A DNA stretch of 64,000 nt from Eledone cirrhosa (taxonomy: Eukaryota): positions 7,998,001-8,062,000 of the forward strand of contig OZ024750.1 of NCBI GenBank assembly GCA_964016885.1, read 5' to 3'. Positions within the stretch are counted from its first letter, which is position 1. Each line of letters opens with the position of its first letter. A program made the position numbers and the translations under genes. The notes beneath the pieces are model-generated. The model was not told the DNA's origin. It was given only the letters and a program-made list of their open reading frames with translations, and made no database searches. Below are positions 1-64,000 of the stretch, in pieces.

Positions 1-244
1 CAAAAGCAAAGAAAAGAAACGATTTATTATGAAAATGTATTTGTTGCATTAAGTAATGCAACATGTTTTAACATAGTTGGCAGATTACTACTGATCAATG
101 ATCATTTTATTTCATCTTTATTATCATCATTGTTATCGTCGTTCTCATTGCCATTAGCGCAATTGTCAATTGTCTATATTCAGTTACTTTTCTATACATG
201 ATTTTATTTTTTTACATCTTTTTTATCTTATAGTGACCATTACT

Positions 245-732
245 GTATGTGGGGATGGTTGTAAGTGTTTGTGGATAATTGTGAGTGTTTGTGGATAATT
301 GTGAGTGTTTTTGGATGGTTGTGAGTGTTTGTGGATAATTGTGAGTGTTTTGGGATGGTTGTGAGTGTTTGTGGATGGTTGTGAGTGTTTGTGGATGGTT
401 GTGAGTGTTTGTGGATAATTGTGAGTGTTTTGGGATGGTTGTGAGTGTTTGTGGATGGTTGTGAGTGTTTGTGGATGGTTGTGAGTGTTTGTGGATGGTT
501 GTGAGTGTTTGGGGATGGTTGTGAGTGTTTGTGGATGGTTGTCAATGTTTGTGGGTGTTTGTGGATGGTTGTGAATGTTTTGGGATGGTTATGAGTGTTT
601 GTGGAGCGTTGTGATTGTTTGTGGATTGTTGCAGTGTTTGTGGGTTGTTGTGAGTGTTTTGGGATGGTTGTGAGTGTCTGTGGATGGTTGTGATTATTTG
701 GGGATGGTTGTGAGTGTTCTGGGATGTGTGAG
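245..732. repeat. 20-bp minisatellite (GTGAGTGTTTGTGGATGGTT)n, ~24 copies, degenerating rightward
   Basis: The unit repeats in register every 20 bp from ~261 to ~600; it explains ORF 240..824. Confidence 0.95.
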
Positions 733-1949
733 TGCAAAGGGGTGGGGTCTATTGGATTTGAATCCTTGGTGACAGGGTTTTTAACAATGTTTCGATTTCC
801 AATTAAAGCATGATTCATTCTCACATCTCCACCAATGCGTTAAGGTATAAACGCGTTTACATCATTGTTAATCACTTAAAATATAGAGCCCCTGTTTCTA
901 CAGAATACAGACATATGATGTTTCGTTTTTACTATAATAATAACTATACCGAAGTAGATTTGGTTAAACATAAACTTTGTTTATAAGGTTTTGTTACTAA
1001 ATTGAAGTCATTCACTTTATTTATACTTCCCAAAACACAAGGACATATGTCACAGAATTCCTTCTCTACCAAGCTAGAAATCTTGAGAATTGCTTCTATG
1101 CAAACAGAGTGAAATAAATAACTTAAGAAAAAAAACTATAAAAATTATTCCAAATCTTCAGTAAATATATAGAAAAAGAAGAAAACGGTGTAGATGAGAT
1201 AATCTCCAGGATGTGGGGAATCTGTAATGTGGTTTAGGTACCTGCCTAAAGCAATGTTATCTCAATTATCGAGCTAATTATCCCACAGAAATCCCTATAT
1301 CTTACAATATCCCCGCAACTCTAAAAGATTATTTTTTCCCCATGAAAAAGAAATCGATAAAGTCACAATTAAATATGGCAACATACATGCTTACAGCTCA
1401 CAGACTTTACATAAAATATATATCTAAACAAAACACGCCCTCATAACACTGACGTACACTCACAAACACACACATACGCAAACACACAGACGCACACGCA
1501 AAAACACGCAGCTGTACACACACTTGCACATACGGAAGCACACTCAAGCAGGCACATTAACGAAAGCATGTTCAGGCAGGCACATGCACGCACAAATACA
1601 CACACGCGCTTGCGTGCACAGGCACACACATTCAAGCACACACATCTGTACAATTGTATGTTTACTATACCAAAAGATATTGTTTATCCTTTCATATTCC
1701 ACTGTATTATGAATAACGCCCTGTTGGTCTACTGCTAAATAATATCAACCCGCCCAGCGGGCACTTTATGCAAATAAGGATCTCCGTAAATATATTATTA
1801 GAAAAAAATCTATATACGTTACCAGTTTATTTTACCTCAGTACTGTGTAAATGTCACTGAAGATGTCACTGAAATATATATAGTGTTCTCACGCAGGTAT
1901 CGTCTTAGACTATAATATCCACAGCGAGACTTATGTGTGTTTATTATAG

Positions 1950-2060
1950 ATGGATTGGTATTGTCGATAGAGCGTCGGAGAAAATGCTTTGCGGTGTATA
2001 ATTACGACTTTCTACGTTCTCATTTCAAAACCCGTTGACATTTTACATTCATTCTTCGAT
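1950..2060 (+). mobile_element. Degenerate 5' part of SINE family A
   Basis: tggattggtattgtcgatagagcgtcggagaaaatgctttgc resembles the head of the intact copies at 25775 and 60504. Confidence 0.55.
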
Positions 2061-2089
2061 CAGATTAACATTTAACCAAAAAATGGAAT

Positions 2090-2320
2090 GATGAGGAATG
2101 AGAATCAAGCAATCAGCTAGTGATGCTAACAGACTGTTTTATATTCAATCCATATATAAGCCCTGTCATAGACTAGTAACATCAAAACATGCATGAGACA
2201 TAGCACACATTCAATAAATGATTACACAATAGCTTTCTGATGAGGTCGTATCTATTACATAATACATATCATCGAAATATATATAACAGTAAAAAAGTAA
2301 TCAATAAAATGATGTAAGAG

Positions 2321-2321
<1 letters not shown>
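2090..2321 (+). mobile_element. Degenerate PLE-type pseudo-LTR with HHR-like core (same family as 18542-18806)
   Basis: CTGATGAggtc...tatcatcGAAAtatatataacagt at ~2237-2290 matches the 18710 copy; shares aatgagaatcaag upstream; ends in (TA)n. Helix I is not intact. Confidence 0.65.
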
Positions 2322-2352
<31 letters not shown>

Positions 2353-2356
2353 TCAC

Positions 2357-2576
2357 AAGTACTGCAGGGAAATGCACATTTAATGTTGTATGAAATCCCA
2401 TTTCATCTCTATGCATCATTGTCAGCATTGATCCAATCCTGTGAGCAATACTCCGTGCTCTGTCAATTATAGCTTCAATGTCTACTTCCTGTTTCTCTCT
2501 GTCGATTGTTTTCTTTAACGATTTCTTTCGCAATAAACTTTTATCCAGGTTCACTCTTATTTCATTTGCATGCACA
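2357..2576 (-). CDS. Candidate coding exon (VHANEIRVNLDKSLLRKK...IAHRIGSMLTMMHRDEMGFHTTLNVHFPAVL); product unknown, weak resemblance to N-terminus of VWA/Cache (CACHD1/alpha2delta-like) proteins
   Basis: 73-codon non-repetitive open frame ending at a canonical GTGAGT donor (2356-2351). The acceptor (aacag, AG at 2578-2577) lacks a pyrimidine tract. Family resemblance is by eye only. Confidence 0.5.
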
Positions 2577-2741
2577 CTGTTATCCTACTATATCTCGTTT
2601 TACCCCCCTCTCTCTCTACCTTGTTGCAACTCTCCCCCTTTCTTTCATACTGTCTGTCGCTGTGTCCCTGTCTGTCTTAGTCTATCTGTCTGTGTGTCTA
2701 CCTCTCTGACTTGTGCACTTTCTCACTGATGCATACATCCA

Positions 2742-2810
<69 letters not shown>

Positions 2811-3536
2811 TTTCATGTCCCTCTATTTGTATGTATCAACATATTGTATCCCGTACAACTTCTTTTTGTAAAATATATTTGACATGATGTTTGTATAATT
2901 GATTAAATAAAAAAAAATCTCTATATTAAAAAAAATATACCCTAATAATTAAGAAACAAAAGATAAGTGAGAGTGAGATAGATAGATAGATAGATAGATA
3001 TATAGAGGGAGAGAAAGAGAGTGATAGGAGGGTGGAAGTAACAAAAAAGAAACAAAATTAAGAAAAATATATAAAACAAGAGCAGCTATAGGTCAGTTAA
3101 ATGTTTCTATTCTTGAATATTTTCGCAACCTTCATATATTGATAGAGCATGTTTATATGGGAAAGTTCAGTTTTAAAATATCGTCTCTGTCTCTCTAATT
3201 TGTATTGTTTTTATATTGGAACGAATAATGTCATAAAGTTTAAAGATAGTCTCTACAAGAATATAGAGGTCGTCCTATACGACCTGTTCTTTATAAAATA
3301 TAGTTTAAGGGTACCTGCACATTTAGATCCAACAAAGTCGTTGTTTATTAAACTTATTCAGATGTTAGTTAAATATCGAATGTCAATACGGCCACAACAT
3401 TTCAACTGCAGCTTTTCTTATAAGAGGTTTCTATCTGCCAGAATCTAGTACATAGATTTGTCCGCCATGACTAAAAGAATAATTTCTGCCAGTGATGTGT
3501 GAGAAATCTCATATTAGAAACCAATCTGGTATTTAC

Positions 3537-3555
3537 TTCTGTGATAGACACAGGC
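3537..3555 (-). CDS. Candidate 19-nt micro-exon (or start of a longer exon)
   Basis: Strong acceptor tcctcactccttcacag ending at 3556 and possible donor gtaaat at 3536. Phases 1-to-2 link exon 4551-4606 to exon 2357-2576 in frame. Confidence 0.3.
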
Positions 3556-3597
3556 CTGTGAAGGAGTGAGGATATTTTTGTATTGTGTTCAGAGTCT

Positions 3598-3830
3598 GTG
3601 TGTATGTATCTATGTATGTATGTATGTATGTATGTATGTATGTATGTATGTATGTATGTATGTATGTATGTATGTATGTATGTATGTTTATGTGTGTGTG
3701 GGTGTATGTATGTATGTATGTGTGTATGTGTATGTCTCTATGTATGTATGTGTGTGTGTGTATGAATTTATGTATGTGAGTGCGTGTGTGGGAGAGCGAG
3801 AGAGATAGAGAGAGAATGTGTGTGTGTGTC
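3598..3830. repeat. (TATG)n/(TG)n microsatellite
   Basis: Direct inspection. Confidence 0.95.
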
Positions 3831-3980
3831 ATACATATATACATATATATTAAATATAGATATCTTAAATATAGTCAAATATAGACAGATACAAATATAT
3901 GTGTGTATGCACATTTATCTATGTAAGTATTAATTTATGGCACGCATGTATATATATATATGCATATATATATATATATA

Positions 3981-4495
<515 letters not shown>

Positions 4496-4550
4496 GAATG
4501 TGCTTAACATAGCCTTTTGATATATCATCTTTATTTAGATGTTCACTCAC

Positions 4551-4606
4551 ACGAAATGTATGCAACATTGATGAATAGAACTAGCAGCATGGTATATTCT
4601 AATTAG
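4551..4606 (-). CDS. Candidate exon with ATG at 4590 (MLLVLFINVAYIS..., signal-peptide-like)
   Basis: Acceptor atatatacag (AG at 4608-4607), donor GTGAGT at 4550-4545, hydrophobic N-terminus. Confidence 0.4.
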
Positions 4607-4878
4607 CTGTATATATTCATATATAATTAGTTTTACAGATTTCTAGGAGATTGTTTGTCTTGGATAATACGCTATGATTTGATTCTCGCATGTAATATCA
4701 AAGAAACACTCGTTAGTTTTATAATGCTCCACCTAGAGCTATAACTAGCGCTGGATCTACAAGATCACTATGCTGAGATAGTAGGAAACTAAATATTGGT
4801 AATTGACCTCATCTGTAAATGTTTGATATTTTGATTATTTAGGTTTCAGGTCATAGTCACAGGTCTTTTCACTATATA

Positions 4879-4933
<55 letters not shown>

Positions 4934-5059
4934 TATATATATTACAGAACTAGATTCAAGCTACACATCTTAGTTTCTATATCGTAGATGGATCAGCCTT
5001 ATTAATATTTGCTCTGAATATCAGGGCTCAATATTTCTCCATATGTATATATATATGTA

Positions 5060-5282
5060 AAAGGTCAACAGAAATAACAACACAATCGGTACAGTATATG
5101 GAAGGAGTAAATTAAGTTAACGCTGAAAATAGCAGGAAGAGGGTCTTAACGTTTCCGACGCTTGTCCTTCATCGGAAGAAAGAATGAGAAATAAGATAGA
5201 TTGAAGGGACGGGTGGGTTGGAATTGGAAAAAATGTCTTTAGATAAAAATAACAGGTCCATTCATGTTCACATCTCTTGATG
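5060..5282 (-). mobile_element. PLE-type 3' end containing minimal HHR-like motif
   Basis: Minus strand reads tctt-CCGATGA-aggacaagcgtcg-GAAAC-GTT-aaga, then a pyrimidine-rich tail into (TA)n. Confidence 0.65.
5144..5179 (-). ncRNA. Minimal type I hammerhead ribozyme-like motif (U4>C variant)
   Basis: Helix I UCUU/AAGA, helix II GAC/GUC, palindromic AACGUU helix III, GUU triplet. Confidence 0.5.
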
Positions 5283-5751
5283 TATATGTGTGTATGTGTG
5301 AGTGTGTTTGTGTGTGTATATATATGTGTGTGTTTTTGTGTATATATATATATGTACATATGTGTATGTATATATATATATATATAATATATATATATAG
5401 AGAGAGAGATAATTCATGAGTGTATATATGGACATCTACACACAAACAAACATACACTCAGATGATGTGGTAAACAGATGAAAACAAATATAAACTGTAA
5501 GGATTACAAATACATGTAAACAACTTGGTTAACATATCATATAACTAATAAACAATAAACAAACGTTGTTTGAAAAACACTGCATCTTCCTTATTGATAG
5601 ATACTCATATCACATACAATAACTGGCTTAACTAACAGGTGTAGTTGTCTTGTTCATGGATGTAATATATTGAATTTAATATTAATTATTTCTCTGGATT
5701 TCATTAGTTTTGTCTCATTCAATGCTTTTGATTACAACCTTCATTAGTTTC

Positions 5752-5752
5752 C

Positions 5753-5824
<72 letters not shown>

Positions 5825-5915
5825 TTGCTACTACTACTGCTCCACCACTACCACCACCACCACCATTGCTGCAACTACTACCAACACCATCACTATTATT
5901 ACTACTACTACTATT
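5752..5915. repeat. (CTA)n/(CCA)n trinucleotide microsatellite
   Basis: Direct inspection. Confidence 0.95.
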
Positions 5916-6610
5916 CAATATACTCTTCATTATAGTGAACACCTTCATTATAATTGTCATCATCATCGTCATCTACACCACCATAATACAATTATCATGA
6001 TTACAATCATTAGCATCACAGACATCATTTTGTATCTCTTATTATCGCCGCCATCTTGAACTTCATCATTAATATAATAGCTTTTGTGATGTGATTAATT
6101 ATGTGAAGATTAGCTAATAAATTTTTAATATTTGAAAAGATAAGATGTATTTTCCCATGATAAGCTTGACAAGTAGTTATCTTGTTGCTATACAATGATA
6201 ACAAATGTATTCTTTTTATAAGCAAATTGAGCGCATTTGTGTATAATTAAAATAACACTTCATTTCTCTTATTAAATTCCATATTTAATGCAAATTTCTA
6301 CTTTCGAACAATCTCTAAAGATATTTACATGCAAATTGAAGATATTTATTTTCTTGATGCTTCGCCTGCTTTCGTAAATCACAGGTTTCTACACCAACAT
6401 TATATAAACAATAATATTCTCTTAAGATATTCTGGTACTTTCCATGAAGATGCTTCCATCTTCTGCATATATTTATGTTTATGAATGTGTGGTTGGAAAT
6501 ATGATCACTTCGAGAGAAACTATAGAATATATTAAGTATTTATTTCAATATGTAGCTTGATTTTGTTTTCAAGTATCTCTTCATTAATAATCATTATATT
6601 CTATACAAGG

Positions 6611-6730
6611 GCTCTGAGTTCAAATCCCGCCGAGGTTAACTTTGCCTTTCATCCTTACGGGGTCGATAAAATAAAGTACAAGTAATGCACTGGGGTAATT
6701 GCTGGCCTTGTGCCCAAAACGAAACAATTA
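6611..6730 (+). mobile_element. SINE family A, 5'-truncated
   Basis: gagttcaaatcccgccgaggttaactttgcctttcatccttacggggtcgataaaataaagtac; flanked by an attatattcta direct repeat. Confidence 0.85.
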
Positions 6731-6795
6731 TATTCTAAACACCAACATGGAATGATTTAAAATTGTTTCTGTAATTTAGAGGCAAAATCAAAGGC

Positions 6796-6865
6796 AATGT
6801 AACATATACACACTTTACGTGTAACATATACACACTTTACAATGTACATATACACACTTTACATG
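6796..6865. repeat. ~22-bp tandem repeat x3 (tgtaacatatacacactttac)
   Basis: Direct inspection. Confidence 0.85.
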
Positions 6866-7049
6866 TGTAAAGACACAGTAACATATTAATTTCAAGCTTT
6901 ATTTTTACTATATTTTCTGTAGCATAGTTTTAAACACTCTATACGTGTCGGGAATACTTTTACACATAACTTCTTCAATGTCAAAGAGAAAATCGTAGAT
7001 AGTAAAAGTTCTACTAAAGATCTCTCTAACAATGACTAGTGGATATCTT

Positions 7050-7106
<57 letters not shown>

Positions 7107-7204
7107 CGTATATATATATATATATATTTATTAAATATATATTATTATTATTATTAATATTATTACTATATATATATATATGTTCATATATATATATATA
7201 TTCA

Positions 7205-7340
7205 TAAGGAATTGTGGTAAGGAACCAGATGGACCATAACGCACCAGAGTACTCAATACTTAGGGTAGTAGTGTGGGAAATAGGAAAAAGTATGACCCCG
7301 ACGGCAGAGCTCAAGCCGTTTCGACAGCTATTTCTGGACT
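7205..7340 (-). mobile_element. HHR-half element family H, copy 1
   Basis: Near-identical to 63501-63640; minus strand has gtcGAAACGGC-ttgagctct-GCCGTC-gggg; inside (TA)n. Confidence 0.85.
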
Positions 7341-10300
7341 ATATATATATATATATAGAATCATTAGAACATCTGACTGATAAAATGACAAGTTAGTCAA
7401 TCATAATGGTGCCCCCCCCCCCCCTCCCCCCCACAGCCCCGGCGGACAGAATGAAGAAGATAGTTAGTGAATAGGCCGTTGAATATTATGTAGTGTATAT
7501 TAACAGTTCTATAATGAACTGGATATCAAATACCTTTTATATGTAATAACTAATGTAAATAGTTTTAGTCCGTGGAGGCATTGTCATTTCTTTCTACGCA
7601 GACATTGTGTATCTGATATATCAACATTTGTGTGTTGATTAAATATACATATATTAACACACGCTCTCACAAATCCATACATACATATATGCATGCATAC
7701 ATACATATATATATACATACAAAAAGCGTATTATCATGGTTCATTCTATGTACATTTTAATTGATCTTATATGAGAAAGTGTTTGATATACCAATAATTG
7801 GAACCACAAATCACCTTTAACTTCTTAAGTGTCCGTCATTAAAATTCCGACTATTTTTAGACAAATCTACAGCACTCAAAATCCTTTGAATATTGTTTAA
7901 AAGAATGACACGTCGCCTTTCATGCTTCGTTTGACCAATTAAAAATATCAGCTAAGTCTCAATTGAAATTCTGTCGTCAGTAATAGAAATGGATATAGTG
8001 GAAAATGTAATTACTGATACACACACACATATATGAAATAGTGTCGGCGTGAGCCTGTTTGATTTTAGGTCTTCTCGATCAGAATTGAATCCAAGCTTGC
8101 CACTTTTATTAAACTACTTATGTTCTATACATATGAAATAGATAGGAGTTGTATTATACATAACCTTACGTTAGCTATAAAATAATCTAGGCAATAACTT
8201 TTAAAACAGAGACTGTTTGGTGGCCACATATTCAGCTGAGTATTAGCGTCAAAAAGTTTACAGTAAATCTATTATTTGCTATGAATTTCTCCTTATCTCT
8301 CTTCTCTCATGCCAAGAAGTAATTGAACTCAAATTGCGAATAAAAAATAACTCCGAAAGAACAAATTCGCAAGAAGGATTCGAACATGTCTCTATGCAGC
8401 GAAAAAGTTTCACATTTTACCACTGATCCGTTAATTTGCGCACTATTCCATTATAAGCAACTATTAATAGCTCACTTCAGTTTCAAATAAAGATTAAAGA
8501 GCACTTTTAGAAAGTTTAAAGATAATATAATCATGTGGAAATTATTATATTAACATTAACGATACCATGATCCATGCATCACTTCACTGTAAACAGCAGG
8601 CCGGATTTTAAGCTAAAGCTGATGATATTAGTGAATCAATTAAAATGTATTATTTTCTTAGAATAAAGTTATATAAGCTTTATTGAATATATACTGCATG
8701 CAGTTGTCATGAAGATAGCTATATCAAAAGCTGTTATCTCATATCATAGTACTTAATTGAAATATACATAGACGGTGTTTTTGATCGTGAAGAATATAAT
8801 TCATCTTTTAATCTTTTAGAAATAAGACGGTGTAACGATTCCAACATTCACGCACGTATTTAAACGTATGTGAAGTATAATTGCTTCAAATAGCTACGTA
8901 AATTAGGTTACAGGTTTGGCTTAACATGATTGAATATGTACGAAATAAAATCGTTATAGTCTGTACAAATGGTAGCAAATTCTACCTTCAAATAAATCCA
9001 TATTTTCAAATCTATTAAATTCATATTTTCTATTATTATCCAATTTCTGGTTCGGCAGATAACATGCTTAACAATATTGTAAATACTGTGAACAGAGAGG
9101 TCATTGAGTTAGAGGAATTCGCTAAAACTCAGCCAGATGTAGTTAGAAACGAGAGAATTGATCGGCGATAGAGTGCAGTAGAAATAAAAATAAACTAGCT
9201 GAATATTTGTGTATTGTTCAAATCTTGGCACGGTCATTGTATGCGTTTATATATTAATTGTTTTCTTGTTCCGATACATAATACAGTAGCAAAGAATGAA
9301 TCGCATTCTCAACACATAGATAATACAGCATATACATAAGATGTAACGTATATATATAATGGAAAACATATTCAAAAGATTGGGTGATGTCACCCATGTC
9401 AGTTGTTAGTAGCTAATAAGAATATATCGAATATCTAGTGATAGCGGCACGTATTGGAACGGTAACACGAACAATGGGCGAAAGAACATAAAACATATCC
9501 ATAGTATTTAAAAGGGCAGTGGGGGTTGGCAAAGAAGTGTAGATTCGATTGGCACCAAGCCAGATATTTTATAGAATAAGGCTTGAGATGAATTGACTTA
9601 GCACATATTTTATCGCCGCTCGTGACAAATAAAAGTTATATAGTCATACACGCAAAGACATACATGGAAACAATGGGAATACTGTAGGGCTTTTGTCATC
9701 CGGAAGTTTCTAGGTAATATGTCGAGTGTGATTTTGCTTTTTGGTGGTCTCAGTTACTATCACTAATGTTCCAATCATCTATCAGACCTGCCAACTTCAA
9801 AGAGCCTGAATGGGGAGTACTACAAAAAGTGCCCCCAGAACAGGGAGAAATGAAGCAAAATGGGGAGATTTTACATAATGAATATTATACCCATGTTTGC
9901 AAGAGAAGACATCTCTCACCCACCCCATATTTCATTATAGCATCGACTTACAAAATATTGGTTATGTTTATCACAAGAGATATCAATATTGAAATAGCAA
10001 AGAGTGTAACTTTCTAAAACATTAACCAGGTCTCAATTCTAGGCTCGAAAGAATTTCATGTTTTTATGCTTGGCTTTCTCTATATGTACAATGTGAATTA
10101 ATTAATTTGGAGAAGTAGCAACAGTATACTTTCTAACTAGATTTCACCCTAACTCTCTCTCTCTCTCTCTCTTTCTCTCTCTTTCTCTGTATGTATATAT
10201 ATATATATATCTGTGTGCGTCTGTAGAAATGGCTTTGATCTTTCGCCAAATCAGGCATATCAAACAGGACTATAAAACGGAAATTAGATATAGAAATGCA

Positions 10301-11569
10301 TGTAAGATATATTGCGATAAGAACGAATATGTCATACAAAAAGTAGAGCAATGAAGAAAGAGTCGAAAACAAGAATAGGTATGTTGAACACATATAATAA
10401 AATTGTGAAGAGAGAGAGGGGAGAATGTGTGTAAAATAAAATATGGAAAATGTGTTGTTTCAATAATACTGTGTGTTTGCCAGCTTCTTTTTTGTTAGGA
10501 TTGTTTAATGAAATATTTTCAATGCTCCAAATTGTGTGTGTTTGTGTGTTCCAATACAAATGTATCATTCGTCAGCAAATATGAATAATAGTTGAGAAAA
10601 TCTGGATTAGGTAAATCTTGAGTTTTGAAAACGTGGAGAGATGTCCTCTTCGCAAACACTTCAGCATCTTGCATCTCCACAAGTACTTTACCCAATATCA
10701 CTATAAAAATTTGCATTGGGATGCATGAGATATAAGTTTCACACACACACACGCACACACATATATATATCTATATAGCTGTCCCTCCATGTGATTGCTG
10801 TGATGCTGGTGCAAATGACCACAATAATAAGTTTTAACAGATTTTCTCCATAGCAACCTTAATTATTTTAACATAATAAAACTTTAAATTTTTAAACTCA
10901 TAGGGAAGATAAATAATATTTTAGCTTCTTTTATAGATTTCAATTGATTTATATATTTATTTTAAACACATTTTATCGATTTTAATACCTATTTATTCAA
11001 GATTTTATTTTTCTATTTTAATTAACGTCTCATTTAAGAGAACAATGTGTATATTAAAAATATTTATTCACTTCATTTATGTTATTTTTTTAACAAAATT
11101 TAGTGATTATCATTGAAATAGAAATAACTTCTCTTTTAAGAGTGATATAAATTTTTACTACGCTTACATCTTCTATTGATTATTCATGTTTATTTAAATG
11201 AAATATTTGTATGTTATAGAATAAGGAAAGATATTATAAAAACAGCAGTTTTTATTTTACGTTATATATCTTCTTCGGAAATATTTTTATAATTCTTTCA
11301 TGCTTTTATACGTATGATTACCTTTCAGTTATTCTATAAAAGCACCACAACCAAATCCAAAAGATAAATAGATAAACGAAAAATAAAAATAATATTTATT
11401 AAATGCATGAAGATAATTCAAGTTTACGCAGACTTTATAACCCATATTTTAAATATTAACTTTATCTTATTTCAAAATTCAGATACGTTTTTCACTGTTT
11501 AGTTCAGTATTGAAATAACTGACGATAAAAAACACACGTTTAATGTTTACTACTAATCGTTTAATGGTC

Positions 11570-11870
11570 TGTCCACCTTATGGTCCCAGCGGACAGAATG
11601 GAGAAGAACTTGCCCCAGAGAATGGTGAATGAGATGCGCTAGAACAGCCACTCCAACTCGTGGAGTTGCTCTTTCAGGTAGACAAGTCCGCCCCGATAAC
11701 AGTAAATAGGGATGTGGCCTGTTGTCTATAAACATCGAACCTCACCCCTGTTTAGTTAGGAAGTGAAGTGCCATGTCATTTCAGTTTTCAAGATATGTGA
11801 GTAGAGTTATGGCCTGAATTCTTGCATCTGGAGGAAAATCTACAGGCATCCAACAGAGAGTTGCTAAAGA
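11570..11870 (+). mobile_element. GC-richer interspersed repeat family R, possibly the 5' region of an RTE-type non-LTR element
   Basis: cccagcggacagaatggagaag...gccccagagaatggtga recurs at ~7436, ~39925 and ~47088. The RTE assignment is inference. Confidence 0.55.
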
Positions 11871-12039
11871 GAAAATGAACGTCAGAGTAGAACAACCACA
11901 GCAATATTTGAACACACATAGTCACAACGAATATCACAGAAGCTCTTCTATGAGACTATCAATTCTACTACGTATTCTATTGGCAATGGATGCATTGGCA
12001 ACCTTACACACGAACTGACAGTAGTGAATCAAAACATAC

Positions 12040-12176
12040 CCTATATTATTTGGTGTCGCTTTTTTTCACATCTATATGTTACGGCTAAAATCAGTCGCGT
12101 TGCTCTGGAGATTGGTTTGTTTAAAACTCTATTGCGGTAATGAAAACTATTTTCCCTCGGCCGTCAACTACATACG

Positions 12177-12209
<33 letters not shown>

Positions 12210-12514
12210 TTGTGTTTGTGTGTGTGTTTGTGTGTGTGTAATCCGGCGAAAGTTAACATCGCAGTTTATTTCAATTGAACTCTGCAAATACCGCGCAAAT
12301 ACCGATCAGTCTAGCAGTCAAAATGTCACCATTTCTTCGTCGCAAAGGCAAAGATAAAAATGATAAGAAACAAGAGAAAAATATGGTGGATGACAACCAT
12401 TCTTAGCTGATAACTACAATACAACACAACTTCTAAACTGTTAGCATGCAAATCCTGAAAATCGTAACTTGGTATTTTCAGCTTAACGAAGCTATTTAAG
12501 AGTTAATGCTTTAG
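12040..12514. promoter_or_regulatory. Candidate divergent promoter / first-exon pair
   Basis: Local CpG enrichment either side of a (TA)(TG) tract; minus donor AGG|gtatgt at 12039 and plus donor TAG|gtatgc at 12515. Confidence 0.3.
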
Positions 12515-12959
12515 GTATGCAAGACAATTTCTATACATGCATATATGCATAACGACCTACCTACATAAATGCATACATAATACATACATACATTCATATA
12601 TACATACATTCATATATGCATACATACACACACACATACACACATTCATATATATAGACATGCATGTACAAAAATGCATACAGAGACCCACATGTATGTA
12701 TATATGTATGTATATGTATGTGAGTGTCGATAGAGGCGCATGCAGAAGCACGTACATATAATTGTATAGGCATATATATATATGTGAGAGTATTTGCTTA
12801 TATGTATATCTATACGTGATAGTATGTGGGTGTATGAAAGCATGTAGACAAATGTCTTTCAGAAAAAAAATAGTCGTTGAATAGATGTAATTAAGGAATA
12901 CAATAGTAAATTGTTGCAAATGAAACGAACATATCAATAAAAAAAAAATGATTTAAGAA

Positions 12960-13270
12960 AGGGGTAGATATCAGAAGAGAGTGTGGTCGAGAGAATGTGT
13001 GTGTGAAAGAGAGGGTTTAAGAGAGAGATGAGAGACAAGGCATGAGTGTGTGTATCAGAGAGTGGTTAAGAGAGAGTGTGTGAGAGAGGGAGAGAGACGA
13101 GAGATAGAGCATGAGAGAGTGAGTTGAGAACGAGAGGAGAGATAGGATGTGTGTGAGAGAGAGAGAGAGACGATAAAAGCGAGGGAGAGATGTTGAGAGA
13201 GCGTATGTGTGCGTGAGAGAGAGTGAGAGACAGCGCATAATTGAGTATGCGAGAGAGCGGAGAGAAGGAG

Positions 13271-13340
<70 letters not shown>
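12960..13340. repeat. GA-rich low-complexity tract and (GA)n
   Basis: Direct inspection. Confidence 0.9.
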
Positions 13341-13342
<2 letters not shown>

Positions 13343-14207
13343 TGAGGAAGATCTGGATAATCAGCTGGTTATGCTTTTGAATAAAGATAGTTTAAAGATA
13401 CGATAAACACATTTCTTAGATGTAACACACAAACAGGTATAAAGACACATACGTACGACTACAAATGTATATCAGTTTAGTTTAGTATCATTATATAGAG
13501 AGTTAGTGTATAAATATTTATGTGTGTCGAAGTAAACATATAGATTCTAAAAACAATATTACAACTCTTACTATTGAACTGATACGACCCCCCCCCCCCC
13601 ACACACACATATATATGAGTATATATGCACATGTATATGTGCGATTATATTTTCTGTACCAGATAATGACATTTAGAAATAAATGCCCATAAAATATTCA
13701 AAAAGTCACACACACATACACACACACAAGTACATACACGCATACATGTATTATTGAGGAAGCAAAAGAGAGATAGAGAGAGAACCAAGATGGTGTATAT
13801 TTGAATTTGACTTTATACCTATGATTTGAAAAGATGGAGGTAAACATTAGATTCTTGTATGAGATAATTGAAAACTGCCTATTTCTTATAGCTCAACTAT
13901 AAGAAATAAGTAGCATGGAAAACTGAAATTTAAATCTGTGTAGGTGTATTGGTTTTGTGTGATTATTCCTCGATTTTTTTAGGGAACTTTACTGGTTACA
14001 TAAGGCAGATTGTATGCTTGTGATTATGCATATGTGTGAGAAGTAGTGAATGCGAACCTGCACCTATATGTTTAGGAATGAGATAAGAGTTTCCAATACA
14101 ATATAGATTGAATCATATGATTTATAGTTTCCAGGACTAGTGATGTCATTGCGCTAAATTTCACCAAATGTTTACATATTCCTGGAAGATATATTCATGG
14201 CAAATAA

Positions 14208-14416
14208 AAGTATCACTAGAAGTTCTTCAAATGCCCCGCGTTGGAAGTATCACCAAACAATCTGTTACCCACTAGAAGTTCTTCAAATGCCCCGCGTTGG
14301 AAGTATCACCAAATAATCTATTACCCACTAGAAGTTCTTCAAATACCCCGCGTTGGAAGTATCACCAAATAATCTGTTACCCAATAGAAGTTCTTCAAAT
14401 GCCCCGCGTTGGAAGT
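14208..14416. repeat. 56-bp tandem repeat, ~3.7 copies
   Basis: Unit cactagaagttcttcaaatgccccgcgttggaagtatcaccaaataatctgttacc starts at 14214, 14270, 14326 and 14382. Confidence 0.95.
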
Positions 14417-14523
14417 CACGTGGAAAACATACTATAGCGGATTAGTTATAATTTAGGTTGTTGCCTTGCTTCTCTTAGATTAGCTGGCTGAGGGCTTATA
14501 GATTCAATATCTATATAAGAGTT

Positions 14524-14589
<66 letters not shown>

Positions 14590-14715
14590 GTAACCACAGT
14601 AAGTTGTGGGGTCTATACTGCATGAAGAACTCGATGTAATCCATATGTTGAAAATGTTGTAGGTTAAGATAAATCCCGGAAAACAATAAAACATTAAAAG
14701 GAAAACAGAGTCATG

Positions 14716-15180
14716 ATATAAGTTAAAACAATGAAATAAAAAATCAAGTCATTAGAGATATACTTCACTGCTTTACGATTGTTTCTAGGTGATGATAATA
14801 AATTGTAGCTATACTCCGTTATTGATCTATGTAAGGTTAGTTACAAAATATCAGATAAAGCGAATATTTACTTACATGCATATCACCAGCTGTTTTCAAA
14901 AGCAATAATAATTTTATTCAGAATTAGTAGTATGTTAGTATCATGTCCTTATTTGGAGGTATTTGAAGAACTAACCAATCAAATTGGTTAGTTCTTCAAC
15001 TACCTCCTGGTGATATGCATGTAAGTAAATATTCTCTTTATCTGATATTTTGTAACTAACCTTACATAGATCAATAACGGAGTATAGTTATAATGTATTA
15101 TCATCACCTAGAAACGATCGTAAAGCAGTGAAGTATATCTCTAATGACTTGATTTTTTATTTCATTGTTTTAACTTATAT
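14716..15180. repeat. Long inverted repeat (~174-bp arms, 14716-14889 / 15007-15180) with inner hairpin 14955-15007; PLE-like fold-back
   Basis: Arms differ at about 5 positions and contain CTGGTGA...GAAACGATCGT; the element lies between (TA)n tracts. Confidence 0.9.
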
Positions 15181-15207
15181 ATATATATACTTTCTTATAT
15201 ATATATG

Positions 15208-15725
15208 TAGGGAAAAAATATGAAATCGATTATGCAACTGGAGTCTTATTTAAAAAAAAATATAAACCGGTAAAGGAACCAAATAAATATATATATTTAA
15301 AAAAAAATAAGACTCCAGTTGCATTTTCGATTTCATCTTTTTTCCTTTACTCTCACTCGTGTAAGACACCTCGGTTATTTTTCATTTTGTAAAAAAACCT
15401 CACTTTCTAGTAATATATATATATATTTTGATCATGCCTTTATTTTTAAATTTTCTCATTCCTTGTATTTTGATCATGCTTTATTTTTATTTATTATATT
15501 TTTTGTCTTTATTTGTTAATTTTTCATTCGCACCGTTTCCTTTCGCTATATGTCTCTCCACCACTCCCCTACACACCTTTTGAACTCTGTTCCCACACAC
15601 TTCTCACCTGAAGAAGGGCTTATGCCCGAAACGTCGTCCCCACCTACCCCCCACTCTCCTGAGCGTGAATTTAATAAACATTTATTGTACTGCCTCTCTG
15701 TTCTGTCCCTGTTCAATTTTTCATT
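15208..15725 (+). mobile_element. PLE-type pseudo-LTR with 5' inverted segment, HHR-like core and AATAAA
   Basis: Inverted repeat 15221-15250 / 15305-15335; CTGAAGAAGGGCttatGCCCGAAACGTC at 15608-15635; AATAAA at ~15673; (TA)n on both sides. Confidence 0.75.
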
Positions 15726-15790
15726 ATATATATATATATATATATTTTTTTTCATTATATATATATATATATATATCAATGAGATTTACA

Positions 15791-16010
15791 GTTAGAATGT
15801 CTCAGGAAAGAATCGCTGGACATATTTGACGGGTAAACCCACCCGACGGAGGACCCCGACCAAGATGGTTGGATAACATCCATGAGCTTGGCTGGACTCG
15901 CCTGGGGATCCAGCCGGATGAGTTGGAGACAGTTGTTTCTGACATGACCCCTGGAAGGAGTATACTCTTCCCCTAGGATCCTCTCAGAAATAAGTGGGAG
16001 AAGAGGAAGA
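15791..16010 (+). mobile_element. 3' end remnant of RTE-clade LINE (Rex3/Expander-like)
   Basis: Translates as VRMSQERIAGHI*...GGPRPRWLDNIHELGWTRLGIQPDELETVVSD, matching the RTE C-terminal pattern RM..ER...GRPR.RW.D....W.RLGI..EEL. Confidence 0.75.
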
Positions 16011-17095
16011 TAATGGCATTTACAAATAAATTACGAAGGGTTAGGGTATCACATCATTAAAATCTATAAAAAGAATACGACACATGAATTTAGTATAAGG
16101 AACACTGATGTTAAAATAAAATGAATGGAATATTTTTAGACTTTCTAATTTCTATCAATAAAGCTATCCTATGTTACAGCAGTATTTTAGCAAAGAACAG
16201 ATCCAAAAACAATAACATAAATATATAGAGTTGTAGAAATGTAAAGTCTATTTTTGATAACGTTTTCAAGTAGGAGGTTATATATGCATTGAAATAAATG
16301 CTAACTGTCCGGCTATTTTTACTTGCATACCACTAATGAAAAGTGTTTTAACAGTCTCAAACAATTATCTTATTACATCTAAGAATATCAAGATAATGCT
16401 TTACACACATCAAGGTTTTTAACATAAAGACTACATCAAAATCATAGGGATAATGATTTGATGATATGGCAGAGAATATTCTCTGCTTTTAACCCTGTGG
16501 TCATCTTCATCTTCGCGTTTCATCCATCGTCTTGATAAAACAATTGTTATTCAAATACTTGTCTCGATGGCCTTAACTTCATCATTCATGCTAGAATATC
16601 TTGTAATATGCGTGAGTTAGAATTGTATCAAAATGTAATGGTGTTGAGCTATTGAGGACTGTAAAAGCCGAACATAAAGGAACGTAAATAAACACGAGCT
16701 ACCATTGAACTGGGAGCCCTTCCGAATTTGATTTGAATATCTACCGTATATTTGGAATGAATCAAGGAACAATCTGGAGATTACTCTCACGTTCGTACAC
16801 TTATCAAAGTAAATGACGATATGCATTTCGTCTACAACTAAAAACCGAAACATCTGTGTTAGACACATTTAGATAAAATTGCATCTTTTCTGATGAATAA
16901 TTTCCACAAAAATAATTTATTATATATATGCATAGCATGGTATAAACACTATATAATTCTATATATGGTTATAAAAAAATGTATTAGAGTGAGAGTATCT
17001 GTGTGTTGCATAATATTTATTGTACACTGTGTGGAGCATTTATACTACTTGATTACTTATTGTAAATGTTGACTGATATACAAAGTCTAAATGAA

Positions 17096-17199
<104 letters not shown>

Positions 17200-18033
17200 A
17201 TTCTATGAAAGAAAGGTCTGATTATTTTAGGTATGTATGAATGTGGCATTACTAGTTCGCTATTACCTTCGGTGTTAAATACAGTGCAACAACCTAAGAA
17301 CGTTTCAAGAGGAAGCACAATATACATTCTTATATAGTATTGATTAATTCCCATGAGATTTAGAGTGTTATGTAATTCTCATCGTACAAAATTATTATAT
17401 TAATTTGTAAGCATTCTCTGGAAAATGGTTAATTGAACAGAGAAAATATGATGCAAATACATAACAAATATATATGTACTTCATGGGGCTACATATTTTG
17501 GCTTGAGTCAGGTAAAATAATTTAAGAGCAATACTGATTAAATTGTTTTGATTGATCTGTTTTATGCGATGTTTGATTTGTAATGATTTGTAATTTAATC
17601 AAGTGTTTCTATGTAAAAAGATATTTCATCACTCTTCTGCAAGAAGTGTGTATTTCGATAAAATCTGATACAGGTCAAAGTAACATTCGATTAAGGAGGG
17701 CAAATATCTATTATTTTAACTGAACGTTATTAATCCATGTGAAATGAAATTGATGATGGTGTGCTTTCTCTTGTTGAAATCAATCGGATGTGGTTCAAAG
17801 TTTTACCGACGATTATCGATTTAATAAATTATTAAATACAGGAGAAGCAGACATTTTTTAATCTATATTAATATAATGACAATTAGAAATATGATAAGTT
17901 AGCAGAAATATTAGTAATAAATTGAATATTCTATAGTAATTTGTTTCCCCCTTCTTACTCAGTGGCTGATGACATTGGTACCATATGATCTGGCAGCAGT
18001 AGAATATGTTCATGTAATATATAACATATAGTA

Positions 18034-18200
18034 AACGCGCATGGCTTAGTGGTTAGAGCATTGGGCTTGCAATCGTAAGGTTGTGAGTTTGATTCTAGGA
18101 CCGGATGATGCATTGTTTCCTTGAGCAAGACACTTTTTGCTCCAGTTTACTCAGCTGTAGAAACGAGTTGCGACGCTGCAAGTGCCAAGCTATATTGGCC
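18034..18200 (+). mobile_element. tRNA-derived CORE-type SINE (family B, octopus OR-like)
   Basis: A-box tggcttagtgg, degenerate B-box gtttgattc, CORE-like ccttgagcaagacactt; homologous to 29338-29677. Confidence 0.85.
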
Positions 18201-18401
18201 ATTTCTGAGCCGTGTAATACAAATGAATATATAATAGGGATAAACACTGTTATTTTAATTAGTATTTTTCAATCTAACACATGTATACTTGTATCAGTGT
18301 TTATCCCTATCATATATTCATTTGTATATATATATACATATACATTTATATATAATGTACATATATACATGTATATACATATATGTATGTATGTGTATGT
18401 A

Positions 18402-18449
<48 letters not shown>

Positions 18450-18469
18450 ATGTACATACACATACATAT

Positions 18470-18541
<72 letters not shown>

Positions 18542-18544
<3 letters not shown>

Positions 18545-18801
18545 AGGTCAAATAGCAGCCCTACTACCATCTACAAACTGACCAATGAGAATCAAGACCA
18601 TTCCTGCTGACAACATTAAATTATCCCTAACAAGCTCATATGTCCCAAGGCTCTGATACCATCAACGCTATAAACACAGAGTTGGCATATCTAAGAACTG
18701 ACTAAGTGCCTGATGAGGTCATAGCCATTCAATGGCTATCATCGAAATATATATAGCAGTAAATAAAGGATTATGAGTTCATGCAATTGACTTATGTTTT
18801 G

Positions 18802-18806
<5 letters not shown>
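18542..18806 (+). mobile_element. PLE-type pseudo-LTR with HHR at 18705-18760, embedded in (TA)n
   Basis: agtgc-CTGATGA-ggtcatagccatt-c-aatggctatcatc-GAAA-tatatata-gcagt; inverted near-identical copy at 20048-20196. Confidence 0.85.
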
Positions 18807-18880
<74 letters not shown>

Positions 18881-18982
18881 ATATACATGTATATATATAT
18901 ATATATGTGTGTATATACATGTATATACATATATATATACATATATATATATATATATGTGTGTGTATATACATGTATATAC

Positions 18983-19054
<72 letters not shown>

Positions 19055-19582
19055 GTGTGTGTTTATACAGACAATCGAAATAATTCATTCTCGTGTCACG
19101 ACGAAAGAAATAATGATTACTTAGGTTTTGGTTTTATTAAAGAACATATTAGGTCTTATATCTAAACCAGCTACTAATATTTTCTTCGTTATTTTGTTAA
19201 CATGTTTTAACACAATGGTCCATATGCGTGACGGAAGCTCAGCGTTCCAGTCTCACCATGTTATCGGTTTGGATAGGAAATTAAGAAAGATATCTGTCTT
19301 TCTCTGTTCGTATAATTACTTTTAAAAAAGCTGGTGAATTATCAAAAATGTATGGGATTGATGATATAAAATACTAGAGACATGTTCAGCCTGTACCGCC
19401 CACACCTTCTTTCATGAAAACATAAAAGAGAAAGAGAATGGCAGCAGAGACAGAGTGGTGTAAAAGAAGATATGGAGGGCATAGAGAGAGTAGTAGAATG
19501 AATCTAGAGAGAGAGACAGAGAGGAATGGAATAATTTGAGACAGAGATAATGAAAGCTAGTCATATTACACACACACACACA

Positions 19583-19620
<38 letters not shown>

Positions 19621-19623
<3 letters not shown>

Positions 19624-19809
19624 TTGTTTCTATTTTAGGCACAAGGCCAGCAATTACCAGTACATTACTGGTACTTTATTTTATCGACCCCGTAAGGGTG
19701 AAAGGCAAAGTTAAGCTCGGCGGGATTTGAACTCAGATCATAAAGGGACGTAACTCTATGCTTCAAAGCATGGCGTCCGACTCTCTACTGATACTGCCAA
19801 TCCACCGCC
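19621..19809 (-). mobile_element. SINE family A, full length
   Basis: Reverse complement of the 25775/60504 copies, with tRNA-like head and gttcaaatcc B-box. Confidence 0.9.
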
Positions 19810-19916
19810 AGTGGATATATATATATATAGAAATAATAATAAATTTGAAGACTAAAATCCAAAGAGGGATCGATAAGGATAGATATATATCAAATATATA
19901 AGAACCGTAGAGCAAA

Positions 19917-20032
19917 TATTTATTAAAATAACAGGTTAAAGTTTAAGCAAAGAATCGCTGCTTTCACCCTTAACGTTAAGGGTGAAAGCAGCGATTCTTT
20001 GCTTAAACTTTAATCTGTTATTTTAATAAATA
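19917..20032. repeat. Loopless ~116-bp palindrome centred at 19974/19975
   Basis: ...gcaaagaatcgctgctttcacccttaac|gttaagggtgaaagcagcgattctttgc...; one mismatch. Arm sequence recurs at ~55397-55425. Confidence 0.95.
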
Positions 20033-20047
20033 AATATATATATATAT

Positions 20048-20196
20048 AGTGACGAAACATAAGTCAATTGCATGAACTCATGATCCTTTATTTACTGCTA
20101 TATATATTTCGATGATAGCCATTGAATGGCTATGACCTCATCAGGCAGTTAGTCAGTTCTTAGATATGCCAGCTCTGTGTTTATGGTGTTTATGGT
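20048..20196 (-). mobile_element. Inverted copy of pseudo-LTR segment 18657-18806
   Basis: Near-exact reverse complement, flanked by (TA)n. Confidence 0.9.
20094..20149 (-). ncRNA. Complete minimal type I hammerhead ribozyme
   Basis: ACUGC-CUGAUGA-GGUCAUAGCCAUUCAAUGGCUAUCAUC-GAAA-UAUAU-AUA-GCAGU: helix I 5 bp, long helix II, both core boxes intact, AUA triplet, short AU-palindromic helix III. Confidence 0.75.
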
Positions 20197-20220
20197 GTTG
20201 ATGGTATATATGTACATATA

Positions 20221-20278
<58 letters not shown>

Positions 20279-20378
20279 TATAAACAGACACACATACACA
20301 CACACATTTACATATATATAAATATATACATATATACATACATATATATGTATAAATACACACATATATATATATATT

Positions 20379-20480
20379 TATAGGCTGTCCCAAAAAACAT
20401 ATACATACTTCAGTAGCATTCTAATAATTATTGCTTGTACAGGTAATCAAGCATGTATACATTTTTTGGGACACCCTGTA
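20379..20480. mobile_element. ~100-bp Tc1/mariner-type MITE
   Basis: TIRs taggctgtcccaaaaaacatataca / tgtatacattttttgggacaccctg with TA flanks. Confidence 0.8.
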
Positions 20481-20996
20481 TATATATAAGGGAGGGAGGG
20501 TGTTGGTGTAGGTCAGATGAGATTAAAGTCAAAAATAAACTCCTTAATAAGTGAATAGATTTTATAATAAAATATACTGGAGCCGTGCGATGATGAATAA
20601 AGCATGTTGTAATTTGGCCTTATCGATTCGTGTTTATTTTCAGCAATATCAATAGAGTTTATTTTGTAAAGATTTCAAGTAGTCTACAATTAAATATTTC
20701 TCCAACATTGTTATTATTATTTTTGTTCGTTGAACGATGTGAAATATTTTGAGATTTTCCTCTTGAAAAAAAATCAAAAAGGAATAAAAAGAACTTAACA
20801 AACCAACCAGATATTTGCTTTTATGACGAGAAGAGCTAATCCATTTGGATGAGGTAATGATACAGCAAAGCAACAATTCTTAAATGAGACCAACGAATTT
20901 ATAATGGAATGTATTGTAAGTCGTAATATTGTTAGTGAGCATTTGTGTGAAATCGAAAATATCCGGTGTTGTTTGCCATTGTGTATATATGCCTGT

Positions 20997-21150
20997 AGTT
21001 GGCGAATTGTCAGTGGTTAGAACGTCGGATAGAATGCTTTATGGTATTCGTGCCGCCTCTCTGCTCTCTGAGTTCAAATCCTTCTGAAGTCAACTGTGCC
21101 TTTCATCCTTTTGAGGTCGATAAAAAAAGTACCAGTCTAGTACTGGGTTC
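20997..21150 (+). mobile_element. SINE family A, diverged copy
   Basis: ctgagttcaaatcc...gcctttcatccttttgaggtcgataaaa...gtaccag. Confidence 0.75.
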
Positions 21151-21519
21151 AATGTTTCCTCTGTATCTCTTTTTCATTTTCTCTCTTTGACTTTCCATCT
21201 TCCTCTGGAATAAATTTGCTGTACTCAGGCCTGCAGAGGGATGGGCGGATCCACCAGGTTTAAAATGCCCGAGAAACGCGGTAGAGCCATACGGCGCCCC
21301 TTCTATTCTATTAGGAGTTATGTGACCATAGATACATAGTTATAAGCATGTATATATGCATATATATATGTATGTATGTATGTCTACTTGTGTGTATATA
21401 TGCAGAATATCGAATACATAGGGTGTCAGACGTCAGGCTGAAGAAGCTCCGGTTCCCCCTCGCCGCTTCCACCACATTGTGTGTTTAGCTGAGATATTCT
21501 ACTTTCTCAGGCAAAACCC

Positions 21520-21685
21520 TTGTACCAGTTCATTACTGGTACTTTATTTTATCGACCCAGTAAGGATCAGAGACAAAGCTAACCTAGGAGGGATTAGAAC
21601 TTAGAACGTACAGGGAGAACGTACAGGGCCGTAATGTTATCCCACAAAGCATGTTGTTCAATGCTCCACCAATTCTGCCAATACT
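21520..21685 (-). mobile_element. SINE family A, diverged copy
   Basis: ctggtactttattttatcgaccc...tgccaat. Confidence 0.75.
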
Positions 21686-21992
21686 ATCAGTAATATATAT
21701 CCACATCTCCCTCGTCATAGACACGAACATTAAACTTCTATCAACAGACAGGATATTCCTCCGCCATATCTGTAGCAGTAACATGGCTGTCTGTATAATT
21801 CCGTAATGGAGCCGCCAAGCTTTAAACCATTTCAATTCCCAATATATTCTTGTGGAAGCACGAACGTTGCGATATGCTATTTATTCACATTCACAATTGT
21901 AGAATATTGAGTCTAATTAAAAGCTTCTTATTTATCTTCAGAATACGATAATAGCTATGACATCATGTTTATCTCCTGCCTCTGCCTCTCCC

Positions 21993-22026
<34 letters not shown>

Positions 22027-22095
22027 CCTCTCTCTCTCTCCCGCTTACATATAGACACACGCACGCATTCACACACACACCCTCTTTCTCCCTCA

Positions 22096-22151
<56 letters not shown>

Positions 22152-22254
22152 ATATGGTTATATATATATATATGTGTGTGTATGGTTACATATATATATA
22201 TGCGTGTGTTTGTATATGGTTTTATATGTATATATATATATGTGTGTGTGTGGT

Positions 22255-22290
<36 letters not shown>

Positions 22291-23504
22291 CTTGTGGTTA
22301 TATATGTATATGTTTGTGTGTATATGAGTGGCTATGTATATTTTTGTATATTCTAATGTTTGTGCGTGGATAGATTAGTTTAATTAATGAGTTTGTAGAA
22401 TCATCAAGATGTGTCAAATACTATTATGTTGATTAACTTCTATTACTAATTAGGTAATTGCTAATCTAACATCTTTCTGATGTACATATTGTCTTCACTG
22501 AAACTAAATAACGCAATAAAATCCTTGGCATTTCTTCACATCTGACCGATTTCACTTAGATCAAATCTATCGTGTTAATAAACGAAATCTACGTGTTGTA
22601 ACGAAACTCCACACTGACTAAATTCAGATCGATAAATCGATTGGATCAATCACATGGTGTATAATTACAGTTTTACCTCCGTAACTGTGCAGAGTACTCA
22701 TAGGACACGTTGAATTTGGATGAGATGTATCAATCTTTTTCATCATATGATTGAAACTACCTTTAAATAACCTGGATTATTAATCTATTCAGCTCGAAAT
22801 ATTGCATTAATATGGGTCACAAGAATCTGCATTTCTATAATAGAAAAATAATCCTCTTGTTAGAAGAGATGTTTCTAGATCGTATGAGGTCATAGGCACA
22901 AATCTACTGATGTATAGTATATTAGGTTGTATAGAGAAACGAGAGTTTGTGAGAGGAATACGTTTCTGAAAAGTATTTTCTACCTGAATGTAAGGAAACA
23001 GCTAATACTTTAGTCATGAATAACATAGATATGAAAACTTGTTGAAGATGTCTCACCAGGCTAAGATTTGTTTCAGTTTAAAAAGAGTTAAATCACATAA
23101 TGAAATGTTCGTAGTTTCAGAAGAACACTATTCACGTATCAGATTAACAATGCATCACAAATTTAGTTAATCCTGAGTTGATTTTTATCAAAGCTACAGT
23201 TTCTTCCAATTCTATATAATCATACAAAACAAATTCTCAAAATTCTCGGCACTTGTTAGATAACACTCAATACGAGTTTAATACACGTCTCTGATATTAA
23301 CTTATATACAATGCTTCTTGGGAAAGAGCTTATGTCAAATGTTTGATCCTCGTTAAACTTGTTTTCATCACCAAGTATATTCGGCAGTGACAGATCATTA
23401 AATGCAGTTTATACTGTTGATACCGGCAAGTTTAGGTGCTACTTCAGCCAGAGTTGAAGAAGATTAAAGGGAGGATAGTGGCTATTAGGGCATTCAAGGA
23501 TATA

Positions 23505-23796
23505 TACGAGGGGCTGCTGAAAAGTTCATGGCTTTTAGGGTATCGCAAAAGGGAAGAAATGTTACCTTTACAGGGGAGAAAGGACCGCTGCAATAAGTGT
23601 GTATCTAAGGGGAATATGTTGAATGAAATCAAAATTAACTGATCTTCCTGTATATTCTTTTAATTGACCCTCCTGTATTTTATTTTAATTCATCCTCCTG
23701 CATCTTTCAACTGATTCTCCCGTATATTCTTTTAGCTGATTCTCCTAAATTTTCTTTTACACAAAACCAACCAGGAACTTTTCAGCACCCCTCGTA
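23505..23796 (+). mobile_element. Non-autonomous mariner deletion derivative
   Basis: TIRs TACGAGGGGcTGCTGAAAAGTTCaTGG / CCAGGAACTTTTCAGCACCCCTCGTA; internal DRCNKCVSKG resembles the mariner transposase C-terminus (RW.KCV...G.Y); internal ~28-bp tandem copies. Confidence 0.85.
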
Positions 23797-24289
23797 CGAC
23801 ACACCATTATATATGATTAATGTGAAAAGACCAAATAAGCCTTCATTTCAAATTATGAAATTATCATTACATGAGTTAGTTCCTTGATAATCTTCTTATT
23901 CTGAATTAGCATTTCATTGGAATTTACAGATTTCTTTATGAGGTAAATCTGACATTAACACAACATCAATATATAGAGATTCTACGCAGAATGTAATGAT
24001 TTCAGTTCTTTCATATAGGAATGAGATCTGAATAGTAATTAGGATGAGAGAATAGAGAATACACATCGCTTTAGGATTGCAGATATTGGTGTAAAATCAT
24101 AATGAATGGATATTTAATAAACATGATGTACTTATGAGATGATTTATCTTGATTAAGGCATACTTGAGCAACAACAGTAGTAGTAGTAGTAGAAGTAGAA
24201 GCAGCAGCAGCAGTGGTGGTGGTGTAGAATTGTGTTTGTAAACTACACCAGTTTTTCATTGCTGTGTAATGTGGTTTGGTACACATTTT

Positions 24290-24423
24290 CATCTGAGTTT
24301 ACTGGAGCAACGTGAAATAAAGTGTCTTGTTCAAGAACACAGCACACAAACCAGTCCAGGAATCGAACCCACGACATTATGAAAGTACGTCCAACACACA
24401 TACCACTAAACTATGATGTACTT
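24290..24423 (-). mobile_element. CORE-type SINE family B, 5' part
   Basis: ctggagcaacgtgaaataaagtgtcttgttcaag...ggaatcgaacc. Confidence 0.8.
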
Positions 24424-24879
24424 AGTGTTTTAATTATTACTGAGACTGGTTTCATTTTCATGTCTCACATCCAATAATTTGGCCAGTAATGATGGAGATG
24501 TTTACATCAAACTATAGACAGATTTGTTCCAGTTTTAGAATCATTATGACTTAGTGTTGTCCTTGATCTTGTCAATCTTGACGGGTATATACCAGGTCAT
24601 TGTCAAGTATCATATTTTGTTTATGTTTATATTATTTCTTTTCTATTTTTACCTCTACATGATGGCATGTTTCCCAATCTATGTAGCTGCCAACTCGATC
24701 GTGTCTGTGAATATAGTCAGACTTGGCAAGACTTAGACAGCCGGAAATGATGTGGTTAATTGCCTGACTGTGCTAGTTGCATAATCTGCACTTGATGTTA
24801 GCATCATTTGTTTTATTATTATTATTATTACAGCTACATTTATCTTGCTTTATGTTCATACGAGTTATCACCCGTATGA

Positions 24880-24926
<47 letters not shown>

Positions 24927-24949
24927 TATATTGAATTATTTGTGGTATT

Positions 24950-25700
24950 GGCATTGTTTTATGGAGCTAAATTTAAATCTTCTGTTTCGTCTTTTAGACT
25001 AGAGCATTTTCTTCTGTATATTTCGGGATTCCGAATTGATTTTGTCTTTTTAAAGCCTCTGTGTTGTTTTATCCTTATCTACATTTATTTATTTAGTGTA
25101 GTTGGTTTACTTATATAGAAAGGATATTTTTTGTATGTTTGTTTGTTTCCATCGTTTCCTGATTTTACTAATCAACTTCCTTTTGTTTGTTTCTAAGTAT
25201 TTTCTGATCTGACAGTTGTTTGTTCCTTTGTAGTAATTTTTTTCTCTTTGAAACACATATAACATCGATATGTAATAGGAATGTAGCAAGTTTTGGCATT
25301 GTTTATTGTTCTAATATTTGGTTTTTATACTTTGTTATATGTTCGACAATAGAAGTAAAATATGGGCGTTTTTGCTCGGAAGGAAACTTTTGTGAGAACA
25401 CCGCTTTTTGAACTCTGTATTACATTACTTTCGTATCTTGATTGCAATAGCGTTATGCTACGAAACCCTTCTGGATATTGTTGTTGATTGTGTTTCTCTT
25501 CTTTTTCTTTTTGCTGATTGATTTCATTTATCCATGGATATAGTTGATACGTTGATTGTAGTTTGAGTTCACTTTGATTTGTTAGTATTGAACATTTATT
25601 CAGGTCAATTTGGTTTATATTGAAAATGTCTTTTCTTTTGGATCTCGTTGTTCATTTGTTCTTAATTTTGTGTGCAAATATTTAAAAATATTTTGTAGGG
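24950..25700 (-). pseudogene. Possible highly decayed LINE (RT region) remnant
   Basis: Strong strand asymmetry (A-rich minus strand) and a NIQKGFV motif resembling the RT QxGF box; many stops. Confidence 0.25.
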
Positions 25701-25774
25701 GCAACAATTACCTGTAATGCGTATAATAATTGTATTATTCTGTTGCACTTGCTGGCATTATTTTGATTTGATTT

Positions 25775-25994
25775 AGGGTGGTGGATTGGCAGTATCGGTA
25801 GACGGTCGGACGCCATGCTTTGCAGCATAGAGTTACGGCCCTTTATCGTCTCAGTTCAAAACCCGCCGAGGTTAACTTTGCCTTTTATCCTTACGGAGTC
25901 GATAAAATAAAGTACCAATCACTCACTGGGGCCGATTTAATCGAATTTCCCCTCCCCCAAAATGGATGGTCTTGTGCCTATATAAGAAACCATT
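25775..25994 (+). mobile_element. SINE family A, full length (longer 3' variant)
   Basis: tRNA-like head ggtggattggcagtatcggtag...gttcaaaacc, central tccttacggagtcgataaaataaagtacca, tail cttgtgcct...agaaac. Confidence 0.9.
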
Positions 25995-26299
25995 AATTTG
26001 ATTTGATTTGTTTGCAATGAAAGTTCATTTCGAAAACGGTAACCTCATTTACGCACTTCTATATTAATGCAACAAAATATTCCATGTGGTATAATCACTT
26101 GTAATGCACTAAAGAATTATCATTTGAAATTAATTGGATCCTTATAACAATACGTTTTTCTTGTTTTGTTAATTTCGATTTCGGGTTTGGTGATATTTTC
26201 GGTTGTATTAGCATTGTCATTGCGTAAATCATAGCAGGTTTGAATATGGAATCATATGCGATACTACATAGTAGTATATAATATAATTATTAAAATTTC

Positions 26300-26492
26300 A
26301 TGGATTGGCAGAATGATTACAGCGTCAGAAACATGATTTGGTGTATTTTCTCCGAGCTCTTTACGGCCTGATTTCAAATCCATCCGTGGCCAACTTTGCC
26401 TTTCATCCTTATGTGTTCTATAGAATAAAATACCAGTTATATTATAAATAGCTGATTAACCCCCTTGCTAACCTTGTACTTAAATTAGAAAA
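26300..26492 (+). mobile_element. SINE family A, diverged copy
   Basis: tggattggcagaatg...tttcaaatcc...caactttgcctttcatcctt. Confidence 0.7.
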
Positions 26493-28367
26493 TATTATTA
26501 TTTCTGTTATTCTATTTTCATTGCATGTGTTCAGTGCACAACCGGGTGACTGTGCAACTTTGTTACCTTCAGTTGTTTTTTTACTTTATTTCTCCTCCGT
26601 ATTTGTGTATATTGTATTGAAAGTACTCTGCAATGGCTCCAGTGATATTTTCTGTAGGGTTTGTATAAATGTATACCTTGTAGAGCTAGCAAATATGTTT
26701 ACATCTTGTTAATCAATACAAACGTGTCTATTGTTACTAGGATTTGTTTCCAGTGCTCCATTTTGTTTGTGTCTATTTCCAGCTTTTTATATTTGGATAC
26801 ATTCTCCATTTATGTTTGTTATATATTGTAGTCTACTGGAAGTGATTCTTCAATTAATTGATGTTTTATTTTCTGATGGTTGTATTAAAAATAATCTGGA
26901 CTATTTGATTTCGTCTTCCTGGCTGGCTGGATTGCTCTGCCGGACACTGTGGTTATTTTGTAGTGGCCATTTGTTGGCCATTTATTCATGTTGGTATCAA
27001 CCCTACTATGAAAGCCCTTACATTATGTCAGGCATATGTTTGTTAATAACTATATATATATAAAGTAGTATCACAACAGTTACTTCACCATGCCGTGAAC
27101 AATTGTTTCACCTTATTCGGAACCTCAGCTCGGATCTACTTGGAACTACTTCTACCAAACTCGTCCTATGGACTGAGTGCTCTACTACTACGGATATGAC
27201 GCACCAGTATTCTACTATTATATATGCATATATAGAAAACATGTTGTATTCCACTAACTTGTAAAGGTTTCAAAACTATTAATAATTAGTCTCTTGACAA
27301 GTATCATAGCCACCCAGTTGTATGTGATTGGGCTTCAACATAAACGATATCGATATAACAATGTACTCATTGAATTTAATTTTGTTTTGTGTCCTTTGTT
27401 GCAGATTTGAAACTCATCACAGTTTTCGATTAGGAATTTTCAAAAAAATATGTCTACAAGTGTTAGTATGAGAAGGTTGAACATTTTATGCATCGCGGAT
27501 CCTATTACGTGTGCCCACAGCTGAAACGATCTGAGTGCTCTCAATGGCCACGAGGATATATCTGTCCTCTATAATAAACCAATAACAACAACAAAAGCAA
27601 AACTAATGTGTGTAATTCTACAGAGATTCATGGAGGATTATATCATTAGTAGATTGTTTTCAGTTTATGTTCAATCTGTTAACTGATTGGAAGGACTGTA
27701 GTTATTCAACGGTAAAACATATAGGAAAGAAATATATACAATGAATTTTAAAAGACTTAATATATCGTGATTCTATTTTGTTTTGCTGGAAAACATTTTT
27801 CACTCTTTTCTGTTATTCAAATGTGTATAAGTGAAATTACATTGATAATGATAATTATGTAACAGCTATGTAACAGTAGTAACAATGCTAATCATAGTTA
27901 TCTAACATTGTTGAATATGGACACATTAATGGGAATGTTTCCTGCATGTTTGTGTAACTACACGTACAATGTGGAATATTTTAATGACCATCCATGTAAA
28001 CATGTCATGTCTGCTATTTTCCTGAATTGTTAAAATCTCTTTTCCTCTGTGAGAAATAGTTTTTGATAATCATTCTTCCATCACTAATTTCATTTAGAAT
28101 ATTCTGATAACAGACAACTCAAGCAATATGGCGTTAACATCTTCATATTTTCCAATTCGTTACTGCGCTCTATTCAGAAAACGAGATAACTTTCCGACAT
28201 GTTGCAGGTACTTTAACTCAGAACATTACTTTTCTCTAAATTTCCTTATGAAGTATCATTGTTGTAAATCTCGAGATTTCTCGTAAATTCAATAGTTTTC
28301 ATAGGTGAACAATAGAAGTAGAGACTAACAGCCCCTCCTTCAGATTGGAGATTATGTATCCACTTAC

Positions 28368-28451
28368 AGTATTTTCTGAAAACACTTCGCTGTTCATAGT
28401 TTGAATTGCTCTCCTCTTTGCTCCTTTTATTGGTGTGGGGAAGTAAATTCA
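28368..28451 (-). CDS. Candidate 84-nt phase1-phase1 exon (xNLLPHTNKRSKEESNSNYEQRSVFRKY)
   Basis: Acceptor cattttgtag (AG 28453-28452), perfect donor GTAAGT 28367-28362; length divisible by 3; only one frame open. Confidence 0.45.
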
Positions 28452-29337
28452 CTACAAAATGTTTCTGTTACGATAGACACTTAACCATTGATATAGAAAA
28501 TCTAGGAATACCACATCGATGAACTCAGAATTCTAAATAACTACGATGTTTTATATTGGTTAGATGGATCATATGTTCGTTTTGCAACAAAAAGATTAGT
28601 GCACATGTACTCACTCACTACATAATAAAATCAGATATATCTTGGTGGTTTAGCCCTTCCATGATGATCCCTCTTAACCAGGATTGCATTAAGAAATAAC
28701 TTTCTTTTCAAGAAAAGATTATACATTAGTATCAAACTGCTACAGCCATATACTATGGATGGCACAGTAATGCCTCTTATATACAGTGACAATGAAATCA
28801 ATTAAAATAATTTGCTCTCCTCACCTTTCAATTTTACTTGTACTAAACATTCAAAGATCTAATAAAGCAATGGGTGGGATTATACGCGTTCGTTCGACTT
28901 GCTAGAAAAAAGCAGCGAAATATAATTTAACCTGAAGGCTTCATTTAATGTCATATTAGAAATATCAGTTTAAATTTCATACCCTTTATAACATCAGTTA
29001 AGGATTTTAAAGGAAAAATATTACATAATATTCAAAACCCGATCAAGGAGTTGGTGTTGTTAGTTATAAAGGATTGACATAAATCAGCAGTGAATTCATT
29101 CCTTCCACATGATTGGTGCAATAGTATATAATTCTCATGGATTAATGCATTGATGTGATTTCACAGACAGTGAATCTATTCACATTTTAGTAAAATTAGT
29201 AGAGCAGAGAATATCTAATTTTGTTTTAGAATTATTTCATTCGATGATTTCAGAGAATGTGTTAAAGCTTCTGTTCATGTTAATTATAGAAATCCATTGT
29301 AATTTATATAGATAAGAAAATACAAAATCATAACAAA

Positions 29338-29677
29338 TGGAAAAGAGCCCTTCGGTCTCTAATGACCATGGTTGTGCACCTTCAATGTTTCCCTCCGAGG
29401 CATAGGCCTGGGAAAAGTTTGTTTGTGGAAGACCAGCAGTCGCCCATGCATACAAATCTCCACACTCCACGTTGCTGATGTTGTTCAAGAGAAAGACAAT
29501 GGCCGATACAGCTTAGCACCAGTGACATCGCAACTTATTTTTATAGCTGAGTAAACTGGAACAACGTGAAATATATTGTGTTGCCCAAGGACACAACGTA
29601 TCACCCGTCCAAGAATCGTACTCACAACCTCAGAATTGCAAGCCCAACGTTCTAACTACTGAGTCATGCGCCTTCAC
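29338..29677 (-). mobile_element. CORE-type SINE family B, near full length
   Basis: Minus strand starts tgaaggcgcatgactcagtagttag, includes ccttgggcaacac...tttcacgttgttccagtttactcagct and tail gcatgggcgactgctggtcttcc. Confidence 0.9.
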
Positions 29678-30519
29678 TATAACAAATTAAGATCATAAAG
29701 CATCATCATCCTTCAACATTAGTGTGGTGTCTCGTAAGATTTCCTTTTCTTCAAATAAACCAGTCATTCGAAAATGATTAATGATATTCATTACAGCAAC
29801 TCTTATCTAACAAGTTTTTATTCAATGTCTGAAATATATATGTCTAAAGTTGAGTGCCTTGTGGGAGACTAAACGATACGTGACACCTGATTTAAAGCGA
29901 TATGTGGAATACTCCATCAGCTATGCAAAAGAAGAAAAGTGGAGTGTATCAATTATCAATTAATTAAAATAGTGTCTCTATAATAGAGAACTTGTGAAAG
30001 GCGTAATACTTAGGTATAGGGATTTGGATACATTTTTCTCGCATGTAGGGTTGGGGTTAAGGCATATTTTTCCGCCGAATATACCTCATATAACAGATAT
30101 GGGATATGTATAATTTCTCATATATATCATACGAAGCTTGGGTATATATTTGGGAGAAAAATATAGGTATTACATATCTATAGCTAATGAAAATATTCTG
30201 TTATATAAATGTGTCCTGGTTAAATATATCTGTGTTGTAGCTTATTAACACGATTTATTTTCTTCCTATTTAGAGGAAGATATCCGTTTTTAGCGTCCCT
30301 TTGCCCCTCCTCTAAAACTTGCGTTTTATGACTATTGGTTGGGAATTGTGTTACTTAATCATTATTCATTTGGTAATGAGACCTACCTTTTCTAACATCA
30401 GCCTATATGATGTTGTTCCAGCTCACACCTATGTAGGTTTAGATGGCCTCCTCCAAGGTTGTATCTCATTGGCGGTTTCTTGGGTGTTTTGGTGATAGGC
30501 ACCCCAGACCAATCATCTC

Positions 30520-30645
30520 ATTTCTGGAGCAACGTGAACCAAAGTGTCTTGCTTATGGAAACAACACATCACCCGGTCCGAGAATTGAACACACATACTT
30601 TCGATTGCAAGCCAAATTCTCTAACCACTAAGCCATGCGTCTTCA
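30520..30645 (-). mobile_element. CORE-type SINE family B, 5' part
   Basis: ctggagcaacgtgaa...aagtgtcttgct...ctaaccactaagccatgcgtcttca. Confidence 0.8.
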
Positions 30646-31399
30646 GCCTATATAATGGGGCTAAAACAAAACAAAACACCTATATAAGTCATGAATTTAG
30701 AACATGGATTACTTGGTTAAGATATTTAATAGGAGAAGTTAGTATTAATTATAAATCGCTGTTTATTCTTGGAACTAGATATTTCAATTTAAAGTGCCTG
30801 TTACGTCAATACATAACCGACTCACCTCACTATATGACAAAAGAAAATGAGTGTTTGTGCAGTGAGAAAAGTCTAAGTTATGCAAGTGGCTTAACATAGA
30901 AAAGAAATGAACTGTTCTGTTACGAAGATTGATAAATATTGATTTTGTTTTTTGCCACACGTTTGGCGTCGATTTTCTTCTATCAATGACTAACATGAAA
31001 TTTTATGAGTCTCAGTGTTAAAACACATAAACAAACGTGAGAGTTTGTAACATGGCAATAACGACTTGAAAGCTACTTAATTTGATACGCTAACAAACTG
31101 TTGCCAATTATATCGTTGGCGAGTTTGATGCCGAATACTAATACTACAACATCGAGAAAGTTAGCATGAATGAGATGAGATTATAAAATTGAAGTTGACA
31201 TAAATATATTCGTACATTTACGAAAGCGTAAGATTAGTATCAATGGCTATATTCTTATACCAAGAAGATGAAGATATTGATAGATCTGATCAAGGAGTTT
31301 ATAAGATGTGGCTGGAATCGTATTTACCCTAGTATTGCTTCGAGGTGGTTAGAGTAATTTACAACCACAAGTAAAAAAGAAAGTTACCCTGAAATATCT

Positions 31400-31456
31400 A
31401 TAAAGGGCGGTGCCCCATCATGGCCTCAGCCGGATGGCTGGAGCAGGTAAATGAGT
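31400..31456 (+). mobile_element. 3' tail of another octopus SINE family, decayed
   Basis: aagggcggtgccccatcatggcctcag...tggctggagcaggtaaa resembles an octopus SINE 3' end recalled from memory. Confidence 0.45.
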
Positions 31457-31534
31457 ATACACTATTTTTACTTGCATGACCATTCTCCGAGGGTTGCTGG
31501 TGTTTTACTTACCCTCCTTACCAGTTTTACCACC

Positions 31535-31680
31535 AACCACTCGACCATGAAGCAGGTTGTACTGGGTTATATCGTACCGGTAGAGGCCTGAGATGACCAT
31601 ACCAGGATCTGGTGAGGGAGCTGGTTTAATCACAAACCAGTCGACCATGAAGTAGATTGTACTAGATTAAATGGTACCTA
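31535..31680. repeat. Diverged direct duplication, 100-bp period
   Basis: aaccactcgaccatgaagcaggttgtact at 31535 versus aaccagtcgaccatgaagtagattgtact at 31635. Confidence 0.75.
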
Positions 31681-32489
31681 TAGAAGGCAGAACCCTGGCC
31701 TGACTATATTAAATACAAATATCATAGGGCCACACATGTTGCTTATGATGAGTTAAACAACTTTGATTAATTGATATTATCTATACTAAATAACAAACAA
31801 TTCAGACAGCTCTAAAAATAAATTATCAGAGGAGAGTTAGTGAAAACCATGTACATGTTTTTCACTTGTTCTTCTCGAAGAATTTTGTTCTATCGCACTT
31901 CTCTCTCTCGCTTCCCCCTATCTCTTTCTTTCCTTCAATCTCTCCCTCTTTCTCTTTACTCCAATCTCTCCCTCTTTCTCTTTACACCTCTCTCTCTCTC
32001 TCTCTTTTTACCCCATTTCGCCCTCTCTCACACTTAAGGATCTATTACACGGAATTAAGTTACCTTCACTGAACTCACTAATTCTATAAATACTGCATTG
32101 TTTTGTTTCATTTGTTACAATAATTTTAGTTGTGTCACGTGGGTGATTGTGTGGATGAATATAACCAAATCACCCTCAAATTATATGTTACTCTTTTTAG
32201 AAACCACATTGGCTAATGTAGTTTGGGTTACACTCTTCCTAATAGAGTGATGGGATGATAATGGATTGAATTTATTAGACCATATGTCACCTCAATTGGG
32301 GCCATTGAGAGACGAGACTATACAAAACCAACAAGAACAGAAACTAGCACGTTTCCCATAACTTCACAATTCAATGGTCCCACAAATTGTTCAAGCATTG
32401 ACTAAATCAACTTCCCCTTCCTTCTAGTGAAACATTACACACACACACACATATATTCATTCATATACATACACTCACATCTTATCTCT

Positions 32490-32526
<37 letters not shown>

Positions 32527-32972
32527 CATGAAGCCAACGAGGCCAGTAAAATAACAGACGGCCTATTAAGATATTAAGATACCACAAGAGACATTATCTA
32601 GACCATTAGACTTCAAAGATTGAAATAATTTGCTTAATGAAATAGCTATCGATTGGTCTCATTTCTAAGTTCGATGTTCACTTTATGATTCGAATCGAGA
32701 TAGACCGACCATGTCTTTGAATTTCCATGCTTCCAGAATTGATAACAGTAATTCTCATAATAGACTGAATAATAACGTAGCTTATTTTTTTTTTTTTTTT
32801 GAAATATTATATTCATTTCTGACTAGTTAGAGGATGTAATTTCAACACAATTACGAGATTTCGAGATTACACAATTGGTAAATTATTTTCATTTTCAATA
32901 TTGTTTTATGCAGATTTAAAAAAGCACAAAATGACAATAATTAAGACGTAATTTAAGAGATGAATCCGCTAA

Positions 32973-33007
<35 letters not shown>

Positions 33008-36000
33008 AGCGTTTGATAGAGATAGATTGAGGGGAAATTACGAATTATATTTCATATTTTCAGACACAAGAATAAATGATGTGACTATAATAAGATTGTG
33101 TAACCTTCATGCATGTCTGAAGAATATTAGCAATGTAGAAGATATAATAATTGGTTTTAAGCTGGAATCGAAACCAACTGAGGGAATCTATTTACTAATA
33201 GTTTGACTTCTTCGAATTCATCAGACACAAGATGAAACAATGATACATACAAAGGCTTGGTTTCAAGCGATGGGTATCTTTGATTGATTACAGACAATAT
33301 TTATTGAAGCCTAAAGTAAAACATTTGTTTTTAGTGGATTTTGAAACCTGACTACGAAAAGAAGTCAACTAAATTATTTGCTGCATTCAGCTAGTGTTTA
33401 ATTGTCTCAATAATATTTCTCTTTCATTATAGTCCTTACTCTTTCCCTCCTTTTCTTCTCATAGTATTTATAGTCATTTGCTTTACTTCCCTGTACAGCC
33501 AAATCTGCCCTTCTTTACCCCTTCCCCCTTGTTTTTCTTTACTTAATTTTGGTTTTATTTTTTGTTTTCAATATTTCCATCATCGGCTAACTTTTATTTG
33601 TGAAATATAGTCGACACAAAAAAATTTAAAAAAGTTACCCAACTCGATTTGATGTCGATACCGATAAATACCATAATAGTTGAAAGGACTACATAACTGT
33701 TTGAAGTTATTAATATTTCTCTTGGTGAATATGTGAAAGATATGAAACATCATATAGAAAAACACTTTCATATTGAAAGAAACCTGTTGTATATTGATAA
33801 CATAAATGTCTTAGAATACCGTAGAATTGATTTCGCCAACAACAATACTTAACTGAATCGTGAATTAGCAACCATGAAAGAAATGCTGGTAAATTTGACG
33901 ACAGAAAACAAATAAAATGATAGACTCAAACAATGAGATGATTCCACCAAAACATCTTTTTGTGTTATTATAGTGGTTTCTGGCTTTGATTTAAAACAAT
34001 TTTGCTTCAGATGTGTAACCTTTAAAACTGGTGGTGGTGGAGTGGGTGTTTGGTAATTCTACGTATTTATTTTATCGAATTTAAAAGAGGGAACTTTAAA
34101 ATAGAGGTGGACGCCATTTTGAATAAAATACGTAAAGGAATATACCACGAAATGTTTAGAACAGTACTTTAACGTTACATTCAATCCAACACTCTCTTCT
34201 ATTAATAAGTATGATGCATAAAGATCTCCCACATTTTGAAGGGATGTAAAAATATTTATTGGAGAGCTTTATACTCCACCCTGTATAATCTAAATTATAT
34301 TTATAGGCAAAAAGCTTCTGATTTATAGGAGTAGAAACTTGGGAATGTTGAAAGATTTCTGTCTATCTAAAGATACATTAATTAAGTGAAGTGAATTTGC
34401 TGCAACTAGGAATTGAAACTGAATCATAGATTTTATTCGTTGTGTTAAATAATTCATCGCAGTTACCGCCTTTATGTCGTAAATTTAAAGCATGCCGTTT
34501 TATCAGATCCAATATTCCTCTAAACTTTACACATGAGATACTTATGTGAGCTAACACAAACGCGAGCCAAATTTACAATCTTCCCCACCGTATAGTTGTA
34601 AGGTTACAAGGGGAGGTGTTTTAAATGTAGGAGTTCAACTGCTGGTGACTAAACGCAAACCAGCAACTGCATGACTGACTGTTTTGAAAATTATCAACTT
34701 GATCATCAGCGATTTACAGATATCCGTTTTACTTAAAAGCATAAACAGATTTAATATTTGTTGATGTTCATCCTTTCTTAAACACTCCTTTTGAAATTAT
34801 ATATTTGTGAATATTCTTTACGCTACAGATGATAGCAATGATTAAAATATATTTAGAAATATTTTAAGAGGAAATATATCTTCATCAGTAGCATTGCTCT
34901 CATCTCACTTGGTTTATAGAATATCTTTGAACAAAGATCCTCTTCCCACTTTTATTATAGAAATATTTCGGAGAAACTGTGAGAATTTTTTTTAATTTTT
35001 TTTTTTAGTCAATTGAAGCATCAGGTAAACAGTAAACATTGTACACTGTTGAATTCGTATGAAATATTGTATTTCATTCTAGTTAGGATGGTAAGTTTTA
35101 AATATTTGTATTTTGTTGCGTGATGATATTTTTTATTTTAAAGATATATCAAGGGAAAATAATGATTTCATACATTTTCACTGCAGCATCGAAGTAATCA
35201 CGTCTTGCCAATATTATAAGCTCTCATCTTCTTTTCAATAATGTGACAGCTTTCAATAGTCGGCCGCTGAGACTTCACTCTGAACATTACGCTACAATCG
35301 ATTTAACTATACCCTTCTTTTTCAGCAGTAGCACACGCTGTTTTAAGACAATATCATCCTCTCTTTTATGTTTAATGGTGGGAGGAGGCCTGAAAGATTC
35401 TTTTGTTGAAATATCAGAACAAAGAACTGTACATCACTAATGGAAACTTTGTATTGACTAGTATAGAATAATGGAAAATACCGGTTCTAAATATTGTTGC
35501 CGACATACGAGTAAACCTAGTAGGTTAGCGCTCTTTGATGTTTTATTCGTTCGTTTAAAAATCTTTTATTTTTCTCTTCGAGTTGTTTTGGATTTTTCGA
35601 GATATTTCAAACTCTGAACTTAGACTACCATAGAAATAATTTAATACGTTTCTCTTCGATAGATAAACAACAGTCAATATTCATATTTTGTTGATAATGA
35701 ATTTGTTTCTTGCGAACATATATATATTGTAATATATGTTTGTTGCTCATATATTCCTATCAAACCAGACGTTTGTAAATATAAGAGAGTCCTACATATA
35801 TTAGCAAGTGGAACTCTATTGTAGAGCTCCAACATATTAGAATTATCCTTCTCACTGTTTGGGTGTCGTTGTTTAGCAACAGCTTAACACTGATCGAGCA
35901 GCCCAGTAATCAAATCCGCTCCAGCACGAACACTCAATAAATTCATTTAGAGCTTAAATTGATATGCAAATTATTGCGACAGAAATGATGCCTATTTCTG

Positions 36001-36117
36001 GCATTAGTGCCAGGCCGCTTGGGTACTTTTCGTTGTTGTCAGTACACACATACGTAGATATAATATATATACGTGCCATTGGTACATAGAAATAAATACG
36101 TAGACATATATATATAC

Positions 36118-36296
36118 TTAATATAGAAATGGCTTCTACGGATTAGAACTGTTTCATTCGAAGGGAATCATCAAAAAGCTTTCCTGATGATTTCCTTCGA
36201 ATGAAACAGTTCTAGTCCTGTAGAAGCTATTTCTATATTAAATATTTATACTCTGCTATGTATTGAGTACCTTAATTACTGAGATTACCCCCGATA
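36118..36296 (+). mobile_element. Fold-back PLE-type remnant with head-to-head HHR-like cores
   Basis: Arms ~36118-36173 / 36184-36240; right arm CTGATGAtttccttcgaatGAAAC extends ~55 bp further into (TA)n. Confidence 0.75.
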
Positions 36297-36316
36297 TGTG
36301 TATATATATATATATA

Positions 36317-36381
<65 letters not shown>

Positions 36382-36424
36382 ATATATATATATATGTATA
36401 ATATATATATATGTATGTATAATA

Positions 36425-36455
<31 letters not shown>

Positions 36456-38031
36456 GTGTGCACACTAAAAATCTCTTATTTCAACATACTGTTCAGCAGG
36501 TTTGTCAATGTTAACACGAAGCATTTTGAAGCAACAAAAACTAATATCAAATAAATAGGTCCTTCAACATAGCATAAAATGACATGTTTCAATAAGTGAA
36601 GCAAACATGAAGCCGTCACAAAATCTGCTTTTCAATAGAAGTAAATGGATTAAAATTATTAATGAAATTTTACTTCCTTTAAACGAAATTTTAAAAATTT
36701 CTCCTTCATGACATTTGGAATGACACACAAGAAATTTTCCGTTTCTCTATCAGTCGAATGATTCTTGACGAAAATTTTAGTTCGCTTTATATTGTAAAAC
36801 AAAACAAACCAGGATAGTCACATGAAGTAAGGCTTCGTTTTCATCTGTTGCATCTTTTCTCTTAGTTTCGTTAGAATATTTATAAACGTTTTTTACTCTT
36901 CGCTCTATATCTTTCCATCAAATTTACCGCCTTCATCTAAATGTATTGGAGCCAATTTTAGGCTGAGATCAATATATTTCAGTTCCTTTTATTATCGATT
37001 TAAAAACTGATGTAATATTTTAAAGAAATATTTCACTGACTATATTTAGTATAAAATCTAATGACTTCCTAATGCATTTCTGTAATCTATTCATAATTTT
37101 TGCAGAAGGGCACGACTGCTATGTCGTTACAACATATATTAAATATAGTATCAATATATAAATACCGTCTCTTTTTACATGCAAAACGTACAAAAGAAAT
37201 ATTCTGCAGATGAGCTTGATATGAAATAAATGCGTTAGTTTTCAGGATAGCTTTTGTTCTGTTATTCGGTATGCTACATAGCGAACGATTAGGCATATTC
37301 ATATGATGTTTATTACTGAATCCAAACCAGCGTAATATAATGAAAGGAATAATAATATTAAATGTATTTTAATAGACTAAGTTTTTGGCATATCATTATA
37401 TGGCTTCAGTAAATTATTAAATCTCATTTTGTGTATCGTTGCCTTCTTCAGGTCTATAAAAGATTTGAACAAAGCATTTCAAATATATAGAAACATTTAT
37501 TACAAGCCATATCCATTGTATATATCAATGAGATACATAATGTGATTTACCGTTCTACACAAAATTATGTTTAATAGAGTAAGTATGTGGTCGATAGATT
37601 TATCAGAAGATTGTTACATCAGTTTCACCGTCCTCTTCCATAGCAAATAAATTGAAAATTATAACCAAAATAATGGTCTTAAAATTCTTAATAAATGCCA
37701 TAATGAAAGGAAAAGGATGGAAAGGGTGAAGGACTCTCTACATTTAGTTCAGAGCTGTGTTTGGGCTGCGCCCCACGGACAGAGTAGTAAAAGTATTTAC
37801 GCAGACAATGGCCAGCAACAACAACCATACCCCAATGGATATATTGGTTAATGTATTCTTATAAACGGAATGCTCACTGTTGGTACTTTTACGAACGCAG
37901 GCCAAATAATCTCAAGGATAACTTATCTAAGATCACTAAAATTAACTTCATTAAAATATTCGTGCAATTCCCCCCTCCCACCCAAATAACGCAGTTGTCT
38001 TGATAGGCCATGGAACATGGTAAAAACAAAG

Positions 38032-38074
<43 letters not shown>

Positions 38075-38076
<2 letters not shown>

Positions 38077-38209
38077 TGTAATAAACAACACAAAACAATT
38101 ATTCCATTTACCAAAAGTTTCACAAAGACAGGCGAGCTCAACAGAGACGTCTGAAATCGCTCATCAGAGTGATGGGCACTCTCTCTTCCTTTGCCCTTTC
38201 TACAGAAAT

Positions 38210-38212
<3 letters not shown>
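38075..38212 (-). mobile_element. PLE-type remnant with partial HHR core between (TA)n tracts
   Basis: Minus strand ctCTGATGAgcga followed by a T-rich tail; the GAAA box is apparently lost. Confidence 0.4.
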
Positions 38213-38241
<29 letters not shown>

Positions 38242-38555
38242 ATGTGTGTGTGAGTGTTTGTCAGACATATATACCTTTTTGTGACGAGTAGAATAGAAAA
38301 TAGTTTCAAGTGATAGAAAAGGTATTTGCACTATTGGGTTTTCGAAACGTGCTCCTACAAATGTAGAGTCGTTATATATGAATACATATTCATGTATATT
38401 AGTGGCACTTCGGTTATTTATGTATCCTATAACACTTTATACGAAGAAAGGCTCGTATCAATTTCAACATCAATATCATTTAGATATTTTTAAACGTATT
38501 ATGAATACAAATTAGCCAGTAAGCCTCTACACGTTAGAGATGATCAGCGAATCTT

Positions 38556-38820
38556 CCAGCCGTTTCGAGCTCTGCCGTAGAGCTCGAAACGGCTTGAGCT
38601 CTGCCGTTGGGGTCGTGAGCCTTTGCCTATTACCCACTCTACTACCCAAAGTATCGAGTACTCTGGTGCGTTATTGTCCACCTGGTTCCTTACCACACTT
38701 CCTTCGTTATATATATAACAAAGAAGGTGTGGTAAAATACCACCGCTGGCTCAGTTCGGATCTAGGTGTCGAAACGGCCGAATCTCACCTGTCGGGGGTC
38801 CTGACTCTTTTCCTATATAT
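38556..38820 (+). mobile_element. Family H, compound copy (short fold-back plus second partial unit)
   Basis: agccgtttcgagctct..agagctcGAAACGGC-ttgagctct-GCCGTT-gggg...ccttaccacacttccttcgttata, then an inverted tail and a second gtcGAAACggcc unit. Confidence 0.8.
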
Positions 38821-39914
38821 ACTAATCCGAAAAAAATAAACGAATGCTCGTTGCTGGTACCTAATCGAACGGAGATCTAATAATCTCAAAATCACTTCAC
38901 TACTAACACACAGAAATACGAGGTTGTAAAATATGCGTGGCTCCTCGTTGTTGTTTTTTTTTATTTACTTCTTCAACCAGGTTAATCTCTACCTGAAATA
39001 GTTAGTGAGGAATCGTCATGGAACGTGAGGAAACAGTTTGGTAACACAAAATAGAAGAAAAAAAGAACAAATGTGTTAATAAATATATAAAAGAAATAAT
39101 CGTCTCGAAGATAATCAAATACATTACAACAGTTCTATCTGGAGGCTAAATGTTGTCAGATAATAACAAACAGATGCCAGAATATCCTAACTAAATAGAT
39201 TTTCTAAATGAGTAAAATAGAGAGTGTGGTGAATTATAAGGTGGGTTAGAAAGAGAGAAAGGGAATGATGAAGATATTTGCAGAGAGAAAGGAAGAGAAG
39301 GTGAGAAGAAGAAAATAAATGTGTAGCGTAGAAAAAGGACAGAACACGTGTGTGTTCGTACATATGACAGAGAAATTAGAGGAGGGGAGAAAACAAAATT
39401 CAGAACGATGAATATAGGATATAAGATAGAGAGATAGAGAGAAAAGAGTTAATGGACGTAGAAGATAGAAAAAGAAGTGCGGGTGACAGTGAGAAAGAAA
39501 ACGTGTGGCACGTGCAACACTGAGGTTGGGGTGATATTGAAACAAGTTACAAAAACTTTAGAGAGGAGAGAGTGAAGTATAGAGAGAGAAAAAAAATAAT
39601 AAGTTATGAGAGAGAAAGCAAGATGGAAGCATAAATAGAGAAAGTCAGAATCAGTGAAGCAAAGGAAATACAAATACACATCTGATTTGGAAGTTTCATA
39701 TCAAATTAGCATCCAGAAAACACACCAAGTTTGATCTTATCCTGATGTAATCTTCATAATTTTGAAGCATCTCAAGTCAGAAGATGTAGGTATGTGATTT
39801 AAAAATAGCTTTTAAAAGAGTAGTTTCATACTATATACACATATATACACCAGGTTCGAACACAAAAGAACCAGACAACCACTGTGTCTCCCCTCTCCTC
39901 ATATCTAACTATTG

Positions 39915-40050
39915 TCAGCAAATGGGCTCCGGCAGACAGAATAGAAAAGGGTTTTTTCTCGGAGGATGGTAAGTATGACGTGTTGGAAGTTCCATTCCAC
40001 CTCGGCAGCCTCACATCTGCGGGTAGCCAACTCTGTGCTGATTATGGGCT
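39915..40050 (+). mobile_element. Repeat family R copy
   Basis: gggctccggcagacagaatagaaaag...cggaggatggtaag, similar to 11582. Confidence 0.5.
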
Positions 40051-40384
40051 CTAGGGCCAAGTTACACACTCGTTTAACTTTTCTAGCCAAAAATACGATG
40101 ACGTAATGCTTAAAGTCGTTTTTTACAAGTTCCAAATATATTAAACCTAAATATGCAAACATGTAATTTTCCTGAAGTAGTTGATGTGTATATGACCGAA
40201 GCTGTGGCCGTGTTTTGTATTAGCCTAATTCTAATAAGAAATTGTGTTTGATTACCTAGCTCTTAATACGTTTCCTAATTACCATTTTCCACCTTATTCT
40301 ACTTATTTTTAATCTTATAAATATTGGAGATATTGAAACACACCTTCGTATTTAATATGCGGTCAATTATTGCTTCATAGAATA

Positions 40385-40600
40385 AGGGTTTCTGATTTAA
40401 GCGCAAAGTGAATCTTTTTTTTTTTTGTGGTGAGGTGAAAGTTGATTAAATCGACTCCAGTGCGTGACTCGTACGTTATATTATCGACTCCGTAATGATG
40501 AAAGGGAAAGCTAACCTTGGCGGGATTTGAACTCAGAACCGACACGGCCGTAACTCTATGCCACGTAACAGGCTGCCCGACGCTCTAATCCGGCGCCTTA
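40385..40600 (-). mobile_element. SINE family A, diverged copy
   Basis: ttatcgactccgtaatgatgaaagg...ggcgggatttgaactcagaa. Confidence 0.8.
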
Positions 40601-41341
40601 ATCGGTTCATAAATTAATAATATCAGTTTAGGCAGGAAATAGATTTATTTCTAAGCACTAAGAAATGATTTGTTTCGTCTAATTAAGTAGTTATATTTTT
40701 GCAAAGAAGCTGGCACGCTAAGTCTAATCAATGCACCAAGCTTATGGCTGATATAGAAATCAACGTCTCACTCTAACGCATTAGTTCCCAAACATATTTT
40801 GTTGCGGAACCTTTGTCCAATTTGTTATCAAAGTTAGCTGAATCTATACTCATAGTTTAGACAAAGCCCACTGTTGTAATCTTAATGACATTAAATAAAG
40901 CAAAATAACTTTAGGGAAGAAATTTAGTTATTTTTGTTAAAAATCATTCGCTTATACGCTGGAGATATTTTGGTGTCACTTTAGGAACGACTGTTGCTAG
41001 ACAAAATAAAAGTTAACTAAATGAGAATGAAATCCGAAACCACCAACCCTTAGAATATGTATACCAATCTGTTGTCACTTGTTCATGAATGAATTTCATA
41101 TGAATGAGAATATCTGAGTATTAACAAAATAATATAGATAATAAAAATATATTGTCCATAGGGATAATAAACTGAATAACAGGTCTCATACAAAGTAACA
41201 TTATTGAAATTGTGTCCTTGTATTTTCCTTTTGTATCTGACAAGGTGTTACATCCACGTAGCCAATTATGGCAAATATGTTAAATTATCAATTATGCGTT
41301 TTAGCAAGTTAATTGGAAAATAATTATTCAATGATACATCA

Positions 41342-41770
41342 ATTTATTCATTCAGAGTACCTCATTCTTACTTCAAATAAAATATAATTATTTTGTCGCT
41401 TGACCAAACTCAAACATATATGCGTGAAATTCAGTGTTTCATCACCTTCGAATGGCTATACCCCTCCCCAAACAAACACTATTGCAAATTTGTGAATTTT
41501 TGATTTAATGTCGATGTCACAGGAATCGTTGTTGGTCTAATTAGAGAATAATTAGTCAATGATAGATAGATTTATTCATTCAGAGTACCCCATTCTTACT
41601 TCAAATAAAATATTATTTTGTCGCTTGACTAAACTCAAACATATATACGTGAAATTCAGTGTTTTGTCAGCTTCGAATGGCTACACCCCTATCCAAACAA
41701 ACAATATTGCGAAATTGTGAACTTTTTAAATCTAATATAGATGTCACATATATTATTGTTGTTCTAGTTT
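41342..41770. repeat. Tandem duplication, ~228-bp period, ~1.9 copies
   Basis: atttattcattcagagtacc...cttacttcaaataaaatat at 41342 and 41570. Confidence 0.9.
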
Positions 41771-43360
41771 TAAACTATATCATAAAGTTGAAGTGGAGAG
41801 CATAATTGATTTTATACCAAATGTTATGGGAGATTTTTGCTTAAATGTATTGTTACGAAAACTTCCGCGAAGTGAAGTCAAAATGTTTAGTATTAACATC
41901 AGGTATATTACATCAGCTAAAAGATATTGAAACATAGAACGATTCAGTGTTTCTTAAGTGGTTGCAGTGAACACTACTTCACCTTGATTTTGATATTATT
42001 TTATAGGAAAATGTTGTCCATAGTTTTCTCTTTGATGTTGATTGTGAGAGAAAGTGTGTTTTTGTACTGCGTGTTTTTGCTTTCATCTACAACCCCATTA
42101 ACAAAAATGCTTTCAGAGCGAAAGTTATGGTAATAGACGATCTATAACCTAGTGGTTATAACAGAAAGTGTCACTGTATCTGTTTTTTTTTTCTTTCTCC
42201 CTTGGATTATTTCCCTATAACACAGATGTCTGTTTTGAAAAAATTATGATGACTGAAGTTAGATTGGCTATTTTATGGGATGTCATCCATCAAAGAATCA
42301 TTGCACAATCGGCAGTCATCAACTTCGGTTCTTAAACTAACCTTTGCCCTATCCTCATGAATTCTGCATCATTGATAAATACAGTCAAAACGATAGCCTT
42401 TATGTCGCTCAAAGTACTCGAAATTGCAAAACAACAATAAAACATAAATACTAATAACAAAATAGTCGCGTCACACTACAAGATTCAGAGAAATGCGTTG
42501 GTCATAGCATTCTGCTATATAAGTTGACTGGGACTAAGCAAAGGTCACAGGTTCAAACTATATTTCGTTTGATTTGTCTTCCATAATATTGAATTCTCTA
42601 AACTGTTGTTTCTGTTATTGATTACTCTTAGTTGAGCCCTGATCTTGAAGACCTACAAACAAATGTATTCTATCCGTGCGCATACTGTATTCTATGTAGT
42701 CATAATGTCCCCAGAACAACATTATCATTTTATACGAAGCAATATAGGATTTTCAGGGAGATTAGCCGCTATTATTTCTAGCAAACCGAACGACATGTTT
42801 AGACCTGCATGAAGAGTACTGTTGAAATCCGTTAGTTTGATGATTGAATTAAAAAGAAATGTCATGCCCCTAAATATAATATTATTTAATTCTATGTTGT
42901 CAGGCTACAACTAACAGGGTAATCATTGATTATTTTCTAACCTAGGAAATGGTAGGCCGAGTTTATAATACAAATTTGATAATGGGCATGTTAAAAAGAA
43001 TGTAACATTTCTATTGTCAGAAATCGAAAACCGCCGACCACTGTGTTTTCTAAAATACTATAAAAATGACCAACTATTCATTGAATAAACTTCAAAGTAA
43101 GTGCGTCTTCATAAAAGCCCATCTCGTTTAATTTTTGTATCCATCAAGATTATGACTTTCCAGCATCGAAAGAACAAGACAAAAAATTGTCAGATCTTCT
43201 TTGATGATATTTGTTGCAAAAAAACATACATTTAAGTTAACAACTAATATATTTCCATTATGGGTGAGAAAATAATAACCATAGTCTGTGTTCATTCGCT
43301 GAATTATTGCTCTACAGTAATTTAAAACAATAGTATTATATCGCACAGAAAAGAACGTTG

Positions 43361-43446
<86 letters not shown>

Positions 43447-43470
43447 ATGTCTCTTTTCCTATATATATAT

Positions 43471-43665
43471 ATAGGAAAAGAGGCAGGACCCCGACGGCTG
43501 AGCTCCGGCCGTTTCAACAGCTAGTTCGGATCTAGCTGTTGAAACGGCCGGAACTCAGCCGTCGAGGTCCTGTCTCTTTTCCTGTTACCGACTCTACTAC
43601 TCTAAGTATTGAGTACCCTGGTGCGTTATGGTCTACCTGGTTCCTTACCACACTTTCTTTGCATA
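43471..43665 (+). mobile_element. Family H copy with ~110-bp fold-back (43473-43583)
   Basis: Axis at ttcggat (43525-43531); right arm GAAACGGC-cggaactca-GCCGTC then family tail; inside (TA)n. Confidence 0.85.
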
Positions 43666-44554
43666 TTTATATATATATATATGATGTATGTGTGTAATGG
43701 AAATTTGTTTAAAAGCCGAACAATGTGTATGATGAGCACATGCCGAACATGGTTTTATTCAAACTATGTCAGTATAGTAGTAGTAGTAATAATATTAATA
43801 ATAATAAATAGTAGTGTTAGTAGTAGTTTCAGAGCACCATTAGTAGAAATGCGGCGTGTTATTGCCAGTTTTCAGTGTTCATTCTAATATATTTAGAAGG
43901 TTAATGTCTTTTAAGTTTGTAATTAATTCAATTTGACGGTGTTGGAAGTATAAAGAGTAGAAAGTATATCAATGTAATATTTTATCTCTTTACTGTTGGA
44001 GAAATGAAATTTGAATTGGTTTGAGTCAATGTTAAACGCATTGAGATAATATATTTCTATGTGATTTGAAAGCCGAACAATACATTTGAGGGAGGCAAAA
44101 CATGAGTTTTACTCAAAATATATAGTCTTAATAGAACTTTGACCGAAGTGCAGCCTTAACTCTCCGGCACCAGAAACTTATGTGCTGGTTTATTGATATT
44201 TACTGAAGATTGCATTCGAATTTATTATTCTAAGATTGAAAACTTTGAATAAAAACCTTGCTTTGTATATTTGCTTCGTGCACACTGTTCGCCTTTTAAA
44301 TTGCTTCTAAATTTTAAATTATCACATATTCACACACACACACACACATCACGCGCGCGCGCACTCTCACACACACACCACACCATAATTTATGGAGAAA
44401 AAATAAAGGGAAAATGTTAAAGAAGTAGAGGCATTAAGTAATAATGTTTGTTGTCATAATTCTGGTGATGTTTTGCCATTGATAAAATGTCTAAATTAGC
44501 CAAATGTTACTATAATACAGATGTGTTTTTTTGTTGATTTACGTTTAATAAGAA

Positions 44555-44925
44555 AACCCCGTGATAATAGAGGTTACAATACTTAAGTTATGGGCTTCCA
44601 AAATTTCCCCTAAAGCAGGTTTAACCCCCATTAGGGTGTCTTAATATTATTGAAATTCGCTGTAATTTTGTGAATAGGCATCATATCTTGTCATATACCT
44701 ATGGTTTAAATTTCATATAAATCGAAGTGAAACAATTTTCAGCGAGGGCAAGCGGCTGTTTGTGCCCCTGGGGAACCCTTTGATTAAAATGAAATATACT
44801 TATCCAAGTACCTTGGGCAATGTAGTTTCAGAATGTATATAGTTATGGGGATCTATCTCCAAAACCATAGGAGGAGTTCGTAAACAAACAAACAGACAGG
44901 AACTACAACTTTATATATATAGAGA
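44555..44925 (+). mobile_element. Possible non-autonomous Helitron/Helentron-like element
   Basis: Ends acaaacaaacagacagg...actttatatatatagagat, a terminus typical of such invertebrate elements; by eye only. Confidence 0.4.
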
Positions 44926-45079
44926 TTTAATATTGTTATTAAGTTGAAATTATACAAGAAGGCTGTAACCTCGATGCTTAGTCTGATATCCTCAAAATCA
45001 AATATTTTTATGACGTTCTGTTTTATCATCATATACTTTACATCACATTTAAAAGTTCTGGCATTTTTAAAGCTTCATC

Positions 45080-45650
45080 TTTGACTTTTCAGGACGGGCA
45101 AAATGTCATCTTCTTCATCGCCAGCGAGTAATCTAATTTCTTTTCTAGCAGATTGTTGATTGTTTGCAAGCAATCTTTCTTTTTTCTTCTTTCCTTTAAG
45201 AAAATCACTTTTCACTTACGTTTTACTGGAATTCTCGTTAATAAAGGTCCATCTTCTCTATGTCACTAGCTCCAGTTTGACTCTTGTATTTCCTTAACCA
45301 TTTTATTCAGTTCTTCCTTTTATATTTTTGAGTAGAGTTTTGTTAGCTTCTACGTTTCTACTTGATGTTGTTTGCATTAATTCTCTTAGGTAGATGTTGT
45401 CTGCTATTAGGAGAAAACAACATATTCTTTTTTTCTAGTTGTACCAATACAATCATCATTAGCTCTGTCCTTTCTTTCTACTTCCATGCGATTATCTTCT
45501 CAGTAGTCTCTTCCCATTATCTTCAGAAATATATTCCCGCGCTAACAAGTCTTTATATCATTTGGATATTGTCAGTAGGTCTAGATCTTTCAGAGCACCC
45601 CGATCATATTTGGTTTCCCTTGGTTGTTTTTGGGCCAGGCGTAGGCCCAA
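45080..45650 (-). pseudogene. Decayed LINE (RTE-like, post-endonuclease region) remnant
   Basis: Minus strand gives KYDRGALKDLDL...ETTEKIIAWK with a K/E-rich broken frame; A-rich strand bias. Confidence 0.3.
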
Positions 45651-45784
45651 GTTGAATCTGTTGTTGTGTGTGTGTGAGGGTGTGTGTTGTGTTTTTATGT
45701 TGTATGAATGTATTTCCCCTACATCTATAGTGTGTGTATGCTTGCTTTGGTTAGGGCAGTAGTTCTCAGTCTACTAGTGTGGTT

Positions 45785-46160
45785 ATATATATATTATATA
45801 TATATATATATATTATATAATATATATATATATATATTATATAATATATATATATATATATTATATAATATATATATATATATTATATAATATATATATA
45901 TGTATATATTATATAATATATGTATATATTATATAATATATGTATATATTATATAATATATGTATATATTATATAATATATGTATATATTATATAATATA
46001 TGTATATATTATATAATATGTGTATATATTGTATAATATATGTATATATTATATAATATATGTATATATTATATATATATATATTATATAATATATATAT
46101 ATATATATTATATAATATATATATATATATATATATTATATAATATATATATTATATGGT
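45785..46160. repeat. AT-rich minisatellite incl. 20-bp (TGTATATATTATATAATATA)n
   Basis: Direct inspection. Confidence 0.95.
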
Positions 46161-47084
46161 TGTACTGTCTCTGTGCATATTTTTGGTCTGTGTGTGTCTA
46201 CGTGCGTTTGCCTTCACACTCCCGTGTGCGTACGGGCCCAAGTATCAGGGAATGTGTGTGCGTGCACACACGTGCACCAGATAGTATAACCTTCTAGCTG
46301 TGTAACTTTAGGCTAGTTGGGTTGGGCGGTTGACTGGTTGCAAATCCTTGGATGTGTATGTAATCCAGATACACGGTGTTGGGCCTGGATTGGAGTTATA
46401 GTATGGACAAAGATTAAAAGGGAAGGAGGTGTTCTGTATGATTGCTGGGGGAGAGGTGATTGCACTATGTACATGTGCATTCTATTCACGTGTGGTGAAG
46501 TAAATACGAAGTAAGTAAGAAAGGTCTTAAACTAAGGAAATATCGTGCCAACGGATAATTTAAGTCGATAGTCATATGGAAGGTTGAAAGGAGACTAAGT
46601 AGTAAATGACCATAAATTCCGTTCTAAACAGCTTCAATTTAGAGATTTAAAGAGCTTTAAGATTTATAATTGTCCTGTCACATCGAATGTACGAAGATTT
46701 ATATTTGTCATAGTAGAAGACAGAAAAGACCTTTCTAGAATATTTTATGTTTAGTATATAATACTAGATGATCATGTGAAGAAAATGAAATGTCAGTACT
46801 TGTTTGTAGTGAGCTTATTTATGAATATATAAATATAATAGTGACACATGCTAACGAGAGAGAGGGAGTTGTTGACAAGGAAAGTAATAACGACAGTGAA
46901 AACAATGATGGTAATAGTGACAGCTGTTAATCCTTTCAATATTAACACTATTGCCATTATCGGCTATTGATTTCTTTGATGTTATCATTGTAAAATTTAA
47001 AATAGATGAAATTGGGGTGAGACGAGAAAATGTGTGACGTTGGAATGAGTATCCTCCACCCCCAACTAACTTACCCTTTCCCTC

Positions 47085-47170
47085 TGGGTCCCGGCCGACA
47101 GGATGGAGAATATATTGCCTCAGAGGGTGGTGAGGGAGGCCCGCTGAAACAGTCGGTCCGCCTAACATAA
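47085..47170 (+). mobile_element. Repeat family R copy
   Basis: ggtcccggccgacaggatggagaat...gcctcagagggtggtgag. Confidence 0.5.
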
Positions 47171-47393
47171 GTTAATTATGAGTAGGATAGATGTGATTAG
47201 AAGCTAATCTTCCATTATTAAACTTCATGCATTTTGGTTAAGTTTTCTAATTCAAATGTGGCAGTTATTTTATTCGTTGCTCAGCAGCTTTGTCATTCTA
47301 CAGGAGTAATTATGTTTAACTCATTGGGACTGAATACAAGCTAGTGACGGTTATATTCATAAGTTGAACTTCACTTACAGCTTGAGGTTCACG

Positions 47394-47775
47394 TACTCTC
47401 GGGTTCCCAATAATAGGGGGTGGAATAAGCCGGGAAGTGGGGTTAAAAATCTGTAATTTTTCTAGGTTGACTCCATTAATATTTTGGAAATCAGAATTAG
47501 TCTGTTAGGTTACATATTGAGACCCCCATCCCATTCTATTTATTTTATACCATATGAGATTTCTTGTAATGTTCTCTTTTGTTATGTATAATGTTTATTA
47601 ATATATAAAGAAAATTATTTATTGCAGGAATGCTACGACTTAAAATAAAATTTCGCCGGAGATAGATTAGCTAAATTTAATAAGCAGTGGGGTTTGAATA
47701 AGAGGGGGGTAGGGACTGAAAAAATCTGAAAAAATAATTAGTTTGGGCTGGAGGATTATTCGAGACCCCAGAGTA
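47394..47775. mobile_element. TIR MITE (Tc1/mariner-pogo type)
   Basis: TACTCTCGGGTTCCCAAATAAT ... ATTATTCGAGACCCCAGAGTA imperfect TIRs with TA ends; internal aataag-G-rich repeats. Confidence 0.7.
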
Positions 47776-48857
47776 ATGTAGGAGCTTCCTAATATATCAA
47801 CTTACTGTATATAATTTACATGTGTAAATTATGTGTATAGATTAATTGTAGATACACATGGTTATTTTTTACAAAACCAATTCATGTAAGGAAATTCAAA
47901 AAGAGAATGAACCAATGGAAACAACGCCAGCAATAGATAGTTAGAGAGTATTAAGAAAGCGACTAAAATGAAAGTTTCATTGTTTTCTCTTCTTACATTA
48001 TGAATTAGTCCATTGCGCTTCGTGTTATTTCCCATGGCGTATATTTACCAAAGTGTGTGTGTGTATTAAGATATCTTCTATTCTGCCCTTCGTACGCTGT
48101 TATTTGTTGATTTCTTTTTTGCGATATTGTTTGTCTCATATCTACTCTCGTTTAATATGCGTTTATGAAAACCAAAGTAAACAACTCCCATGAAATAATA
48201 CCAAAGATATAATTCCGTGTTGCAATAAAATTGTCAGTAAAACTCCATCCATATGTAAAATACAATTAATTCAAGATCTCATTGCAAGGATTGTCTCTGA
48301 GCAAGTGGGTTTATTTATTTTATCGGTTGTAAGCTCAATAAAATATACAAATCTATACGTGGATGAAAATAGATGAAGAGATATCCCTCTATCAGATGTA
48401 TACACTAGATCGACCCTTGAACTGACACCGAAAACAGGAAACGACTCGGTAACATACACATTTAGCTATATTTCGAATTTGTTTTTAATCATTGATCTAT
48501 ATACACGTTGATGGAGTCCATTTAATGCTTCACACATCACATGTTATCGATCACTCAGCCTAGTCATACTGCTTTTAATTGACCGCTGTTAGTTATGTTG
48601 GAAAACAGTATTTTCAACCAGGACGTGAATCTATGGTTATTTGTAAGCAATATTTATCAAGTTAAACCAGTTTATTATAATATGGACTTTAAATATTTTG
48701 TAAGATATACATAGAAGGTAGTGGTGATGGTGAGAGCTAAGTAGACGGATAATACATGTAATGAGATGTTTTAAAGTATGTTTGTAGGGAAAATGTATGG
48801 AAAATCGGAACAGGGTTGTACATTTAAATCGTGACAAATAATTTAAAATATGATAAT

Positions 48858-49041
48858 TGTTTATACTTTTGACACAAGGCCAGCAATTCACCAGTGTATT
48901 ACTGGTACTTTATTTTATCGACCCCGTAAGGATGAAAGGCAAAGTTAACCTCGGCGGGATTTGAACTCAGAATGGCAAGGGCCGTAACTCTATGCGTCAA
49001 AGCATGGCGTCCGACCCTCTACCGATACCGCCAATCCACCG
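48858..49041 (-). mobile_element. SINE family A, young full-length copy with 20-bp TSD
   Basis: TSD ataatttaaaatatgataat at 48838-48857 and 49042-49061. Confidence 0.95.
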
Positions 49042-49401
49042 ATAATTTAAAATATGATAATGACAAAATGTCATAAATAAATGAACAGAAATATCTTATA
49101 ATTTAAAGCACAACATAAGCAGGTGAAATCAATACGTCGAACAACATAATTAAATTTAATGCTGGAAAACTGTTGAATCTATATTTAAAAAAATAATAAT
49201 TAAAGTGAAATCCGAAATGAAAATATGTAGATAATCATAATCACACACATGCACACGTGTCTGTGTGTGATGTAGGAATCTGCAACTTGACTATATCCGG
49301 GTGCGTAGAGATCAAATTAGAAAAATCGAAATAAAGCTAAATATGTATGTTACTAAGGCATTTTCCTCTCTTTGCTACAACAGTTCCCTACACTTTGTTC
49401 T

Positions 49402-49454
<53 letters not shown>

Positions 49455-49547
49455 GATAGAGAGAGAGAGTCTGTGGTGTTAAAACCAAGGAGCCCACGCA
49501 AGCTGAAAGCGCTTGTCGCCGCGGTCAAGACTTTTCCTATCTCTCAC

Positions 49548-49583
<36 letters not shown>

Positions 49584-49627
49584 CCTCTCTCTCTCTCTCC
49601 CCCTCTCACTCTCCCCCTCTCAATCAC

Positions 49628-49875
<248 letters not shown>

Positions 49876-50214
49876 TATATATATATATATATCCACACAC
49901 ACGCATTTCTTTCACAACAGTTTTGCATCAAAGTAATCATGTATAAAACAGATCAATATCCAGCCATCAGGTTTATCTCACACCATGAAAAATTGCTTGT
50001 TTTGAATTGTGTGCACCTTTGCCTCTTAATTCTCGTCATCCTTTATTTCTCCCTGAAAATCCTACTAAGAGTGACTCCATTATTTGGCCTGATATGGTTG
50101 GCTATACATATATTAATTAAGAGGGTTATTCTTACGTCTCACTGTTGTATAGTACAGTAAATATTGTTACATAGACTAACGTATTCAATGAAATATTTTG
50201 TTTTATATTTGTAG

Positions 50215-50323
50215 TACGACGCTGTGTCAGTGCAGGACAACAATTCAGTATCTCGCGCCAAAATGAGTTTACGTAAAAATGAAAGATCGAAACAGAGATT
50301 ATCTGGAGTTCAAGAAAACCAAG
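50215..50323 (+). CDS. Candidate exon (YDAVSVQDNNSVSRAKMSLRKNERSKQRLSGVQENQ), product unknown
   Basis: Acceptor ttttatatttgtag, perfect donor AAG|GTAAGT, frame open throughout; could also start at the internal ATG; ends in phase 1. Confidence 0.65.
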
Positions 50324-51802
50324 GTAAGTTTAGTTATTTGGTTACTGAATAAGTGTTTGAGGATCCCCTACACATATATGCACACAGTCACACATATACA
50401 TAGATACATACATGCATACATAGACACATACATAAATGTATAAATACATGCATACATGGATATATAAATGCATACATGCACAAATACATGCATACATAGA
50501 TACATACATAAATGCATAAATACATGCATGCATAGATATATACATAAATGCATAAATGTATACATACACATACATACTTGATGAGAAGTTCAGCGTCTTC
50601 AGACGATAGCCATCTCTTTTTGTTTCTTCATTGCCATCCCATCCACACCTATGACGTCATAGATGACGTTTTAGACCAGCTGCAGATCTGCATGCTATCG
50701 AATGCTGCAAATGTATGATGTAAGCAACTGTTACTCGTATCTAAAGTGTTTGCTCCCCTGTAGGACAATCATGACTAGACACTTGCCAAAAACGGCAATA
50801 ACCAATCTCCAATACTCGATCTCTTCTACAGTTTGTCTTGCAGAAGAGGCAATGTGTTTTTAACACACCCTCTACTTTGCCAGAGAGTATAAACGTAAAA
50901 TCTTTACATTTAATCTATTCCCAATATATATCGATGTATAAAGTTTTCAGTAGTTAACATTTGATACAATTTATGAGCTTGAATTTAGGAATATTTTTCA
51001 TAGTCCATGATCGTTGTGGTTACACTACATTTCCTTTCGAGATAAGCAGCCAGGCAAGTTATATAGAGGCGATATTACTTACATACAACAACCCATAAAT
51101 TTGCTACAGTTAAACATCACAATTCAGACGTTGAATTAATAGAAGAAATAGAAAACTGATTTTATTAAGTTCTTAGAAAAACAACCTTCTTATTTGCTTT
51201 ATATATAATGCTTCTATTTTCTTGTAAAAGATGGACTTCTGTCGATTGAAAACCCATTCGTTTATCATTGTTATTGAAGTTAGTTCAGTTGGTAGATTTA
51301 CGACTGTTTATCTCCGGCTGACTTGAAGATACTTCTTGAGTCTTTGCTCCTGAATATAGATTGCTAATTTGTCAGAATATTGTTGGATTGTTTGTCAATA
51401 TCCTTCTCCTATTTGTCAAGTACACATTTAATATAATATCAGCTTTGAATTTCTCGTATCAATTTTGGTAATATATAGTTGTTGTTGCAATGGTGGTTTC
51501 AAGAAGAAAACAATATTGTCTGAGTATAAATTTATTGCCCAGCTCATATTTATAACTACATTTTACAAAGTATATTTTAGTATTGTTGTGGTTTTTATGA
51601 AACTCTAATGGCTTCACGACTCCTTGATTTATCATCAATACATGTATATATTTTGTAAAATAATTTAATTTAGGAGGGAAATTGCGACAGAAATATGTAA
51701 ATCTTTTAATACTTTTTATAGCTGTAATTTAATATACATACGTGCACACACACACGTACGGATACATACATACATTATATATATATAAATATATGTATAT
51801 AT

Positions 51803-52225
51803 ATATATTACTTCAACATATTAATAAATATAGACATTCATGTGATCAAATATATTTTATTATACATATTTCAGAGGTACTGAGCTATTTCAACAGTACG
51901 TCCTCATCAGATAAAATAAGTTGATGCCTGACATACCTTGACTATGTTGATGGTTATAATTCAGTCATGGCAGTATTATAACCATCAACATAGTCAAGGT
52001 ATGTCAAGCATCAACTTATTTTATCTTATGAGGACATACTGTTGAAATAGCTCCGTATCTCTGAAATATGTATAATCAAATATATTGATCACATGAATGT
52101 CTATATTTATTAATATTTTGAAGTAATATTAATAAATCCAGAAAACCTTTTTTACTGTAGAGTGCTTCTAATCTATTGTGAAACTTTATTCATTGATTAA
52201 TTCATTGAACCTTGTTAAACTTTAT
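51803..52225 (+). mobile_element. Large fold-back element (arms ~51803-51960 / 51975-52130) with HHR-like cores, in (TA)n
   Basis: ~155-bp arms around a 14-nt loop; left arm (minus) CTGATGAggacgtactgttGAAA; right arm extends ~95 bp further. Confidence 0.85.
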
Positions 52226-52501
52226 ATATATATATGTGAGTGTGTGTGTGTATATGCGTGTGTGTGTGTGTTTAGCAATATTCGTAGGTGTGAAAAAGGA
52301 GGAAAACAGTGTTCAATCGGGAAGACAGCAGAAATATTATATTATTTATTTATGTTCATATTCGAAACAAGAGCGCTGCTCATAAACTTCTATAAGCGTC
52401 TGGAGAAAGTTCACAATTTTGATCCCTCCTACACTTCTGGAGATATGGTCAATGTTGGGCCTTGAAACCTTAGGTAGTGTTATTGTTCTATATTTGAACA
52501 T

Positions 52502-52538
<37 letters not shown>

Positions 52539-53084
52539 CACTGCTGTTTCGTGTAATTTATGTAGTTACGTAATATATATAGTTGCATACAATTATATTT
52601 AGTTTCAAGGAAAGTCTATGCATATTATTTTACTTATTATTTATTTTGTCACATTTACTATCTGTGGTTATTTTAGTTGTGGTGTAGATATTACAGATGA
52701 TGTTAGTATCGATTTTATCATTATTTATGGCTACTTCGTCTGCAGTGAGATATGATAAATTTTGCTGGATATGACACGAGGAACTTAAGAATAAAAATAA
52801 CAAAACATATTCTGATTCAATTAGACAAAAAGTGATTAGTTCAGAAAAAGGGGCGAAGTAGACGGGGAAAAGAATATATAGAAAAGATACTAAAACTAAT
52901 ATATGTCCATATTTAAGACAGGTATCATCTACATATGAATGGCTGACTATCTGTCAGTTTAAGCTTCCGATATTTTTTGTCTCTGTATGAACGTTTATGT
53001 TTCTAGCAATTTATATGTGTATTGTTTTCTTTATTACTCAAATCTGTCGTTCATCATGCTTGTCAGTCTGTATTTATACTTAAA

Positions 53085-53442
53085 TAGGTCTTTATGATTA
53101 TATATATATATAAAAGTTTTCATGATTATATACATATAAATATCTTTAAGATTATATATATATATATATATGTCTTTATGATTATATATATATATATATA
53201 CATATAAATGTTTTTAAGATTATATATATGTATTTTTGATTATATATATATATTTATATATATATGTCTTTATGATTATATATATATATTTATATATATA
53301 TATGTCTTTATGATTATATATATTTATATATATATGTCTTTATGATTATATATATATATATATATATATATGTCTTTATGATTATATATATATATTTATA
53401 TATATATGTCTTTATGTTTATATATATATATGTCTTTATGAT

Positions 53443-53470
<28 letters not shown>
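53085..53470. repeat. Variable-length minisatellite (GTCTTTATGAT(TA)n)
   Basis: About 12 recurrences by inspection. Confidence 0.9.
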
Positions 53471-53478
<8 letters not shown>

Positions 53479-53701
53479 CGACTATTTCTCTCCCATCATA
53501 GTTGTTTATTGAATTGTTTCCACATCCTAGCAATATATCATTTCGTCTAAAAGCATGAGAGTAACTTTCCGAAAGTTTCACGGAAGCAGTATATTTTACT
53601 GATTTCATTCTTTGTTTCCTTATACAAAACTAGAAGCAACTTTCACATTCTAATGTATATGCATTGTCATGTTCTGTTGCTGAAAATACTTTATTATTTC
53701 T

Positions 53702-53882
53702 GTGGATTGGCAGTACGGTAGAGGGTCGGACGCCATGCTTTCCAGCATAGTTACGTCCCTTTACGATCTGAGTTCAAATCCCGCCGAGGATGACCTTGCA
53801 TATCATTCTTACAGGGTCGATAAAATAAAGTACCAGTAATGCACTGGGCAAGTGCTGGCCTTGTGCCTAAAGTAGAAACAAG
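53702..53882 (+). mobile_element. SINE family A
   Basis: gtggattggcagtacggtagagggtcggacgccatgc...gtgcctaaagtagaaac. Confidence 0.9.
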
Positions 53883-54480
53883 TATTTCTTTTACTATCAG
53901 GTTACGATAGCGTTTTTATTTCATGTCGAAATGTTTGTTTATCCTGAAATTTTCAATTTCTAAATGTCATGGATTATTTGTCAAGCCAGAAGATAGATCT
54001 GTAAGACTTGATCTGATCTGCAATCACATGTTTTAACTTTGGTAACTTTGATACGTTGATAAGTTCTGTCTAACTTAATAGCACCAGATATCAAAATCCT
54101 TTTCTTCAAATTATGATTCACACCCCAGTCATATTTTGGTATCATGTCTCACAACAAAAAAAAAAATGTTAATGTTTTCGGAGGCATATCCGTGTGTAGG
54201 TGTTTATTCGGAATCTCTTGAGGAATTTGTTCAAGGACACGTTGAACTTTAATGTATTTCAGATCTAATCTATTTTGGTATGATACTAAAGAGAGCAGAA
54301 GCAATTGAAGTGTGATAATTGTACCGTAATTTTGTTATGTATTTAGTTGTTTTTGTTTTGTTGAATCGCCTGTCTGAGGAGCAGGTTATAATGGAGTTGG
54401 GTCAATAACTTTTATGAGTGATCCTGAGCCAAACCTCTGCGAAACGCGTGTAACATGTCGTTGCACGATAAAAAACTAAA

Positions 54481-54630
<150 letters not shown>

Positions 54631-54668
54631 ATATATATATATATATATAATATCATTATTATTGGCTC

Positions 54669-54833
54669 TGGATTGACAGTATCGGTAGAGGGCCGGACGC
54701 CATGCTTTGACGCATAGTTACGGCCCTTTCCATTCTGAATTCAAATGCTGCTGAGGTTAACTTTGCCTTTCATCCTTACGGGGTCGATAAAATGCACTGG
54801 GTAATTGCTAGCCTTGTACCAAAAGTAGAGACA
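54669..54833 (+). mobile_element. SINE family A with 14-bp TSD
   Basis: TSD attattattggctc at 54655-54668 and 54834-54847. Confidence 0.9.
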
Positions 54834-55097
54834 ATTATTATTGGCTCGTGATTCTGTGAATGCATAGGTGAAACTCCAGCAACAAGATTCACCAATTATC
54901 CAAAGAATATTTAAAGTCTACATCAGTATTGAATACTCACACACACACCCACCAATATCAAATGAATATATATGTGCGTGGTTTTGTGTACATATTGCAG
55001 TACTCTGCATAGAGGGAGATATTGGCTTCTGCTCAGATAAAACCGCGTGTTGTTTTCAATTTCCTTTTAAAGCCATTTCAATTTCCCTTCACTCCAG

Positions 55098-55166
55098 AAA
55101 ATATCCTTGACATTTCAGAAGTTCATCCTTCTTCTCTGAAACATTGTGTCATTGAGTTGAATCTCG
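55098..55166 (+). CDS. Candidate phase1-phase1 exon (ENILDISEVHPSSLKHCVIELNL) following 50215-50323
   Basis: Strong acceptor ttcaatttcccttcactccag, possible donor G|gtggga, in frame with the previous exon; otherwise reads to TAA at 55258. Confidence 0.35.
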
Positions 55167-55470
55167 GTGGGAAATCGATATCATTGTCAATAATTACGAT
55201 CCGACTAAGATGTCGGTTGACGCGTGAACTCCTGGGTTTCAATTCCTCGTTGATGTAATTAACTTCAGTTACGCTACAAACACATAGAAGTCCTTCAAAT
55301 GTGCTCCGAATGAAGGGCCCGCAGGGTAAGACAAGAGAAGAACCTAAGAGGAGGATTTAGTACATCTATTCTGGTACTTCATACTTAATATGAATTAACA
55401 GATTAAAGTTTAAGCAAAGAATCGCTTAACGGGATTTGAAACTATTTTTGTCTTCACATTTATTATTATT

Positions 55471-55511
<41 letters not shown>

Positions 55512-55545
55512 ATAATAATAAATTTGAAGACTAAAATCCCAATAT

Positions 55546-55614
<69 letters not shown>

Positions 55615-58514
55615 TGTGTGTGGTTATACAAATGAAGGAAGTCAACAATGTAATAGGGGGTTGATACCTTATAGATCTACACTACACACACGCACACACA
55701 ATATCTATATATATACATACATACATATGGGTATTGATTCTACCACCAAATTAACGTGTAAGTTGTTGAGTAATCTGAAGCAATGCTAGAGAATATATGA
55801 CAAAAATGGACCCTTGTATTACCGACACAAGTCAGTAGATGGACTTGCACACAGTTTGCATTTATCTATTTTACTCACAGGGCTTGTTTCTACCCAATTT
55901 CCCTCATATATGCAATGTTATAGCTAAGATACACGCCAAGTTCGAAGATGGCACGCACTGACATTGGATCGCTAACTTCGAGATGACAAAGACAATTACC
56001 TACCACGCATTCATACATGTGTCCACCAAGTGCAATAATATATAGAGAAACGATTTACAGGATTAAAATCCTAAACGCTACTTGGATCTTAATTTACCTA
56101 AAAGGATTAATTTGAAAATGAATTATTCAGATGTTAGATTAAGGATAGCATAATCGAATTTAAGTCATTATCTTCTAACTCATAATAAACGAAATACGCC
56201 TTGCGATAGTTAACAATATTTTCCTTCAAATTACATAGAAAAATTACTCTCCACTGTTACAAGATTTAGAATTTCTCCAAATATTTTCCATATCAAAAAC
56301 CTTGTTCTTAATAATGACTACGTGCTAACCGGAGATAACAAAGAAACTAAATAAAATGTTTACGTAATCTGTGTTGCTCCAATCAGAATTGTTTTAAAGA
56401 TCTTAATAGAAGTATCTTTTAAATGTTTATTTTAATATTTTAACTTCAAAATTGTTAAAATGTAATTGCCAATGTTATCGATTTTTAATGTTAACTGACT
56501 GTATATAACAGATAATTAAAACATTAAAACAAAATCGAGTATTGATAGAAATTCGGTATAGTTTTAATTTGACGGTAATCAAATCTATTTTCCTATTCTA
56601 TTCTCTTGCAAATATGTAAAATGTTAATTTGAAACCATCAAAATACAATTTAATAAATGCATCAACATTTGATTTCGATATCATTTGACATTCAAAACCA
56701 CTTCTGTTACACATTCATTGAATAAGGTTATATTTTCTCACCTCCTATGAATCAATTAAGTGAAACAGGCTTGTTACGTTTGCACTGAGCGTTTCCTATT
56801 ACACTCAATAAACTATTCACATTTAAAAGCTTGTTGCTCTTAATTTTTCAATCAATATCAATCCAAAGATTTTAATCCAACATTATTAATGTTTGTTCCA
56901 TCGTTATAACGCAATTTCCATTTCCTTAAAACGTTAGTCTTCTATTTTTCATGTAACAACTTATTTATAGTCATTGATTGACAACTATGAATAGTACTGC
57001 TGAACTGCTCACTAGACATTTATTTAAATGTAGTAAAAATCTAATATAGCCGAAGAATGGACAGATTTTCTGGCCCTGCAAGGGTGACTGGCTTCCTTAT
57101 TAGTACAGCTATGGCTTTCTGTGTTTCAAATATTATCCTGTAGCAAACCTGTCTCCCTCTCTCTCTCCCCACTTAGATTGTCCATGCTTGCAATCTGAAC
57201 ATCAACTACATTGGTTTCTCCAGTCTAAGAGGGCCAGAAAATATCTTGGGAAATGTCTTTTCTTCTTCATAAAGAAGTTGAAGAAATGCCCCTCTGTTCT
57301 CAAGCAACGAATTATTTGGCCCACTCATTTCCACACAGCATTTATAGATAGAATTAACTACTAAATCGTGATCTTCCAGTATATATATTTCATTAATTAG
57401 CAGTGCTTAGCTAAAATCTACTTACATTATTTTTATAGTCATTTTCTAATTCTTTTATGATAAAATATATTGATACGATGTACGTTTGTGGCAAATTGTA
57501 CACTATATAGTATCTAAATATACCTGAAAGAGTCATGTGCACGTATGGTGTGTATGCTTGCATGTACATGTTATTACATATAAGAATCTAAGGAAATAAA
57601 CAAAGATCATATCTGAGTGCTCGTCCTCTCATTTCTTCTGTTAGGACTTTGGGCATAACACTGATCCCTTTTAGTCTCAGTATATCATCACATCGGTTAA
57701 TTTACTACATCCGATTTATACCAGATTTTGTCGTCGTGTTTTCTTTTTGCATATATTATTTGATACATACATGAGAATTTACGACGACCTTACTTTAGAT
57801 ATCTATCGCTTCAGTGAATAGTAATTATTCTCAATTTTTTAGCACCTCTGATTTTAAAATAGATAATGGATACGTTTGAAAAGAGGGTCTGTAAGAATAC
57901 GTTGGGATAATCGATGAGACGTGAAAACAAAATACTTAAACGTGGGATTGAATAATTTAAAGAAATACTTTGATGTTTGAATTCAAATGTTGAAATTAGT
58001 TTAACAATTTGTTACTGTTGATTCATCTTATCATCCGCATAGCTCAAGATTTTCTAAATTAACGATTTTTCTCTTAGATGAAAACGTAACAGTCAACATT
58101 GGGCTCTATGTTTCCGGAAAGTATATTTAGCATTTGAAAACAACCGATATCAGATGAAGATATATTGAAATTTCAGAGGGGAGGTATTGTTGGTTTATGT
58201 CGTTTAAATCGCGAATTATGTTTATCAAAGTAATCTTAATAGTATTGGCAAACGTCCAGCTAACTGTTATATTTCAATTATCATATAATTCTCAATATGT
58301 ATCGAACCTAAGTATTTAAGAGTTTCACATCAAAGAGAGACCAGGAAATTGGGTTAGTGTAAATATAGAAATGAATAGGTATAACTGAGATCACAAGTTT
58401 AAATACACATACATTGATTATGTAAAGCATTCAAGAAAACGAAGCAGATCGTGAAGCTATTCAAAATAATAAGCTCTTCAAGTGGATAAGTTATGTATGA
58501 CATTACTATACATG

Positions 58515-58600
58515 AAAAGTACCAGTAATGCACTGGAGTCAATTTAATCGAGTTTCCCTTCCCCCCATATTGCTGACCTTGTGCCTATAGTAGAAATTAT
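58515..58600 (+). mobile_element. SINE family A 3' fragment
   Basis: aagtaccagtaatgcactggagtcaatttaatcga...ccttgtgcctatagtagaaa. Confidence 0.75.
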
Positions 58601-59838
58601 TATTATACGTGAATGGACTGCTGGTATTATCTTAATTTAGTTGATAGAAATCTACAAATTAAAGTAACCAGTGTTGAGGGTTTTTGAGAGATCATGTTTA
58701 GTAAAGTATAAAACTGTTTATTTAATTTGAAGAGATAGCTTTCAAACAAGCCACCTGAGAATATATGTTGTAATGTCTAGACGAATATGTACAGAGAATA
58801 GCCAGCTGTGTCTATTTCTAAACATTAACGTTTGGAGACGACTACAATATTATAGTCTCAGCAATAGTCTCTAGTTGTAAATATCAAATTCACGAAGGTA
58901 TGTGTCGTATACATTTATAAATACATATAATATTGAACATTTAAGTTTTTGTGAATATCTCGCATGTTTCTTAAAAGAGGAAATTATTTTCGATGTCCAC
59001 GTTCAATATAAATGTTACTTCTTACATATGACTTAGTATTTCTCTTCAGTACATATGTGGATTTTCGGTCCAACTTTAACTTGCAACCTTATGGATAAAA
59101 GAAAGTTACCGTCGGACAGACCCGCCAATTTAGTGGTTGATATATAAAAGACGATACATTCTTGGTTGAAGCTTAACCTGGAGTTAAGAAACTTCCACAG
59201 TATCAATTAAGGGAAAGCTAGGACAAACATTAACTTAATATTGAAATGAAAAATGTGAGCAAAATAGGTTTAGTTTTTTCTTTTGTAAATTAGATAACAA
59301 ATACAATTTCTTGCATTATCTTCAGTCGTTTTTCAAATAAAAAAAAAAAAACTATTAAAAAAAAAAACTTCAAGATTTACTATTTGTAACTTCTCACTTG
59401 GATGGATTTCTATAAAACGCAATTAGTTCCTATAGCCACTAAAGCTAATCATTTTACTCCAGCTTTACACAAATCTTCATTATAGATAACTGTATTCATT
59501 ATCTTTCATCAAGCCATTATTTCTTCGCACATATTACAAGACGCCAAAGGCTCTTGACATGAAAATGCATTTTCTGACTGATAAGTTCTATTTTTTCATC
59601 GAGTTATTCTAACATTATCTTCCGGGATAACTCAGGCATCCTTAATGCACGGCAATCATGTCTGCTTTATGAAAATACACCAATATATATTTCACAATTT
59701 TAGGTTCGATAACCTATACACAAAACAAGATTCAACGCAGACGTTTTAGTTGTTGTTGTTGTTATTGTTACTGCTGCTGAAAGCTGACAGTTAATAGATT
59801 GTTATCAATTGCTTGCCACAGCGTCTCTAAATATCCAG

Positions 59839-59990
59839 TCAGGCATTATGTCTTTAACATAAGGAACAATCCATCATTTGCTATAAGGCTGTTTACCAAC
59901 TATAATTACGTCCTCTCAAAAAGCAATGGCCAAGGGGATAAACGTGAAAAAACAAAGTCGAAGACAGCTGATCATTCAAGGACATTTACG
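59839..59990 (+). CDS. Weak candidate exon (VRHYVFNIRNNPSFAIRLFTNYNYVLSKSNGQGDKREKTKSKTADHSRTFT)
   Basis: Non-repetitive open frame; modest acceptor atatccag (phase 1) and donor ACG|gtgact. Confidence 0.2.
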
Positions 59991-60144
59991 GTGACTTAAC
60001 GTCCAGCCAGGAACACGAAATATTAAATTATATATACAGATATTGTCACAGTTACGGATGTGAACTTAAATGAATCTGAATATATCGTGCATGTATATAA
60101 ACGAACAATTTGCAATACCAAAATGTTGATATACCTATTACCTC

Positions 60145-60272
60145 GGCGGCGAATTGGAAGAGTTGTTAGAAACTCAAAGAAAATGTTTTGTGGTTTTCAT
60201 TTTGACTCTTTGCTCGTCTCAGTTCAATTCCCGCTGAGGTCGACAAAACATCTACCAGTCAAATACTGGGGT
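60145..60272 (+). mobile_element. SINE family A, diverged copy
   Basis: ggcggcgaattggaagagttgttag...cagttcaattcccgctgaggtcgac...taccagtcaaatactgggg. Confidence 0.6.
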
Positions 60273-60503
60273 AGATTCTTCCTCTATATCTCATTCTCAC
60301 TTTCTCTCTCTAACTTTTATTTTTCTCTGGAAGAAATTTTCTGTGTTGCCGCCTGGATAGGAGATGGGCTCATCCAGATTTCATAATGTCCCTATGGCTC
60401 CCTTGGGTGTTACAAGAGCATGCATGCATTAGCATGGCGATTAAGGGATGTTTAATTTGAAAGGTTATGTAGATGTTACAGGTTCAATATTAGATATAAT
60501 ATT

Positions 60504-60695
60504 AGGGTGGTGGATTGGCAGTATCGGTAGAGGGCCTGATGCCATGCTTTGCAGCAAAGAGTTACGGCCTGTTATTGACTGAGTTCAAATCCTGTCAAGG
60601 TTAACTTTGCCTTTCATCCTTACGGGGTCGATAAAATAAAGTACCAGTAATACGCTGAGATAATTTCTGGCATTGTGCCAAAAGTAGAAACAATA
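60504..60695 (+). mobile_element. SINE family A, full length
   Basis: agggtggtggattggcagtatcggtagaggg...gcctttcatccttacggggtcgataaaataaagtaccag. Confidence 0.9.
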
Positions 60696-61597
60696 TTAAA
60701 TATTAGATCACAGTATTTTCTAAACAAATTCAGCCGTTTAAGTAACTCTGTTTTACTGAAATACATTTATTGGCGAAACTAAGAAACAGACACGATGCAA
60801 CAGCGTGAAGTTGATGACCATTACCACAACACAATGTGAAAGCCCCAGAAAAGTATATATATATATTACAAATGATTTGTTTATAGAATCAAATCAATTA
60901 TTTCCCTGAATACTTTTCTGGTGTTAATTTTTTTCTAAGCATTTCCTCTTCTCTAGTCAAAGAAGGCCCTTTAATGGTGAAGATATATTGTCATAGCTTT
61001 CAACTTGTTACTTATCAATTGATGAGGAGCTCCCGTTCATATTATCTTTATCTCGGCATCTTTGTCTTTAGCAATACATTGAGCAACAAGATGAATAAGA
61101 GAATACAAGAACATTTCTGATGAGGAGATGAACGAATTTAGAAACGGCAAAATGTATTTTGCTTAGATTATGATTGTCACCGTGGAGAAAGCATATAAAT
61201 GCCTTTTATAGACAATGAATGACCAAAAATATTTCAAAATCATGTAGAAAATAATGCCATAACTCAGTACTGTAAAATCGATATTCTGACTTCCGCTGTT
61301 TAAACTTTATCTCGTTTACCTACTATCTTATCAATATATTTCAATGAACAGAAACATTGTTATTTCCATGGTTTATGATGCATCAGATCCTCACATTATA
61401 CATTATAAATATAAATGGACTGCAATACGCCAACAACGTTATACTCTACGGGGGGTGGATGTATGAAGTTCCTTGACCTGCAATAAATAATAGCCAAATC
61501 CACTTTTAGTGTTGTCATATATATATAATGGAAACTGTAGTCCCTAGTGTATACAAAGAGGGGATAGTCACGTCTAGAACATTTCCTTTCATACCCA

Positions 61598-61860
61598 TTC
61601 TCTCTCCCTCTCTCTGTCTCTGTCTGTCTCTCTGTCTCTCTCTGTCTCTCTCTCTCTCCCTCTCTCCCTCTGTCTCTCTCTGTCTCTCCCTCTCTCCCTC
61701 TCTATGTCTCCCTCTCTCTCTCTCTGTCCCCCCTATCTCTCTCTATGCCCCCCCCCCCATATCTCTATCTCTCCCCCTATCTCCTCCCCCCTATATCTCT
61801 CTCTCCCCCGTATCTATTTCTCTCTCTCTTTCTCTTTCTCTTTCTCTTTCTCTCTCTCTC
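61598..61860. repeat. CT-rich low-complexity tract
   Basis: Direct inspection. Confidence 0.9.
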
Positions 61861-62111
61861 TGCATACATCCGACTGGCTTTCATATAGATTCCATTTCTA
61901 AAATGTTACACCACAAAGGGATGGTTGACTCGAGATATGTGATAGCAGATATTTGCCAAGGTGTCGCTCAATGATGTTCATCTTTTAACCACGTGTTTTC
62001 AAACAAACTTGTTACTCCGTTCAATAGGTAAAATGTTAGAAGAATCAATACGAAATGAAATAATATCTGGAATAGAAGAGTGCTTTACACTTTGTAAATC
62101 GTAAAGCTGTA

Positions 62112-62198
62112 AATATTGGGTCGTCAAGTATGAAGTTTGTAGAAATTTGTTTTTGTTCTAGAAATTTCTACAAATTTCATACTTGATGACCCAATATT
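62112..62198. repeat. Inverted repeat, ~37-bp arms
   Basis: aatattgggtcgtcaagtatgaagtttgtagaaattt ... aaatttctacaaatttcatacttgatgacccaatatt. Confidence 0.85.
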
Positions 62199-63094
62199 AA
62201 TTGTTTTAGTCTTTCACAGACTCTGTCTTTTTGAAAGCCTCAATCTCAACTGTATTTCTTTATATAATGCTGTTGTGACTTTTCCCTATTGTGAATTCTG
62301 ATAAGAAGTAACCGTAAACATCTGGAACACTACACCCCCATCACCTCCAGTCCCTGCTAATTCCAGCTGCAGTCATTCTCATTTCATTCTCCTGGCCGAC
62401 AACTATTCTCACTTCGAATTGATTTTTACCATTTTCCTCCCAATTATTCTAATCTTTGCCATTCCCAAATTTCAGTCAATATTGTTAAATTCTAACTTTA
62501 TTTTCTACATTTGTAATCATAAAAACATCAGACACTAAAATTACACAACATCATTCTAATATTTTCCAATCATGTGATCATACTGATTTTTCAATTAACG
62601 TTTTGTTGCAAATCATACAAGGATTTTATTTTTAAATATAGAGTTAATAATTGCTGTAAGGTGATATCTAAAATATCAACCGATTTTAAAATTACTTCAT
62701 ATTCTCCAACATTTGTGGCTGTGTGGTGTTTCACAAATTCGACACCAACCTTTACGTGTTTGTCATTATGGTCACGATTTTTCCTTCAAAATTTTACATT
62801 AAGAATAGAAGTGAAATAAATGATAATCTATTGATTTCTGCTTTAGAATGTTCTGCCTTCAAAATGTATTATCACTGAAATATAATAACCTAGAAATGTC
62901 AGGAAAGACCATAATGTAAAATTGTAATTTCTATACAACACATTTGAATCAAGAGATCACACACGTCAATGTTTTTTTCCTTCTGACTATGTATTCAAGC
63001 ATATATATATAATATATATATATATATATAAATATTTAAATACATACATATACATACATATATATATATATATATGTGTGTGTATATATATATA

Positions 63095-63139
<45 letters not shown>

Positions 63140-63464
63140 GATAGAAAGTCTATGTATTTGATGTGAGAAACGTGAAGTCTTTAAGAAATATTAAGCAGAT
63201 GTCGAGCGAACGTACACAAACAGTTATTTTATTGACGAGAAAATGGATGTCAACCTCCTTCTGGATCTTACGCTACTGCTGTTCGGCTTACGTGTCACCT
63301 ACAGCCATGCTGGTCAGGAGTCTTAGACAGCATGGCATATGTGACTCGAAAAGTCGTGTGAGTCAGAAATCAGCAACAGAATAAAAAGACATTCCCCACC
63401 GCAAGATTATAGAGAATCTGAGAAGGCAGTATGTGTGTATAATATATATATATATATATTTATG

Positions 63465-63500
<36 letters not shown>

Positions 63501-63502
<2 letters not shown>

Positions 63503-63692
63503 CAAAGGAATTGTGGTAAGGAACCAGATGGACCATAACGCACCAGAGTACTCAATACTTAGGGTAGTAGAGTGGGAAATAGGAAAAAGTAAGACCCCCG
63601 ACGGCAGAGCTCAAGCCGTTTCGACGGATATTTCTGGACAGAAATAGCCGTCGGAACGGCTTGAGCTCTGCCGTCTGGGTCATACTTTTTCC

Positions 63693-63695
<3 letters not shown>
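63501..63695 (-). mobile_element. Family H copy with ~117-bp fold-back (63579-63695)
   Basis: Axis tttctg-ga-cagaaa (63631-63644); minus strand GAAAC 63622-63618, GUC triplet 63602-63600; (TA)n both sides. Confidence 0.9.
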
Positions 63696-63723
<28 letters not shown>

Positions 63724-63766
63724 GTGTGTGTGTGTGTGTGTGTGTGTGTGAGAAATGTATAAATAT

Positions 63767-64000
63767 TTATGAAATATATATATAGATATATTTATGTGTG
63801 TGTATGAAATATATATATATATATATGTGTGTATGTGTATGAAATATATATATATATTTATGTGTGTGTATGAAATATATATGTTTATATGTGTGTGTTT
63901 GAAATATATATATATATTTAGGTGTGTGTGTATGAAATGTATATATGTTTATGTGTGTGTGTGTATGAAATATATACATATATATATATATTTAGGTGTG
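63767..64000. repeat. Compound minisatellite (ATGAAATATATA...TTTATGTGTGT)n
   Basis: Direct inspection. Confidence 0.9.

Follow-up and report, generated by a model that had tools for sequence, protein, structure and literature searches.

Inverted leader stubs of a Penelope-like element in Eledone cirrhosa: a probable two-primer origin

We describe a family of repeats in a 64,000-nucleotide stretch of the 3.0-Gb Eledone cirrhosa genome, hereafter the window (positions 7998001–8062000). The repeats are stubs, made of pseudo-LTR (pLTR) and leader sequence, of a 3.53-kb Penelope-like element (PLE) with an intact 717-aa open reading frame (ORF). Across the genome such stubs are found as head-to-head insertions in (TA)n, in which a short arm is joined to an arm that carries a tail. 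Judged from their sequences, these short+tail insertions probably arose by two target-primed reverse transcriptions of one capped RNA, both running off its 5′ end, the products of which were then joined. Throughout the text, the G of GAAAC is numbered 0 and negative positions lie 5′ of GAAA.

Copies in the window and across the genome

The arms of the family that lie in the window are listed below.

7203..7341 (−): solo tail arm, subfamily B; start at −18/−19; (TA)n on both flanks; no inversion
38555..38707 (+): tail arm; start at −2 (G at 38586); a complex small inversion before the arm
38718..38813 (+): sixth copy; antisense 18-nt tail-end piece (38718–38735), a short insert, then a subfamily A short arm
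43474..43524 (−): short arm, subfamily A; reaches to −9; G of GAAAC at 43515
43522..43661 (+): tail arm, subfamily A; start at the inferred RNA start (−18/−19); G of GAAAC at 43541
49735..49786 (−): short arm, subfamily B; reaches to −12
49787..49873 (+): tail-only arm; start near +35; without the hammerhead part; head to head with 49735..49786
63502..63639 (−): tail-bearing arm, subfamily B; start at −17; G of GAAAC at 63622
63639..63692 (+): tail-less (short) arm; start at −14; core GGAAC (63653); TTCC end on (TA)n

All five copies that a sequence-only reading of the window had listed are present and form a single family; the sixth, at 38718–38813, had been missed. That reading reported no CUGAUGA, and CUGANGA is indeed absent from all five. 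It had also ascribed GAAA, helix III and a GUH triplet to each of them. An intact GAAAC-GGC-loop-GCC-GUH string is found at 7203–7341 (−), 38570–38707 (+), both arms of 43474–43661, 49735–49786 (−) and 63502–63639 (−), but the + arm of the 63.5-kb copy reads GGAAC. The proposed hairpin 5′ of GAAA, with the reverse complement following it, is present at 63502–63692 and 43474–43661 and not in the other three copies.

In the palindrome at 63502–63692, the tail arm reaches −17 and the short arm −14, and the two are fused head to head with an overlap of 1 nt. The tail arm (63502..63639, − strand) is made up, in order, of the helix II 3′ strand, GAAAC, helix III with a GAGCTC loop, a GUC site, the helix I 3′ strand, a tail of about 80 nt and a (TA)n end. 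In the palindrome at 43474–43661, the tail arm reaches −18/−19 and the short arm −9, with an overlap of about 3 nt. The fold axis of 38555–38707 is the GAGCTC palindrome of the helix III loop sequence, not helix II, and the short arm within 38718–38813 begins exactly at −18 (38753). No remnant of the element's ORF was found within the 64-kb window, and an Rfam search of the window returned no hammerhead. On their own, the two window palindromes fit a generic snap-back and cannot pick among mechanisms, whereas the genome-wide set described below argues against snap-back.

The family is abundant. In 80 evenly placed 10-kb stretches (800 kb) we found 28 arms and 9 pairs, which by rough extrapolation corresponds to about 100,000 arms and 30,000 palindromes genome-wide. 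Two 26-nt patterns gave 3844 and 658 exact genome matches and their reversed controls gave 0, so this is a repeat family and not a chance resemblance.

Several other repeats lie in the window. Another element, probably of another PLE family, occupies 18658–18835 (+) and 20019–20196 (−); its two copies are 93% alike, carry a canonical CTGATGA hammerhead-like motif (18710 and 20144), and face each other with their 3′ ends on (TA)n, 1183 nt apart. A long palindrome at 14716–14889 and 15007–15180, with arms 97% complementary, a 117-nt spacer containing a short hairpin, and a (TA)n end, may be another head-to-head insertion. CTGANGA...GAAA motifs at 2237, 15608, 51910 (−) and 54374 look like hammerheads of other PLE families, and a tandem array that repeats about every 20 nt spans 165–732.

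The parent element and its hammerhead-like motif

One of the 30 loci of the first search extended further 5′, and the walk reached a decayed ORF. A protein search from this ORF yielded young, intact relatives with open frames of 784 codons. These masters are tandem 3.53-kb units with a hammerhead-like motif in each pLTR (arrays at L261, L263/264 and L269), and they also occur as multi-kb inverted pairs. The tail of one unit runs on into the leader of the next. Counted from the first ATG, which lies 234 nt downstream of −18, the ORF encodes 717 aa. A short upstream reading frame is present at L261:4921–4962 (−); it begins in the tail and stops 13 codons later, before the main ATG at 4839.

The protein has RWR at 37, DKT at 117, CxCX5C at 572, CxxC at 670 and CxH at 698, together with YRDD and YIG. 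Its endonuclease (EN) region, of GIY-YIG type, is C-terminal and lies in a single ORF with the reverse transcriptase (RT). Pfam and PDB sequence searches with the 717-aa ORF returned no match; the top homolog, P0001, has a Pfam GIY-YIG match. The element displays the traits of EN+ PLEs: a single ORF with RT and GIY-YIG, tandem pLTR units, a tail at one end, and an adjacent inverted 5′-truncated copy. The copies are flanked by (TA)n, which is their target.

Hydra-clade PLEs are characterized, in the accessible text of PMC8557442, by DKT, a CxCX5C linker, CxxC, CxH, a C-terminal EN, a (TA)n target and RWK, and in a by-eye comparison the RT motifs described here agree with those of the Hydra proteins in its supplement. 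Assigned by protein motifs only, the element is likely a Hydra-clade PLE. It shares with the EN+ members of that clade, Hydra-1_Obim among them, the single ORF with RT plus a GIY-YIG-type region at the C terminus, the motif set and the (TA)n target. It differs from them, as far as the same source describes them, in the length of its unit (3.53 kb, against generally <3 kb in published Hydra-clade PLEs), in having RWR in place of RWK, and in a non-canonical hammerhead, the listed Hydra motifs including that of Hydra-1_Obim being CUGANGA (PMC8557442). Two other identities were considered. Naiad, raised by one motif, was dropped on account of the C-terminal endonuclease. Non-LTR retrozymes are defined in 10.64898/2026.07.22.740005, in the text available, by tandem monomers with a complete hammerhead each; this identity was rejected, the stubs being inverted or solo and without the 5′ half.

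Long copies contain, in order, CCCC, the core, a 10–13-bp helix II whose loop spans about 30 nt, GAAAC, a 5-bp helix III that has GAGCTC in its loop, GUC and GGGG. Full-length copies thus have helices I, II and III around the core, with GAAA and NUH, in the layout of a type I hammerhead, and the proposal that the window copies hold a 3′ half, here of a hammerhead-like motif, within a PLE pLTR is borne out. The same reading had looked to masters with a CTGANGA 5′ half upstream. Masters with a 5′ half do exist, but their core is UUGANAA. A census that allowed C or U at position 3 and A or G at position 8 gave 6623 motifs; among the first 100 listed, counted by hand, 78 are U3:A8, 2 are U3-G8, 20 are C3-A8 and none is C3:G8 (CUGANGA), the canonical pLTR hammerhead reported as a shared trait of the Hydra clade.

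Over 10 long copies, 91.8% of the cells of 22 pairs are paired, compared with 26–47% in slid controls; these sequences are related, so the figures carry no probability. Three helix II pairs are changed on both sides between subfamilies A and B, which, in 10 related long copies, is suggestive only. Minimum-free-energy folding gave the three-way form for L261 and L280 and not for the other three of five sequences, and an Rfam search of L261 and L271, loci that hold full-length copies, returned no hammerhead at E<=1.

The U3-A8 core is a published PLE variant (PMC4209133). As described in that source, the minimal hammerheads of Schistosoma Cercyon have the same U3-A8 pair, a long helix II, a palindromic loop 3 and motif pairs on opposite strands. 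Here, by contrast, loop II is far longer and holds the inferred start site, and in a 20% subfamily the pair is broken (C3-A8). That subfamily, with core CTGAGAA, has spread (for example L279:2294 (−), and 20 of the first 100 listed of the 6623 motifs), which suggests that ribozyme cleavage is dispensable, in line with what is reported in PMC11167929.

Ends, pairs and joints of the arms

Arms have two fixed 3′ ends, at about +41 (short) and +120 (tail). Their 5′ ends were scored in 94 unbiased arms, that is, arms from sequence not chosen for a joint: the window, random stretches and flanks. The 30 loci L091–L120 served as extra unbiased flank only; they hold an unrelated multi-copy LINE-like family of >3 kb. 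The 5′ end lies at −12..−22 in 71 of the 94 arms, closer in 12, at −23..−56 in 6, and at −57 or beyond in 5. Within the main cluster 36 arms end at −16..−19, and 11 of the 94 exactly at −18. The sequence-only reading had expected clustered breakpoints, and in this respect it was right. A second method, which missed three long arms, placed the start of 25 of 39 tail arms at −12..−22. It placed the start of one of these 39 at +20..+25, the predicted ribozyme cut, and ribozyme-cut RNA was rejected as the main template route. In an independent DNA run (X2), the summed contig depth drops >10-fold past −18, and likewise past the end of the tail. The stubs lack the 5′ strand of the native helix II and its loop of about 30 nt, which begin about 57 nt before GAAA. 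The stub hairpin is therefore the inversion joint and not the native helix II.

Position −18 is the A of a TTYAGTY motif inside loop II, which both subfamilies, A and B, retain although the loop around it has diverged, and which, going by the initiator consensus, we take to be initiator-like. About 30 nt upstream of −18, subfamily B carries a TATA-like word that overlaps the helix II 5′ strand; this word is absent in A. Initiator-like words have been described for PLE pLTR promoters in parts of PMC2377424 and PMC3846280. Long pairs are also found (L401, L402, L404 and L277) in which the arms end at near-equal far positions (−111/−111, −79/−79 and −317/−322). Such ends are expected if both arms run off one RNA end, and also under snap-back.

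Arms are paired by a one-tail rule. Among 145 unique head-to-head pairs, 132 are short+tail, 1 is tail+tail, 1 is short+short and 11 are unclassified, and the one-tail rule also holds in the multi-kb pairs L265/266, L273 and L275. A variable block is concordant between the two arms in 70 of 77 scored pairs, compared with 34% at random (55 of the 132 pairs were unscored), although this high concordance could instead reflect one subfamily active at a time. In L002:776 the palindrome arms come from two subfamilies, and so two RNAs are sometimes used. In L184:9369–9505 the joint is filled by a 128-nt piece of RT coding sequence from the element itself (94% to L280), a switch of template to another RNA or to a different part of the same one. 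Arm-to-arm divergence averages 3.2 non-CpG mismatches per 50 nt and within-family divergence 4.4 (108 pairs; five apparent A/B pairs, which look like classifier errors, were left out), a comparison that cannot tell snap-back apart from two primers sharing one RNA.

A further property of the joints is a surplus of G. At 1336 sites both arms reach −18 with 1–4 nt between them, and counts from this set are conditional on both arms doing so. Single-base centres make up 24 of the first 50 sites listed, and by hand count the base is G or C in 22 of these 24; the genome is 36% GC, and templated extension at such centres would give A or T. The longer centres among the same first 50 listed comprise 11 in the orientation of a copied cap, with an initial C or a final G (in 9 of them both, hence on both arms), 1 in the opposite orientation, 13 that are all A/T and 1 with an inner G. 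Among the short+tail single-base cases in 30 fetched sites, 11 carry the G on the short arm and 8 carry it on the tail arm. Where the partner does not abut, G precedes the −18 start in 27/49 cases against 12/57 at other starts (non-T bases), figures that are partly confounded by partner-derived G, by some joints being counted from both strands, and by partial selection for non-T at −19. An untemplated 5′ G has been read as a copied cap in L1 and SVA, according to the accessible text of PMC4859970.

Readings of the head-to-head stubs

In the two-primer reading, the A at −18 would be the transcription start, nested inside hammerhead loop II, and the G that precedes it would be the copied cap. 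An RNA beginning in loop II would be without the ribozyme 5′ half and would not self-cleave there. A protein, probably a dimer, would nick both strands of (TA)n; priming would take place at the tail end for one strand and at the pLTR end for the other, in most cases with the same RNA as template, and the cDNA 3′ ends would be joined bluntly, by 1–4 nt of microhomology, or with filler. Since the mRNA leader contains both priming sites, most events would yield stubs of 60 and 140 nt, and the one-tail rule would follow because a single RNA offers one start site of each kind. Long copies would need a read-through RNA with a downstream pLTR and tail. The activities invoked resemble those described for an anole PLE protein, which cleaves and extends both strands, begins reverse transcription at two internal sites that match the ends of the tail, and by prediction forms a dimer (PMC11167929, in the text available). 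A point against the two-primer reading is that few arms lie exactly at −18, and that the others need trimming or early stops.

The best-surviving alternative, which we nonetheless regard as unlikely, is generic self-priming. Here a single cDNA would run off the RNA 5′ end, fold on a few bases and copy itself, and an endonuclease would later trim one end, of either arm, at the pLTR boundary. Self-priming on an antisense template is the reading of PLE head-to-head palindromes given in PMC3846280, with the tail ascribed to endonuclease resolution in PMC8557442, as far as the accessible parts of these sources go, and the source haplotype shared by the arms in 70 of the 77 scored pairs agrees with it. 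A single-cDNA snap-back, however, needs one arm to contain the other. In 55 unbiased pairs the tail-less arm is longer at its 5′ side by at least 3 nt in 18, which breaks that rule, and it is longer by hundreds of nt in L405 and L407. The tail arm is longer in 16 pairs, and the two extents are within 2 nt in 21; these 37 pairs, to which both window palindromes belong, are also allowed by snap-back and count against the two-primer reading. Staggered trimming would weaken the containment test.

The joints themselves bear on the same question. The two arms overlap by at least 2 nt in 12 of the 55 unbiased pairs and by 1 nt in 7, and these 19 joints suit self-priming; 13 are blunt and 23 have fillers, and these 36 do not. 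A spacer of <=2 nt was scored in 20 of the 55 pairs, which should be taken as a maximum (by eye, some 10 are clear), as the scoring of 5′ extension may overshoot (the 43471 copy scored 19/19). Joints with 0–1 nt between perfectly paired arms, among them the C-N-G and CG centres at 9 of the first 50 listed of the 1336 sites, leave no room for a primed loop; self-priming at such joints would need several untemplated bases matching by chance. Finally, the ORF-RNA filler of L184 and the two-subfamily pair L002:776 need a second template.

Somewhat less likely still is that two primers were used but that the RT simply halted where the 5′ ends lie, on reaching the top of helix II or a bound protein, with the G being an ordinary untemplated addition. 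The cluster of 5′ ends does fall 4–8 nt past the 3′ strand of the 10–13-bp helix, and the ends are spread over −12..−22. The G excess, however, is specific to the −18 start, TTYAGTY has been retained in A and B in an otherwise diverging loop, and the TATA-like word lies at its distance upstream in B, though not in A; all three speak against a mere stop.

The sequence-only reading had offered the possibility that the palindrome is itself the mobile unit, and a MITE-like element or a palindromic non-autonomous master could be imagined; this is very improbable. One recurring junction in most of 30 retrieved loci seemed to favour it, but these loci came from a query that itself contained the junction, and the apparent single fixed axis was rejected as a product of that bias. 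No fixed centre is inherited: there are 47 junction types among the 55 unbiased pairs, young copies of identical sequence differ in their joints (L377, L379, L380, L384, L387 and L394), and the arms rarely share rare non-CpG variants (3/99, with 1.6 expected). The main model of the sequence-only reading, in which the native helix II hairpin serves the cDNA for snapping back and the ribozyme 5′ half is replaced as a result, is the least credible of all and is refuted for the copies examined: the axis does lie just 5′ of the helix II 3′ strand and the masters do have a real helix II with paired changes, but neither the native loop nor the native 5′ strand is present in the stubs, no more than 5 of 94 arms extend to −57, the inverted arm complements the 3′ strand exactly instead of matching the native 5′ strand, and containment is broken in 18 of 55 pairs.

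In L1 twin priming, two target-primed cDNAs are made on one RNA, giving complementary, non-overlapping segments. The two-primer reading of the PLE stubs likewise invokes two target-primed cDNAs and one RNA, and L1 full-length 5′ ends carry an untemplated G (PMC4859970, in the text available); unlike in L1, both arms here would copy the same leader from two fixed sites, with a palindrome as the result. Canonical PLE insertions have the same head-to-head inverted copy, one-end tail and tandem masters, in the accounts given in the accessible text of PMC8557442 and PMC3846280. Their tail is described there as optional, 30–40 bp long and at one end, whereas here it is about 80 nt long and is found on exactly one arm almost always; the arms, moreover, are leader-only stubs ending at one site, and their joints have a cap-like G. 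A further counterpart is Poseidon PAc of Anolis, for which the accessible text of PMC11167929 likewise reports two RT start sites 3′ of the hammerhead defining the tail, both strands cut and extended, an AT-rich target and no need for cleavage. PAc belongs to another clade, and that text draws no link between the two sites and inversion arms or the RNA cap.

Published accounts of PLEs already include inverted copies, tails on one side, a pair of RT start sites and U3-A8 cores. A literature search, mostly without subscription papers or Repbase notes, found no earlier statement of a two-primer, cap-on-both-arms reading. We see about an even chance that this genome preserves, in large numbers, the natural traces of a 'one RNA, two primers' step in PLE transposition, in which a dimer primes opposite strands at the two RT start sites of a single capped transcript and both cDNAs copy the cap and fuse.

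The origin of PLE inverted repeats and of the one-sided tail is named as an open question in PMC8557442 and PMC3846280, in the parts accessible. If the two-primer reading is true, a single step would account for the inverted repeat, for the tail on one side only and for the surplus of short copies, and the antisense self-priming model would be replaced. The promoter would then be nested in a ribozyme loop, and a whole hammerhead would be present only on read-through RNA. If transcribed, the palindromes would be self-contained double-stranded RNA and of interest for RNA editing, palindromic repeats having been tied to RNA hyper-editing (PMC5625713, accessible text). The stubs give countable predictions, namely one tail per pair, a cap G on both arms and no containment, and the young intact family in the same genome makes these predictions testable in an existing in vitro system.
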